Shown: in pieces, positions 1 to 22,610 of the stretch | Position numbering within the stretch: the stretch's first letter is position 1 | Layout of the letters: each line of letters opens with the position of its first letter | Virus record (IMG/VR): IMGVR_UViG_3300020581_000009 | Span: 1-22,610 of that record | Direction: 5' to 3' (one strand) | Source of the DNA: a virus | Taxonomy: Duplodnaviria; Heunggongvirae; Uroviricota; Caudoviricetes | Length of the DNA stretch: 22,610 bases | The notes under the pieces: model-generated | Database searches by the model: none | Told to the model about the DNA's origin: nothing | Seen by the model: the letters and a program-made list of their open reading frames with translations, nothing else | Program-made: the position numbers and the translations under genes

Positions 1-825
1 GCCGCCGCCGCCGCCGCCCGTATTAGCGGTTCCTGCGGTTCCCGGTGCCAATCCAGAACCCACGCCAGCGCCGCCGCCGCCCGCACCTCGCGCGCCCCCC
101 GTGCCAGAGCCGTTGAATGTAGCACCACCGCCGCCCCCAGCGTAAGTGACGGATGAGCCCGTGATTGTATTAGCGGTTCCCGCACCTCCCGCGCCACCGG
201 TCGAGTTGGCCGCAGCGCCGCCGGCTGAGGTTGCACCACCTCCGCCGCCGCACGGAAATAGCGTCCCGCCTCCCAAGCCAGCGCTACCGTTGCTTCCTTG
301 ATTTCCTGTTCCGCCGGCTTGAGAGCCTCCCGCACTTGCTCCGCCACCACCACCAGAGCCACCGGTCGCCCCGGCGGTATTCAATCCGCCGCCGCCGCCG
401 CCGCCATTGCCCGTGATCGAACCAAATACCGAGTTGGACCCGGCAGTACCCGTCCCTGAATTAGTGCTAACCGCTCCCGCGCCGCCGCCACCAACGGTTA
501 CTGTGGTGTTTCCGGATGACACCGAAAAACTGGCGTTGGTTTGATATCCGCCGGCTCCACCGCCACCGCAGGCCGCACCGGCGCCGCCGCCCACTACCAG
601 CACGTTCGCGGTGAATGGGGATGGACAATTGAGCGTTCCGCTCGCCGTGAATGTGATGATCGTGTTGCCGCCCGAGGTCGTGCGCGTCCCGCCCGTGCAA
701 GTTCCACCCCCACTCACGGCAGGAGTGCCAAGACCGCCATGCGTTGACGGCACTTGCGCGAGGCATTGGAGCCCCGCAAGCAACAGGCCGCAAGATAACA
801 AGTATCTGATTGCCGAATATCGCAT
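1..825 (-). CDS. Glycine-rich virion/fibre-like protein with N-terminal signal peptide (3' end runs off the window)
   Basis: Translated by hand from ATG at 825, 2 nt after the stop of the 537-aa gene: MRYSAIRYLLSCGLLLAGLQCLAQVPSTHGG...TIITFTASGTLNCPSPFTANVLVVGGGAGAACGGGGAGGY... The frame is open to base 1. The LVVGGGAG..GGGGAGG pattern is typical of phage Gly-rich domains. Missing from the ORF track because no stop lies in the window. Confidence 0.85.
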   Translation of the reverse strand, partial: MRYSAIRYLLSCGLLLAGLQCLAQVPSTHGGLGTPAVSGGGTCTGGTRTTSGGNTIITFTASGTLNCPSPFTANVLVVGGGAGAACGGGGAGGYQTNASFSVSSGNTTVTVGGGGAGAVSTNSGTGTAGSNSVFGSITGNGGGGGGGLNTAGATGGSGGGGGASAGGSQAGGTGNQGSNGSAGLGGGTLFPCGGGGGATSAGGAAANSTGGAGGAGTANTITGSSVTYAGGGGGATFNGSGTGGARGAGGGGAGVGSGLAPGTAGTANTGGGGGG

Positions 826-827
826 GA

Positions 828-2441
828 TCAAAGCTGCGCATACCAGATGTCGATATCCACACCACCGGTTCCGGTGCTGTTGATGCACAATCCATTAGCC
901 GATGTGTTCTTGAGCCCACTCCAGAAGTTTCCGCCCCAAGTCTCACCCGTATTAGCAGCCTCGGTTGCAACACCTGTGATCTGGGTATTTGCCGAGGAAC
1001 AGTTTGCGTTCGTCGATGCCGTGTTCTCCAGAAACCACGTCGCGACCCCAGCAGCGCGCGAACGCCACGAGCAAACATAGATGGTCTGCGATGCCACGCC
1101 CTGCACGGCAAGCGTATCGGTCGCAGTCGTGATGTGCTTAAAGACGTGGCTGTCGCACGAGATGAGACCGGCGATGTGCCCACCCGTGGCACCAGAAGCG
1201 TTAGCTCCGAGATAGACAGCATTCGCGGGCGGCGCGGCGGCCGTCGCAACCGCGCCGACAGCCGCGAGAGCCGTGGTCGGAGACGAGCCCGCGATGGTGG
1301 CAGTATCGGTGCCGACTGCAACACGTTGAGCGCCGGTCCCGACAGCACCGGTCCCCGTAAGGATCGCCACACTGTTGACCGAGGCGATGTCCTGCCGCAG
1401 CGCGCCGGTCGTCGTCAGAGACAGCGGATCGGTCTGCGCCGTGGTGTAGGACGGTGCGGCCGTGGTCACGGCGCCCATCACAAGCGAGCCGGTCTGCCCG
1501 CTCGTGGTCGAGGCTTGAGCAAGCCCAACGACTGGAGCGTTTACCTTCACGAGAAGATTCCCGGCGTTGTCCATCTGGCATGGCGAGCCGTTGCCCGGCG
1601 TGATAGTCGTGGGCGTGGTCTGAAACTGACAGCCAGCCTGTAGCCAGTTCGCAGGCGCCGCAACGTTCTGCCCGATCGCATCAAGCACGCCGCCGACATT
1701 GCCGGTGACGCGGATCGTCCCGATGTTCTTAGTGGTCTCGGCCGATAGCGTGGCGTTAACAGAAAATGCCGTGTTGTCTGACGCGATCGTGACGCGCGGC
1801 GATCCGGTGCCAGTAGTCCCGTTGCCCATCAGGGGTGTGACGCCGTTGATCTGCGAAACGTTGACGGACTGGTTCGCAGGCAGCGCCACACTATCGGGCG
1901 TGACCAGAAGTTTGGTCATTGAGGCAATGCCCTGAACGGTTATAACCCCAGAAGCTGCCGTTCCTGCTGTGCCGCTGCCAGTAACCAGCCATGGAGTTGT
2001 ATTAGCAGTATTTCCTGGCTGTACCGTCCATGTTCCTGATTGGGCGGCCTGGACAGCAAAAGTCCCCGTCCCAACAACGGTCGCATTGAGATTCGCGGCG
2101 GTGCTCTGCGTGACAGTATCAGTCCAAGACCCCGATTGCGTGGCGGCGACTGTACCTGTTATGGTCGTTGAGGCAAGAGAAACAGGAATAGCCGTTCCAC
2201 TCGCAATGCCCTGCACTGTGATAACATTGGCGTTTGCAGTCCCGGCCGTCCCATAGATCGCCGTTCCAGTAGTACTCCCTAGGACAACCATAGACGATTC
2301 AACGCCACTTCCAACGTCAACAGACCGCATCGTTACTCCAGATCCAGGAGTCAAGATGACAGTATTATCAGCCGCATAAGACGGCATTGTGCCCACAATG
2401 AGCAAAAATGCTGCAAAGATACGGCTAAGACGCTGGATCAT
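828..2441 (-). CDS. Ala/Thr/Gly-rich fibre-like protein (537 aa) with signal peptide, internal repeats and a C-terminal beta-rich domain
   Basis: RBS-like AAGGA upstream. N-terminus MIQRLSRIFAAFLLIVGTMPSYA|ADN. Repeats GTAGTAxxxVITVQGIAS (x2) and QSG(S/T)WT (x2). Six Cys. Confidence 0.85.
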   Translation of the reverse strand: MIQRLSRIFAAFLLIVGTMPSYAADNTVILTPGSGVTMRSVDVGSGVESSMVVLGSTTGTAIYGTAGTANANVITVQGIASGTAIPVSLASTTITGTVAATQSGSWTDTVTQSTAANLNATVVGTGTFAVQAAQSGTWTVQPGNTANTTPWLVTGSGTAGTAASGVITVQGIASMTKLLVTPDSVALPANQSVNVSQINGVTPLMGNGTTGTGSPRVTIASDNTAFSVNATLSAETTKNIGTIRVTGNVGGVLDAIGQNVAAPANWLQAGCQFQTTPTTITPGNGSPCQMDNAGNLLVKVNAPVVGLAQASTTSGQTGSLVMGAVTTAAPSYTTAQTDPLSLTTTGALRQDIASVNSVAILTGTGAVGTGAQRVAVGTDTATIAGSSPTTALAAVGAVATAAAPPANAVYLGANASGATGGHIAGLISCDSHVFKHITTATDTLAVQGVASQTIYVCSWRSRAAGVATWFLENTASTNANCSSANTQITGVATEAANTGETWGGNFWSGLKNTSANGLCINSTGTGGVDIDIWYAQL

Positions 2442-2445
2442 AGAC

Positions 2446-2661
2446 TTAGTCCTTCGGAGGTGGTGGCTTGTTCTGTTCGTTGAGTTGAGAAATCAGCTTT
2501 TGCAGGAGAGGATTCGCATCCTTCCATGGCATTTCGGCCAACTTGTTGAGGATGACGTTCGCCTCCTCAGTGGTCACGCTGAGCGTGTGATTCTTTGGAG
2601 TCTCTTGGGCTTGCGCAGAGGAGATGAATGCAAGAGCGATCAAGGCATATACATGCTTCAT
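2446..2661 (-). CDS. Small secreted protein (71 aa)
   Basis: AGGA RBS; MKHVYALIALAFISSAQA|QET signal peptide; fits the operon tightly. Confidence 0.75.
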   Translation of the reverse strand: MKHVYALIALAFISSAQAQETPKNHTLSVTTEEANVILNKLAEMPWKDANPLLQKLISQLNEQNKPPPPKD

Positions 2662-2672
2662 GTCTTATCCTT

Positions 2673-2861
2673 TCAGAAGATGACTGCTATGTATTGACTG
2701 TTGCAGGCTTGGGTGAAGTCAAGACTATTTGAACATACTGGAGGAGGACCGCTGCCGCCAGCAATCTGCCCAGCGCCTGTTTGTGTCAGTTGAGCGCTGG
2801 ATTGAAGCGTGGCCATAGAAATTATCAAAGCAGCGATAGCCAGAGACTTAAAACTGAGCAT
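2673..2861 (-). CDS. Small secreted protein (62 aa) with a C-terminal Cys pair
   Basis: MLSFKSLAIAALIISMATLQSSA|QLT signal peptide; ends CSNSLDFTQACNSQYIAVIF; overlaps the upstream gene by 14 nt. Confidence 0.7.
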   Translation of the reverse strand: MLSFKSLAIAALIISMATLQSSAQLTQTGAGQIAGGSGPPPVCSNSLDFTQACNSQYIAVIF

Positions 2862-3243
2862 ACGACAGGCTGCCTGGATAACCTACGTTCGCTGAAGTGA
2901 CGGCACAAAGAGAATTACCAGGAGGAATAATCCACACAGGACCAACCCCCGTTCCTTTTGTGAATCCAACCTGAGCAATAAGGGCATAGTTACCAGTCAC
3001 ATTTTGCTGCCCCGTACCACACGTAGCACCAGTGCCATAAACGAATTGAATGCTCCCAGTCCCCGCCGCTATAACATCAACAGCAGTAACATAGATTCTC
3101 TGACCGGAAACCCCTAGAATCAGCCTAGTTGTTGTAGCTGTTGATATCGTAATTGGAATCGAAACAGTTGCAGTCGGCTTAATCGTCGTCTGCGCAAAAG
3201 ATGGGGTCGATAGAATGAGAAGTGGCGCTACAATCTTCCACAT
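2848..3243 (-). CDS. Secreted beta-rich protein (131 aa), paralog of the C-terminal domain of 828..2441
   Basis: MWKIVAPLLILSTPSFA|QTT. ISTATTTRLILGVSGQRIYV...AAG...C...SLC...SYAQF aligns with ITTATDTLAVQGVASQTIYV...AAG...C...GLC...WYAQL. Confidence 0.85.
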   Translation of the reverse strand: MWKIVAPLLILSTPSFAQTTIKPTATVSIPITISTATTTRLILGVSGQRIYVTAVDVIAAGTGSIQFVYGTGATCGTGQQNVTGNYALIAQVGFTKGTGVGPVWIIPPGNSLCAVTSANVGYPGSLSYAQF

Positions 3244-3905
3244 TAGCCGATCCCCGATTGCAACATACGGAACCTAACCTGACCGGTCCCGGAGTTAATC
3301 AAGAGACGGATCATGGAGATTGGCTCCATATAGGAACCGTCAATATTCGCAGACTGAGCGACCACTAGAGGATGATTGAACGCCAGCGGTGAAGTCACCC
3401 CAGCCAGAAGTTGATTCGGATCGTCGTAGGTATGCTGAACGGTGAAATTCGCCGCCCCAGAGACTAACTCAACCGCAAATCCTATATTGATATCCTGAAC
3501 GTGCCAGTTCACCTGTTGCCACGAAGATGACCCAAATCCGTTAGTCCCCGCAATAACCGTCGAGGCGACTGATGCGCTTGGGGTGATACTTGTTACCGTG
3601 ACGAAGTCCAAATTTGACTGCGCGGCACCACCATTCGACCCGACAAACGTGTCAGTAATCACGCTACCAGTAGAGTTGGTCCCGACCACGACCCAATTGA
3701 TGCCGCTGTCATCCCCGCCAGATGTAAGAATTACCCTTCGGCCTACAGCAGTGTTGGTCGATGACTTGGTATCTATCGTAGCAACACCAGACGTAACGGC
3801 AGACCCATTAAGAGTCAGTTTCGCCGTAGCCGGGCTCTGACTCAAAGCAATGTTGTTCGAGCTAGAGGCCGCCATCGTCTTGTTGAAAACAATCGGGATA
3901 CCCAT
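3243..3905 (-). CDS. Putative virion structural protein (220 aa)
   Basis: Ser/Thr/Gly-rich with beta-strand patterning; 1-nt overlaps with both neighbours; no signal peptide. Confidence 0.8.
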   Translation of the reverse strand: MGIPIVFNKTMAASSSNNIALSQSPATAKLTLNGSAVTSGVATIDTKSSTNTAVGRRVILTSGGDDSGINWVVVGTNSTGSVITDTFVGSNGGAAQSNLDFVTVTSITPSASVASTVIAGTNGFGSSSWQQVNWHVQDINIGFAVELVSGAANFTVQHTYDDPNQLLAGVTSPLAFNHPLVVAQSANIDGSYMEPISMIRLLINSGTGQVRFRMLQSGIG

Positions 3906-4141
3906 TACTTCCTCGCCTTGCGGTCAGATCGTGGCTTTGATCGATCGCCTTCGATCGAAATAGACGGGTACTTACGGTGCACTTTGGCGGCGATCTTTGC
4001 TTTCAACTCAGGATGAAACTGAGAAGCCCGAGCCAACGCATTACGCGAATGACTCGGGTCATTTATGGGAAAACTGCGATAGGGTCCTGCGAACGCGCTA
4101 TCCGGCAGCGCATTCCGCTGTGCCGCCGTTAGCCGCGCCAT
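3905..4141 (-). CDS. Small basic phage protein, DUF6582-like (78 aa)
   Basis: RNALPDSAFA...FPI.D..H.RNALAR resembles a widespread phage small-protein family (from recall, not searched). Confidence 0.65.
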   Translation of the reverse strand: MARLTAAQRNALPDSAFAGPYRSFPINDPSHSRNALARASQFHPELKAKIAAKVHRKYPSISIEGDRSKPRSDRKARK

Positions 4142-4150
4142 GGACGATCC

Positions 4151-4426
4151 TTAGTCGGACGGAATTCCCTTTTCCGGAGTCTCGCCTTTTGTGACCTGGG
4201 AAACTTTTGCAGCGGTTGAGAGCGGCATGAGGTTAGCCCCAATTCTGCCACCACGTGCACGGCCCTTCTTGCCGAAGTGCGCCTTGGGCTTCTCGCCCTC
4301 GCCTTTGACGGCACCACCGCGCTTCTTTTCTTTCGCCCGCTCCATCGCAGGAGACCCGACAGCATTGTACTCGTGCTCAGTAACGCTCCCGCCATCCTTG
4401 CGGGCCATGTGTCTTGCTCTTGACAT
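4151..4426 (-). CDS. Small basic protein with GG motifs (91 aa)
   Basis: GGGA RBS; RKDGGSV, KKRGGAV, RARGGRI motifs as in 19317..20033. Confidence 0.75.
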   Translation of the reverse strand: MSRARHMARKDGGSVTEHEYNAVGSPAMERAKEKKRGGAVKGEGEKPKAHFGKKGRARGGRIGANLMPLSTAAKVSQVTKGETPEKGIPSD

Positions 4427-4475
4427 ATCAGTTCCCTTTCACCCGGATCCGTGGGCTCGGCGCAGACTACTGCGA

Positions 4476-5777
4476 TTAGGTTACGGTGACGCCAGCGGCA
4501 AGCGGAACGTAGCGAATGAAGTGCTGCCACGTTCCAGTTGTAGAACCAACTGCAACGGTTATTGTGATCGTCCCCACTGGAACGAGAACAGACGATGGAA
4601 TTCCGAAGAACCCAGGTCCGTTGGCATTATAAACAGCCGCCTGAGCAACGCCGGCCGCGCTGCTTCCAACTGCGGTAATAGTGGCACCAGCCGCCGCGTT
4701 AGCGATGGAAGCCGACGCAGTCGCGATAGCAGTGGATGTTCCGATCGTCGGAACTGAGTTGTATGCTACCGTCGAAGCAGTCGCGCCGTTTGCCGTGATA
4801 CAGAGCGAGAAAAGACTCTCAACCCGAATCGGTCCGCCGGCAACCGTGAACAGAGTGTTTCCAGACACCATAACAGCAGCGGTCTTAACCGGACCAAAGG
4901 CCGGAAGGGCAGCACTCGCCGCTGGCGTAAACCCAGGGCCTACGGCTACCGCACTACCACCGCTGATCTGAGAACCAGCGGAGCCGTCAAAAACATCAAG
5001 AGACCACGTCGATCCGCCGACCGTATCAACAACGTCCTTGGAGCCGTTCGTGACTCCAGAAACGTATGTATATCCGGTAACGTTGACATCCGTGCTTGCC
5101 GTGGTGACAAACTCAACCACAGCCGTAGTAAGAATACCGTAGTACAGAATATTGATCTGTCCGTTGTCACACCCGACAAGTCGGATAGCATTGACACCGT
5201 GAGACCCAGCCGTGAACCCAAAGTATACGAGATTCACGTTCAGTCGATCCGCTGCGGCAGTTGTCAAAACGGCACGGAGAGCTTCCTTGTTAGAAGCTCC
5301 GTCGTGCCACTCAACCGGAAGACCTGGGAGACCGAAGGTGCAATCCGCCGCAGAAATCACAAACGGCGACACGATCTGGTCGATGTTGCAAACACCGACG
5401 ATATTTGCCAGAGTTACGCCAGCAGAAGCGATAGCGAACGTGGCAGCAGTAGAGGTCGAAAACGTAAATGTCGGGCGAGTAGAACCTTCGCCCTGGCCGA
5501 TAATATAGAGCCCCGGCTTTCCGGTCGTCGTGATTCCAGCCGCCGCAGAAACCGTCTCCGCATGGCCCGGCATGACCACGATGACATCGCCAGACGCAGA
5601 GGCTGTGATGGCCGTCTGGAGTCCAGCAAACGGCAGCGAGGCATCATTGCCAGGGTTGCCGTTCGATCCCGTGACAGAACTGACAAACCAGTAGGTCCCA
5701 GACGTGATCGGAAGCCCGTTGCCGATCTGCGGAACACCGAAGCTCGTTACCCCAGAGGGGAAATTGGTGTAGACCAC
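4476..5777 (-). CDS. Putative head fibre/spike protein with a beta-helix-like region (433 aa)
   Basis: GAGGAG RBS with GTG start; N-terminal ...GSNGNPG...PFAGLQTAI...GDVIVVMPGHAET pattern typical of beta-helix proteins; follows the capsid gene. Confidence 0.7.
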   Translation of the reverse strand: MVYTNFPSGVTSFGVPQIGNGLPITSGTYWFVSSVTGSNGNPGNDASLPFAGLQTAITASASGDVIVVMPGHAETVSAAAGITTTGKPGLYIIGQGEGSTRPTFTFSTSTAATFAIASAGVTLANIVGVCNIDQIVSPFVISAADCTFGLPGLPVEWHDGASNKEALRAVLTTAAADRLNVNLVYFGFTAGSHGVNAIRLVGCDNGQINILYYGILTTAVVEFVTTASTDVNVTGYTYVSGVTNGSKDVVDTVGGSTWSLDVFDGSAGSQISGGSAVAVGPGFTPAASAALPAFGPVKTAAVMVSGNTLFTVAGGPIRVESLFSLCITANGATASTVAYNSVPTIGTSTAIATASASIANAAAGATITAVGSSAAGVAQAAVYNANGPGFFGIPSSVLVPVGTITITVAVGSTTGTWQHFIRYVPLAAGVTVT

Positions 5778-5788
5778 TTTTTAGCTCC

Positions 5789-6787
5789 TCATGTCGCCGT
5801 CGCCGGCTCCGTTGTGGCCATAGACGCCACATATTGCGTAATCAGACTGACATTCCACAGAGTATGCGGTATGTCATTTTCGTCTATCAGAAGAATGCAC
5901 TTGTCACAATCTTGGATATTTACTGTCCTGCCGTTAATGGCCGGTATTTTCGTATCTAATTCCTCATTGTACGAGGTCAGTTTTCCGAAGTTCTTTAACT
6001 CGCTAAGCAGCCTTGCAACCCTAGCCTCTGCTATCGTACTATACTGACCGAGATCGATAGTCTCTTTTTCTATGTGTATTCTTGCTCGGAACCATCCACC
6101 GTGTGGATATACGCCTTGATATCCGGTCCTACTTCTTCTGGTGGCGCTCCTAGAATTGTGGCTATTCTCACTCTTTGTGGCGTCTCGTAGATTCAGCCAC
6201 CTATTGTCATTTCTAACCCTATTGATGTGATCTATCTCAAATTCAGGCCAATCTCCCGTCATATAAAACCAAGCCAGGATATGCTCTAGGTACTTTTTGT
6301 AGTCGATCCCTATGCTGCGATAGCCCTTGCCGTGAGTGGTGCCGGCTCTATCGCCTATATTAGCCACCGAAGAGGCCACCCTCCACGTAAACCAACCCGT
6401 GTCAGGCTCGTAGTAAAGAAGCTCCTTCAGCCGACCCAGCGTCAGGGCCGTGGACTTGATATCTTCTGGATCCTTATCATGAACCAGAATATTGGAGACC
6501 CTATTATCGGTCTTATTCCCATTCAGGTACTTTATGCGTCCTTTGGGCCACTCGCCATTGACATAAAGCAGCGCCAGTAGACCAGAGTTGTAATTGACCG
6601 CGTCTACCGAGATCATGACGTAGCCAAGTGAACTTATCCTGCCGGCACCAACCTTACCGTGCTTACGATCTTCCGAGGTCCACGTTCTGGCCTGCTGGCG
6701 TCTCGTAAAGATGCCGAGTTCGGCATCGTAGTGAAACAGTTCCTTCAACCTATCTTGTGTCGGCCTTGGCTTCGTATTCGTATCCAT
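5789..6787 (-). CDS. Free-standing homing endonuclease: two HNH-type domains plus an AP2-like domain (332 aa)
   Basis: Two copies of L..RLKEL..Y....G.FT.R; the second has an intact HILAW...EIDHINRVRNDNRWLNLR; followed by GYQGVY...WFRARI...DLGQY..IAEA (AP2-like). Confidence 0.9.
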   Translation of the reverse strand: MDTNTKPRPTQDRLKELFHYDAELGIFTRRQQARTWTSEDRKHGKVGAGRISSLGYVMISVDAVNYNSGLLALLYVNGEWPKGRIKYLNGNKTDNRVSNILVHDKDPEDIKSTALTLGRLKELLYYEPDTGWFTWRVASSVANIGDRAGTTHGKGYRSIGIDYKKYLEHILAWFYMTGDWPEFEIDHINRVRNDNRWLNLRDATKSENSHNSRSATRRSRTGYQGVYPHGGWFRARIHIEKETIDLGQYSTIAEARVARLLSELKNFGKLTSYNEELDTKIPAINGRTVNIQDCDKCILLIDENDIPHTLWNVSLITQYVASMATTEPATAT

Positions 6788-6792
6788 CTTGG

Positions 6793-6845
6793 TTCTCCAC
6801 TGTTTGCCTATTCTGGCAATATACAGTGGAGAAAGATTTTGTCAA
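6793..6845 (-). promoter_or_regulatory. HNH gene promoter with an RBS-sequestering hairpin
   Basis: TTGACA (6845-6840)-N16-TATATT (6823-6818). 11-bp inverted repeat TTCTCCACTGT/ACAGTGGAGAA at 6793-6803 and 6823-6833; the downstream arm contains the GGAG RBS. Confidence 0.7.
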
Positions 6846-6852
6846 GTGACCT

Positions 6853-7779
6853 TTAGCTGGTCGGTGCGGAGCCCCAGATGCTACGGGGATCGTTGTAATT
6901 AAAGCTATATCTCTCCCATCCCTTCACCATGAGATTGTCCGTGGTAAAATCGACCTGCATGTCGATCTCGAACGGCTCGCGCTCCAGGTAGAGGAGGCCC
7001 GGCTGGTCGGTCTTGAGGTACCACGGAAATGCGGAGGTGAAGAACACGTCCTTCACGTACTCGCTGATGCCGCCGGCAACAGTTGGGAGGACGTTGATGT
7101 CGTTGTTCGCCGTACCTGGGCGAAGCTCTGTCCTGAGAAGGCGGAGGGCGGTCGGCTCGTTGTTCGGGTGAATAACGAGCGTCTTTCCCGTGGCCATCAT
7201 GCGGAGGCCGGCGTTGTCGTAGAAGCCGGTCTGGATCGAGATCATCCCGTTCAGCAGGGATGCTTCGTTCAGGTCTACGTCTGTCGTAGGACGGTTTGCC
7301 CACGTAGTCGGACCGGATCCGCCAGGAGGCAGTGGGTGGGCAGTGCTCAGGAGAGCAACGCCGTCGCCGCCGACTGTCGTGTCGTAGGTCGTGCTGTTGT
7401 TGAACACGGCCGCAGCGTAGATTTCCTTGGTCTGGGCGAAAGAACGCTGGAGACCAAGGTTTGACGGGCGGAACTGCGCCTTGTAGAGGTTGTCCGCGAT
7501 CGTGTTGCGGGTGATAGCGTAACCCAAACCGATTCCAGTGTGAAGCTGGTTGTAGACCCACGCCTCACCGGAGGAGTTGTCGAAGATCGTCTGACCACCG
7601 TCCGACTTAAGCTGGGCGAGTGGCAGGAACCGCATGGAAGCAGTACGCTCCTGCGCCATCTCGGACTTGCCTTGGTCGAACAGCTTTGGCCAGATCGACG
7701 GCCACTGCTTGTATTCACCTGTGACACCACGGAGACCCGGCAGCAGGAGGTCCCGAATGGCTGCGACGTTAATTGCCAT
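6853..7779 (-). CDS. Major capsid protein (HK97 fold, Mu gpT-like family; 308 aa)
   Basis: LLLPGLRGV, GYAITRNTIADNLY, GGDGVALLSTAHPL, DLNEASL, DFTTDNLMVKGWERYSF..DPRSIWGS motifs; position downstream of scaffold and cement genes. Confidence 0.9.
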   Translation of the reverse strand: MAINVAAIRDLLLPGLRGVTGEYKQWPSIWPKLFDQGKSEMAQERTASMRFLPLAQLKSDGGQTIFDNSSGEAWVYNQLHTGIGLGYAITRNTIADNLYKAQFRPSNLGLQRSFAQTKEIYAAAVFNNSTTYDTTVGGDGVALLSTAHPLPPGGSGPTTWANRPTTDVDLNEASLLNGMISIQTGFYDNAGLRMMATGKTLVIHPNNEPTALRLLRTELRPGTANNDINVLPTVAGGISEYVKDVFFTSAFPWYLKTDQPGLLYLEREPFEIDMQVDFTTDNLMVKGWERYSFNYNDPRSIWGSAPTS

Positions 7780-7782
7780 GGC

Positions 7783-8427
7783 TTAGACCCCCGTCTGCGT
7801 CTTGTAGATTTGGTTGTTGAACGACACGATCACGTTGTTCGACGCCGTCGTGACATCCGTTCCGTTCACCCCAGGAGGGGATGTAACGAGGTTTACGACC
7901 TTGAATGGCAGAGTCGCCGCCGAGGCCGCAGAAGGCGTTGCCAGCGACATTCCAGAGAATCCAGTGGTCGTGCTTCCCACCGGGGTTGCCGTAATGTCGG
8001 CGCCAAATCCAAGGTAGGTCGCGTCGATTGGACCTGTGGTGGCTTGGACCATCCACAGAGAGTTAGGGTCATCGACGACATAGCACTCTACGTCGCCAGT
8101 GGCGTCTGAGCCCGGCCAGTAGTTGCTGTAAATCGTCTTTTTCTGACTGGTGGAGAAGTACGTGCACCCCGTAAAGATGCCGGCAAGCTGCTTCGTGGCG
8201 CTTCCGTCACCGTTGGCCCATTGAAGAACGTACCCCAAGGCGCTCAGGCCAGTATCACCACTGATCCAGAAGCGCACAGCATCACCGAAGTAGACTGCCG
8301 TGGTGTACGTGGACTTGATCTTGTACGGGGTTGGGCTGCCTGCGCGCGCAAAGTTGACCGGCCCAGAAGCCGTCCCCATCTGCACGAACCCGAAGGCTCC
8401 TGCTGTGTTCGCCATGTCGCTCCTCAC
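7783..8427 (-). CDS. Putative capsid cement/decoration protein (214 aa)
   Basis: GAGGAG RBS; MANT.GAFGF start, VYFGDAV, GIFTGCTY, VVDDPNSLW.VQ; directly upstream of the major capsid gene. Confidence 0.7.
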   Translation of the reverse strand: MRSDMANTAGAFGFVQMGTASGPVNFARAGSPTPYKIKSTYTTAVYFGDAVRFWISGDTGLSALGYVLQWANGDGSATKQLAGIFTGCTYFSTSQKKTIYSNYWPGSDATGDVECYVVDDPNSLWMVQATTGPIDATYLGFGADITATPVGSTTTGFSGMSLATPSAASAATLPFKVVNLVTSPPGVNGTDVTTASNNVIVSFNNQIYKTQTGV

Positions 8428-8610
8428 GTCACCGCACGCAGCGGATCGGCCTGAAATCGGTACTGCCGAAGCAGCTATGTTTTCTGGGTGGCAAGTGTCG
8501 CGGCGCGCGACTTGCGGTCCATCCGGCTAAGCCGGGGAATCCGACCATAGTTCTCTCAGCGCGAGAGCCCTTGCGGTCCTTCAACATCGCGGCTTGCGAC
8601 ATTGGCTATT
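8428..8610 (-). ncRNA. Candidate structured 5' leader of the cement-capsid operon
   Basis: Two GGACCGCAAG repeats (8511-8520, 8570-8579), each followed by a hairpin with a GCGCY loop; CCGGC-tta-GCCGG hairpin; C(UUCG)G tetraloop hairpin GCTGC-TTCG-GCAGT. Confidence 0.5.
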
Positions 8611-8615
8611 GTCGA

Positions 8616-8644
8616 ATGTTAACTTTCTAATTACCCCCAAGCAA
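8616..8644 (-). promoter_or_regulatory. Putative sigma70 promoter for the capsid operon
   Basis: TTGCTT-N17-TAACAT in an AT-rich patch about 190 nt upstream of the cement gene. Confidence 0.5.
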
Positions 8645-8689
8645 CAGTTATTTTTAATACGGTATACCAGATAGTTATCGCGAGACCAT

Positions 8690-9058
8690 AGTTCCCCCCT
8701 TTCTGCCTTCAGTCTGGACTTAACCTAGACTGAAGCCCCTAGTGAGGGGGAGACGGGAGACAACTTTCCCATCCGCATACTTGGTGCCCTTCGCCGGTAA
8801 ACCGGACAAGTGCCAGTAGGATTTTTTCGGCTCCTACCCATGGCATCCCTCATCTAGCGGGACACCATGCTTCAACCGTTCCAGGGGGTTGCCCTGTCTG
8901 AAGGCCCAGGTCGCAAGGGGAGAGCGTTGCCTGGAATTGTTTTGGTTCGGGCAAATTGCCAGCGGCCCGCAACACCGTATGCACCTATTGACCTATAGGC
9001 ACGGGCGGTGGGGCATAACCGGCTCAGTCGGACGGGTGTCCGGGCTAGGGGACTTTTA
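8690..9058 (-). ncRNA. 3' part of a candidate large structured RNA interrupted by the outer IS
   Basis: No ORF-track entry. About nine back-to-back stems, e.g. 8707-8735, 8751-8774, 8839-8869, 8879-8936, 8984-8999, 9029-9042. Several need G.U pairs available only on the minus strand. Confidence 0.5.
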
Positions 9059-9071
9059 GGGAACTATGCAC

Positions 9072-9100
9072 TTGACATAGTTATAAATCGGGTGCATATT
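9072..9100 (+). promoter_or_regulatory. Transposase promoter overlapping the left IR of the outer IS
   Basis: TTGACA (inside the IR)-N17-CATATT. The inner IS has the same layout: TTGACA 10760-10765, N17, TGTATT 10783-10788. Confidence 0.65.
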
Positions 9101-9125
9101 GGCGGCCATAGAGAGGTTGCCCGCC

Positions 9126-10031
9126 ATGAATGTAGATCTGACAGACCCGATTTTTCACGATGAAAACAAGGCTCGCGAGCACCTTGAGGCGCAGCGCTGG
9201 CCCGATGGCCCGTTCTGCCCGCATTGCGGCGAGGTCGATAACATTTGCCGATTACATGGCAAGTCCCACCGCCCCGGCCTGTTCCAGTGCAACTCATGCC
9301 TTCAGGCATTTACGGTTATGGTCGGCTCGGTTTTCGAGTCGTCGCATATCCCGCTGACCAAGTGGGTACTGGCCTTTCACCTGATGGCCGCGAGCAAGAA
9401 GGGTATGAGTGCCCTACAGCTACAGCGGATGCTCGGCCTTGGCTCCTACCGGTCGGCTTGGTTCATGTGCCACCGTATCCGTGAGGCCATGAAGCCGGCC
9501 AAGCCAAGCCCGTTGGGTGGCCCTAAGAAGGTTGTCGAGGCAGACGAGACCTTCATCGGCGGCAAAGCCAAGAACCGCGCCTACGCCAAGAAGCCCCCAA
9601 AGAAAGAGGCGGTCTTTGCGTTGGTCGAGCGGGACGGCGAAAGCCGCTCATTCCATGTCGCCAACGTGAAGGCAAAGACCTTGCGCGAAGCCATCGTCAA
9701 GACGGCAGACCGTAAGTCATTCCTGATGACCGACGAATCGCCGTCCTACGAAACGGTTGGCGCAGAGTTTGCCCTTCACGCCACGGTCAACCATTCGCAG
9801 AATGAATACGTGCGCGCCGACTGGCACACGAACACGGTGGAAAGCCGTTTCGCTCTGATGAAGCGCGCCGTCTATGGGACGCACCATTCAGTCAGTCAGG
9901 CCCATCTGCACCGCTATTTAGTCGAATGGGACTACAAGTGGAACACCCGCAAGATGAAGGATGGGGAACGTGCCGCGCTTGCCGTCTATGGTGCCGGTGG
10001 CAAGCGTCTCACGTACCGCAATCCTAACTGA
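9126..10031 (+). CDS. IS1595-family transposase (Zn ribbon + ISXO2-like DDE domain)
   Basis: CPHC...CNSC Zn ribbon, EADETFIGG, LMTDES, HTNTVESRF, HLHRYL.EWDYKWN. ATG 9126 follows a GAGAGG RBS; the track's start at 9099 is probably too early. Confidence 0.95.
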   Translation: MNVDLTDPIFHDENKAREHLEAQRWPDGPFCPHCGEVDNICRLHGKSHRPGLFQCNSCLQAFTVMVGSVFESSHIPLTKWVLAFHLMAASKKGMSALQLQRMLGLGSYRSAWFMCHRIREAMKPAKPSPLGGPKKVVEADETFIGGKAKNRAYAKKPPKKEAVFALVERDGESRSFHVANVKAKTLREAIVKTADRKSFLMTDESPSYETVGAEFALHATVNHSQNEYVRADWHTNTVESRFALMKRAVYGTHHSVSQAHLHRYLVEWDYKWNTRKMKDGERAALAVYGAGGKRLTYRNPN

Positions 10032-10099
10032 GCCCAAGACAAATCAAGCAGAAGGCAAAGCGCTTTCTGCGGTGGAGAAAACGCAAGGGTCGGGCATGA
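10028..10099 (+). CDS. Conserved basic micro-ORF (23 aa, CTG start) coupled to the transposase stop
   Basis: LSPRQIKQKAKRFLRWRKRKGRA; a homolog at 11756..11845 is conserved through synonymous substitutions. Confidence 0.5.
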   Translation: MSPRQIKQKAKRFLRWRKRKGRA

Positions 10100-10112
10100 C
10101 GCTCGGCCCTTG
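10084..10112 (+). terminator. Hairpin/terminator after the transposase-micro-ORF unit
   Basis: CAAGGGTCGGGC-ATGAC-GCTCGGCCCTTG, a 12-bp stem with two G.U pairs on the + strand, followed by TTTCGTT. Confidence 0.65.
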
Positions 10113-10157
10113 TTTCGTTATGCTAAGTCTATAAGTTGGCTTCGGAGTTGCATAAAA

Positions 10158-10472
10158 ATGACGATCAAGACTTATGTAGCGCTCGATGATGGGACGACAG
10201 TTTTGGTCGAAACCATCGAGCACGAAGGAGACCTCTGGCTTGTGCCAAAATGGATCGCCACGTCATTCCCAAACATGCACAAGCCAGCCCGAATGATTCG
10301 GATGCCGAAAGATCGGCTCCAGGACCTCGGCCATGATTTTCTCGCAAGCGGGATTCATGCACATAAACTAGACGGTCAAGTGTCCAAAGTTTTGTTGGAC
10401 GTGGCCAACCCGTTGCAATCAGACCAGCCGTTCGACGTTCTAGAGGCTCCGGAGTTATTGATTCGTCGATGA
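10158..10472 (+). CDS. IS passenger, hypothetical protein (104 aa)
   Basis: GGAG RBS before ATG 10158; globular-looking sequence (ETIEHEGDLWLVPKW...KPARMIR). Confidence 0.65.
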   Translation: MTIKTYVALDDGTTVLVETIEHEGDLWLVPKWIATSFPNMHKPARMIRMPKDRLQDLGHDFLASGIHAHKLDGQVSKVLLDVANPLQSDQPFDVLEAPELLIRR

Positions 10473-10809
10473 ATTGTTGATTTCGAATCACTCTGTGTAC
10501 CATTTCTTCCTTCCTCAATTCCGAAAACCTCTAATTGCCCATCCCAAAGCCGAACCGAACGCCAGCACAAGCACGGGAGGGATCAGGGCAATTTTGATGG
10601 CTGTTTGAATGGCGATCTTTCTAGAGCCGAGAAGTTCAAGTTGTAAGTCAGATATAATCGTGCCCTGCGGCGGGTCAGGGGGCGGTAGGCTTAAAACCGC
10701 TACCGTACCAACCGCACCAATCCAAAGTACGGAGAGGACAATCCACCCCAATTATATCGTTGACATCACAAGCTCTATATGCTGTATTGAGGCCATCACA
10801 CAGGGATCG

Positions 10810-11763
10810 ATGGTCATGGACACGTTTTCAGCCCCGCATTTCCACAATGACGAAGCTGCCAGAGCCTATCTGGAAGCCCTGCGTTGGCCCGATGGTCCGG
10901 TCTGCCCGCATTGTGGCTCGGTCAATCACGCCTATGTGATTAATCCTGCCGGCACCTATCGCTGCGCAGAAAAGGAATGCCGGGGGAACTTCTCGGTCAC
11001 AATGAATTCTCCCATGGAGCGCAGCCATATCGCTCTGCACAAGTGGGTCCAAGCATTCCATCTAATGGCGTCCAGCAAGAAAGGCGTCTCAGCCCACCAA
11101 TTGCACCGGACTCTGGAAATCACGTATCGCTCGGCATGGTTCATGGCGCACCGCATTCGCGAGTGTATGCGATCGGGCGGTCTCGCCCCGATGGGTGGCG
11201 ATGGCCAGATCGTTGAGGCCGATGAAACATATTATGGCCCGGTCGATAACCCGCGTACCGAAACGACCATCGGTCGGCCGTTCACGAAGCGTGGCAAAAC
11301 CGGTCCAGCCAATAAGCGCCCGATCCTCGCGCTGGTCGAGCGCGGCGGCAAGGTTCGCACGTTCCATGTGCCGGTTGCCGATCAGAAAACGGTCGAGAAG
11401 ATCGTCACGGAAAACATCGCTCGCGAGTCACGGCTGCACACCGATGAAAGCCGCCTCTATTTCAACGCGGCCGATCATTTTGCCGCGCACAAGACCGTGA
11501 AGCACACCGCGAAGGAATACGCGCGGCGCGAAGACGGAGAAAACATCCACTGCAATTCTGCGGAAGGTTACTTCTCGATTTTCAAGCGCGGCATGAAGGG
11601 CATCTATCAGCACTGCGACGAAAAGCATTTACACAGATATTTGTCGGAATTCGATTTCCGCTACAATCACCGAGTCCGGCTCGGATACGACGATGGGGAA
11701 CGTGCAGCCATGGCGGTCAAGAACGCGACCGGCAAGCGGCTGACGTACCGGCTCACTGACTAA
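10810..11763 (+). CDS. IS1595-family transposase (second, divergent copy)
   Basis: CPHC...CAEKEC, EADETYYG, LHTDES, HCNSAEGYFSIFKRG, HLHRYLSEFDFRYN. True start is ATG 10810 or 10816, because the track's 10609 start lies outside the IR. Confidence 0.95.
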   Translation: MVMDTFSAPHFHNDEAARAYLEALRWPDGPVCPHCGSVNHAYVINPAGTYRCAEKECRGNFSVTMNSPMERSHIALHKWVQAFHLMASSKKGVSAHQLHRTLEITYRSAWFMAHRIRECMRSGGLAPMGGDGQIVEADETYYGPVDNPRTETTIGRPFTKRGKTGPANKRPILALVERGGKVRTFHVPVADQKTVEKIVTENIARESRLHTDESRLYFNAADHFAAHKTVKHTAKEYARREDGENIHCNSAEGYFSIFKRGMKGIYQHCDEKHLHRYLSEFDFRYNHRVRLGYDDGERAAMAVKNATGKRLTYRLTD

Positions 11764-11845
11764 GCCTGTTTTCAGGCATAAGGCCGCGCGGTTTCTGCGC
11801 TGGCGCAAGAAACTCCCCAAGAAGAAACGCAAGGGCCGAGCATGA
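11756..11845 (+). CDS. Conserved basic micro-ORF (29 aa, CTG start)
   Basis: LTKPVFRHKAARFLRWRKKLPKKKRKGRA; same register as 10028..10099, with an in-frame 18-nt indel. Confidence 0.5.
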   Translation: MTKPVFRHKAARFLRWRKKLPKKKRKGRA

Positions 11846-11859
11846 CGCTCGGCCCTTGC
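11829..11859 (+). terminator. Hairpin/terminator, homolog of 10084-10112
   Basis: GCAAGGGCCGAGC-ATGAC-GCTCGGCCCTTGC, a perfect 13-bp stem. Confidence 0.65.
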
Positions 11860-11898
11860 TTCGCTATCCTGGCGGTGCCAACCAACTAGGAGCGAGTC

Positions 11899-12105
11899 AT
11901 GGCTAAACAGATTGCGCCCGCCTACGCCCTTTCTCTCTGCGTCGTTCTCGCTCTTCATAAAACTGATCCCAAATTTCTTGCACTCTTACGGTCCACCGTG
12001 GCGGATTTCCAGAAGACTCAGCCCAAGGACGGGATAACATGGGAGACTCTTGAGCTTTTTTTGCGCGCCCTATACGACTCTGAGATTTTTGTAAAATCGT
12101 CTTAG
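11899..12105 (+). CDS. IS passenger, hypothetical protein (68 aa)
   Basis: AGGAG RBS; same slot as 10158..10472; overlapped antisense by a 72-aa ORF. Confidence 0.5.
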   Translation: MAKQIAPAYALSLCVVLALHKTDPKFLALLRSTVADFQKTQPKDGITWETLELFLRALYDSEIFVKSS

Positions 12106-12133
12106 TTTCTTTTGTTGCCATTGGTTTTCCCCG

Positions 12134-12556
12134 TTAATCCGCTACCTTGGTCCACCGAACTTCAATAGACTTGATTTTTAAATCGTCGGCCGGATTGAGC
12201 AGAGTCAGGCCGGTAGTGTCGAACTCTTTTTGCTCTTTTTGCCAAGCAATTGCGGGAACGATGTACCTCGCTGCGTTATATGCGATCACGGTTGCCTGAA
12301 AGTGGCACCCTTTGTCGCCAAGTGGTGCATGTCCCCAATCACAGTCTTTCGGTTTGATACCAATGTTAACTTGGTCGAGGCTGACTTTGTATTTCGCGGA
12401 ATACCAGATGGAATCCATCCATGTGTCGCCGGGGCCTAGCCAAACAGTAGCCACTAAGACCGCGACAAAAATCCAGCCCCCGTACAAGCCGAGCGTACCA
12501 ATAAATGCAAAAAACGCCCTCACGTTGGCTCCAAACTCATCCAGTCGTGCATTCAC
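12134..12556 (-). CDS. IS passenger, membrane-anchored protein (140 aa)
   Basis: GTG start overlaps the stop of the 2-TM gene; N-terminal hydrophobic segment followed by a soluble domain with a CDWGH...KGC Cys pair. Confidence 0.7.
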   Translation of the reverse strand: MNARLDEFGANVRAFFAFIGTLGLYGGWIFVAVLVATVWLGPGDTWMDSIWYSAKYKVSLDQVNIGIKPKDCDWGHAPLGDKGCHFQATVIAYNAARYIVPAIAWQKEQKEFDTTGLTLLNPADDLKIKSIEVRWTKVAD

Positions 12557-12855
12557 CGAAAACCTCTAAGCGCCCACCCCAATGCCGATCCTATCATCAA
12601 CAATAGGACAGGGGGGATAAGAGCAATCTCGGTAGCGGTTTGAATGGCTCGCTGTCGATTAGCGGCGGCTTCTATGACCCATGGTGCGTCTGGTAACGAA
12701 TCAGACTGCTGTTGAGCGCTTGGTTGCGGATTAAATTTCGCCCAAGGGTCAGCCGCCGGAAAATTCAATGTTGCCACGGCAATCACCGCACCGATCCATA
12801 ACACAGAAAGGACAAGCCACAGTCGGAGAAATCCGCGTGCGATTCGCAATGCCAT
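12553..12855 (-). CDS. Two-TM membrane protein (100 aa), intact
   Basis: ARGFLRLWLVLSVLWIGAV...AIQTATEIALIPPVLLLMIGSALGWALRGFR; two hydrophobic helices around a Pro/Gln-rich loop. Confidence 0.85.
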   Translation of the reverse strand: MALRIARGFLRLWLVLSVLWIGAVIAVATLNFPAADPWAKFNPQPSAQQQSDSLPDAPWVIEAAANRQRAIQTATEIALIPPVLLLMIGSALGWALRGFR

Positions 12856-12864
12856 CGCTGGTCC

Positions 12865-13026
12865 CTATCCCTTTTTACTCTTGGGACTCTTGACCGGCTT
12901 TCCTCTAGGCTTGCCGAGCTTCATTTCGGCCTGCGGCTTGGGCGGCATCTTGAACGCCGCTCGCAATGCCGCAGCCGCGCGCCGTTCGGTTTCTTCTCTT
13001 GTGAATTGGTCGAGGGGCTTGGCCAT
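12865..13026 (-). CDS. Basic peptide (53 aa), not in the ORF track
   Basis: MAKPLDQFTREETERRAAAALRAAFKMPPKPQAEMKLGKPRGKPVKSPKSKKG; homologous to 13874..14029. Confidence 0.8.
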   Translation of the reverse strand: MAKPLDQFTREETERRAAAALRAAFKMPPKPQAEMKLGKPRGKPVKSPKSKKG

Positions 13027-13639
13027 GGCTGCACCACTAAGCGAGGAGGATGAATACGATCAACAGTTCAGAAACATTTGCTTCAATATGGGAATTGCTC
13101 TTGTAGAATGGCAGCGTCTTGAAGACCAGCATTACGGGCTTTTCCGACATTTGACTGGCATCCAGCGACAAGACCTTGCTTCAATTGTGTACCATAGCAC
13201 GGAGAGCTTTGACGCGCGACGTGTAATGGTGGGTCACCTAGCGCGAGCTTTCATCGACCAATTGAACGACAAACAGCAGGCGAAAGCTCGTAGGCAAATA
13301 GCTGCTATTGATAAGGGGCTGGCAGATGCAAGCAAAAATCGCAATAAAATAGCCCACCATGCAATGGAATATAAAATCTCTTCCATGAAAGAGAACGATG
13401 ACGGCAGCATTACAATCGAATACGGGCCTCCTAGGCTGCAGCAATCATCATCCAATATATTGAGCCGGATAGAGGGGCGCGGTCCGGACCAGAAGGGGCA
13501 CGACCTGGGGGTAACCGAACTACAGACATACAGAGATGAATTTAAAAAGGTGCAGGCGCAAATTATCGCCTTCAATCACTGGCTGGCTTTAGTGACGCCT
13601 CCGCAGCCGCTGCAATCAGGCGCTCCACAATCGACATAG
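13025..13639 (+). CDS. HEPN-motif protein (204 aa), candidate RNase toxin
   Basis: GAGGGG RBS before ATG 13025; helical sequence with EWQRLE and an R-x4-H motif (RNKIAH). Confidence 0.65.
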   Translation: MAAPLSEEDEYDQQFRNICFNMGIALVEWQRLEDQHYGLFRHLTGIQRQDLASIVYHSTESFDARRVMVGHLARAFIDQLNDKQQAKARRQIAAIDKGLADASKNRNKIAHHAMEYKISSMKENDDGSITIEYGPPRLQQSSSNILSRIEGRGPDQKGHDLGVTELQTYRDEFKKVQAQIIAFNHWLALVTPPQPLQSGAPQST

Positions 13640-13799
13640 CCCCCCATGGGCCGCCAATCCAAACGCGGCCATAGAAATCCGCCTCGTCCATCAACCTCTG
13701 AACCATCCTGCCAATAGCAGCGTCGTCGGCCAGCAGATCGGCCCATTTCTGGTCAGGCTGGACTACTCCTGAATTCTGTAGCGTCGGCCTGTCGGTCAC
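13572..13799 (-). CDS. Small ORF next to the right IR of the inner IS (75 aa)
   Basis: AGGAG then GTG; same slot as 14616..14807; overlaps the HEPN gene 3' end by 68 nt. Confidence 0.4.
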   Translation of the reverse strand: MTDRPTLQNSGVVQPDQKWADLLADDAAIGRMVQRLMDEADFYGRVWIGGPWGAMSIVERLIAAAAEASLKPASD

Positions 13800-13873
13800 A
13801 TACTACTCCTAGAGCTTGTGATGTCAACGATATAATTGGGCAATCCACAATCTGAGAAATCCGCGAGCGAACC

Positions 13874-14029
13874 TCACGGGTTGGCCTTGCGTGGCTCGGG
13901 ACTCTTCTTCTTTTTCCCGGTAGGCTTATGCGGCTTTGGCGGCGTGTTCAGCGCAACGCGCAAGGCGGCGTTGGCGCGGCGTTTGGTCTCTTCGGTGCTG
14001 TAGAAGTCGGTCGGTTTGTTTTTGCTCAT
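13874..14029 (-). CDS. Basic peptide (51 aa), not in the ORF track
   Basis: MSKNKPTDFYSTEETKRRANAALRVALNTPPKPHKPTGKKKKSPEPRKANP; its TGA overlaps the GTG of the split 2-TM gene. Confidence 0.8.
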   Translation of the reverse strand: MSKNKPTDFYSTEETKRRANAALRVALNTPPKPHKPTGKKKKSPEPRKANP

Positions 14030-14044
14030 GCAGCGGATGATAGC

Positions 14045-14662
14045 ATGACGGTGGTATCAAAAAAAGCGCGAAAGGAAGCTCTGGCTCGCGCCAAGGAGCG
14101 CCTAAATGCCCGGAGCTTCGGGAATGATTCGTGGCAGGTGATACTGCAATACACCGGAGATTCCTCGAATCTTCAAACATCTGATAGAGCAACCGCGCTT
14201 GTACTGGGTGCCATCTTAGAGCAAGGGCTTGAACTTGCGATTCTTTCGCATTGCGTTCTCGGGTGGAACACGCCGGAATCGGAGTCGGAACAGAGAAAGC
14301 TATTTGGTGGAGGTGAAGACGCCCCTATAAATTTCGCCGTAAAAATTAGGCTTGCCTATGCGCTCGGCGTATATGGGCCCAACACTAGAGATGATTTGGA
14401 CCTGATGAGGCATATCCGCAACCTTTTTGCCCACGATAGGGGCCACCTGACTTTCAATGATGAAATAGCATCAAAACTTTGTGTCCAAATAAAATGGATC
14501 GATGCGTTTCCGTGGGGAGGCGTTACTGGAAATGCGCCAGCGTCTCCCCGAGATCAGTACGTAGAAACAGTCAAGCACTTTTTCCCATTTCTAACGGTGG
14601 GAGTTGGCAGGCCAATCAAATACCTGGATTCTCCTTTTGCTCTTTCTGTAATGTATGCCTAG
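14045..14662 (+). CDS. MtlR-like HEPN-superfamily protein (205 aa)
   Basis: SDRATALVLGAILEQGL...LF...NFAVKIRLAYALGV...DLDLMRHIRNLFAHD...LTFND, with R-x4-H (RNLFAH). Start at ATG 14045 is inferred. Confidence 0.7.
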   Translation: MTVVSKKARKEALARAKERLNARSFGNDSWQVILQYTGDSSNLQTSDRATALVLGAILEQGLELAILSHCVLGWNTPESESEQRKLFGGGEDAPINFAVKIRLAYALGVYGPNTRDDLDLMRHIRNLFAHDRGHLTFNDEIASKLCVQIKWIDAFPWGGVTGNAPASPRDQYVETVKHFFPFLTVGVGRPIKYLDSPFALSVMYA

Positions 14663-14807
14663 CCCTCCACATCGCTTCAAAAGCAACCAACGCGCACACT
14701 CCTGGGTCGTCGGTACATCCGATTGCAAGGAGAGCCCGTTCGCCGGCCTCAATCATTTCGTCCGTGACTTCGATTTCAGCAGAACGTGTGTCGGGTGCTT
14801 GTTCCAT
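14616..14807 (-). CDS. Small ORF next to the right IR of the outer IS (63 aa)
   Basis: GGGAG RBS; IEVTDEMIEAG motif; overlaps the HEPN gene 3' end by 47 nt. Confidence 0.6.
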   Translation of the reverse strand: MEQAPDTRSAEIEVTDEMIEAGERALLAIGCTDDPGVCALVAFEAMWRARHTLQKEQKENPGI

Positions 14808-14956
14808 CGCTCCCTATAACACAAGTTATTCTACAAAGCAAATTCTCGCGAGTAATTAAGCTCCCGTATGGACCGGGAGTTAGGCCGATGGCAAGCCAAC
14901 AACTTGCAATCTAGGCCGATTTATAACTATGTCAAGTGCATAGTTCCCGACTTTTA

Positions 14957-15065
14957 CGTTGACGGAAACACAGAAATAAGGTATATGCCCATCAACGGTC
15001 CACACGTCCCCGATCAAGGTTTATGTGGATCAGCCCGGCAAGACACCACATCTTGGCCGGGCACC
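14957..15065 (-). ncRNA. 5' part of the candidate large structured RNA
   Basis: Stems 15033-15062, 14999-15029 and 14957-14997; the last two gain G.U pairs on the minus strand. Putative promoter CTTGAT-N16-TATAGT at 15099-15072. Confidence 0.45.
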
Positions 15066-15121
15066 TTTTTGACTATACGAACGAATCGAGAACATCAAGG
15101 CATTAATTCTATTAGGGATAC

Positions 15122-15310
15122 CTAATCGCACATAACGGATTGTGATGGCGTTTTTGTCTCGTTTCTAGCGTCTATCACAATCGCCCTGATGTATGCCGAA
15201 ACGGTTACCTTGTTTTCCTCGGCAGTGCGCTGTAGCCACTCAAACGTCATCGTATCTAGCCTTGATTGGATCAATCTTCTGTTGGACTTAGGGCTAGCCT
15301 TGAGTGGCAA
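15122..15310 (-). CDS. Ribbon-helix-helix (CopG/Arc-like) DNA-binding protein (62 aa)
   Basis: GAGGAG RBS with TTG start; LIQSRLD (strand), FEWLQRTAEE (helix), TVSAYIRAIV (helix). Confidence 0.7.
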   Translation of the reverse strand: MPLKASPKSNRRLIQSRLDTMTFEWLQRTAEENKVTVSAYIRAIVIDARNETKTPSQSVMCD

Positions 15311-15316
15311 CTACCG

Positions 15317-15859
15317 TCACTCCTCGATCGGAATGCTTCGACCCCACTCAGTGTGCACACGCGGCTTCACGGCTGGATGATCCCGCGTCAAGGTCCCGTC
15401 AGGGGTCGCCCCGAGGCGCTGTTCGGCCTCCTTGACCTGTTTCCGCGCCAGAGTCCGCATTTCAGTGCGGGCCTCCTGGGTCAACTCGATTGGCCGCTCC
15501 ATGAGGATAAGTCCGTCACGGATGATATGCGGCTCCTTGTAGTCCGCCGGTAAGTACCCGACATGGCGTTTCGGATCCACAGGTTCCCAGCCCTGTTCGC
15601 GCATTGCGGCGATATAGAACGGGTCTTCCTGGCCCATTGTGGAATAGCGCTTCCACTCGTAGCTTGAGCCTTCCGGAATCTGCTCTACTGGGAAGTAGAA
15701 CCGATCCTCGCTGATTGCTGCGGCACGGCGGCGGCGGCGCTTTTCCGGGGCCGCCTCTGGTCTCACGGCTTCGTGTACGGGCTCGTGGACCGGATCGCGG
15801 TCGATTGGAGCGCGCTTTGGGCGCGTGATCTGGGGTTCGCCTTGAGCGGTGTCTGACAT
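15317..15859 (-). CDS. Conserved phage head-module protein (180 aa)
   Basis: IPEGSSYEWKR...GWEPV...IRDGLILMERP pattern; sits between scaffold and cement genes. Confidence 0.75.
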   Translation of the reverse strand: MSDTAQGEPQITRPKRAPIDRDPVHEPVHEAVRPEAAPEKRRRRRAAAISEDRFYFPVEQIPEGSSYEWKRYSTMGQEDPFYIAAMREQGWEPVDPKRHVGYLPADYKEPHIIRDGLILMERPIELTQEARTEMRTLARKQVKEAEQRLGATPDGTLTRDHPAVKPRVHTEWGRSIPIEE

Positions 15860-16116
15860 TACATAGACTCCTTGTCAGTCTCGATTAGATCAACAAAATA
15901 GAACTGCCCCGGCAAAACCCTGCCAAATGCACCCGGATTGGTGACATACATGGTCAGGCTGGCGCTTGGCGTCCACTTCGACCACTGAGAGTTAGCGGAA
16001 CCTTCAGGCCCATAGACCGCCTGGAGGTCGATTGCCTCATTGACCTTTGCTCCGCTCTGGTCACAACCGGACTTAACGGAGGCTATGAACATCTTTAGGC
16101 GTAACGTTGCAGTCAT
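15859..16116 (-). CDS. Conserved small phage protein (85 aa)
   Basis: WSKWTPSASLTMYVTNP.A...G..YFVD motif of a common phage hypothetical family; coupled to its neighbours. Confidence 0.75.
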   Translation of the reverse strand: MTATLRLKMFIASVKSGCDQSGAKVNEAIDLQAVYGPEGSANSQWSKWTPSASLTMYVTNPGAFGRVLPGQFYFVDLIETDKESM

Positions 16117-16117
16117 C

Positions 16118-16564
16118 TCATCTCCTGTTTACTCGATGAATCCATCGGATTCTGATTTTCTGAACACGCTGGTATAAGTCTATCAGTATGGTTTTCACAT
16201 TGCGTGACGTAACCTGATAGTTAAGGACATAACTGGCGTAGATACTCTTGGCTTTCAGAACGAATTGCTCTTGAACGCCAAGTTCCTTTCGCGCAATGTG
16301 GCCTTCTCTCTCCAGTTGAACCAAGTTCTTGGCATACATTTTGTATGCGTCTTCTGCCGAAAGATATGGCCAGCAAAATCTCGCCACCTCCTGCTCATCC
16401 TTAGTAAGCACAACGCTCTTGGTAAATTCCATTAATGACAGAGATAATAGAATTATTCCCAAGAGCACTAATCCGATACCGAATCCAAAGGCATAGAACG
16501 CACCAAAGATTAGGCATATGCCGCCAGCCAACGCGATTGGCGCATCCACATATACTCGATCCAT
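16118..16564 (-). CDS. Membrane protein, moron-like (148 aa)
   Basis: TAA-ATG junction with the scaffold gene; hydrophobic N-terminal ~45 aa; visibly more AT-rich than its neighbours. Confidence 0.7.
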   Translation of the reverse strand: MDRVYVDAPIALAGGICLIFGAFYAFGFGIGLVLLGIILLSLSLMEFTKSVVLTKDEQEVARFCWPYLSAEDAYKMYAKNLVQLEREGHIARKELGVQEQFVLKAKSIYASYVLNYQVTSRNVKTILIDLYQRVQKIRIRWIHRVNRR

Positions 16565-17599
16565 TTAGTGCGTCACGCGGCCGATTTTCCCCTCAGACTC
16601 AAGATCCAAGAGGTTGCGGGCGTAGATTCCAAAGGCTTCCTTCTCAGGAAGGTGCGGGAATGAGAGTTTCGCCGCCTCACGCTGGTCTTTATTGAGTGTC
16701 ACGGAGCGGGTTGTACGGGCTCCGGAGGCCGCTGGAACGTCCCGGTTGACAGGGGCAGATGGCTGCACCTTCGCCGCCTTTGACTTCGGAGTGGCTTCCT
16801 CTGCCGGCGTAACAACGGCAGCGGCTGACACTGGCTCCCTGAGGCCAACCTTTTCTTCGATGGTCCGGAAGTAGTCGTCACTTTCAAGAGGGATACCGCT
16901 ATCGCCGGCCGTCTCATGGCCAAGCATCATTGCGGCGTGCTTAACCCTATTGCCACCGAGAGCGGGAGGCAGACAATCCATATGCGACCTAAGCCATGAT
17001 TGGCTCTTGGGAGAGAATCCAGCCAGATACTTCTCGACTGGACTCCCCGCTGGCGCCTCGACACGGCCCTCCGTAACCGGACGCTTCGGTGCCGACTCAA
17101 GCCGTATCTTGTCGGCCTCAAGGCGGTCGATCTGCGCTGCGGCCCTCGATAGGGCGACCTGTGCCGCAGAGGCCTTGGGAAACTCCCCCGCCTCCATTGC
17201 GCGCTCGAATTCGCGCTGTGCGGCCTCCTGAGCCTGTTTGGCGGCCTCGATTCCAGAGGTTACCGCCGTAAGCTCGCTGTTGCCGGCCCGTTCACGGAGT
17301 GATTCGTTCTCCTCCTCATGGACTCTGCGGGCTTCCTCGGCGGCGAGTCTCGCCTGCCGCTCACTGTTGGCGGTCTGCTCTGCGGCGAGACGGGCTGCGC
17401 GCTCGGTTTCGGCTGTTTTCGTTGCTGCCGTGAGCGCTGCGGCGGCTTCGTCTACCGCTGGGGTCTTTGGCTTTGGAGCGGTGACTACCGGCTTCGGTTC
17501 CGGCTCAACCGGATCAACGGCAAGATCGGGATGGTCCGTGACATCAACGGTGACCGTGCCCTCATCTTCGATCTCTATTACTGCGTCTTTCTCAGCCAT
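16565..17599 (-). CDS. Putative capsid scaffold protein (344 aa)
   Basis: Acidic, Ala/Glu-rich coiled coil; C-terminal TLNKDQREAAKL...YARN; position between portal and capsid genes. Confidence 0.75.
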   Translation of the reverse strand: MAEKDAVIEIEDEGTVTVDVTDHPDLAVDPVEPEPKPVVTAPKPKTPAVDEAAAALTAATKTAETERAARLAAEQTANSERQARLAAEEARRVHEEENESLRERAGNSELTAVTSGIEAAKQAQEAAQREFERAMEAGEFPKASAAQVALSRAAAQIDRLEADKIRLESAPKRPVTEGRVEAPAGSPVEKYLAGFSPKSQSWLRSHMDCLPPALGGNRVKHAAMMLGHETAGDSGIPLESDDYFRTIEEKVGLREPVSAAAVVTPAEEATPKSKAAKVQPSAPVNRDVPAASGARTTRSVTLNKDQREAAKLSFPHLPEKEAFGIYARNLLDLESEGKIGRVTH

Positions 17600-17612
17600 G
17601 TTCTTTCCTCAG

Positions 17613-18026
17613 TTACCAAACCACGTCTGGGCTTGCAATTCGCATCCTGATATGCATGTCTTCTACCATGCGGCAGAGAACCCCACGAATCTTGAGTTTC
17701 CGACCATCGGTGACAAACATTGCGCACCAATCGCCAACGTTTACGTCCAATCCCTTGAAATCGTAATTGGAGTCGGAGACAAAGGCGTGCGGGCCTTTCT
17801 TTAGGACCAGACCAGCCTTGCCTTGATGCTCGGATTCTTTTCTCGTAGAATCTGGTACATAGAGGCCCGAAGCCATCTGCTCTGGCTGCTCGTAAACCCC
17901 AAGAAGCACCCAGTTTCCGAACAACTCGATGTCGTCCAGATTTCCAACGGCATCCATGATCTGCTTCTTTGGGTCCACCGTGTGCTTCATGAGCATGGTC
18001 GGTCTCTTATTCACTGCCATAGCCAT
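17613..18026 (-). CDS. GroES-like co-chaperonin (137 aa)
   Basis: LFGNWVLL, ASGLYVPD (mobile-loop like), GLVLKKGP, VNVGDW match the Cpn10 pattern. Confidence 0.85.
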   Translation of the reverse strand: MAMAVNKRPTMLMKHTVDPKKQIMDAVGNLDDIELFGNWVLLGVYEQPEQMASGLYVPDSTRKESEHQGKAGLVLKKGPHAFVSDSNYDFKGLDVNVGDWCAMFVTDGRKLKIRGVLCRMVEDMHIRMRIASPDVVW

Positions 18027-18027
18027 A

Positions 18028-18414
18028 TTAGACTTCCTTCTTCTGTTGGATTTGAATCACCTTAATTCCAGCATCAATCGCCCGCCGCACACAATCGGCA
18101 GTGCCCGTCCCGCCCGGAAATGCGATTACCATGTCAGGGGTATATCTCTCGATCATCAGAGCGTTGCGAATTGGTCCAGCCGCCCTTCCATGCTCGCCCC
18201 ACTTCGCTGACTCAGTGACCACGGTAACGCCCTTGGTCATGTGTCCCCAGCGTCCAGCCAGACGATCTGCGCTGACCCAACCACTTGCCTCCGCCCCCGG
18301 ACAATCTCCGTGGATTAGGCAGTCAATCGGCGTCACTTTGTTGATTTCGTTCAAAGCGCCAAATACGGCATTGCGGTCGTTATATTCTCGACCGCCACAT
18401 ACAAGAACTCTCAT
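18028..18414 (-). CDS. SLOG-family (YspA/DUF2493-like) protein (128 aa)
   Basis: MRVLVCGGREY, LIHGDCPG, AD..A..W, W.EHGRAAGPIRNALM, VIAFPGGTGT. Confidence 0.85.
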   Translation of the reverse strand: MRVLVCGGREYNDRNAVFGALNEINKVTPIDCLIHGDCPGAEASGWVSADRLAGRWGHMTKGVTVVTESAKWGEHGRAAGPIRNALMIERYTPDMVIAFPGGTGTADCVRRAIDAGIKVIQIQQKKEV

Positions 18415-18638
18415 TCTGGTACGGCTTCCTTCTCAGGTTCGCCGTAGCGGGCCTTCTCGATCTCCTCGCAGTATCCCAGCACATCGTTTAGTGCTTCAAG
18501 ATATCCGACCTGTTGCCGATAATCGTCGTGCGATGATGCGCTGCCTTTAGCAAGGAGCACCATGCGGGCGTCTATTTTCTCGGTCAGGACTCGGTATAGA
18601 GCGCGATGAAATGCGTCATTTATGTCAGGCATTATCAA
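18411..18638 (-). CDS. Small conserved phage protein (75 aa)
   Basis: LAKGSA.S.DDYRQQVGYLEAL motif; 4-nt overlaps with both neighbours. Confidence 0.75.
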   Translation of the reverse strand: MIMPDINDAFHRALYRVLTEKIDARMVLLAKGSASSHDDYRQQVGYLEALNDVLGYCEEIEKARYGEPEKEAVPE

Positions 18639-18976
18639 TCCTTTGGATGCGGATAATCAGGGTCTGGATTCCGAGAGGATGACGATGTGAACCGTGACTT
18701 ACCGGATGGGTTGCTGCCCTCTTTCACAATATCATCTATTGACCGGTGATAGTCTGGCATGGGATTGCCACCGTCAACATATGGCTCGGCGGCCGGATCG
18801 GTGGCAGTAATACCGCCATCTGCAAACTTCTGCGGCGATGGGTACGTGTCGCCCTTCACCGCTAGTCTATCTGCCTTCTCGCTCGGCAGTTCATGGTGGG
18901 CTTCACCCTTCCCAACCATGGAGTTAAGCTTGGCCTCGCGAGAAGCCTTCATTTCTGCAAAGGCTGGGTGTGTCAT
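18635..18976 (-). CDS. Hypothetical protein with a FADGG motif (113 aa)
   Basis: Coupled by overlaps; low complexity; KFADGG. Confidence 0.7.
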   Translation of the reverse strand: MTHPAFAEMKASREAKLNSMVGKGEAHHELPSEKADRLAVKGDTYPSPQKFADGGITATDPAAEPYVDGGNPMPDYHRSIDDIVKEGSNPSGKSRFTSSSSRNPDPDYPHPKD

Positions 18977-19317
18977 GATTCTGCCTCAGTCAAATATTGC
19001 GTCCATAGCGAAATCATGTACTTAGCCAACTCTACGCGCTCTTGCTTAGTCCACTCACGATCAGACACGCCGCCGTCCGCGCCATATCCTATGTTCATGG
19101 TCGGGCTAATGCCAAATGTTCTACCATGGCAATAGACACGCCTTCCGGTTGAAAACTCAAACTCGTCGTCCAGAGGGAACCTATCGTCACCAATTTGCGG
19201 CTCTCTTGCTACCTCTGGAAATATTTGGTTATCAAAGTAGATCTGCCCATCCTCGGACTTTACCTGAGCTAGAGGCAGGAACCGCATGACTGTATCCTCC
19301 CTGGTAACAACTGCCAT
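18973..19317 (-). CDS. Hypothetical protein with a capsid-like N-terminal segment (114 aa)
   Basis: Coupled by overlaps; residues 11-30 match major capsid residues 49-68. Confidence 0.75.
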   Translation of the reverse strand: MAVVTREDTVMRFLPLAQVKSEDGQIYFDNQIFPEVAREPQIGDDRFPLDDEFEFSTGRRVYCHGRTFGISPTMNIGYGADGGVSDREWTKQERVELAKYMISLWTQYLTEAES

Positions 19318-20033
19318 CAGACCGCCTGCGGCTTCTCGTGGGCGCGCTTGCCGTAGTTCTCGATCTTCTCCAAACGCCCCTCACCCGACCCAGCGCCAGC
19401 CTCATACTTGCCAACCCGTCCGCCCTTGGCTCTAGCCTCCGTAAGTCCCTCTTCTTTGCGTTCCTCGGCTGCTACAGCGCCGCCCTTTGCATAAGTGCGA
19501 CCACCGCCGGCCCTTAACCCAGGCATCCCACCGCCCGGCGGCATTGGTCCAGGCGGCGGCCCACCCCCCGGAAGTCCAGGAGGCCCGCCCATGCCAGGAG
19601 GGGGCATCATTGGAGGCTTCGGCGGCATCGCCATCGGCGGAGGCGGAACGGCCGGATTTCCACCCGGAGGCAGGATCGGACCACCCGGTGCGGCCCCGCC
19701 GCCCTGAGGAGCAACAACGATATTCACATGAGTCGATGGCTTGTGCTTCGTGCGGCCACCGGAGGCACGCTTCACGGCACCGCCAGTCGCGTAAGTAGCG
19801 AGTGGGTTCGCGATGATAGGAGTCTTGGGCTTCCTTGAAGAACGGTCGGCCCTTGCACGAGGTGCGTTGCTCTCGGCGCCGAACTCAACCGGATCCTCTT
19901 CGCCCTCTTGCTTTGCGCGGTTCGTCGGTCCAGAAATGTTTGCCGCAGGATCGGCGGAGCCATAGTCGCGCGTTAAGCGGTGAAGCTTCTCGCTTTTGCT
20001 TTTGTCGGCAGAATTTGCCATCGGGTGCGCCAT
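19317..20033 (-). CDS. Pro/Gly-rich basic protein with repeated GG motifs (238 aa)
   Basis: YATGG, RASGG, YAKGG, RAKGG; central PPG/M low-complexity tract; follows the portal gene. Confidence 0.8.
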   Translation of the reverse strand: MAHPMANSADKSKSEKLHRLTRDYGSADPAANISGPTNRAKQEGEEDPVEFGAESNAPRARADRSSRKPKTPIIANPLATYATGGAVKRASGGRTKHKPSTHVNIVVAPQGGGAAPGGPILPPGGNPAVPPPPMAMPPKPPMMPPPGMGGPPGLPGGGPPPGPMPPGGGMPGLRAGGGRTYAKGGAVAAEERKEEGLTEARAKGGRVGKYEAGAGSGEGRLEKIENYGKRAHEKPQAV

Positions 20034-20037
20034 GTAC

Positions 20038-22485
20038 TTACCTCTTTGAAACTCCAGCGGAAGGCTTGGGCTTTGCCTTTTCCAGCGCTATAGCGTGTTC
20101 ACGATCCAATTCGCCCTGATTCGCCTCGTGGGCGTGTCCAAGTGCGGTCGTCAATAGTTCATGGCGCCGATCATGTGCTTGCTGATTGGCGTCATGGGTG
20201 TGTCCCAGCCCCATTTTGATTGCATCGTGACGATTAGACAAGGCCTTCATCCTGAACTGGTGTACCCGATCAGCCTGCCGGTTCTGTTGATCGGCCTGGA
20301 GTGCTTGGCCCTTCTGCTGGGAATCCGAATTATGAATGACCATTTCCCTCGCCAATCCAAGGTGTGCAACCTGCTCCTCGGACTGAAGCTTCTGCGTCTG
20401 GTAGTCGAGAGTCTGTCCAGCCAGCGCAGTCTTGGCCTGTGCCTCAGTAGATTTTGTCTGGCTGTCCGCGAGTCTCGCCTGCGCCGTCAGAAGATCGGCC
20501 TGCGCACTCATTGCCTCTGGGTTAGGCGGTACGGTTCCAGGTTCCGGCGGCGGCTTGAAGTATGATTCCGCGTCATCAACACCGAGAACATGCATGGCGT
20601 GCAGATCGACCTTGTCTTGGTCGATGTTAGGATTACCCTGCTGAATCTGCTTCAAGGCAGAAGTTTTAAGATACCGCTCGGTCTGCGAAGCCGTGTTAGG
20701 ATCGGCCTTCGGAATCAACTCGCAGTCATTTAAGGCGGCAACGAACATCGCATTTCGTTTGTCGTCAGCTTGATCCTGCTGGACAACGATCGGACTCGAC
20801 CCGATTGCATCAGTCAGAGCCTTCAGAACTTTGCTCTTTTTATTGTGCCTCCACAGCGCAGATGGATCCTCGGTAAGAAGCTCTTTAAGCATTGAAAATT
20901 CCTGACCCTGAGCGGTATGAAGCCTCTTGTGCACTGCACTCATAAGCTTTGTGGCTTGCTCGATCAGGGCCAGGGTCGTTCCTACGGGGGCGTCTTGTTT
21001 ACCTTCACCGATCTGGAGTTCGGCCGTACCACCGACCCTCTGGGCGGTAGTCGTAATGCTGTCGATAAGCTGAATGAAAACCGCCGATGGATCCTTGTAC
21101 GGCAGCGGCATAACCGAGGCGCGTATATCATTTCCTACGGTATCAATCGGCATTCCTCCCCCAGGGGGAATCCTGAACTGATTCGTCAATTGCTTTGCGA
21201 GCGACTTCAGATACAAGAATCCAGGGAAGTTCGCGAACATACCGGCGTCAATCATCAGACGCCAAGCAGCCGTTACTGCCTTTGTGGCATTTCCGAGAAT
21301 GTTAAGGAGACCAATTCCATAGAAGCCCAATCCGGGAACGAAGATATACGCCACAATCCTGTTACGCGGCATACATAAATCGTCGTCTTCTCGCCAGTTA
21401 CGGCGGATTTCAAGGATTTTTCGAGCCTCTTTGTCGATAGTAACCTTGTACGGGAGCGGGAGTCCTGTGAGCTTTCCCTTGTCATCTTCATGCTCGAATC
21501 CAGGCACCTCGATTTCGCAGTAGCACTCGTAAAGCTCTCTGTCCTGGTCAGAAGGCTCAATGTAACTTGGTGGCGCAATACCCTGCACCTGATCGATCTT
21601 CTGGTCGATTGGATTCTTGAGCGCTGGCATCCCCTGTACTGGGAGATTCGTGTCTCGATAGGCGCCAAGCATCTGCATCCGCTTAAGGACGCTCGGCCGC
21701 ATCATGATTCGGTGGGTTACTCGTCCGGCGCCGTCAATGTCAGTCGCAGCATTCGAGACGATTAGATCCTTGGCATCAATGGAAGCCAGGACAGGCCTTC
21801 GCTTAATCGGGCAGTGATACCCCTTCTTGAAGGCTATACCGGAGAATCCCAGCATAAGAAGGAGCCTATCCGTGTCGGGATAGTATTCCTTCGCCACAGA
21901 CGTAAGGTAGTGGTTTAGATCCTTCTCAAGAGCCATCGCCAGCGTCGTGGCGAGTTCGTCCCCCTGTCCATCATTCTTGACCTTGACAGGACCATCGGCG
22001 GGGAGAAGTTCACCACGGGCATTGGCCTGGAACCTAAGGGTTGCCTCCAAGAGGAGAGGATGATCGACTGTCGAGACGCCCTCTGCTGGAGCCGCCCCGG
22101 TCGCAGCCGCGCCCCTTGGAGTCTTTATCTCCAGTCCAAGCAGCGAAATGCCGTTGCTCATGTTCTGGAGCCAAGCGCTTCGGCTTTGGTCGTCTTGCTC
22201 GATCCCGAGAAGGATACGCTCGGAAATCGTGCTTAACTCTGATTCGCTCAGAGACTCGGCTAGATTGTCCTCGAATTCGCTTTCCTTCCGCTCTGATTGC
22301 GGAGGCCCAACGGTAATCTGCACATCCCCGTCAGGGAGAGTAATCTGCGTGGTTCCAGTCGTCTCGTCGTACGACTGCGCAACGTCTCCGCCATCGGTGA
22401 TGACCGTCACATCGCCAGTGTCAACCGGCGACGGAGTATCATGGACTCGGTAACTGTTGGGGCTCAACGGGTAGATATTGGACAC
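20038..22485 (-). CDS. Portal protein with a long C-terminal coiled coil (815 aa)
   Basis: VDHPLLLEATLRFQA, YYPDTDRLL..LGFSG.AFKK, LGFYGIGLL.ILG, SAVHKRLH.AQ.QEF; size and position fit a podovirus-type portal. Confidence 0.9.
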   Translation of the reverse strand: MSNIYPLSPNSYRVHDTPSPVDTGDVTVITDGGDVAQSYDETTGTTQITLPDGDVQITVGPPQSERKESEFEDNLAESLSESELSTISERILLGIEQDDQSRSAWLQNMSNGISLLGLEIKTPRGAAATGAAPAEGVSTVDHPLLLEATLRFQANARGELLPADGPVKVKNDGQGDELATTLAMALEKDLNHYLTSVAKEYYPDTDRLLLMLGFSGIAFKKGYHCPIKRRPVLASIDAKDLIVSNAATDIDGAGRVTHRIMMRPSVLKRMQMLGAYRDTNLPVQGMPALKNPIDQKIDQVQGIAPPSYIEPSDQDRELYECYCEIEVPGFEHEDDKGKLTGLPLPYKVTIDKEARKILEIRRNWREDDDLCMPRNRIVAYIFVPGLGFYGIGLLNILGNATKAVTAAWRLMIDAGMFANFPGFLYLKSLAKQLTNQFRIPPGGGMPIDTVGNDIRASVMPLPYKDPSAVFIQLIDSITTTAQRVGGTAELQIGEGKQDAPVGTTLALIEQATKLMSAVHKRLHTAQGQEFSMLKELLTEDPSALWRHNKKSKVLKALTDAIGSSPIVVQQDQADDKRNAMFVAALNDCELIPKADPNTASQTERYLKTSALKQIQQGNPNIDQDKVDLHAMHVLGVDDAESYFKPPPEPGTVPPNPEAMSAQADLLTAQARLADSQTKSTEAQAKTALAGQTLDYQTQKLQSEEQVAHLGLAREMVIHNSDSQQKGQALQADQQNRQADRVHQFRMKALSNRHDAIKMGLGHTHDANQQAHDRRHELLTTALGHAHEANQGELDREHAIALEKAKPKPSAGVSKR

Positions 22486-22490
22486 GTACG

Positions 22491-22610
22491 TTACGCTGCC
22501 TCAAACTTGTCTTGGTACCATTCTCCATATTGCCATAATGCATTGCGAAGGCCATTTATGGCTTCATGAAACGTTACATCACACTTTCTGTCACCATCAA
22601 TGGCGAATCC
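22491..22610 (-). CDS. 3' end of an unknown gene upstream of the portal
   Basis: Open frame GFAIDGDRKCDVTFHEAINGLRNALWQYGEWYQDKFEAA* ending 5 nt before the portal start. Confidence 0.5.
   Translation of the reverse strand, partial: GFAIDGDRKCDVTFHEAINGLRNALWQYGEWYQDKFEAA

What the first reader, a model, noticed from the sequence alone, without database searches (positions are those of the whole stretch)
1..3243. Five consecutive virion-like genes all carry Sec-type signal peptides, four with paired cysteines
Seen: the 131, 62, 71, 537 and >275 aa proteins all begin with a basic residue, a hydrophobic core and an Ala cleavage site (SFA|Q, SSA|Q, AQA|Q, SYA|A, CLA|Q). Their mature parts have 2, 2, 0, 6 and at least 4 Cys. 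The two upstream structural genes (220 and 433 aa) have no signal peptide. Known: tailed-phage virions assemble in the cytoplasm, so fibre-like and Gly-rich proteins normally lack export signals. Inference: these parts are exported, disulfide-bonded in the periplasm, and either added to virions at or after lysis or displayed on the lysogen surface.
Basis: partly seen in the sequence, partly recalled or inferred. Interest (0 to 1): 0.8.

Follow-up and report, generated by a model that had tools for sequence, protein, structure and literature searches.

The report
Phage fibre proteins carrying export signals
Five neighbouring late genes of an uncultured soil phage encode fibre-type proteins that carry conserved secretion signals and paired cysteines, so they almost certainly fold in the host periplasm, apart from the virus particle built in the cytoplasm; I found no description of this for tailed phages.

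Summary
Observation confirmed. The 131, 62, 71, 537 and >275 aa proteins (A-E, minus strand, 1-3243) each begin with a basic n-region, a 9-14 residue hydrophobic core and an AxA-type cleavage site. Their mature parts hold 2, 2, 0, 6 and at least 4 Cys.

The leaders are conserved:
- A family: 115 of 119 homologues.
- D family: 94-99 of 119.
- C family: 107-121 of 129.

All 94 leader-bearing D homologues have an even Cys count.

D is an ordinary phage fibre with a leader added. Residues 24-120 are 43% identical to the first residues of a leaderless, Cys-free 742-aa fibre. The closest lineage relative has a leaderless fibre at the same position.

The genes are translationally coupled. In a 110-kb copy of this phage they lie between the capsid and head-tail adaptor genes. 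The host is alphaproteobacterial (GcrA).

Export and periplasmic disulfide formation are well supported (about 0.9). The destination is open:
- joining the particle after the holin step (about 0.45);
- a XepA-like exported late protein that stays off the virion (about 0.35).

Display on lysogens is unlikely.

This scan has noted the same pattern before on other DNA and on another record of this phage. My literature searches found no published description.

The parts
2848..3243 (-). Gene A, 131 aa. Sec-type leader (codons 1-17, nt 3193-3243) followed by a small 8-stranded jelly-roll with one invariant Cys pair (C75, C113) and a conserved C-terminus YA[IQ]F. It is a stand-alone copy of D's C-terminal domain.
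   Evidence: 31% identity to D 437-537, E 1e-5, both Cys aligned; 115 of 119 homologues have a leader; 113 of 115 have exactly 2 Cys; invariant columns; model pLDDT 91.
2673..2861 (-). Gene B, 62 aa. Leader (codons 1-23, nt 2793-2861) followed by a mature peptide of about 39 aa with one Cys pair. It overlaps the end of A by 14 nt.
   Evidence: conserved next to A- and D-like genes in L007, L020 and L002. B-like 59-aa leader-bearing ORF in L213.
2446..2661 (-). Gene C, 71 aa. Leader (codons 1-18, nt 2608-2661) followed by a small Cys-free protein with the motif PWKD(A/V)NPL and a Pro-rich tail.
   Evidence: 149 clusters; 107 (strict test) to 121 (lenient test) of 129 small full-length members carry a leader; syntenic in L002.
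828..2441 (-). Gene D, 537 aa. It has a leader (codons 1-23, nt 2373-2441), a canonical fibre N-terminal module (residues 24-57, nt 2271-2372), shaft repeats (to about residue 400) and a conserved jelly-roll C-terminal domain (residues about 405-537, nt 831-1229). There are three inferred Cys pairs: 271-288, 429-457 and 481-519.
1..825 (-). Gene E, first 275 of 299 codons. Leader (codons 1-23, nt 757-825) followed by a glycine-rich domain (Pfam Gly_rich_2) with at least 4 Cys. The gene runs off the contig start.
   Evidence: PF21722, 34.2 bits against a cut-off of 24.3; phrog_2295, 1e-34; 299 aa in the 110-kb copy; E-like neighbours share the mature N-terminus Q-x-x-(S/T)-(T/S)-H-(G/A)-G.
3243..3905 (-). 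220-aa protein without a leader. Its stop codon overlaps the start of A. Its C-terminal half is the conserved upstream neighbour of the fibre genes in both leaderless and leader-bearing loci. It is a candidate particle-side partner; this is an inference only.

Best explanation
A-E are late-operon proteins of the phage fibre type that have acquired cleavable Sec leaders.

Proposed steps:
1. They are made together with the head and neck proteins and translocated across the inner membrane of an alphaproteobacterial host.
2. Signal peptidase I trims them, leaving mature ends QTT, QLT, QET, ADN and QVP.
3. The Dsb system oxidises them in the periplasm.

D is a canonical fibre: an N-terminal module, shaft repeats and a jelly-roll tip. 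A leader and three Cys pairs have been added to it. A is a free copy of its tip domain. E is an exported member of the mostly cytoplasmic Gly_rich_2 family.

Basis of each step:
- Supported by conservation here: the leaders, the Cys pairing, and homology to leaderless fibres.
- Shown directly by the sequence: tight gene coupling.
- From a gene table without DNA: the position between the capsid and adaptor genes.
- Inferred: these proteins first meet the cytoplasm-built particle when the holin opens the inner membrane, and then dock as fibres through D's preserved N-terminal module.

I give the export and disulfide part about 0.9 and the docking step about 0.45. The figure below is for the whole statement.
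For: Leaders:
- All five proteins pass both rule sets, and the two upstream proteins fail.
- Conservation: 115 of 119 in the A family, 94-99 of 119 in the D family, 107-121 of 129 in the C family.
- E-like neighbours begin their conserved sequence exactly at the predicted cleavage site.

Disulfides:
- 94 of 94 leader-bearing D homologues have an even Cys count, and none has fewer than 2. Leaderless D-like fibres are Cys-poor (0.2-0.4 against 1.0-1.5 Cys per 100 aa; p 3e-6 and 1e-5).
- The A-family Cys pair is invariant.
- Cys columns co-occur in pairs.
- D's C271 and C288 replace A and L in a leaderless homologue.

Fibre identity:
- Shaft repeats are shared with leaderless proteins of 900-2400 aa.
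- A profile of the 34 mature N-terminal residues hits only two kinds of place among 3295 ORFs: positions just after leaders, and the extreme N-termini of leaderless fibres L049 and L174.
- L049 residues 2-99 are 43% identical to D 24-120.
- L108, whose capsid protein is 55% identical, has a leaderless D-like fibre with one Cys at the same position.
- A 220-aa-like gene precedes the fibres in both kinds of locus.

Operon:
- Overlaps or gaps of 2-11 nt.
- No promoter or terminator signal above chance.
- The cluster lies between Phage_capsid_4 and SU10_adaptor in the 110-kb copy.

Clustering: genes beside leader-bearing D-likes carry leaders in 26% of cases, against 7% elsewhere (p 4e-7).

Host: diderm, shown by GcrA and MT-A70 genes.
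Against: - No experiment shows export, processing or presence in virions.
- SignalP was not available; my test is rule-based.
- No mechanism is known by which periplasmic proteins join tailed-phage particles.
- D's C-terminal domain is its most conserved part, unlike typical receptor-binding tips.
- Leader-bearing cassettes sit at varied places. One lies between the small and large terminase genes (L007). Two lie in chromosomal contexts that do not look like phage (L168, L182). This suggests they can work without a particle.
- A leaderless spike-like candidate (433 aa) exists just upstream, so the phage need not depend on the exported set for adsorption. I judged it spike-like by eye from its composition; Pfam, PHROGs, NCBIfam and PDB sequence searches found nothing for it.
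- PBSX XepA is a precedent for an exported late protein that is absent from particles.
Confidence: 0.45

Rival explanations
1. Exported late accessory proteins that never enter the particle, like PBSX XepA. A-E are secreted to the periplasm late in infection and act on the envelope or on surface glycans. Possible roles are helping lysis or release, masking receptors on debris, or binding or cutting polysaccharide together with the two lyase genes that follow E.
For: XepA is made late, exported beyond the membrane and absent from PBSX particles. It also has a stand-alone paralogue of its C-terminal jelly-roll, YomS (PMC6834076). That parallels the D and A pair.

XepA and YomS are among the top five fold matches for both D's C-terminal domain and A (Z 8.0-8.1).

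Other points:
- Cassette position varies; the L007 cassette lies between the terminase genes.
- The cassette is adjacent to lysis genes in L002, L006 and L088.
- D/E-like cassettes occur in chromosomal contexts without evident phage genes.
- D's C-terminal domain is highly conserved.
- Two Polysacc_lyase genes follow E.
Against: - The fold matches lie in the range the tool calls common (typical best Z 7-8). No sequence or profile similarity to any solved chain was found.
- D keeps a long shaft and the intact N-terminal module of leaderless fibres. A free periplasmic factor would not obviously need these.
- D occupies the position of a leaderless fibre in the nearest relative.
Confidence: 0.35
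2. Lysogenic-conversion proteins displayed on the lysogen surface as adhesins, or acting in superinfection exclusion.
For: Known leader-bearing phage genes near the tail-fibre genes, such as lambda lom, Cor and T5 Llp, act in this way (own knowledge). A Wzy_C-type membrane protein sits two genes upstream of the A-like gene in L213.
Against: - The genes are translationally coupled to the late structural genes, with no promoter or terminator signal above chance.
- There is no lipobox, autotransporter or other outer-membrane targeting feature.
- The models are soluble jelly-rolls.
- I saw no integrase or other sign of lysogeny in this window.
Confidence: 0.07
3. The hydrophobic N-termini are not cleaved export signals. 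They would instead be uncleaved membrane anchors, or artefacts of start-codon choice.
For: Only a rule-based predictor was used. E's ATG lacks a clear ribosome-binding site.
Against: - The hydrophobic cores are 9-14 residues, too short for a membrane span, and each is followed by an AxA-type site.
- Sequence conservation in the A, D and E families starts at the predicted cleavage site while the leaders themselves vary.
- The even-Cys rule holds in 94 of 94 cases.
- The public gene caller chose the same starts for A, C, D and E.
Confidence: 0.03

Closest known systems
Ordinary (cytoplasmic) side or tail fibres of tailed phages, represented here by leaderless metagenomic fibres (L049 742 aa, L174 730 aa, L082 1636 aa, L108 485 aa)
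   Same: They share the shaft repeats. L049 and L174 also share D's N-terminal module: L049 residues 2-99 are 43% identical to D 24-120, and L174 matches the 34-residue N-terminal profile. L049 and L108 have the same upstream 220-aa-like neighbour gene, and L108 has the same operon position.
   Different: They have no leader and few Cys (0-4; none in L049), and they start directly with the module that D exposes only after leader cleavage. D adds three Cys pairs and a conserved jelly-roll C-terminal domain.
XepA (PBSX exported protein) and YomS (SPbeta) of Bacillus subtilis prophages, PDB 6i56 and 6i5o (PMC6834076)
   Same: [quoted passage not shown] It is built of jelly-roll domains and has a stand-alone paralogue of its C-terminal domain. 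Both are among the top fold matches here (Z 8.0-8.1).
   Different: - The host is monoderm.
- They form pentameric discs and have no fibre shaft.
- I found no sequence similarity.
- The fold match lies within the common range.
- No Cys-pair pattern was noted in the passages I read.
Bdellovibrio bacteriovorus MAT (mosaic adhesive trimer) fibres (PMC10769870)
   Same: These are phage-fibre-like proteins with a signal peptide, a conserved domain directly after it, mosaic tips and tip disulfides. The Bd2133 tip appears among the fold matches at Z 6.3-6.5.
   Different: They are cellular genes of a predator, used on its own surface or vesicle, and not genes in a phage structural operon. No sequence relation was found here.
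Leader-bearing phage genes near the fibre genes (lambda Lom, Cor, T5 Llp)
   Same: They are exported phage proteins encoded beside receptor-binding genes (own knowledge).
   Different: They are single small outer-membrane proteins or lipoproteins. Lom is expressed from the prophage, while T5 is strictly lytic. None is homologous to a fibre, and none is part of a coupled multi-gene set.

Membership tests
Sec-type (signal peptidase I) signal peptide | Positively charged n-region | tested here: met
   MWK, MLSFK, MK(H), MIQRLSR and MRYSAIR; net charge +1 or +2.
Sec-type (signal peptidase I) signal peptide | Uncharged hydrophobic core of about 7-15 residues, shorter than a membrane span | tested here: met
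   Cores of 9-14 residues, with a mean Kyte-Doolittle value of 2.5-3.3 over the best 8 residues.
Sec-type (signal peptidase I) signal peptide | Small residues at -3 and -1 (AxA rule); no lipobox Cys at +1; no twin arginine | tested here: met
   SFA|Q, SSA|Q, AQA|Q, SYA|A and CLA|Q. E's early LLSC lies only 12 residues from the start, too early for a lipobox.
Sec-type (signal peptidase I) signal peptide | Trained-predictor score (SignalP) and an experimentally processed N-terminus | not testable with these tools
   No SignalP or proteomics was available. Conservation of the leaders in homologues was used instead.
Phage fibre proteins with this shaft repeat (no Pfam family; D family, more than 3000 homologues) | Significant sequence similarity of the shaft to long leaderless phage fibre-like proteins | tested here: met
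   E 5e-23 to L108's 485-aa protein and E 2e-34 to P0046. 269 matching stretches in viral contigs.
Phage fibre proteins with this shaft repeat (no Pfam family; D family, more than 3000 homologues) | N-terminal module shared with leaderless fibres | tested here: met
   Profile hits at the extreme N-termini of L049 (3.7e-4) and L174 (2.9e-3) among 3295 ORFs. 43% identity over about 97 residues.
Phage fibre proteins with this shaft repeat (no Pfam family; D family, more than 3000 homologues) | Trimeric fibre that is present in the virion | not testable with these tools
   The monomer model is confident only for residues 410-537. The phage is uncultured, so no proteomics exists.
Pfam Gly_rich_2 (PF21722) | Score above the gathering cut-off | tested here: met
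   E scores 34.2 bits against a cut-off of 24.3, over residues 66-275. Only 4 of 120 family hits carry a leader, so E is an atypical exported member.
XepA/YomS jelly-roll family | Fold match clearly above background, or sequence or profile similarity | tested here: inconclusive
   Z 8.0-8.1, rmsd 3.3-3.6 A over 98-99 residues, ranked third to fifth of 48,161 chains but with no gap to unrelated jelly-rolls. The profile search of PDB sequences found nothing.
Outer-membrane beta-barrel proteins (considered because of the C-terminal YAQF/YAQL) | Beta-barrel of at least 8 membrane strands, with a C-terminal signal of alternating hydrophobic residues ending in Phe | tested here: not met
   Mature A is about 114 aa and models confidently as a soluble jelly-roll sandwich (pLDDT 91). 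The residues before the terminal Phe do not alternate as in a beta-signal.

The most novel reading that the evidence does not exclude
Tailed phages of diderm soil bacteria assemble in two compartments. Heads and tails form in the cytoplasm. The host-recognition fibres (and, according to an earlier scan note that I could not check, the glycan lyases encoded next to them) are exported by Sec, disulfide-bonded in the periplasm, and dock onto particles only after the holin opens the inner membrane.
Probability: 0.4. Interest if true: 0.9.

Novelty: new variant of a known kind. Interest (0 to 1): 0.77.

Why it matters
Textbook tailed-phage assembly takes place entirely in the cytoplasm, and virion proteins are typically Cys-poor and lack leaders. 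Here a canonical fibre has gained a secretion leader and paired cysteines. The same is seen in thousands of metagenomic homologues across several phage lineages.

There are two main possibilities:
- Host-recognition parts mature in the periplasm and join the particle at lysis. That would be a new assembly route. It would bear on phage engineering, on recombinant production of receptor-binding proteins (which would need oxidising folding conditions) and on host-range prediction.
- Phages widely deploy fibre-derived exported proteins against their host's envelope. That would be a large, unstudied class of late accessory functions.

Both can be tested directly in a cultured carrier, Synechococcus phage Yong-M4-211.

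Tried and rejected
Family and similarity searches
- Pfam, PHROGs and NCBIfam gave nothing for A-D or for the 220 and 433 aa proteins.
- tblastn against cultured phages found only a 38-residue stretch for D and nothing for E.
- B against E: no similarity, so the idea that B is a fragment of an E-type N-terminus was dropped.
- Plain BLAST did not align D's N-terminus with leaderless fibres. A short profile did.

Structure
- Foldseek against the PDB found nothing at E <= 0.001.
- VIA-align gave only generic small jelly-rolls at Z <= 8.9 with no gap to unrelated chains.
- PDB sequence and profile searches found nothing.
- Complex prediction with the 220-aa C-terminal half (3 copies) and D 24-120 (3 copies) gave no verdict: score 0.00 and controls not run. 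This counts neither for nor against binding.

Ideas rejected
- Outer-membrane barrel, suggested by the C-terminal YAQF: the models are soluble jelly-rolls.
- Lipoprotein or Tat signals: absent in the five proteins.
- Host flank of a prophage: the 110-kb copy has phage genes on both sides.
- Moron with its own promoter and terminator: none found above chance, and the genes are coupled.

Not obtained
- DNA of the 110-kb contig could not be fetched.

Literature
- Searches for leader-bearing phage fibres or periplasmic virion parts found no description.
- There is no paper on Yong-M4-211 or Ssp-JY42 in the library, and nothing on PF21722.
Full report
**Setting**

The window is the first 22.6 kb of an 86.6-kb IMG/VR phage record. 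On the minus strand it carries these genes:
- a portal gene (20038-22485);
- a major head protein gene (6853-7779);
- an HNH endonuclease gene (5789-6787);
- a 433-aa gene;
- two small genes (91 and 78 aa);
- a 220-aa gene;
- the five genes of the finding.

The contig starts inside the last of these, E.

The same phage exists as a 109,962-bp metagenome contig. Its gene table runs: capsid (Phage_capsid_4), HNH, 433, 85, 78, 220, A, C, D, E (299 aa), a 682-aa Polysacc_lyase, 111, a 717-aa Polysacc_lyase, SU10_adaptor. The cluster therefore lies inside the structural operon, between the capsid and head-tail adaptor genes, and is not host flank.

GcrA and MT-A70 genes elsewhere in the genome point to an alphaproteobacterial host, which is diderm. 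The restriction of GcrA to that class and its phages is established knowledge.

**The observation**

Mature Cys counts are 2, 2, 0, 6 and at least 4.

No trained signal-peptide predictor was available, so I wrote two rule-based tests. They score n-region charge, an uncharged hydrophobic core, and a -3/-1 site.
- All five proteins pass both tests. The 220 and 433 aa proteins fail.
- The cores are 9-14 residues long, too short for membrane spans.
- There is no lipobox and no twin arginine.
- In the whole genome about 7 of 160 other ORFs pass at their first start, one of them a clear false positive on SSB.
- In 889 control ORFs of related loci the rate is 7%.

Five passes in a row is therefore not chance.

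**Conservation of the leaders**

- D has more than 3000 database homologues. Of the best 119, 99 (lenient test) or 94 (strict test) carry a leader.
- A has 119 close homologues. 115 pass the strict test, and the other four look like leaders by eye. 113 of the 115 have exactly two Cys, and the C-terminus is always YA[IQ]F. Both Cys are invariant columns.
- C has 149 cluster representatives. 107 to 121 of the 129 small full-length members carry a leader, and the family is Cys-free.
- B is conserved next to A- or D-like genes in four independent loci.
- E belongs to Pfam Gly_rich_2. That family is mostly leaderless (4 of 120 hits carry a leader). However, E's nearest hits and the E-like genes beside D-like genes do have leaders, and their conserved sequence starts exactly at the predicted cleavage site (Q-x-x-S/T-T/S-H-G/A-G).

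**Disulfides**

All 94 leader-bearing D homologues have an even number of Cys in the mature part, and none has fewer than two. Leaderless D-like proteins are Cys-poor, with a median of 0.2-0.4 Cys per 100 residues against 1.0-1.5 (p 3e-6 and 1e-5).

In the D alignment, Cys 429/457 and 481/519 co-occur almost perfectly, and Cys 288 never occurs without Cys 271. Cys 271 and 288 stand where a leaderless homologue has A and L.

This is the signature of proteins that fold in an oxidising compartment.

**What D is**

D's shaft (about residues 60-400) is clearly homologous to leaderless proteins of 500-2400 aa in viral contigs and prophages of many phyla.

I built a profile from only the 34 mature N-terminal residues of leader-bearing D-likes. 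Among 3295 ORFs of the fetched loci it hits two kinds of place:
- positions directly after leaders;
- the extreme N-termini of leaderless fibres, namely L049 (742 aa, no Cys, 3.7e-4) and L174 (730 aa, 2.9e-3).

L049 residues 2-99 are 43% identical to D 24-120. The leader is therefore an addition in front of an intact, canonical fibre N-terminus. Cleavage regenerates the end that cytoplasmic fibres have after Met removal.

The nearest lineage relative in hand is L108 (capsid protein 55% identical, portal 38%). It has a leaderless D-like fibre with one Cys at the same position.

A gene like the C-terminal half of the 220-aa protein precedes the fibre genes in both kinds of locus:
- leaderless loci: L049 and L108;
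- leader-bearing loci: this window, and L052, where eight leader-bearing ORFs follow it.

**The small domains**

A is a stand-alone copy of D's C-terminal domain (E 1e-5, both Cys aligned). That domain is the most conserved part of the D family.

Models show a compact 8-stranded jelly-roll: pLDDT 80-94 for D 410-537 and 91 for A.

Fold searches give only generic matches:
- HFTV1 and STIV turret proteins, YomS, XepA and Ena pilus subunits, at Z 8-8.9. That is the range the tool calls common, and there is no gap to unrelated chains.
- Among predicted viral structures, 96 proteins match A's model at E <= 0.001. Most of the 50 listed are small phage proteins of about 105-120 aa, the size of A without its leader. 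A few of them are annotated as virion proteins.

**Recurrence**

Genes beside leader-bearing D-likes carry leaders in 26% of cases (38 of 145). The rate is 7% beside leaderless D-likes and 7% elsewhere (p 4e-7).

Leader-bearing blocks containing A-, B-, D- and E-like genes occur in several phage types:
- two podovirus contigs with a T7-type portal, a GP7-type capsid protein and the Bbp16 decoration protein (L212, L213), where a 526-aa pectate-lyase-like protein has a leader and 12 Cys;
- a P22-portal phage, between the terminase genes (L007);
- a holin-proximal block (L002);
- the cultured temperate Synechococcus siphophage Yong-M4-211, where an A-like gene (57% identical) and a 786-aa protein, both with leaders, follow the tail genes.

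**Operon structure**

- The 220-aa gene's stop codon overlaps A's start.
- A and B overlap by 14 nt.
- The other gaps are 2-11 nt.
- Promoter- and terminator-like sites do not exceed the shuffled expectation.

The five genes are therefore expressed with the late structural genes.

**Interpretation**

Export by Sec, leader cleavage and periplasmic disulfide formation are well supported by inference (about 0.9). What happens next is not shown.

For docking onto the particle after the holin opens the inner membrane:
- D keeps the whole architecture and N-terminal module of leaderless fibres;
- it holds their operon position;
- it keeps their upstream neighbour.

Fibres can join fibreless particles after mixing, as in T4 in-vitro complementation (established knowledge).

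For a XepA-like role off the virion:
- XepA is made late, exported and absent from PBSX particles, and it has a stand-alone paralogue, YomS (PMC6834076);
- cassette position varies;
- two D/E-like cassettes lie in chromosomal contexts that do not look like phage;
- the conserved rather than variable C-terminal domain is unlike a host-range tip;
- polysaccharide lyase genes lie next door.

Surface display in lysogens is unlikely, given the coupling to the late operon and the absence of any outer-membrane targeting feature.

**Literature and earlier notes**

Full-text searches found no description of leader-bearing fibres or periplasmic virion parts in tailed phages. The nearest published analogues are XepA/YomS and the Bdellovibrio MAT fibres. 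The MAT fibres are cellular proteins with a signal peptide, a conserved domain directly after it, and disulfide-bearing tips.

This scan has noted the same pattern in at least ten other windows. One of those notes concerns another record of this phage and states that eight genes, the two lyases among them, carry leaders.

Noticed in passing
window 5789-6787 (-): An HNH_3 homing-type endonuclease gene (phrog_99, 3.5e-73) sits between the major capsid gene and the 433-aa gene. The 110-kb copy of the phage also has a GIY-YIG endonuclease just after the adaptor gene.
   Followed up: no
G000 64809-65282 (-), outside the window (L214 810-1283): A 157-aa protein has a twin-arginine-like leader (MTTRRKVLALIG...AAKA|AA) and no Pfam match. 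It is the only other convincing export signal in the genome that is not a membrane protein.
   Followed up: partly
L168 8423-12414 and L182 9601-11321 (Acidobacteriota MAG contigs): D-like and E- or A-like leader-bearing genes, each preceded by a small ~100-aa beta-rich ORF, lie among ordinary-looking cellular genes such as a cold-shock protein, with no evident phage genes nearby. They may be remnants, or free-standing cellular uses of the cassette.
   Followed up: partly
L007 6417-13997: A run of about eight ORFs between the small and large terminase genes of a P22-portal phage, all but one (80 aa) carrying an export leader. The first has a Tat-type leader (MNRRGFLLGLTSALAAPAIVHA). This is an unusual place for fibre-like genes.
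   Followed up: partly
L213 7391-8446: A Wzy_C (O-antigen ligase/polymerase-like) membrane protein gene lies inside a podovirus structural block, two genes upstream of the A-like gene.
   Followed up: no
G000 84163-86610 (-), contig end (L215 6664-9111): A large ORF, cut by the contig end, has a Pro/Ala-rich N-terminal part and a C-terminal InPase domain (PF18823, 1.4e-46). It lies upstream of two ORFs without a Pfam match and then a GH25 endolysin gene.
   Followed up: no
window 2446-2661 (-) and P0366-P0514: The C family is a widespread, unnamed family of ~75-110 aa exported proteins with a conserved core (T-x-T-x-x-E-A-x-x-x-L-N-x-L-x-E-x-P-W-K-D-V-N-P-L) and a Pro-rich tail. A few hits are internal repeats in 600-900 aa proteins.
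   Followed up: partly
window 9099-11763 (+): Two IS1595-family transposase genes (310 and 384 aa) interrupt the head-gene region. Other notes of this scan have already covered them.
   Followed up: no

Follow-up and report, generated by a model that had tools for sequence, protein, structure and literature searches.

Large structured RNAs encoded by phages are few, and their functions are open. GOLLD and ROOL are large 'ornate' RNAs of phages and prophages; both are Rfam families, and their structures have been described (PMC12286853). The putL and putR RNAs of phage HK022 mediate processive antitermination in cis (PMC9378689). Each unrelated example widens the set available for study.

The element considered here lies in a 22,610-nt stretch of DNA (the window) from an 86.6-kb phage record; all evidence comes from this one uncultured phage. 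An initial annotation had proposed that the tract encodes a large phage RNA, structured and non-coding, into which an insertion sequence (IS) has intruded; a covarying paralog in the same genome now supports that reading. The tract is very probably a new, previously undescribed structured RNA. At a probability of roughly 60%, we favor a two-copy, non-coding structured RNA of about 490 nt, each copy having its own promoter and being directed toward the downstream operon.

An interrupted copy and an intact one

Copy A, on the minus strand of the window, is divided by an IS1595-family element that holds a second, nested IS (Table 1). Both transposases carry DDE_Tnp_IS1595 and Zn_ribbon_IS1595 domains, and the array contains perfect inverted repeats of 33 nt and 31 nt. 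The outer element is bounded by the 33-nt pair (9059-9091 and 14916-14948) and an 8-bp target-site duplication; transposase domain, zinc ribbon, terminal inverted repeats, and duplication together place it in the IS1595 family. Repeats and duplication imply that excision joins 9058 to 14957, so that removal of the outer IS does unite the two halves of the tract, as annotated. The IS-free copy A (approximately 15070 to 14957, then 9058 to 8684) comprises about 490 nt of non-coding sequence. The insertion point is the linker between H3 and the CGGAC hairpin: the IS splits the copy after the third 5' hairpin rather than in mid-element, and the closed core of about 340 nt stays whole.

Table 1. 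Features of copy A and its surroundings (window coordinates)
Feature	Position	Strand	Remarks
Insertion of about 555 nt relative to closest relative L125, IS removed	8670-15121	-	From after the RHH stop (15122-15124) to before GGTATACC (8668-8661)
Small RHH-like ORF upstream of element	15122-15310	-	Kept in L125; not part of element; RHH call by eye
Promoter-like TTGATG-N15-TATAGT	15072-15098	-	Just upstream of first hairpin of copy A; by eye
5' part of copy A	14957-15070	-	A-run, then H1, H2, H3; cut off from core by IS
H1 hairpin	15062-15033	-	Kept in copy B, 6 both-side changes
H2 hairpin	15029-14999	-	Kept in copy B, 2 both-side changes
H3 hairpin	14997-14957	-	Another hairpin in its place in copy B
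Core of copy A	8684-9050	-	Consensus fold with copy B
Core helix: CGGAC hairpin	9042-9029	-
Core hairpin	9002-8981	-
Core helix CGGGC/GCCCG		-	Copy A core
Core helix CCAGG/CCUGG	8934-8906	-	With inner stem
Core helices	8896-8882; 8869-8839; 8838-8815; 8813-8787	-
Core helices	8774-8751; 8749-8736; 8737-8705	-
Core closing helix	9023-9009 pairs with 8699-8684	-
3' end of copy A, GGGAACUAUGG...	8671-8696	-	10-mer terminus identical to outer IS ends; 19/26 match to IS inverted repeat
Capsid-operon leader	8428-8668	-	Own promoter-like TTGCUU-N17-UAACAU; common to relatives without element
Outer IS1595-family element	9059-14948	+	Interruption, not part of RNA; has cargo and nested IS
Nested second IS	10747-13840		Inside outer IS1595-family element
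8-bp target-site duplication GACTTTTA	9051-9058 and 14949-14956		Direct repeat flanking outer IS

A second, unsplit copy (B) is present in the same record, at approximately 35407-35903 and in the opposite orientation, with no IS beside it. Identity between the two copies is 59% over their whole extent and rises to 73% in the core (over 285 nt); the pair furnishes an internal covariation control. The joined tract had been described as lacking a convincing open reading frame, and comparison of the copies agrees: no frame is common to both, each frame of the joined tract contains 2-10 stops, tblastx similarity is scattered across all six frames, and substitutions by codon position number 57/60/63, with no 3-base periodicity.

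Known RNA families do not account for the tract. The Rfam 15 covariance models (including GOLLD, ROOL, OLE, HEARO, group I and II introns, RNase P, tmRNA, 6S, and riboswitches) gave no match at gathering threshold across the whole window, and at E <= 10 the copy A core and copy B drew only chance-level matches of 13-18 bits, far under threshold. ARAGORN found no tRNA or tmRNA in the window; all 28 tRNAs of the genome lie at 50.8-58.6 kb. These searches agree with the annotated absence of a tRNA, tmRNA, RNase P, or intron core.

The consensus fold of the two cores contains 88 pairs, of which 16 are changed on both sides, 10 are changed on one side via G.U, and none is broken; these counts are inflated, because the same two sequences, both belonging to one metagenomic phage genome, supply the covariation and were used to derive the structure. 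Slid controls yielded 0-2 both-side changes, with 33-51% of cells paired versus 100% observed, and none of 500 shuffles attained the observed core pairing values. Over the full length, the consensus energy is -146.8 kcal/mol versus -76.8 +/- 5.7 for column shuffles (z = -12.3), and 26 both-side changes are seen, where the null averages 13.4 and never exceeds 21. Paired columns differ at 30%, versus 43% for unpaired columns, and every pair survives although overall identity is 59%.

Each sequence by itself also folds better than its dinucleotide shuffles. For the 399-nt copy A core, z is -2.76 (minus strand) and -1.06 (plus strand); the corresponding values are -3.68 and -2.57 for IS-free copy A in full, and -5.58 and, on the reverse strand, -5.07 for copy B. 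Both copies therefore fold slightly better in the minus (copy A) orientation.

The fold shows 14-18 helices, where about a dozen had been counted. All four stems singled out earlier are real, and copy B keeps them in place by compensatory change or replacement: CAUGGUGUCCC/GGGAUGCCAUG (8869-8839) becomes CAUGAUGGCC/GGCCAUUAUG; GGAUGGGA/UCCCGUCU (8774-8751) becomes GGGCACA/UGUGCCU; UCCACAU/GUGUGGA becomes UCCGCAG/CUGCGA; and the H3 stem gives way to a different, longer hairpin. Folding energy, compensatory changes, and the absence of a coding signal all fit a structured non-coding RNA.

Strand, promoters, and transcript ends

The RNA strand is probably the minus strand. The consensus energy is -146.8 kcal/mol for minus but -124.5 kcal/mol for plus, with SCI values of 0.69 and 0.60, and co-directional genes lie downstream of both copies only in the minus (copy A) orientation. 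The initial annotation had taken G.U pairs to fix the strand. For the best-supported helices this holds, since strand-neutral helices with at least two compensatory pairs contain 10-12 G.U cells versus 0-1 A.C; a looser strand-neutral scan, however, gives 11 G.U versus 13 A.C, and H2 pairs better on the plus strand.

The promoter placed before the first stem is weak. The hexamers upstream of copy A can be seen by eye, and TTGACT-N17-TAAAAA occupies the equivalent place in copy B, but neither set passed a consensus scan. A terminator scan found no intrinsic terminator at the minus-strand 3' end, so the folded RNA would be either the front of a transcript or excised from one. Each of the two downstream operons has promoter-like sequences of its own, situated after the element and ahead of the first gene, and a leader role is therefore not required. 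Relatives lacking the element express the same capsid operon.

The strongest alternative, albeit an unlikely one, places the functional RNA on the plus strand. It would be a discrete gene of about 490 nt, starting near CCAUAGUUCCCCC (approximately 8685 in A, 35903 in B), and would end at an intrinsic terminator formed by H1 and a U-tract (approximately 15033-15075 in A, 35446-35407 in B). RNA and terminator in copy B would then lie directly upstream of the leftward terS block, like a late leader RNA needing antitermination, and copy A would stand alone as an RNA gene, antisense to the late genes. Several features fit: a GC-rich 12-bp hairpin precedes ACCUUUUUGA in copy A and AUUUCUUUUUAC in copy B; A/B similarity starts and stops exactly at the proposed limits; H2 forms 8-9 bp with G.U, whereas the opposite strand has A.C mismatches or a bulge; TTGTGC-N17-CTATAT lies upstream in copy B, reading in from the other end; and the plus strand also beats its shuffles by a wide margin, with z of -7.1 in the consensus and of -2.6 and -5.1 when A and B are folded singly. 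However, the hairpin and U-tract were recognized by eye, and the terminator scan calls neither; copy A has no convincing promoter in that direction and no co-directional gene downstream; the G.U cells of the best-compensated helices turn into A.C mismatches; and consensus energy, SCI, and single-sequence z all favor the minus strand.

Insertion, location, and possible action

Neither the related phages and alphaproteobacterial genomes searched nor the motif scans yielded a homolog. The covariance model R1 recognized the two copies, at 316 and 305 bits, and nothing else. In about 87 related phages, the 4-6 kb around the capsid gene lacks such an element, and none of 31 related records searched whole contains it. 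In L125, the closest relative, BLAST and direct comparison show the capsid leader following immediately upon the RHH stop; copy A is thus an insertion of about 555 nt, with an imperfect GGTAT(A)CC repeat on its flanks. (The small RHH-like ORF had no Pfam match.) The element behaves as an insertable module, absent from close relatives.

An association with the head, packaging, or capsid, suggested at first, finds no support; the anti-defence role put forward alongside it stays a candidate. Copy B sits outside the head module, where a terS-led leftward block and a rightward AAA+ block diverge. The element's absence from the L125 head module further weakens a head or packaging role.

The conserved element end, GGGAACTATG, is identical to the terminal 10-mer of the IS inverted repeats and occurs four times in the whole genome; the shared 10-mer may bear on IS1595 target choice. 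A MITE or other non-autonomous IS derivative was considered and rejected: the IS-like 26-mer at one end points inward, the other end has about 14/28 matches, and the flanking repeat is imperfect.

Could the hairpins instead form in single-stranded DNA, as part of a replication origin, primosome-loading site, packaging site, or IS-related mobile remnant or target? Such a DNA-level element is improbable. At copy B, cumulative GC skew reaches a local minimum and gene direction switches, and a DUF2280 (terS-like) gene starts about 0.9 kb away; the insertion with its flanking repeats and IS-identical end could also be read this way. But the gene-direction switch explains the skew minimum equally well, copy A is not at a skew inflection, and no iterons or tandem repeats were seen in the region. 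The IS-like end is the wrong way round for a terminal inverted repeat, with no convincing match at the other end, and 80 loci, each reaching about 2 kb to either side of a related IS1595 transposase gene, contain nothing similar. Moreover, RNA typically shows just this kind of multi-branched fold, in which long-range helices close the structure and compensatory changes and G.U wobbles maintain it.

Least probable of all is a duplicated non-functional spacer, whose GC-rich palindromic sequence and two-sequence consensus bias would mimic structure: there are only two sequences, no homologs elsewhere, and some 13 apparent compensatory pairs even in column shuffles, but the energy (z = -12), the both-side changes beyond those of slid partners, the greater conservation of paired columns with no pair lost, and the exchange of whole hairpins for different hairpins at the same positions all argue against it.

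The structured RNA on the minus strand would then have the following architecture and history. Its 14-18 helices would form three 5' hairpins, then a domain of about 340 nt closed by pairing of its ends. Copy A would have entered the late region as a self-contained insertion of about 555 nt between the RHH-like gene and the capsid operon promoter and leader. A cargo-carrying IS1595 element would later have hit the linker after the third hairpin, cutting the promoter-like region and H1-H3 from an intact core. Each copy would be transcribed from its own promoter, in the direction of the operon downstream.

We infer that the element acts as RNA rather than single-stranded DNA, and likewise its strand, promoters, and function. 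Foremost among the candidate functions are a promoter-proximal leader, which would act in cis to alter elongation, termination, or mRNA stability, and a stable stand-alone RNA. A bolder proposal can be made only tentatively: that the element represents a new class of large structured phage RNA, either a stand-alone 'ornate' RNA like ROOL and GOLLD or a giant RNA-only transcription regulator that heads two operons and switches between two conserved alternative pairings, and that its 3' end, mimicking an IS1595 terminus, may have drawn the IS. Since one copy is naturally split and the other intact, comparison of copy B with split copy A would, if they are transcribed, give a direct handle on function.

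Comparison with known systems

Like the omega RNA of IS200/605, HEARO, and the bridge RNA of IS110, the element is a structured RNA; at its conserved end it meets the exact sequence of an IS terminus, and an IS of that type adjoins copy A. Unlike those guide and bridge RNAs, it matches neither HEARO nor any other Rfam family, copy B has no adjacent IS, and the 80 related transposase loci lack the element. IS1595 is a DDE transposase family that is not known to have an RNA component, and the target duplication here indicates an ordinary insertion.

Morons are autonomous promoter-gene-terminator insertions in phage late regions. Copy A likewise is a discrete insertion, which separates two conserved late genes and is lacking in the closest relative; one of its ends has a promoter-like sequence, and it includes a terminator-like hairpin. 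It differs in that its cargo is a structured non-coding RNA and in that the terminator-like hairpin reads opposite to the favored RNA strand.

The put RNAs, each about 70 nt, offer a possible parallel in arrangement: a phage genome has two structured copies that point in opposite directions, and each copy comes just after a promoter-like sequence and ahead of a co-directional operon. There is no terminator of its own, so that the element would form part of the operon transcript. They are short, with two stem-loops, whereas the element has about 490 nt and at least 14 helices and shows no sequence likeness to them. Nor were downstream terminators to override identified, and both operons have further promoter-like sequences after the element. 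A put-like function would thus be purely a matter of analogy.

GOLLD and ROOL differ from the element in sequence and structure, neither Rfam model matching even at E <= 10. The element occurs as two diverged copies in one genome only, and its locations (about 9/15 kb and 35.5 kb) are apart from the tRNA island. Nevertheless, it shares with them a length of about 500 nt, a multi-helix, non-coding, phage-encoded character, and the lack of a known protein partner or function; and the present phage, too, has a large tRNA island.

A structured element in two copies

The window covers the first 22.6 kb of a phage record in IMG/VR (86,610 bp), and its genes, mostly on the minus strand, form the head module. 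Two nested IS1595-family elements are located between 8602 and 15317. An 8-bp direct repeat, GACTTTTA, flanks the outer element (9059-14948), and therefore 9058 was joined to 14957 before insertion; the inverted repeats and the duplication agree with the junction proposed in the initial annotation.

Querying the phage's own genome with 8603-9058 detected a second, uninterrupted copy (copy B) at 35625-35900, in the opposite orientation and 73% identical. In a longer alignment, the likeness between copy B and the IS-split copy (copy A) starts at an A-run with a GC-rich hairpin (A, ~15070; B, ~35407) and ends at the motif GGGGGAACUAUGG (A, ~8684; B, ~35903). Each copy thus spans ~490 nt; identity is 59% over the full length and 73% within the 3′ core. 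Because the likeness extends upstream of the insertion point, copy A is truly split by the IS, as had been proposed. The insertion point is a linker after the third of three 5′ hairpins (H1, H2, and H3), and the ~340-nt core is unbroken. A covariance model of the 266-nt core, R1, has exactly two matches in this genome (316 and 305 bits).

The element is structured beyond chance. Relative to shuffles, single-sequence folding in the minus orientation gives z values of −2.8 for the A core, −3.7 for IS-free full-length A, and −5.5/−5.6 for B. In counts that rest on two sequences, from which the structure itself was derived, the two-core consensus fold comprises 18 helices with 88 pairs, of which 16 carry both-side changes and 10 carry a one-sided change through G.U, with no pair lost; 0/500 shuffles reached these values. 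When the 3′ partners were slid by 1-3 columns as a control, 33-51% of cells paired, with 0-2 both-side changes. The full-length consensus energy, likewise from these two sequences, is −146.8 kcal/mol, against −76.8 ± 5.7 in column-shuffled alignments (z = −12.3), and both-side changes number 26 (null mean 13.4, maximum 21). The copies differ at 30% of paired and 43% of unpaired columns. All four stems quoted in the initial annotation are present and conserved in place between the copies.

Positions of the element, its hairpins, and neighboring features
Feature	Position	Strand or direction	Remark
H1	15062-15033	minus	conserved; 6 both-side changes relative to copy B
H2	15029-14999	minus	conserved; 2 both-side changes relative to copy B
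H3	14997-14957	minus	different hairpin in the same place in B
Terminator-like hairpin and U-tract, copy A	15033-15075	plus	conflicts with favored strand
Terminator-like hairpin and U-tract, copy B	genome 35407-35446	minus	conflicts with favored strand
Alternative partners, copy A	distant 8905-8898; local 8737-8730		3′ strand 8712-8705, within 8705-8737
Alternative-pairing regions, copy B	genome 35850-35881 and 35687-35694
GGGAACTATG	8687-8696; 9059-9068; 14939-14948; genome 35890-35899
Outer IS inverted repeats	9059-9091 and 14916-14948		perfect, 33-nt
Inner IS inverted repeats	10747-10777 and 13810-13840		31-nt
Outer IS target duplication, GACTTTTA	9051-9058 and 14949-14956		8-bp direct repeat
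SU10-type portal gene	20038-22485		head module
Phage_capsid_4 major capsid gene	6853-7779		head module
GroES-like gene			head module
HNH endonuclease gene			head module
Left of copy B		leftward block	66-aa and 112-aa ORFs, DUF2280 terS-like gene, then terminase and portal
Right of copy B		rightward block	orphan 138-aa gene with TGCGAGGA leader, then AAA+ cassette

Coding potential, known families, and distribution

The element is neither coding nor a known RNA. Similarity between the copies lies in short pieces over all six frames, each with 2-10 stops, and substitutions by codon position (57/60/63) reveal no 3-base periodicity; the earlier remark that the tract holds no convincing ORF stands. 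It had also been reported that no known RNA was recognized, and the cmscan-type search bears this out: no Rfam 15 family matched the window at the gathering threshold, at E ≤ 10 both copies gave nothing above chance level, and ARAGORN found nothing in the window. Readings as RNase P, group I intron, DGR repeat, terminal repeat, or pRNA were dropped for lack of an Rfam match or because the features did not fit.

The searches recovered one uninterrupted paralog within this genome, copy B, and no homolog outside it. Specifically, no homolog was found when IMG/VR was scanned for exact matches to four conserved blocks (27 matches in one scan were all chance by BLAST); by BLAST in INPHARED phages; by nhmmer in the capsid-gene neighborhoods of 7 + 80 relatives; or by BLAST and R1 in 31 related phage records searched whole, of which 16 are at least 90% complete. 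A single motif scan of contigs from JGI metagenomes returned one chance match, in a eukaryote-like satellite. The IS transposase has its closest match (68%) in Methylocella-like MAGs, which is why alphaproteobacterial genomes were searched; BLAST of 401 genomes from the order of one such MAG, and R1 searches of 151 from its family, gave no homolog. The element was not found by nhmmer in 80 fetched loci at related IS1595 transposase genes (~2 kb each side), and megablast of the IS against plasmids gave no match.

The identical IS-bearing arrangement is found in a 109,962-bp contig of JGI 3300050821 and a 30,605-bp contig of ENA ERZ27253551, which suggests that the 5.9-kb nested IS is stable in this phage; the full contig exceeds the 86.6-kb IMG/VR record. 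Exact-protein look-ups found no IS-free allele; the recorded contigs are all IS-bearing.

The initial observation is confirmed and strengthened. The element matches no known family, and the case for it comes from two paralogs in one uncultured phage. The initial interpretation is supported in part, namely as to a large structured phage RNA.

The functional strand

The functional strand is probably the window minus strand (about 70%). The consensus energy is −146.8 there versus −124.5 on the other strand (SCI, 0.69 versus 0.60); both copies fold slightly better in the minus orientation; and only in this orientation do co-directional genes lie downstream of both. The claim that G.U pairs fix the strand holds for strand-neutral helices with at least two compensatory pairs (10-12 G.U versus 0-1 A.C cells) and fails in a looser scan (11 G.U versus 13 A.C).

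That looser count would fit a functional RNA on the plus strand instead, the less probable reading. On this strand a U-tract follows H1 in both copies (ACCUUUUUGA and AUUUCUUUUUAC), resembling an intrinsic terminator, and the A/B likeness ends exactly there. The plus strand also gives H2 the better pairing, and in copy B TTGTGC-N17-CTATAT reads in from the opposite end.

On the favored minus strand, promoter-like hexamers precede H1 in copy A (TTGATG-N15-TATAGT), where a promoter-like sequence had been reported before the first stem, and in copy B (TTGACT-N17-TAAAAA). Neither promoter-like nor terminator-like sites passed consensus scans.

Genomic setting and possible function

Relative to its closest relatives, copy A is an insertion, as judged from aligned junctions. 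In L123-L125, relatives with a 95% identical capsid protein, an RHH-like gene terminates in ...GATTAG, with CCGGTATACCGG and the leader of the capsid operon immediately after it. In this genome ~555 nt (15121 to 14957 plus 9058 to 8670) separate the TAG from TGGTATACCG, and this stretch contains promoter-like hexamers and the entire element. The capsid leader and its promoter-like TTGCUU-N17-UAACAU are common to relatives without the element, which is thus no fixed part of the head module. The suggested association with head or capsid is therefore not supported.

In L123-L125 the small RHH-looking ORF (…RLDTMTFEWLQRTAEENKVTVSAYIRAIVIDA…; 15122-15310, minus; 2930-3105 in L125) immediately precedes the leader of the capsid operon; it has no Pfam match, and a similar ORF occurs in another related record, L035. 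Immediately after the capsid gene, the slot at 5789-6787 holds HNH_3, HNH_2, Endonuclease_7, or none across four related records (L031, L033, L035, and L036), and is a variable insertion hot spot for homing-type endonuclease genes.

The genome contains the 10-mer GGGAACTATG four times, at both outer-IS termini and the conserved 3′ ends of both copies; GGGAACTATGG is the element end that bears it. With the 10-mer included, copy A matches the IS inverted repeat at 19/26 positions. This sharing could be chance (roughly 0.001-0.02 by our own estimate) or a putative transposase-binding look-alike that drew the IS there. This end does not qualify as a true terminal repeat of the element. Separately, the capsid-operon leader contains, at 8545-8553 (minus), GAGAACUAUGGUC (GAACTATGG, one occurrence), a 9-11-mer of the copy A 3′ end; it is missing from the leader in L125, the closest relative.

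Copy B sits where gene direction switches, and five related genomes lack homologs of its downstream gene. Cumulative GC skew reaches a local minimum at ~36 kb, coinciding with copy B and the leftward-to-rightward switch, and a deeper one at ~70 kb. Outside the window, 28 tRNA genes form an island at genome 50860-58621, all on the minus strand.

On the favored strand, the candidate promoters are positioned for transcription to begin at the base of H1. Since neither copy has a terminator after its closing helix, the RNA would make up the start of the transcript of the downstream operon, or be released from it by processing. Complements of the conserved loops match the genome no more than by chance, giving no trans-targets. 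Despite sequence change between the copies, the 3′ strand (CUGAAGGC in A, UUGUGGGC in B) can pair with either of two upstream strands in each, the local pairing being favored over the distant by 4.6 (A) and 8.4 (B) kcal/mol. This predicted pairing hints at a conserved alternative fold that may act as a switch.

What is shown is that the fold is conserved; its function would most plausibly be that of either a cis-acting leader or a stable stand-alone RNA. The former would resemble the put RNAs of HK022, which like this element are present as two oppositely oriented copies (PMC9378689); the latter would resemble ROOL and GOLLD, which are likewise phage-borne (PMC12286853).

Follow-up and report, generated by a model that had tools for sequence, protein, structure and literature searches.

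Two nested transporter insertion sequences of the IS1595 family in a phage genome and their candidate HEPN-type slot proteins

Layout of the nested elements

The window considered here (the whole stretch of DNA that was analyzed, namely the 22,610 nucleotides of the IMG/VR virus record IMGVR_UViG_3300020581_000009, assigned to the Caudoviricetes) contains two mobile elements, one inside the other, whose structure and mobility signatures can be read directly from the DNA. The outer element (9059-14948) is bounded by terminal repeats matched at 33/33 positions, the left one (9059-9091, plus strand) being 100% complementary to the right one (14916-14948, minus strand), and it is flanked by an intact 8-bp target-site duplication, GACTTTTA, whose left copy (9051-9058) exactly matches the right copy (14949-14956). 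The inner element (10747-13840) has repeats matched at 31/31 positions (10747-10777, plus strand, 100% complementary to 13810-13840, minus strand) and an equally intact 8-bp duplication, CAATCCAC, with exactly matching copies at 10739-10746 and 13841-13848. By a rough hand count, the chance odds of a perfect 31-33-nt inverted pair are well below 1e-10 per 8 kb, and those of each exact 8-mer duplication are ~1.5e-5. A first-pass annotation, made from the sequence alone, had read the locus as two nested elements with perfect repeats and exact duplications, carried by a phage, and both points hold: the locus sits in a phage record, and the landing site of the outer element is an intergenic stretch in the phage head-gene block. 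No integrase was found in this record, so that a benefit of the cargo to a lysogen is not evident. Inward-facing sites are found in the repeats, with a promoter-like, sigma-70-like TTGACA-17-CATATT within the outer left repeat (9059-9091), TTGACA-16-TAGATT in the outer right repeat, and TTGACA-16-TAGTAT in the inner right repeat.

Each element begins with an IS1595-family transposase gene on the plus strand, encoding 301 aa with a zinc ribbon and a DDE domain in the outer element (9126-10031; PF12762 1e-33, PF12760 3e-11, NF033547 191.8 bits for a cut-off of 75) and 317 aa in the inner one (10810-11763; PF12762 1.6e-32, PF12760 2e-15, NF033547 186.3 bits for the same cut-off), the two being 44% identical. 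What had been annotated as a free-standing micro-ORF is a basic tail lying past the transposase stop, conserved across the clade, usually in the +1 frame and devoid of its own start codon, and it is predicted to be translated as a C-terminal extension of the transposase. The inner tail (11744-11845, plus strand, ending in RFLRWRKKLPKKKRKGRA*) has this +1 arrangement; the outer tail (10028-10099, plus strand, ending in KQKAKRFLRWRKRKGRA*) is probably disabled, because one surplus A near 10040-10045 shifts it to the -1 frame. A hairpin follows on the plus strand, with a 13-pair terminator-like stem in the outer element (10083-10113), the TGA stop of the tail falling in its loop, and a 14-pair stem in the inner one (11829-11859); the block around the outer hairpin is 89% identical to 11825-11870 of the inner element. 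Next come small plus-strand ORFs of 104 aa (outer, 10158-10472) and 68 aa (inner, 11899-12105), both orphans without relatives in other IS loci: the former had no match in Pfam, PHROG, or NCBIfam, and the latter had no family match in profile searches.

The right-hand parts carry two genes in head-to-head orientation, a basic peptide (BP) on the minus strand and a HEPN-slot protein on the plus strand. In the outer element, the BP (13874-14029, 51 aa, NTPPKPH motif) faces a slot protein of 205 aa (14045-14662), and its stop is overlapped by 4 nt by the start of a gene for a protein with two transmembrane segments (2-TM). This minus-strand gene is the insertion site of the inner element and is severed into a 5' part (13849-13877) and a 3' part (10515-10746); excising the inner element and one duplication copy in silico restores an 86-codon ORF. 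In the inner element, the BP (12865-13026, 53 aa, with a PPKPQ variant of the motif and a Lys-rich tail) faces a slot protein of 204 aa (13025-13639) and heads an operon with a 100-aa 2-TM protein (12553-12855, minus strand) and, as last gene, a 140-aa protein with an N-terminal transmembrane helix (12134-12556, minus strand), which overlaps the 2-TM stop by 4 nt and had no family match in profile searches. Convergent to the slot genes, on the minus strand, lie a 63-aa small acidic protein (ASP) in the outer element (14616-14807, motif EIEVTDEMIEAG, a family match) and a 75-aa acidic ORF of pI 4.5 outside the ASP family in the inner one (13572-13799).

The gene order is accordingly the one first described, with three corrections: the outer 2-TM gene is split, the inner element has the extra 140-aa gene, and the micro-ORFs are not free-standing. 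The homologies proposed between the elements are confirmed for the BPs (51% identity), the 2-TM proteins (56/85 residues or 66%, taking the restored 86-aa outer protein), and the tails, which have RFLRWRK...KRKGRA in common. The dissimilarity reported for the slot proteins and the end ORFs is likewise found, neither pair showing BLAST similarity; for the slot proteins, hhalign aligned the RNxxxH motif only, with a probability of 0.4. The outer element inserted into the head-gene block first and the inner one then into its 2-TM gene, and both transpositions are recent.

A transporter IS clade and its chassis

The ISNwi1 subgroup of IS1595 has ends of the ggnnatTAT type in the ISfinder table and carries passenger genes. 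We take the ends of both elements to be of this type (GGnAAyTAT..ACTTGACA), with which the outer end GGGAACTAT and those of most relatives (GGCAATTAT...) presumably agree; the inner element ends in CCCAATTAT. Both transposases exceed the cut-offs of PF12760 and PF12762, with a zinc ribbon at the N terminus and a DDE domain of ISXO2 type, and both elements have terminal inverted repeats and 8-bp duplications, as expected for IS1595; in each, a single transposase without flanking IS pair encloses passenger genes within its boundaries, as expected for a transporter IS (tIS). They are two tIS from one IS1595 clade. The genes other than the transposase, placed between it and the right repeat as in known tIS, span 1.8 kb in the outer element (restored) and 2.1 kb in the inner one. 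These traits are shared with the tIS defined in the TnCentral preprint (10.1101/2021.05.26.445724) and with those of the IS1595 family (Siguier, Gagnevin & Chandler 2009, Res Microbiol 160:232, as cited in PMC12561309); unlike known tIS, two such elements are here nested within a phage genome. We found no account in the literature of a conserved tIS kit (basic peptide, acidic end protein, and +1-frame transposase tail) or of a recurrent HEPN-type slot in tIS.

To what extent this kit recurs was surveyed in 80 genomic relatives, of which 57 have recognizable repeat pairs; these enclose 0.9-4.9 kb of cargo, with an 8-bp duplication in 40/57, and a single one is a bare IS. Besides both window elements, a BP (~50 aa, basic, TPPKPH motif) is present in 54-55 of the 57 elements scanned. 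For 44 of 55 BP genes there is a divergent partner of at least 90 aa, and 37 of these 44 partners match R-x4-H, mostly as RNxxxH near residue 100, so that in most elements the BP stands head-to-head with an RNxxxH protein of 170-230 aa, the start codons overlapping by 2 nt in 8 cases. An ASP (EITPEMIEAG motif) lies at the right end in 18/57 elements, and also in the relative L102; in both window elements, as in many relatives, an acidic end protein (pI ~4.4-4.7) is encoded convergently with the HEPN gene and overlaps its 3' end. The proposal that a survey of IS1595 elements would find the layout repeated is thus upheld for the BP/RNxxxH chassis and fails for the 2-TM gene and the small plus-strand ORFs, which had been placed in the shared blueprint and had no match in the 127 other loci fetched. 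The inner 2-TM protein does have 55 database homologs, every context looked at being outside IS elements. The 2-TM, 140-aa, 104-aa, and 68-aa genes are additional local cargo.

Motif, fold, and turnover of the HEPN-type slot

The R-x4-6-H spacing of HEPN proteins is present in both slot proteins and across the 37 BP partners, in whose joint alignment H is invariant and R at least 90% conserved. R125, N126, and H130 are invariant in the family of the outer protein (35 sequences aligned; 52 database proteins), and R106 and H111 in that of the inner protein (41 sequences aligned; 96 relatives at E <=0.001, counted as library cluster representatives). In its predicted model (pLDDT 83.6), the outer protein is a four-helix up-down, MtlR-like HEPN fold, for which Foldseek retrieved MtlR (6kcr) as best match (probability 1.00, TM 0.54/0.66), followed by YggD, Csm6, HepS, and HepT, the best E value being a modest 2.8e-3. 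The inner protein is modeled as a helical bundle (pLDDT 93.8) that had no Foldseek match, and VIA-align placed HepS (Z 7.7) and the HEPN protein 2hsb/AF0298 (Z 7.4) among generic helical bundles; its HMM matches to AbiU2 (0.021) and CARF_HEPN (0.0017) are weak. We consider that the slot proteins probably cut RNA. Existing classifications reach them poorly: searched against Pfam at E <=0.01, 33 of the 37 slot proteins had no match, and PADLOC gave sub-threshold matches only. Membership of the outer protein in the MtlR family was rejected, its weak matches lying below both curated cut-offs (PF05068, 20.9 bits vs 25.2; NF008234, 19.4 vs 149). A HEPN-MNT type II pair was also discarded: no cargo ORF has a nucleotidyltransferase domain, and the neighbors are BP, ASP, and membrane proteins.

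Could the cargo consist of neutral hitch-hikers without selectable phenotype, the common layout reflecting the descent of two elements only? The orphan status of the 104-aa, 68-aa, and 140-aa ORFs, which lack relatives in other elements, and the tolerated disruption of the outer 2-TM gene would fit. We regard this as very improbable, given that BP, ASP, and the HEPN motif have been retained in dozens of diverged elements in different genomes and that both HEPN families are large, with an invariant motif.

The HEPN slot turns over quickly, because close transposase relatives have unrelated slot genes. Among eight transposase pairs at least 75% identical, the HEPN proteins are unrelated in 5/8 and ~32% identical in the remaining 3, when the BPs of the same pairs are 57-82% identical. 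The slot genes are unrelated, for example, between the outer element and L102 (transposases 88% identical), between L062 and L072 (83%), and between the inner element and L113 (75%); L156 is a further example. The earlier idea of a conserved chassis with an exchangeable slot is therefore retained as regards the near-universal BP and the slot swaps, and abandoned as regards unrelated toxins: because nearly all occupants retain RNxxxH, the slot appears on sequence grounds to be held by one fast-diverging superfamily, with few other cargoes (PDC-M24B, D12 methylase, SDH protease). Both HEPN families are also found without transposase or BP.

These observations bear on the view that the HEPN-like protein, BP, and ASP are transposition or regulation factors, for example RNA- or DNA-binding proteins of MtlR type, and neither toxin nor defense. 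Such housekeeping would agree with a kit that is nearly universal in the clade (the bare IS being 1/57) and fixed in geometry, and with the deposition of MtlR and YggD, the nearest solved folds to the outer protein, as a repressor and a possible transcriptional regulator. That BP is paired almost constantly with an RNxxxH protein, in one fixed head-to-head arrangement, could also be explained if the HEPN protein worked for the element. We nonetheless find it decidedly unlikely: machinery would not be expected to differ between elements with 83-88% identical transposases, whose slot proteins are unrelated in sequence, or to give way to PDC-M24B, a methylase, or a protease. Members of these HEPN families are also found where there is no IS, and the invariant RNxxxH motif points to catalysis.

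Candidate functions and known systems

The reading that we favor, with a probability of roughly 55%, is that the HEPN-type slot encodes a stand-alone RNase defense or toxin effector on an IS1595 tIS chassis made of the transposase, its basic C-terminal tail past the stop (normally in the +1 frame), the BP, and often an ASP beside the right repeat. The ~200-aa protein would be an RNase effector like HepS, AbiV, or ApeA, staying silent until a trigger such as a phage component is sensed, then cutting RNA and stopping growth, so that the carrier would profit from the element or pay for its loss; fast divergence and slot exchange would reflect an arms race. What we infer are the RNase activity, its trigger, a part in defense or toxicity, and what BP and ASP do. 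The fact that BP and ASP track the IS and not the HEPN family suggests that they are not dedicated antitoxins; they would be regulators or expression factors of the IS itself.

With regard to antitoxins, an addiction module seems to us unlikely. In it, a HEPN toxin that is always active would be held in check by a labile partner encoded in the element (acidic protein, BP, or an antisense RNA from the overlapping divergent or convergent transcription units), so that the cell would die on losing the element or the phage or plasmid that carries it. Such a module would account for the acidic proteins that overlap the HEPN 3' end in both window elements and many relatives, and for the overlapping BP and HEPN start codons, by which the 5' transcripts are mutually antisense; in addition, Tn3-family transposons carry toxin-antitoxin pairs, HEPN toxins included (10.1101/2021.05.26.445724, use case 2). 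Against it, elements whose HEPN genes are unrelated still have conserved BP and ASP, which follow the transposase, and the BP persists in elements whose slot is filled by a methylase or a protease. Members of both HEPN families also stand by themselves, with no BP, ASP, or MNT-type partner, and the genes are divergent or convergent instead of co-transcribed like classical type II pairs.

The effector reading has a precedent in HepS of the Salmonella Gifsy-1 prophage, a single HEPN protein that constitutes a complete abortive-infection system (PMC13043305). Like the HEPN-type slot proteins, HepS (PDB 9oij/9oik), a HEPN protein of ~190-220 residues (PDB chains), is encoded on a mobile element, and it is a stand-alone sensor and effector without antitoxin, as we propose for the window proteins, for which we infer a single-protein abortive infection or toxin function. 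The match of the outer model to HepS is weak (Foldseek probability 0.8-0.87, TM 0.36-0.45), there is no detectable sequence similarity, and HepS is carried as a prophage moron, not by an insertion sequence.

Toxin-antitoxin genes integral to Tn3-family transposons are described in the TnCentral preprint and, reportedly, in work by Lima-Mendez et al. from 2020. Those transposons resemble our elements in holding a toxin-type gene, HEPN included, at a fixed position, and differ in that theirs are classical two-gene type II operons with a recognizable antitoxin. In our elements none of the genes is evidently a cognate antitoxin, and the divergent and convergent small genes are common to several HEPN families.

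An extended version, which we hold doubtful, sees the clade as a shuttle specialized in HEPN immune or toxin genes that act as single proteins: these would be swapped by recombination between conserved flanks, the BP gene on one side and the ASP with the right repeat on the other, the BP/HEPN pair with its overlapping starts would act as an antisense, excludon-like switch, and the transposase would gain its tail by a programmed +1 frameshift, which we did not find described in the literature for the IS1595 family. In any case, two regulatory oddities are concrete and testable: the +1-frame tail and the divergent start codons that overlap.

If the slot genes were defense or toxin effectors, these elements would be among the smallest known vehicles for them (2-3 kb, with one transposase and a fixed kit), in a clade that is found widely among soil Alphaproteobacteria and can also insert into phage genomes. 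With them, the idea of transposon-borne toxin modules would reach beyond the Tn3 family to elements as small as insertion sequences, and a large, naturally diversified library of ~200-aa HEPN proteins would become available in which triggers and specificities could be sought.

As for MtlR and YggD (PF05068; PDB 6kcr, 3brj, 3c8g), the best structural match of the outer slot protein, they differ from our case in that no mannitol-operon context is seen here and that RNxxxH is invariant in the outer slot family; neither of these nearest solved folds was deposited as a nuclease, the entries describing a repressor and a possible transcriptional regulator. Among the stand-alone HEPN relatives, one adjoins an MmeI-type restriction gene and T5orf172, and others lie in integrase-bearing islands.

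Two nested elements in a phage genome

The window carries two IS1595-family insertion sequences, one inside the other, as the first-pass annotation had described. The outer element (9059 to 14948, 5890 bp) is bounded by 33-nt inverted repeats with 100% complementarity and by exact copies of the 8-bp target duplication GACTTTTA, and the inner element (10747 to 13840, 3094 bp) by perfect 31-nt repeats and the 8-bp target duplication CAATCCAC. Excising the inner element in silico, with one of its two duplication copies, restores an outer element of 2788 bp in which an 86-codon ORF for a two-transmembrane (2-TM) protein is intact once more; the inner insertion, oriented like the outer element, thus lies at about codon 12 of the outer 2-TM gene. 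The two transposases are full-length proteins with the IS1595 zinc ribbon and DDE domain, and both pass the NCBIfam model NF033547 at 186-192 bits (cut-off 75).

The carrier is an IMG/VR virus record of 86.6 kb with a completeness rating of 100%, and the flanks of the elements code for a portal, a major-head-like protein, and an HNH endonuclease. We found no tyrosine integrase in this record and no further IS1595 transposase elsewhere in it; Rfam gave no match in 8500-15500. An exact search of viral_contigs found neither IRL (the left inverted repeat), nor the empty site of the phage, nor the uninterrupted outer junction, and a metagenome scan yielded two fragments only, and in one of them (L096) the identical 33-nt IRL precedes sequence of 81% identity, at a different site.

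Two further features lie beside the outer element. On its left, GACCATAGTTC is present twice in direct orientation (8543-8557 and 8685-8699), the second copy falling within a 26-nt stretch (8671-8696) with 73% complementarity to the outer IRL; this region, 362 bp left of the outer element, is also 72% like the end of the right repeat (IRR) over 32 nt, and could derive from an older insertion, as a solo-repeat remnant, or be a repeat of the phage that resembles the IS end. Immediately on its right, a 62-aa ORF (..VTVSAYIRAIV..; 15122-15310, minus strand) lacks a PHROG match and looks like a ribbon-helix-helix protein.

The homologies between the two elements were also correctly read from the sequence alone. 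Their transposases are 44% identical, their basic peptides (BP, about 50 aa) 51% and their 2-TM proteins (outer 10515-10746 plus 13849-13877, inner 12553-12855) 66% (56/85). Neither the end ORFs nor the ~205-aa proteins of the HEPN slot, the position head-to-head with BP (outer 14045-14662, inner 13025-13639), show any BLAST similarity, and a profile-profile comparison of the two ~205-aa families aligned the RNxxxH stretch alone, with a probability of 0.4. The 2-TM family has 55 database homologs, to none of which the window copies are more than 60% identical. Since these copies are closer to each other than to any homolog, and closer than the transposases or the BPs of the two elements are, their sequences suggest that the 2-TM gene may have been exchanged between the two co-resident elements or captured from one local source.

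Accessory genes shared across the clade

Relatives were sought in one genome per species, and 80 loci coding for related transposases were recovered, mostly from Alphaproteobacteria (Hyphomicrobiales, Xanthobacteraceae, Methylocella, Bradyrhizobium, and others). Repeats could be paired in 57 of them, the left one about 65 nt upstream of the transposase and the right one 0.9-4.9 kb downstream, with an exact 8-bp duplication in 40 of the 57; the only bare IS among them is L074 (999 bp). The ends of the clade read GGnAAyTATATACTTGACA..., which we take to be the ISNwi1 type of ISfinder.

Accessory genes were counted over 57 elements, namely 55 repeat-paired loci (two dubious ones being excluded) and the two elements of the window. 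An iterated HMM found BP in 54 of these 57, with a core reading ..RRRDEvlRRmLNTPPKPH and, after it, a tail rich in Lys and Arg (alignment A5). A small acidic protein (ASP) with the motif EIEITPEMIEAG...VyrAM occurs in 18/57, always at the right-repeat end and reading inward, or just past the transposase where the module is inverted; the outer 63-aa ORF belongs to this family and the inner 75-aa acidic ORF does not. Neither BP nor ASP has a match in Pfam, PHROG, NCBIfam, or PADLOC, and Atlas searches led to unnamed clusters only. In four loci (L062, L067, L072, and L039) whose right repeats are of the type ..TATGCACTTGACA, an ATG inside the repeat opens the ASP frame, with products beginning MHLTN or MHLTY; translation from this ATG would need a transcript that enters from beyond the element or spans a circle junction.

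The gene order that the first-pass annotation had proposed as a common blueprint thus recurs in part: BP is nearly universal and mostly has a divergent RNxxxH partner, whereas the 2-TM gene and the small plus-strand ORFs do not recur in the other elements, relatives of the 2-TM, 140-aa, 104-aa, and 68-aa proteins being absent from the 80 genomic and 47 viral loci. These four proteins and the 75-aa one are without match in Pfam, PHROGs, NCBIfam, and PADLOC. The 2-TM protein was rejected as a part of the kit: no IS1595 transposase appears in the eight contexts examined for six of its homologs (contigs of P0002, P0004, P0006, P0010, P0016, and P0018), and the homolog loci with DNA contain no match to BP or ASP and no relative of either HEPN protein of the window.

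Occupants and turnover of the HEPN slot

A divergent partner of at least 90 aa accompanies 44 of 55 BP genes, and 37 of these 44 partners match R-x4-H, in most cases as RNxxxH around residue 100 of a protein some 170-230 aa long. BLAST distributes the partners over many unrelated clusters; in a joint alignment of the 37, the H is invariant and the R at least 90% conserved, and only four match Pfam at E <=0.01 (MtlR twice, DUF4145 twice). Other occupants of the slot include a D12 adenine methylase, an SDH-type protease, the PADLOC candidate PDC-M24B, and a nested IS4/5 transposase.

Comparing transposase, BP, and HEPN proteins across 39 elements (L026, with an artefactually truncated transposase, was ignored), we found eight pairs with a transposase identity of at least 75%. 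The slot proteins are unrelated in five of them (outer element/L102, L017/L018, L062/L072, L067/L072, and inner element/L113) and only about 32% identical in L015/L024 and L045/L046, and BP identity is 57-82% throughout. The 2065-bp element L102 lies on a viral contig; its transposase, 88% identical to the outer one, is accompanied by the basic tail that follows the transposase stop, by BP, and by ASP, with a different 242-aa RDDFAH protein in the slot and no 2-TM gene. L113, also on a viral contig, has the repeat of the inner element and a transposase 73-75% identical to the inner one, and in its slot is a member of the outer HEPN family (35% identity). In L156, where the C-end of the transposase is 82% identical to the inner one, BP stands head-to-head with a HEPN protein of the inner family, at an identity of only 41%. 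Because slot proteins are unrelated despite close transposases, and BP is kept, the chassis is conserved and the slot turns over fast. The exchangeable toxin slot envisaged from the sequence alone is therefore upheld as to exchange, but not as to a series of unrelated toxins, since one superfamily dominates.

Two loci hold other cargo. At L113:6310-7302, a 330-aa protein with a C-terminal hydrophobic stretch and no PADLOC match replaces the 2-TM and 140-aa genes, and at L064:8309-9172 an IS4/5-family transposase (DDE_Tnp_1, 4e-35) sits in the cargo region, a further case of nesting.

The outer slot protein has 52 database relatives, many of exactly 205 aa, with R125, N126, and H130 invariant. 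Its AlphaFold model (pLDDT 83.6) best matches MtlR (6kcr, 3brj) and YggD (3c8g), then Csm6, the Gifsy-1 HepS, and the HepT toxin; its scores against Pfam MtlR and NCBIfam MltR are under the cut-offs. Relatives 67-71% identical exist without a transposase or BP nearby. One solitary relative is in a Bradyrhizobium chromosome, and a solitary homolog (71% identical; L099/L100/L101, ~4001-4618) adjoins a T5orf172/MUG113 gene, a 687-aa protein, and an MmeI-type restriction-modification enzyme, a defence-island-like neighbourhood. A search of the library's cluster representatives gave 96 relatives of the inner slot protein at E <=0.001; R106 and H111 are invariant in its family, which is found inside the kit (L156) and also alone in an integrase-bearing island. 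Its very confident model (pLDDT 93.8) is a helical bundle with a beta-hairpin insert that found no match with Foldseek, and in a wide structural search HepS (Z 7.7) and a HEPN domain from an archaeon (Z 7.4) ranked amid generic bundles. It is a putative HEPN protein by its motif only, the fold giving no clear assignment.

Transporter IS are IS-like elements with passenger genes, so far of the IS1595 and IS66 families only (TnCentral preprint, 10.1101/2021.05.26.445724; Siguier et al. 2009, cited in PMC12561309), and both window elements are transporter IS in this sense. With a probability of roughly 0.55, we favour reading them as active-looking transporter IS whose slot gene codes for a stand-alone HEPN RNase effector. 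The slot protein would then act without an antitoxin. The precedent is the prophage-encoded HepS, where one HEPN protein both recognises a tail-tip protein of a phage and cuts tRNA, antitoxin being absent (PMC13043305); the likeness is that of a single HEPN protein on a mobile element, the carrier of HepS being a prophage.

Transposon-integral toxin genes, HEPN included, are known for the Tn3 family (TnCentral preprint, 10.1101/2021.05.26.445724). In an addiction module, the HEPN toxin would be neutralised by a labile partner encoded in the element. A complex prediction for the outer HEPN protein (A3) with ASP (A4) gave a score of 0.01 (mark 0.32), which speaks neither for nor against binding. 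BP and ASP track the IS rather than the HEPN family, and BP stays where the slot holds other genes; we therefore read both as element-intrinsic factors and not as cognate antitoxins, and consider an addiction module unlikely. That the slot gene serves the housekeeping of the element appears slightly more doubtful, and neutral cargo highly improbable. Of the mobile defence or addiction cassette initially proposed, the conserved chassis and exchangeable slot hold, with a slot mostly filled from one superfamily. Transporter IS being already known, what we found in no paper is the conserved kit of BP, ASP, and tail, a HEPN slot that recurs, and nested elements of this kind within a phage.

The start codons of BP and its partner overlap by 2 nt (CATG) in eight cases, as in the inner element, so that the promoter and ribosome-binding site of each gene lie inside the other. 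Mutually antisense 5' transcripts of BP and the HEPN gene would result, and might plausibly work as a switch.

Transposase tail, hairpin, and promoter-like sites

Just past the transposase stop, where the first-pass annotation had placed a micro-ORF, 23 clade members have the stretch ..LTKPxTLKQKAKRFLRWRK and a basic end. As its variability peaks at third codon positions (1.55 bits vs 1.04 and 0.88) and its Arg, Lys, Leu, and Phe use differing synonymous codons, this tail is translated. In 19/23 its frame is +1 relative to the transposase, and its spacing from GKRLTYR varies by whole codons only. In ten of these 19 cases, a stop inside the KRLTY codons closes the +1 frame, and no ATG, GTG, or TTG precedes LTKP, so that neither an upstream start nor stop-codon read-through accounts for the tail. 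The basic tail would, we infer, be appended by a programmed +1 frameshift close to where the transposase gene ends. The inner tail (11744-11845) occupies the +1 frame; in the outer one, an extra A (GACAAATC vs GAC-AATC in L102) leads to the -1 frame, so that this tail is probably disabled or mis-assembled.

The tail stop codon lies within the loop of the post-transposase hairpin in both window elements, which explains their 89%-identical 46-nt block; such a hairpin is common in the clade, and this specific hairpin sequence is restricted to these two. Only three sigma-70-like matches occur in 8900-15100 (mean of shuffled controls, 4.5), all within repeats and directed inward: in the outer left repeat and in both right repeats. 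An inward promoter for the end gene was dropped as a general feature of the right repeat, with 8/57 relatives, against 27/57 for the left-repeat site and about 3% by chance.
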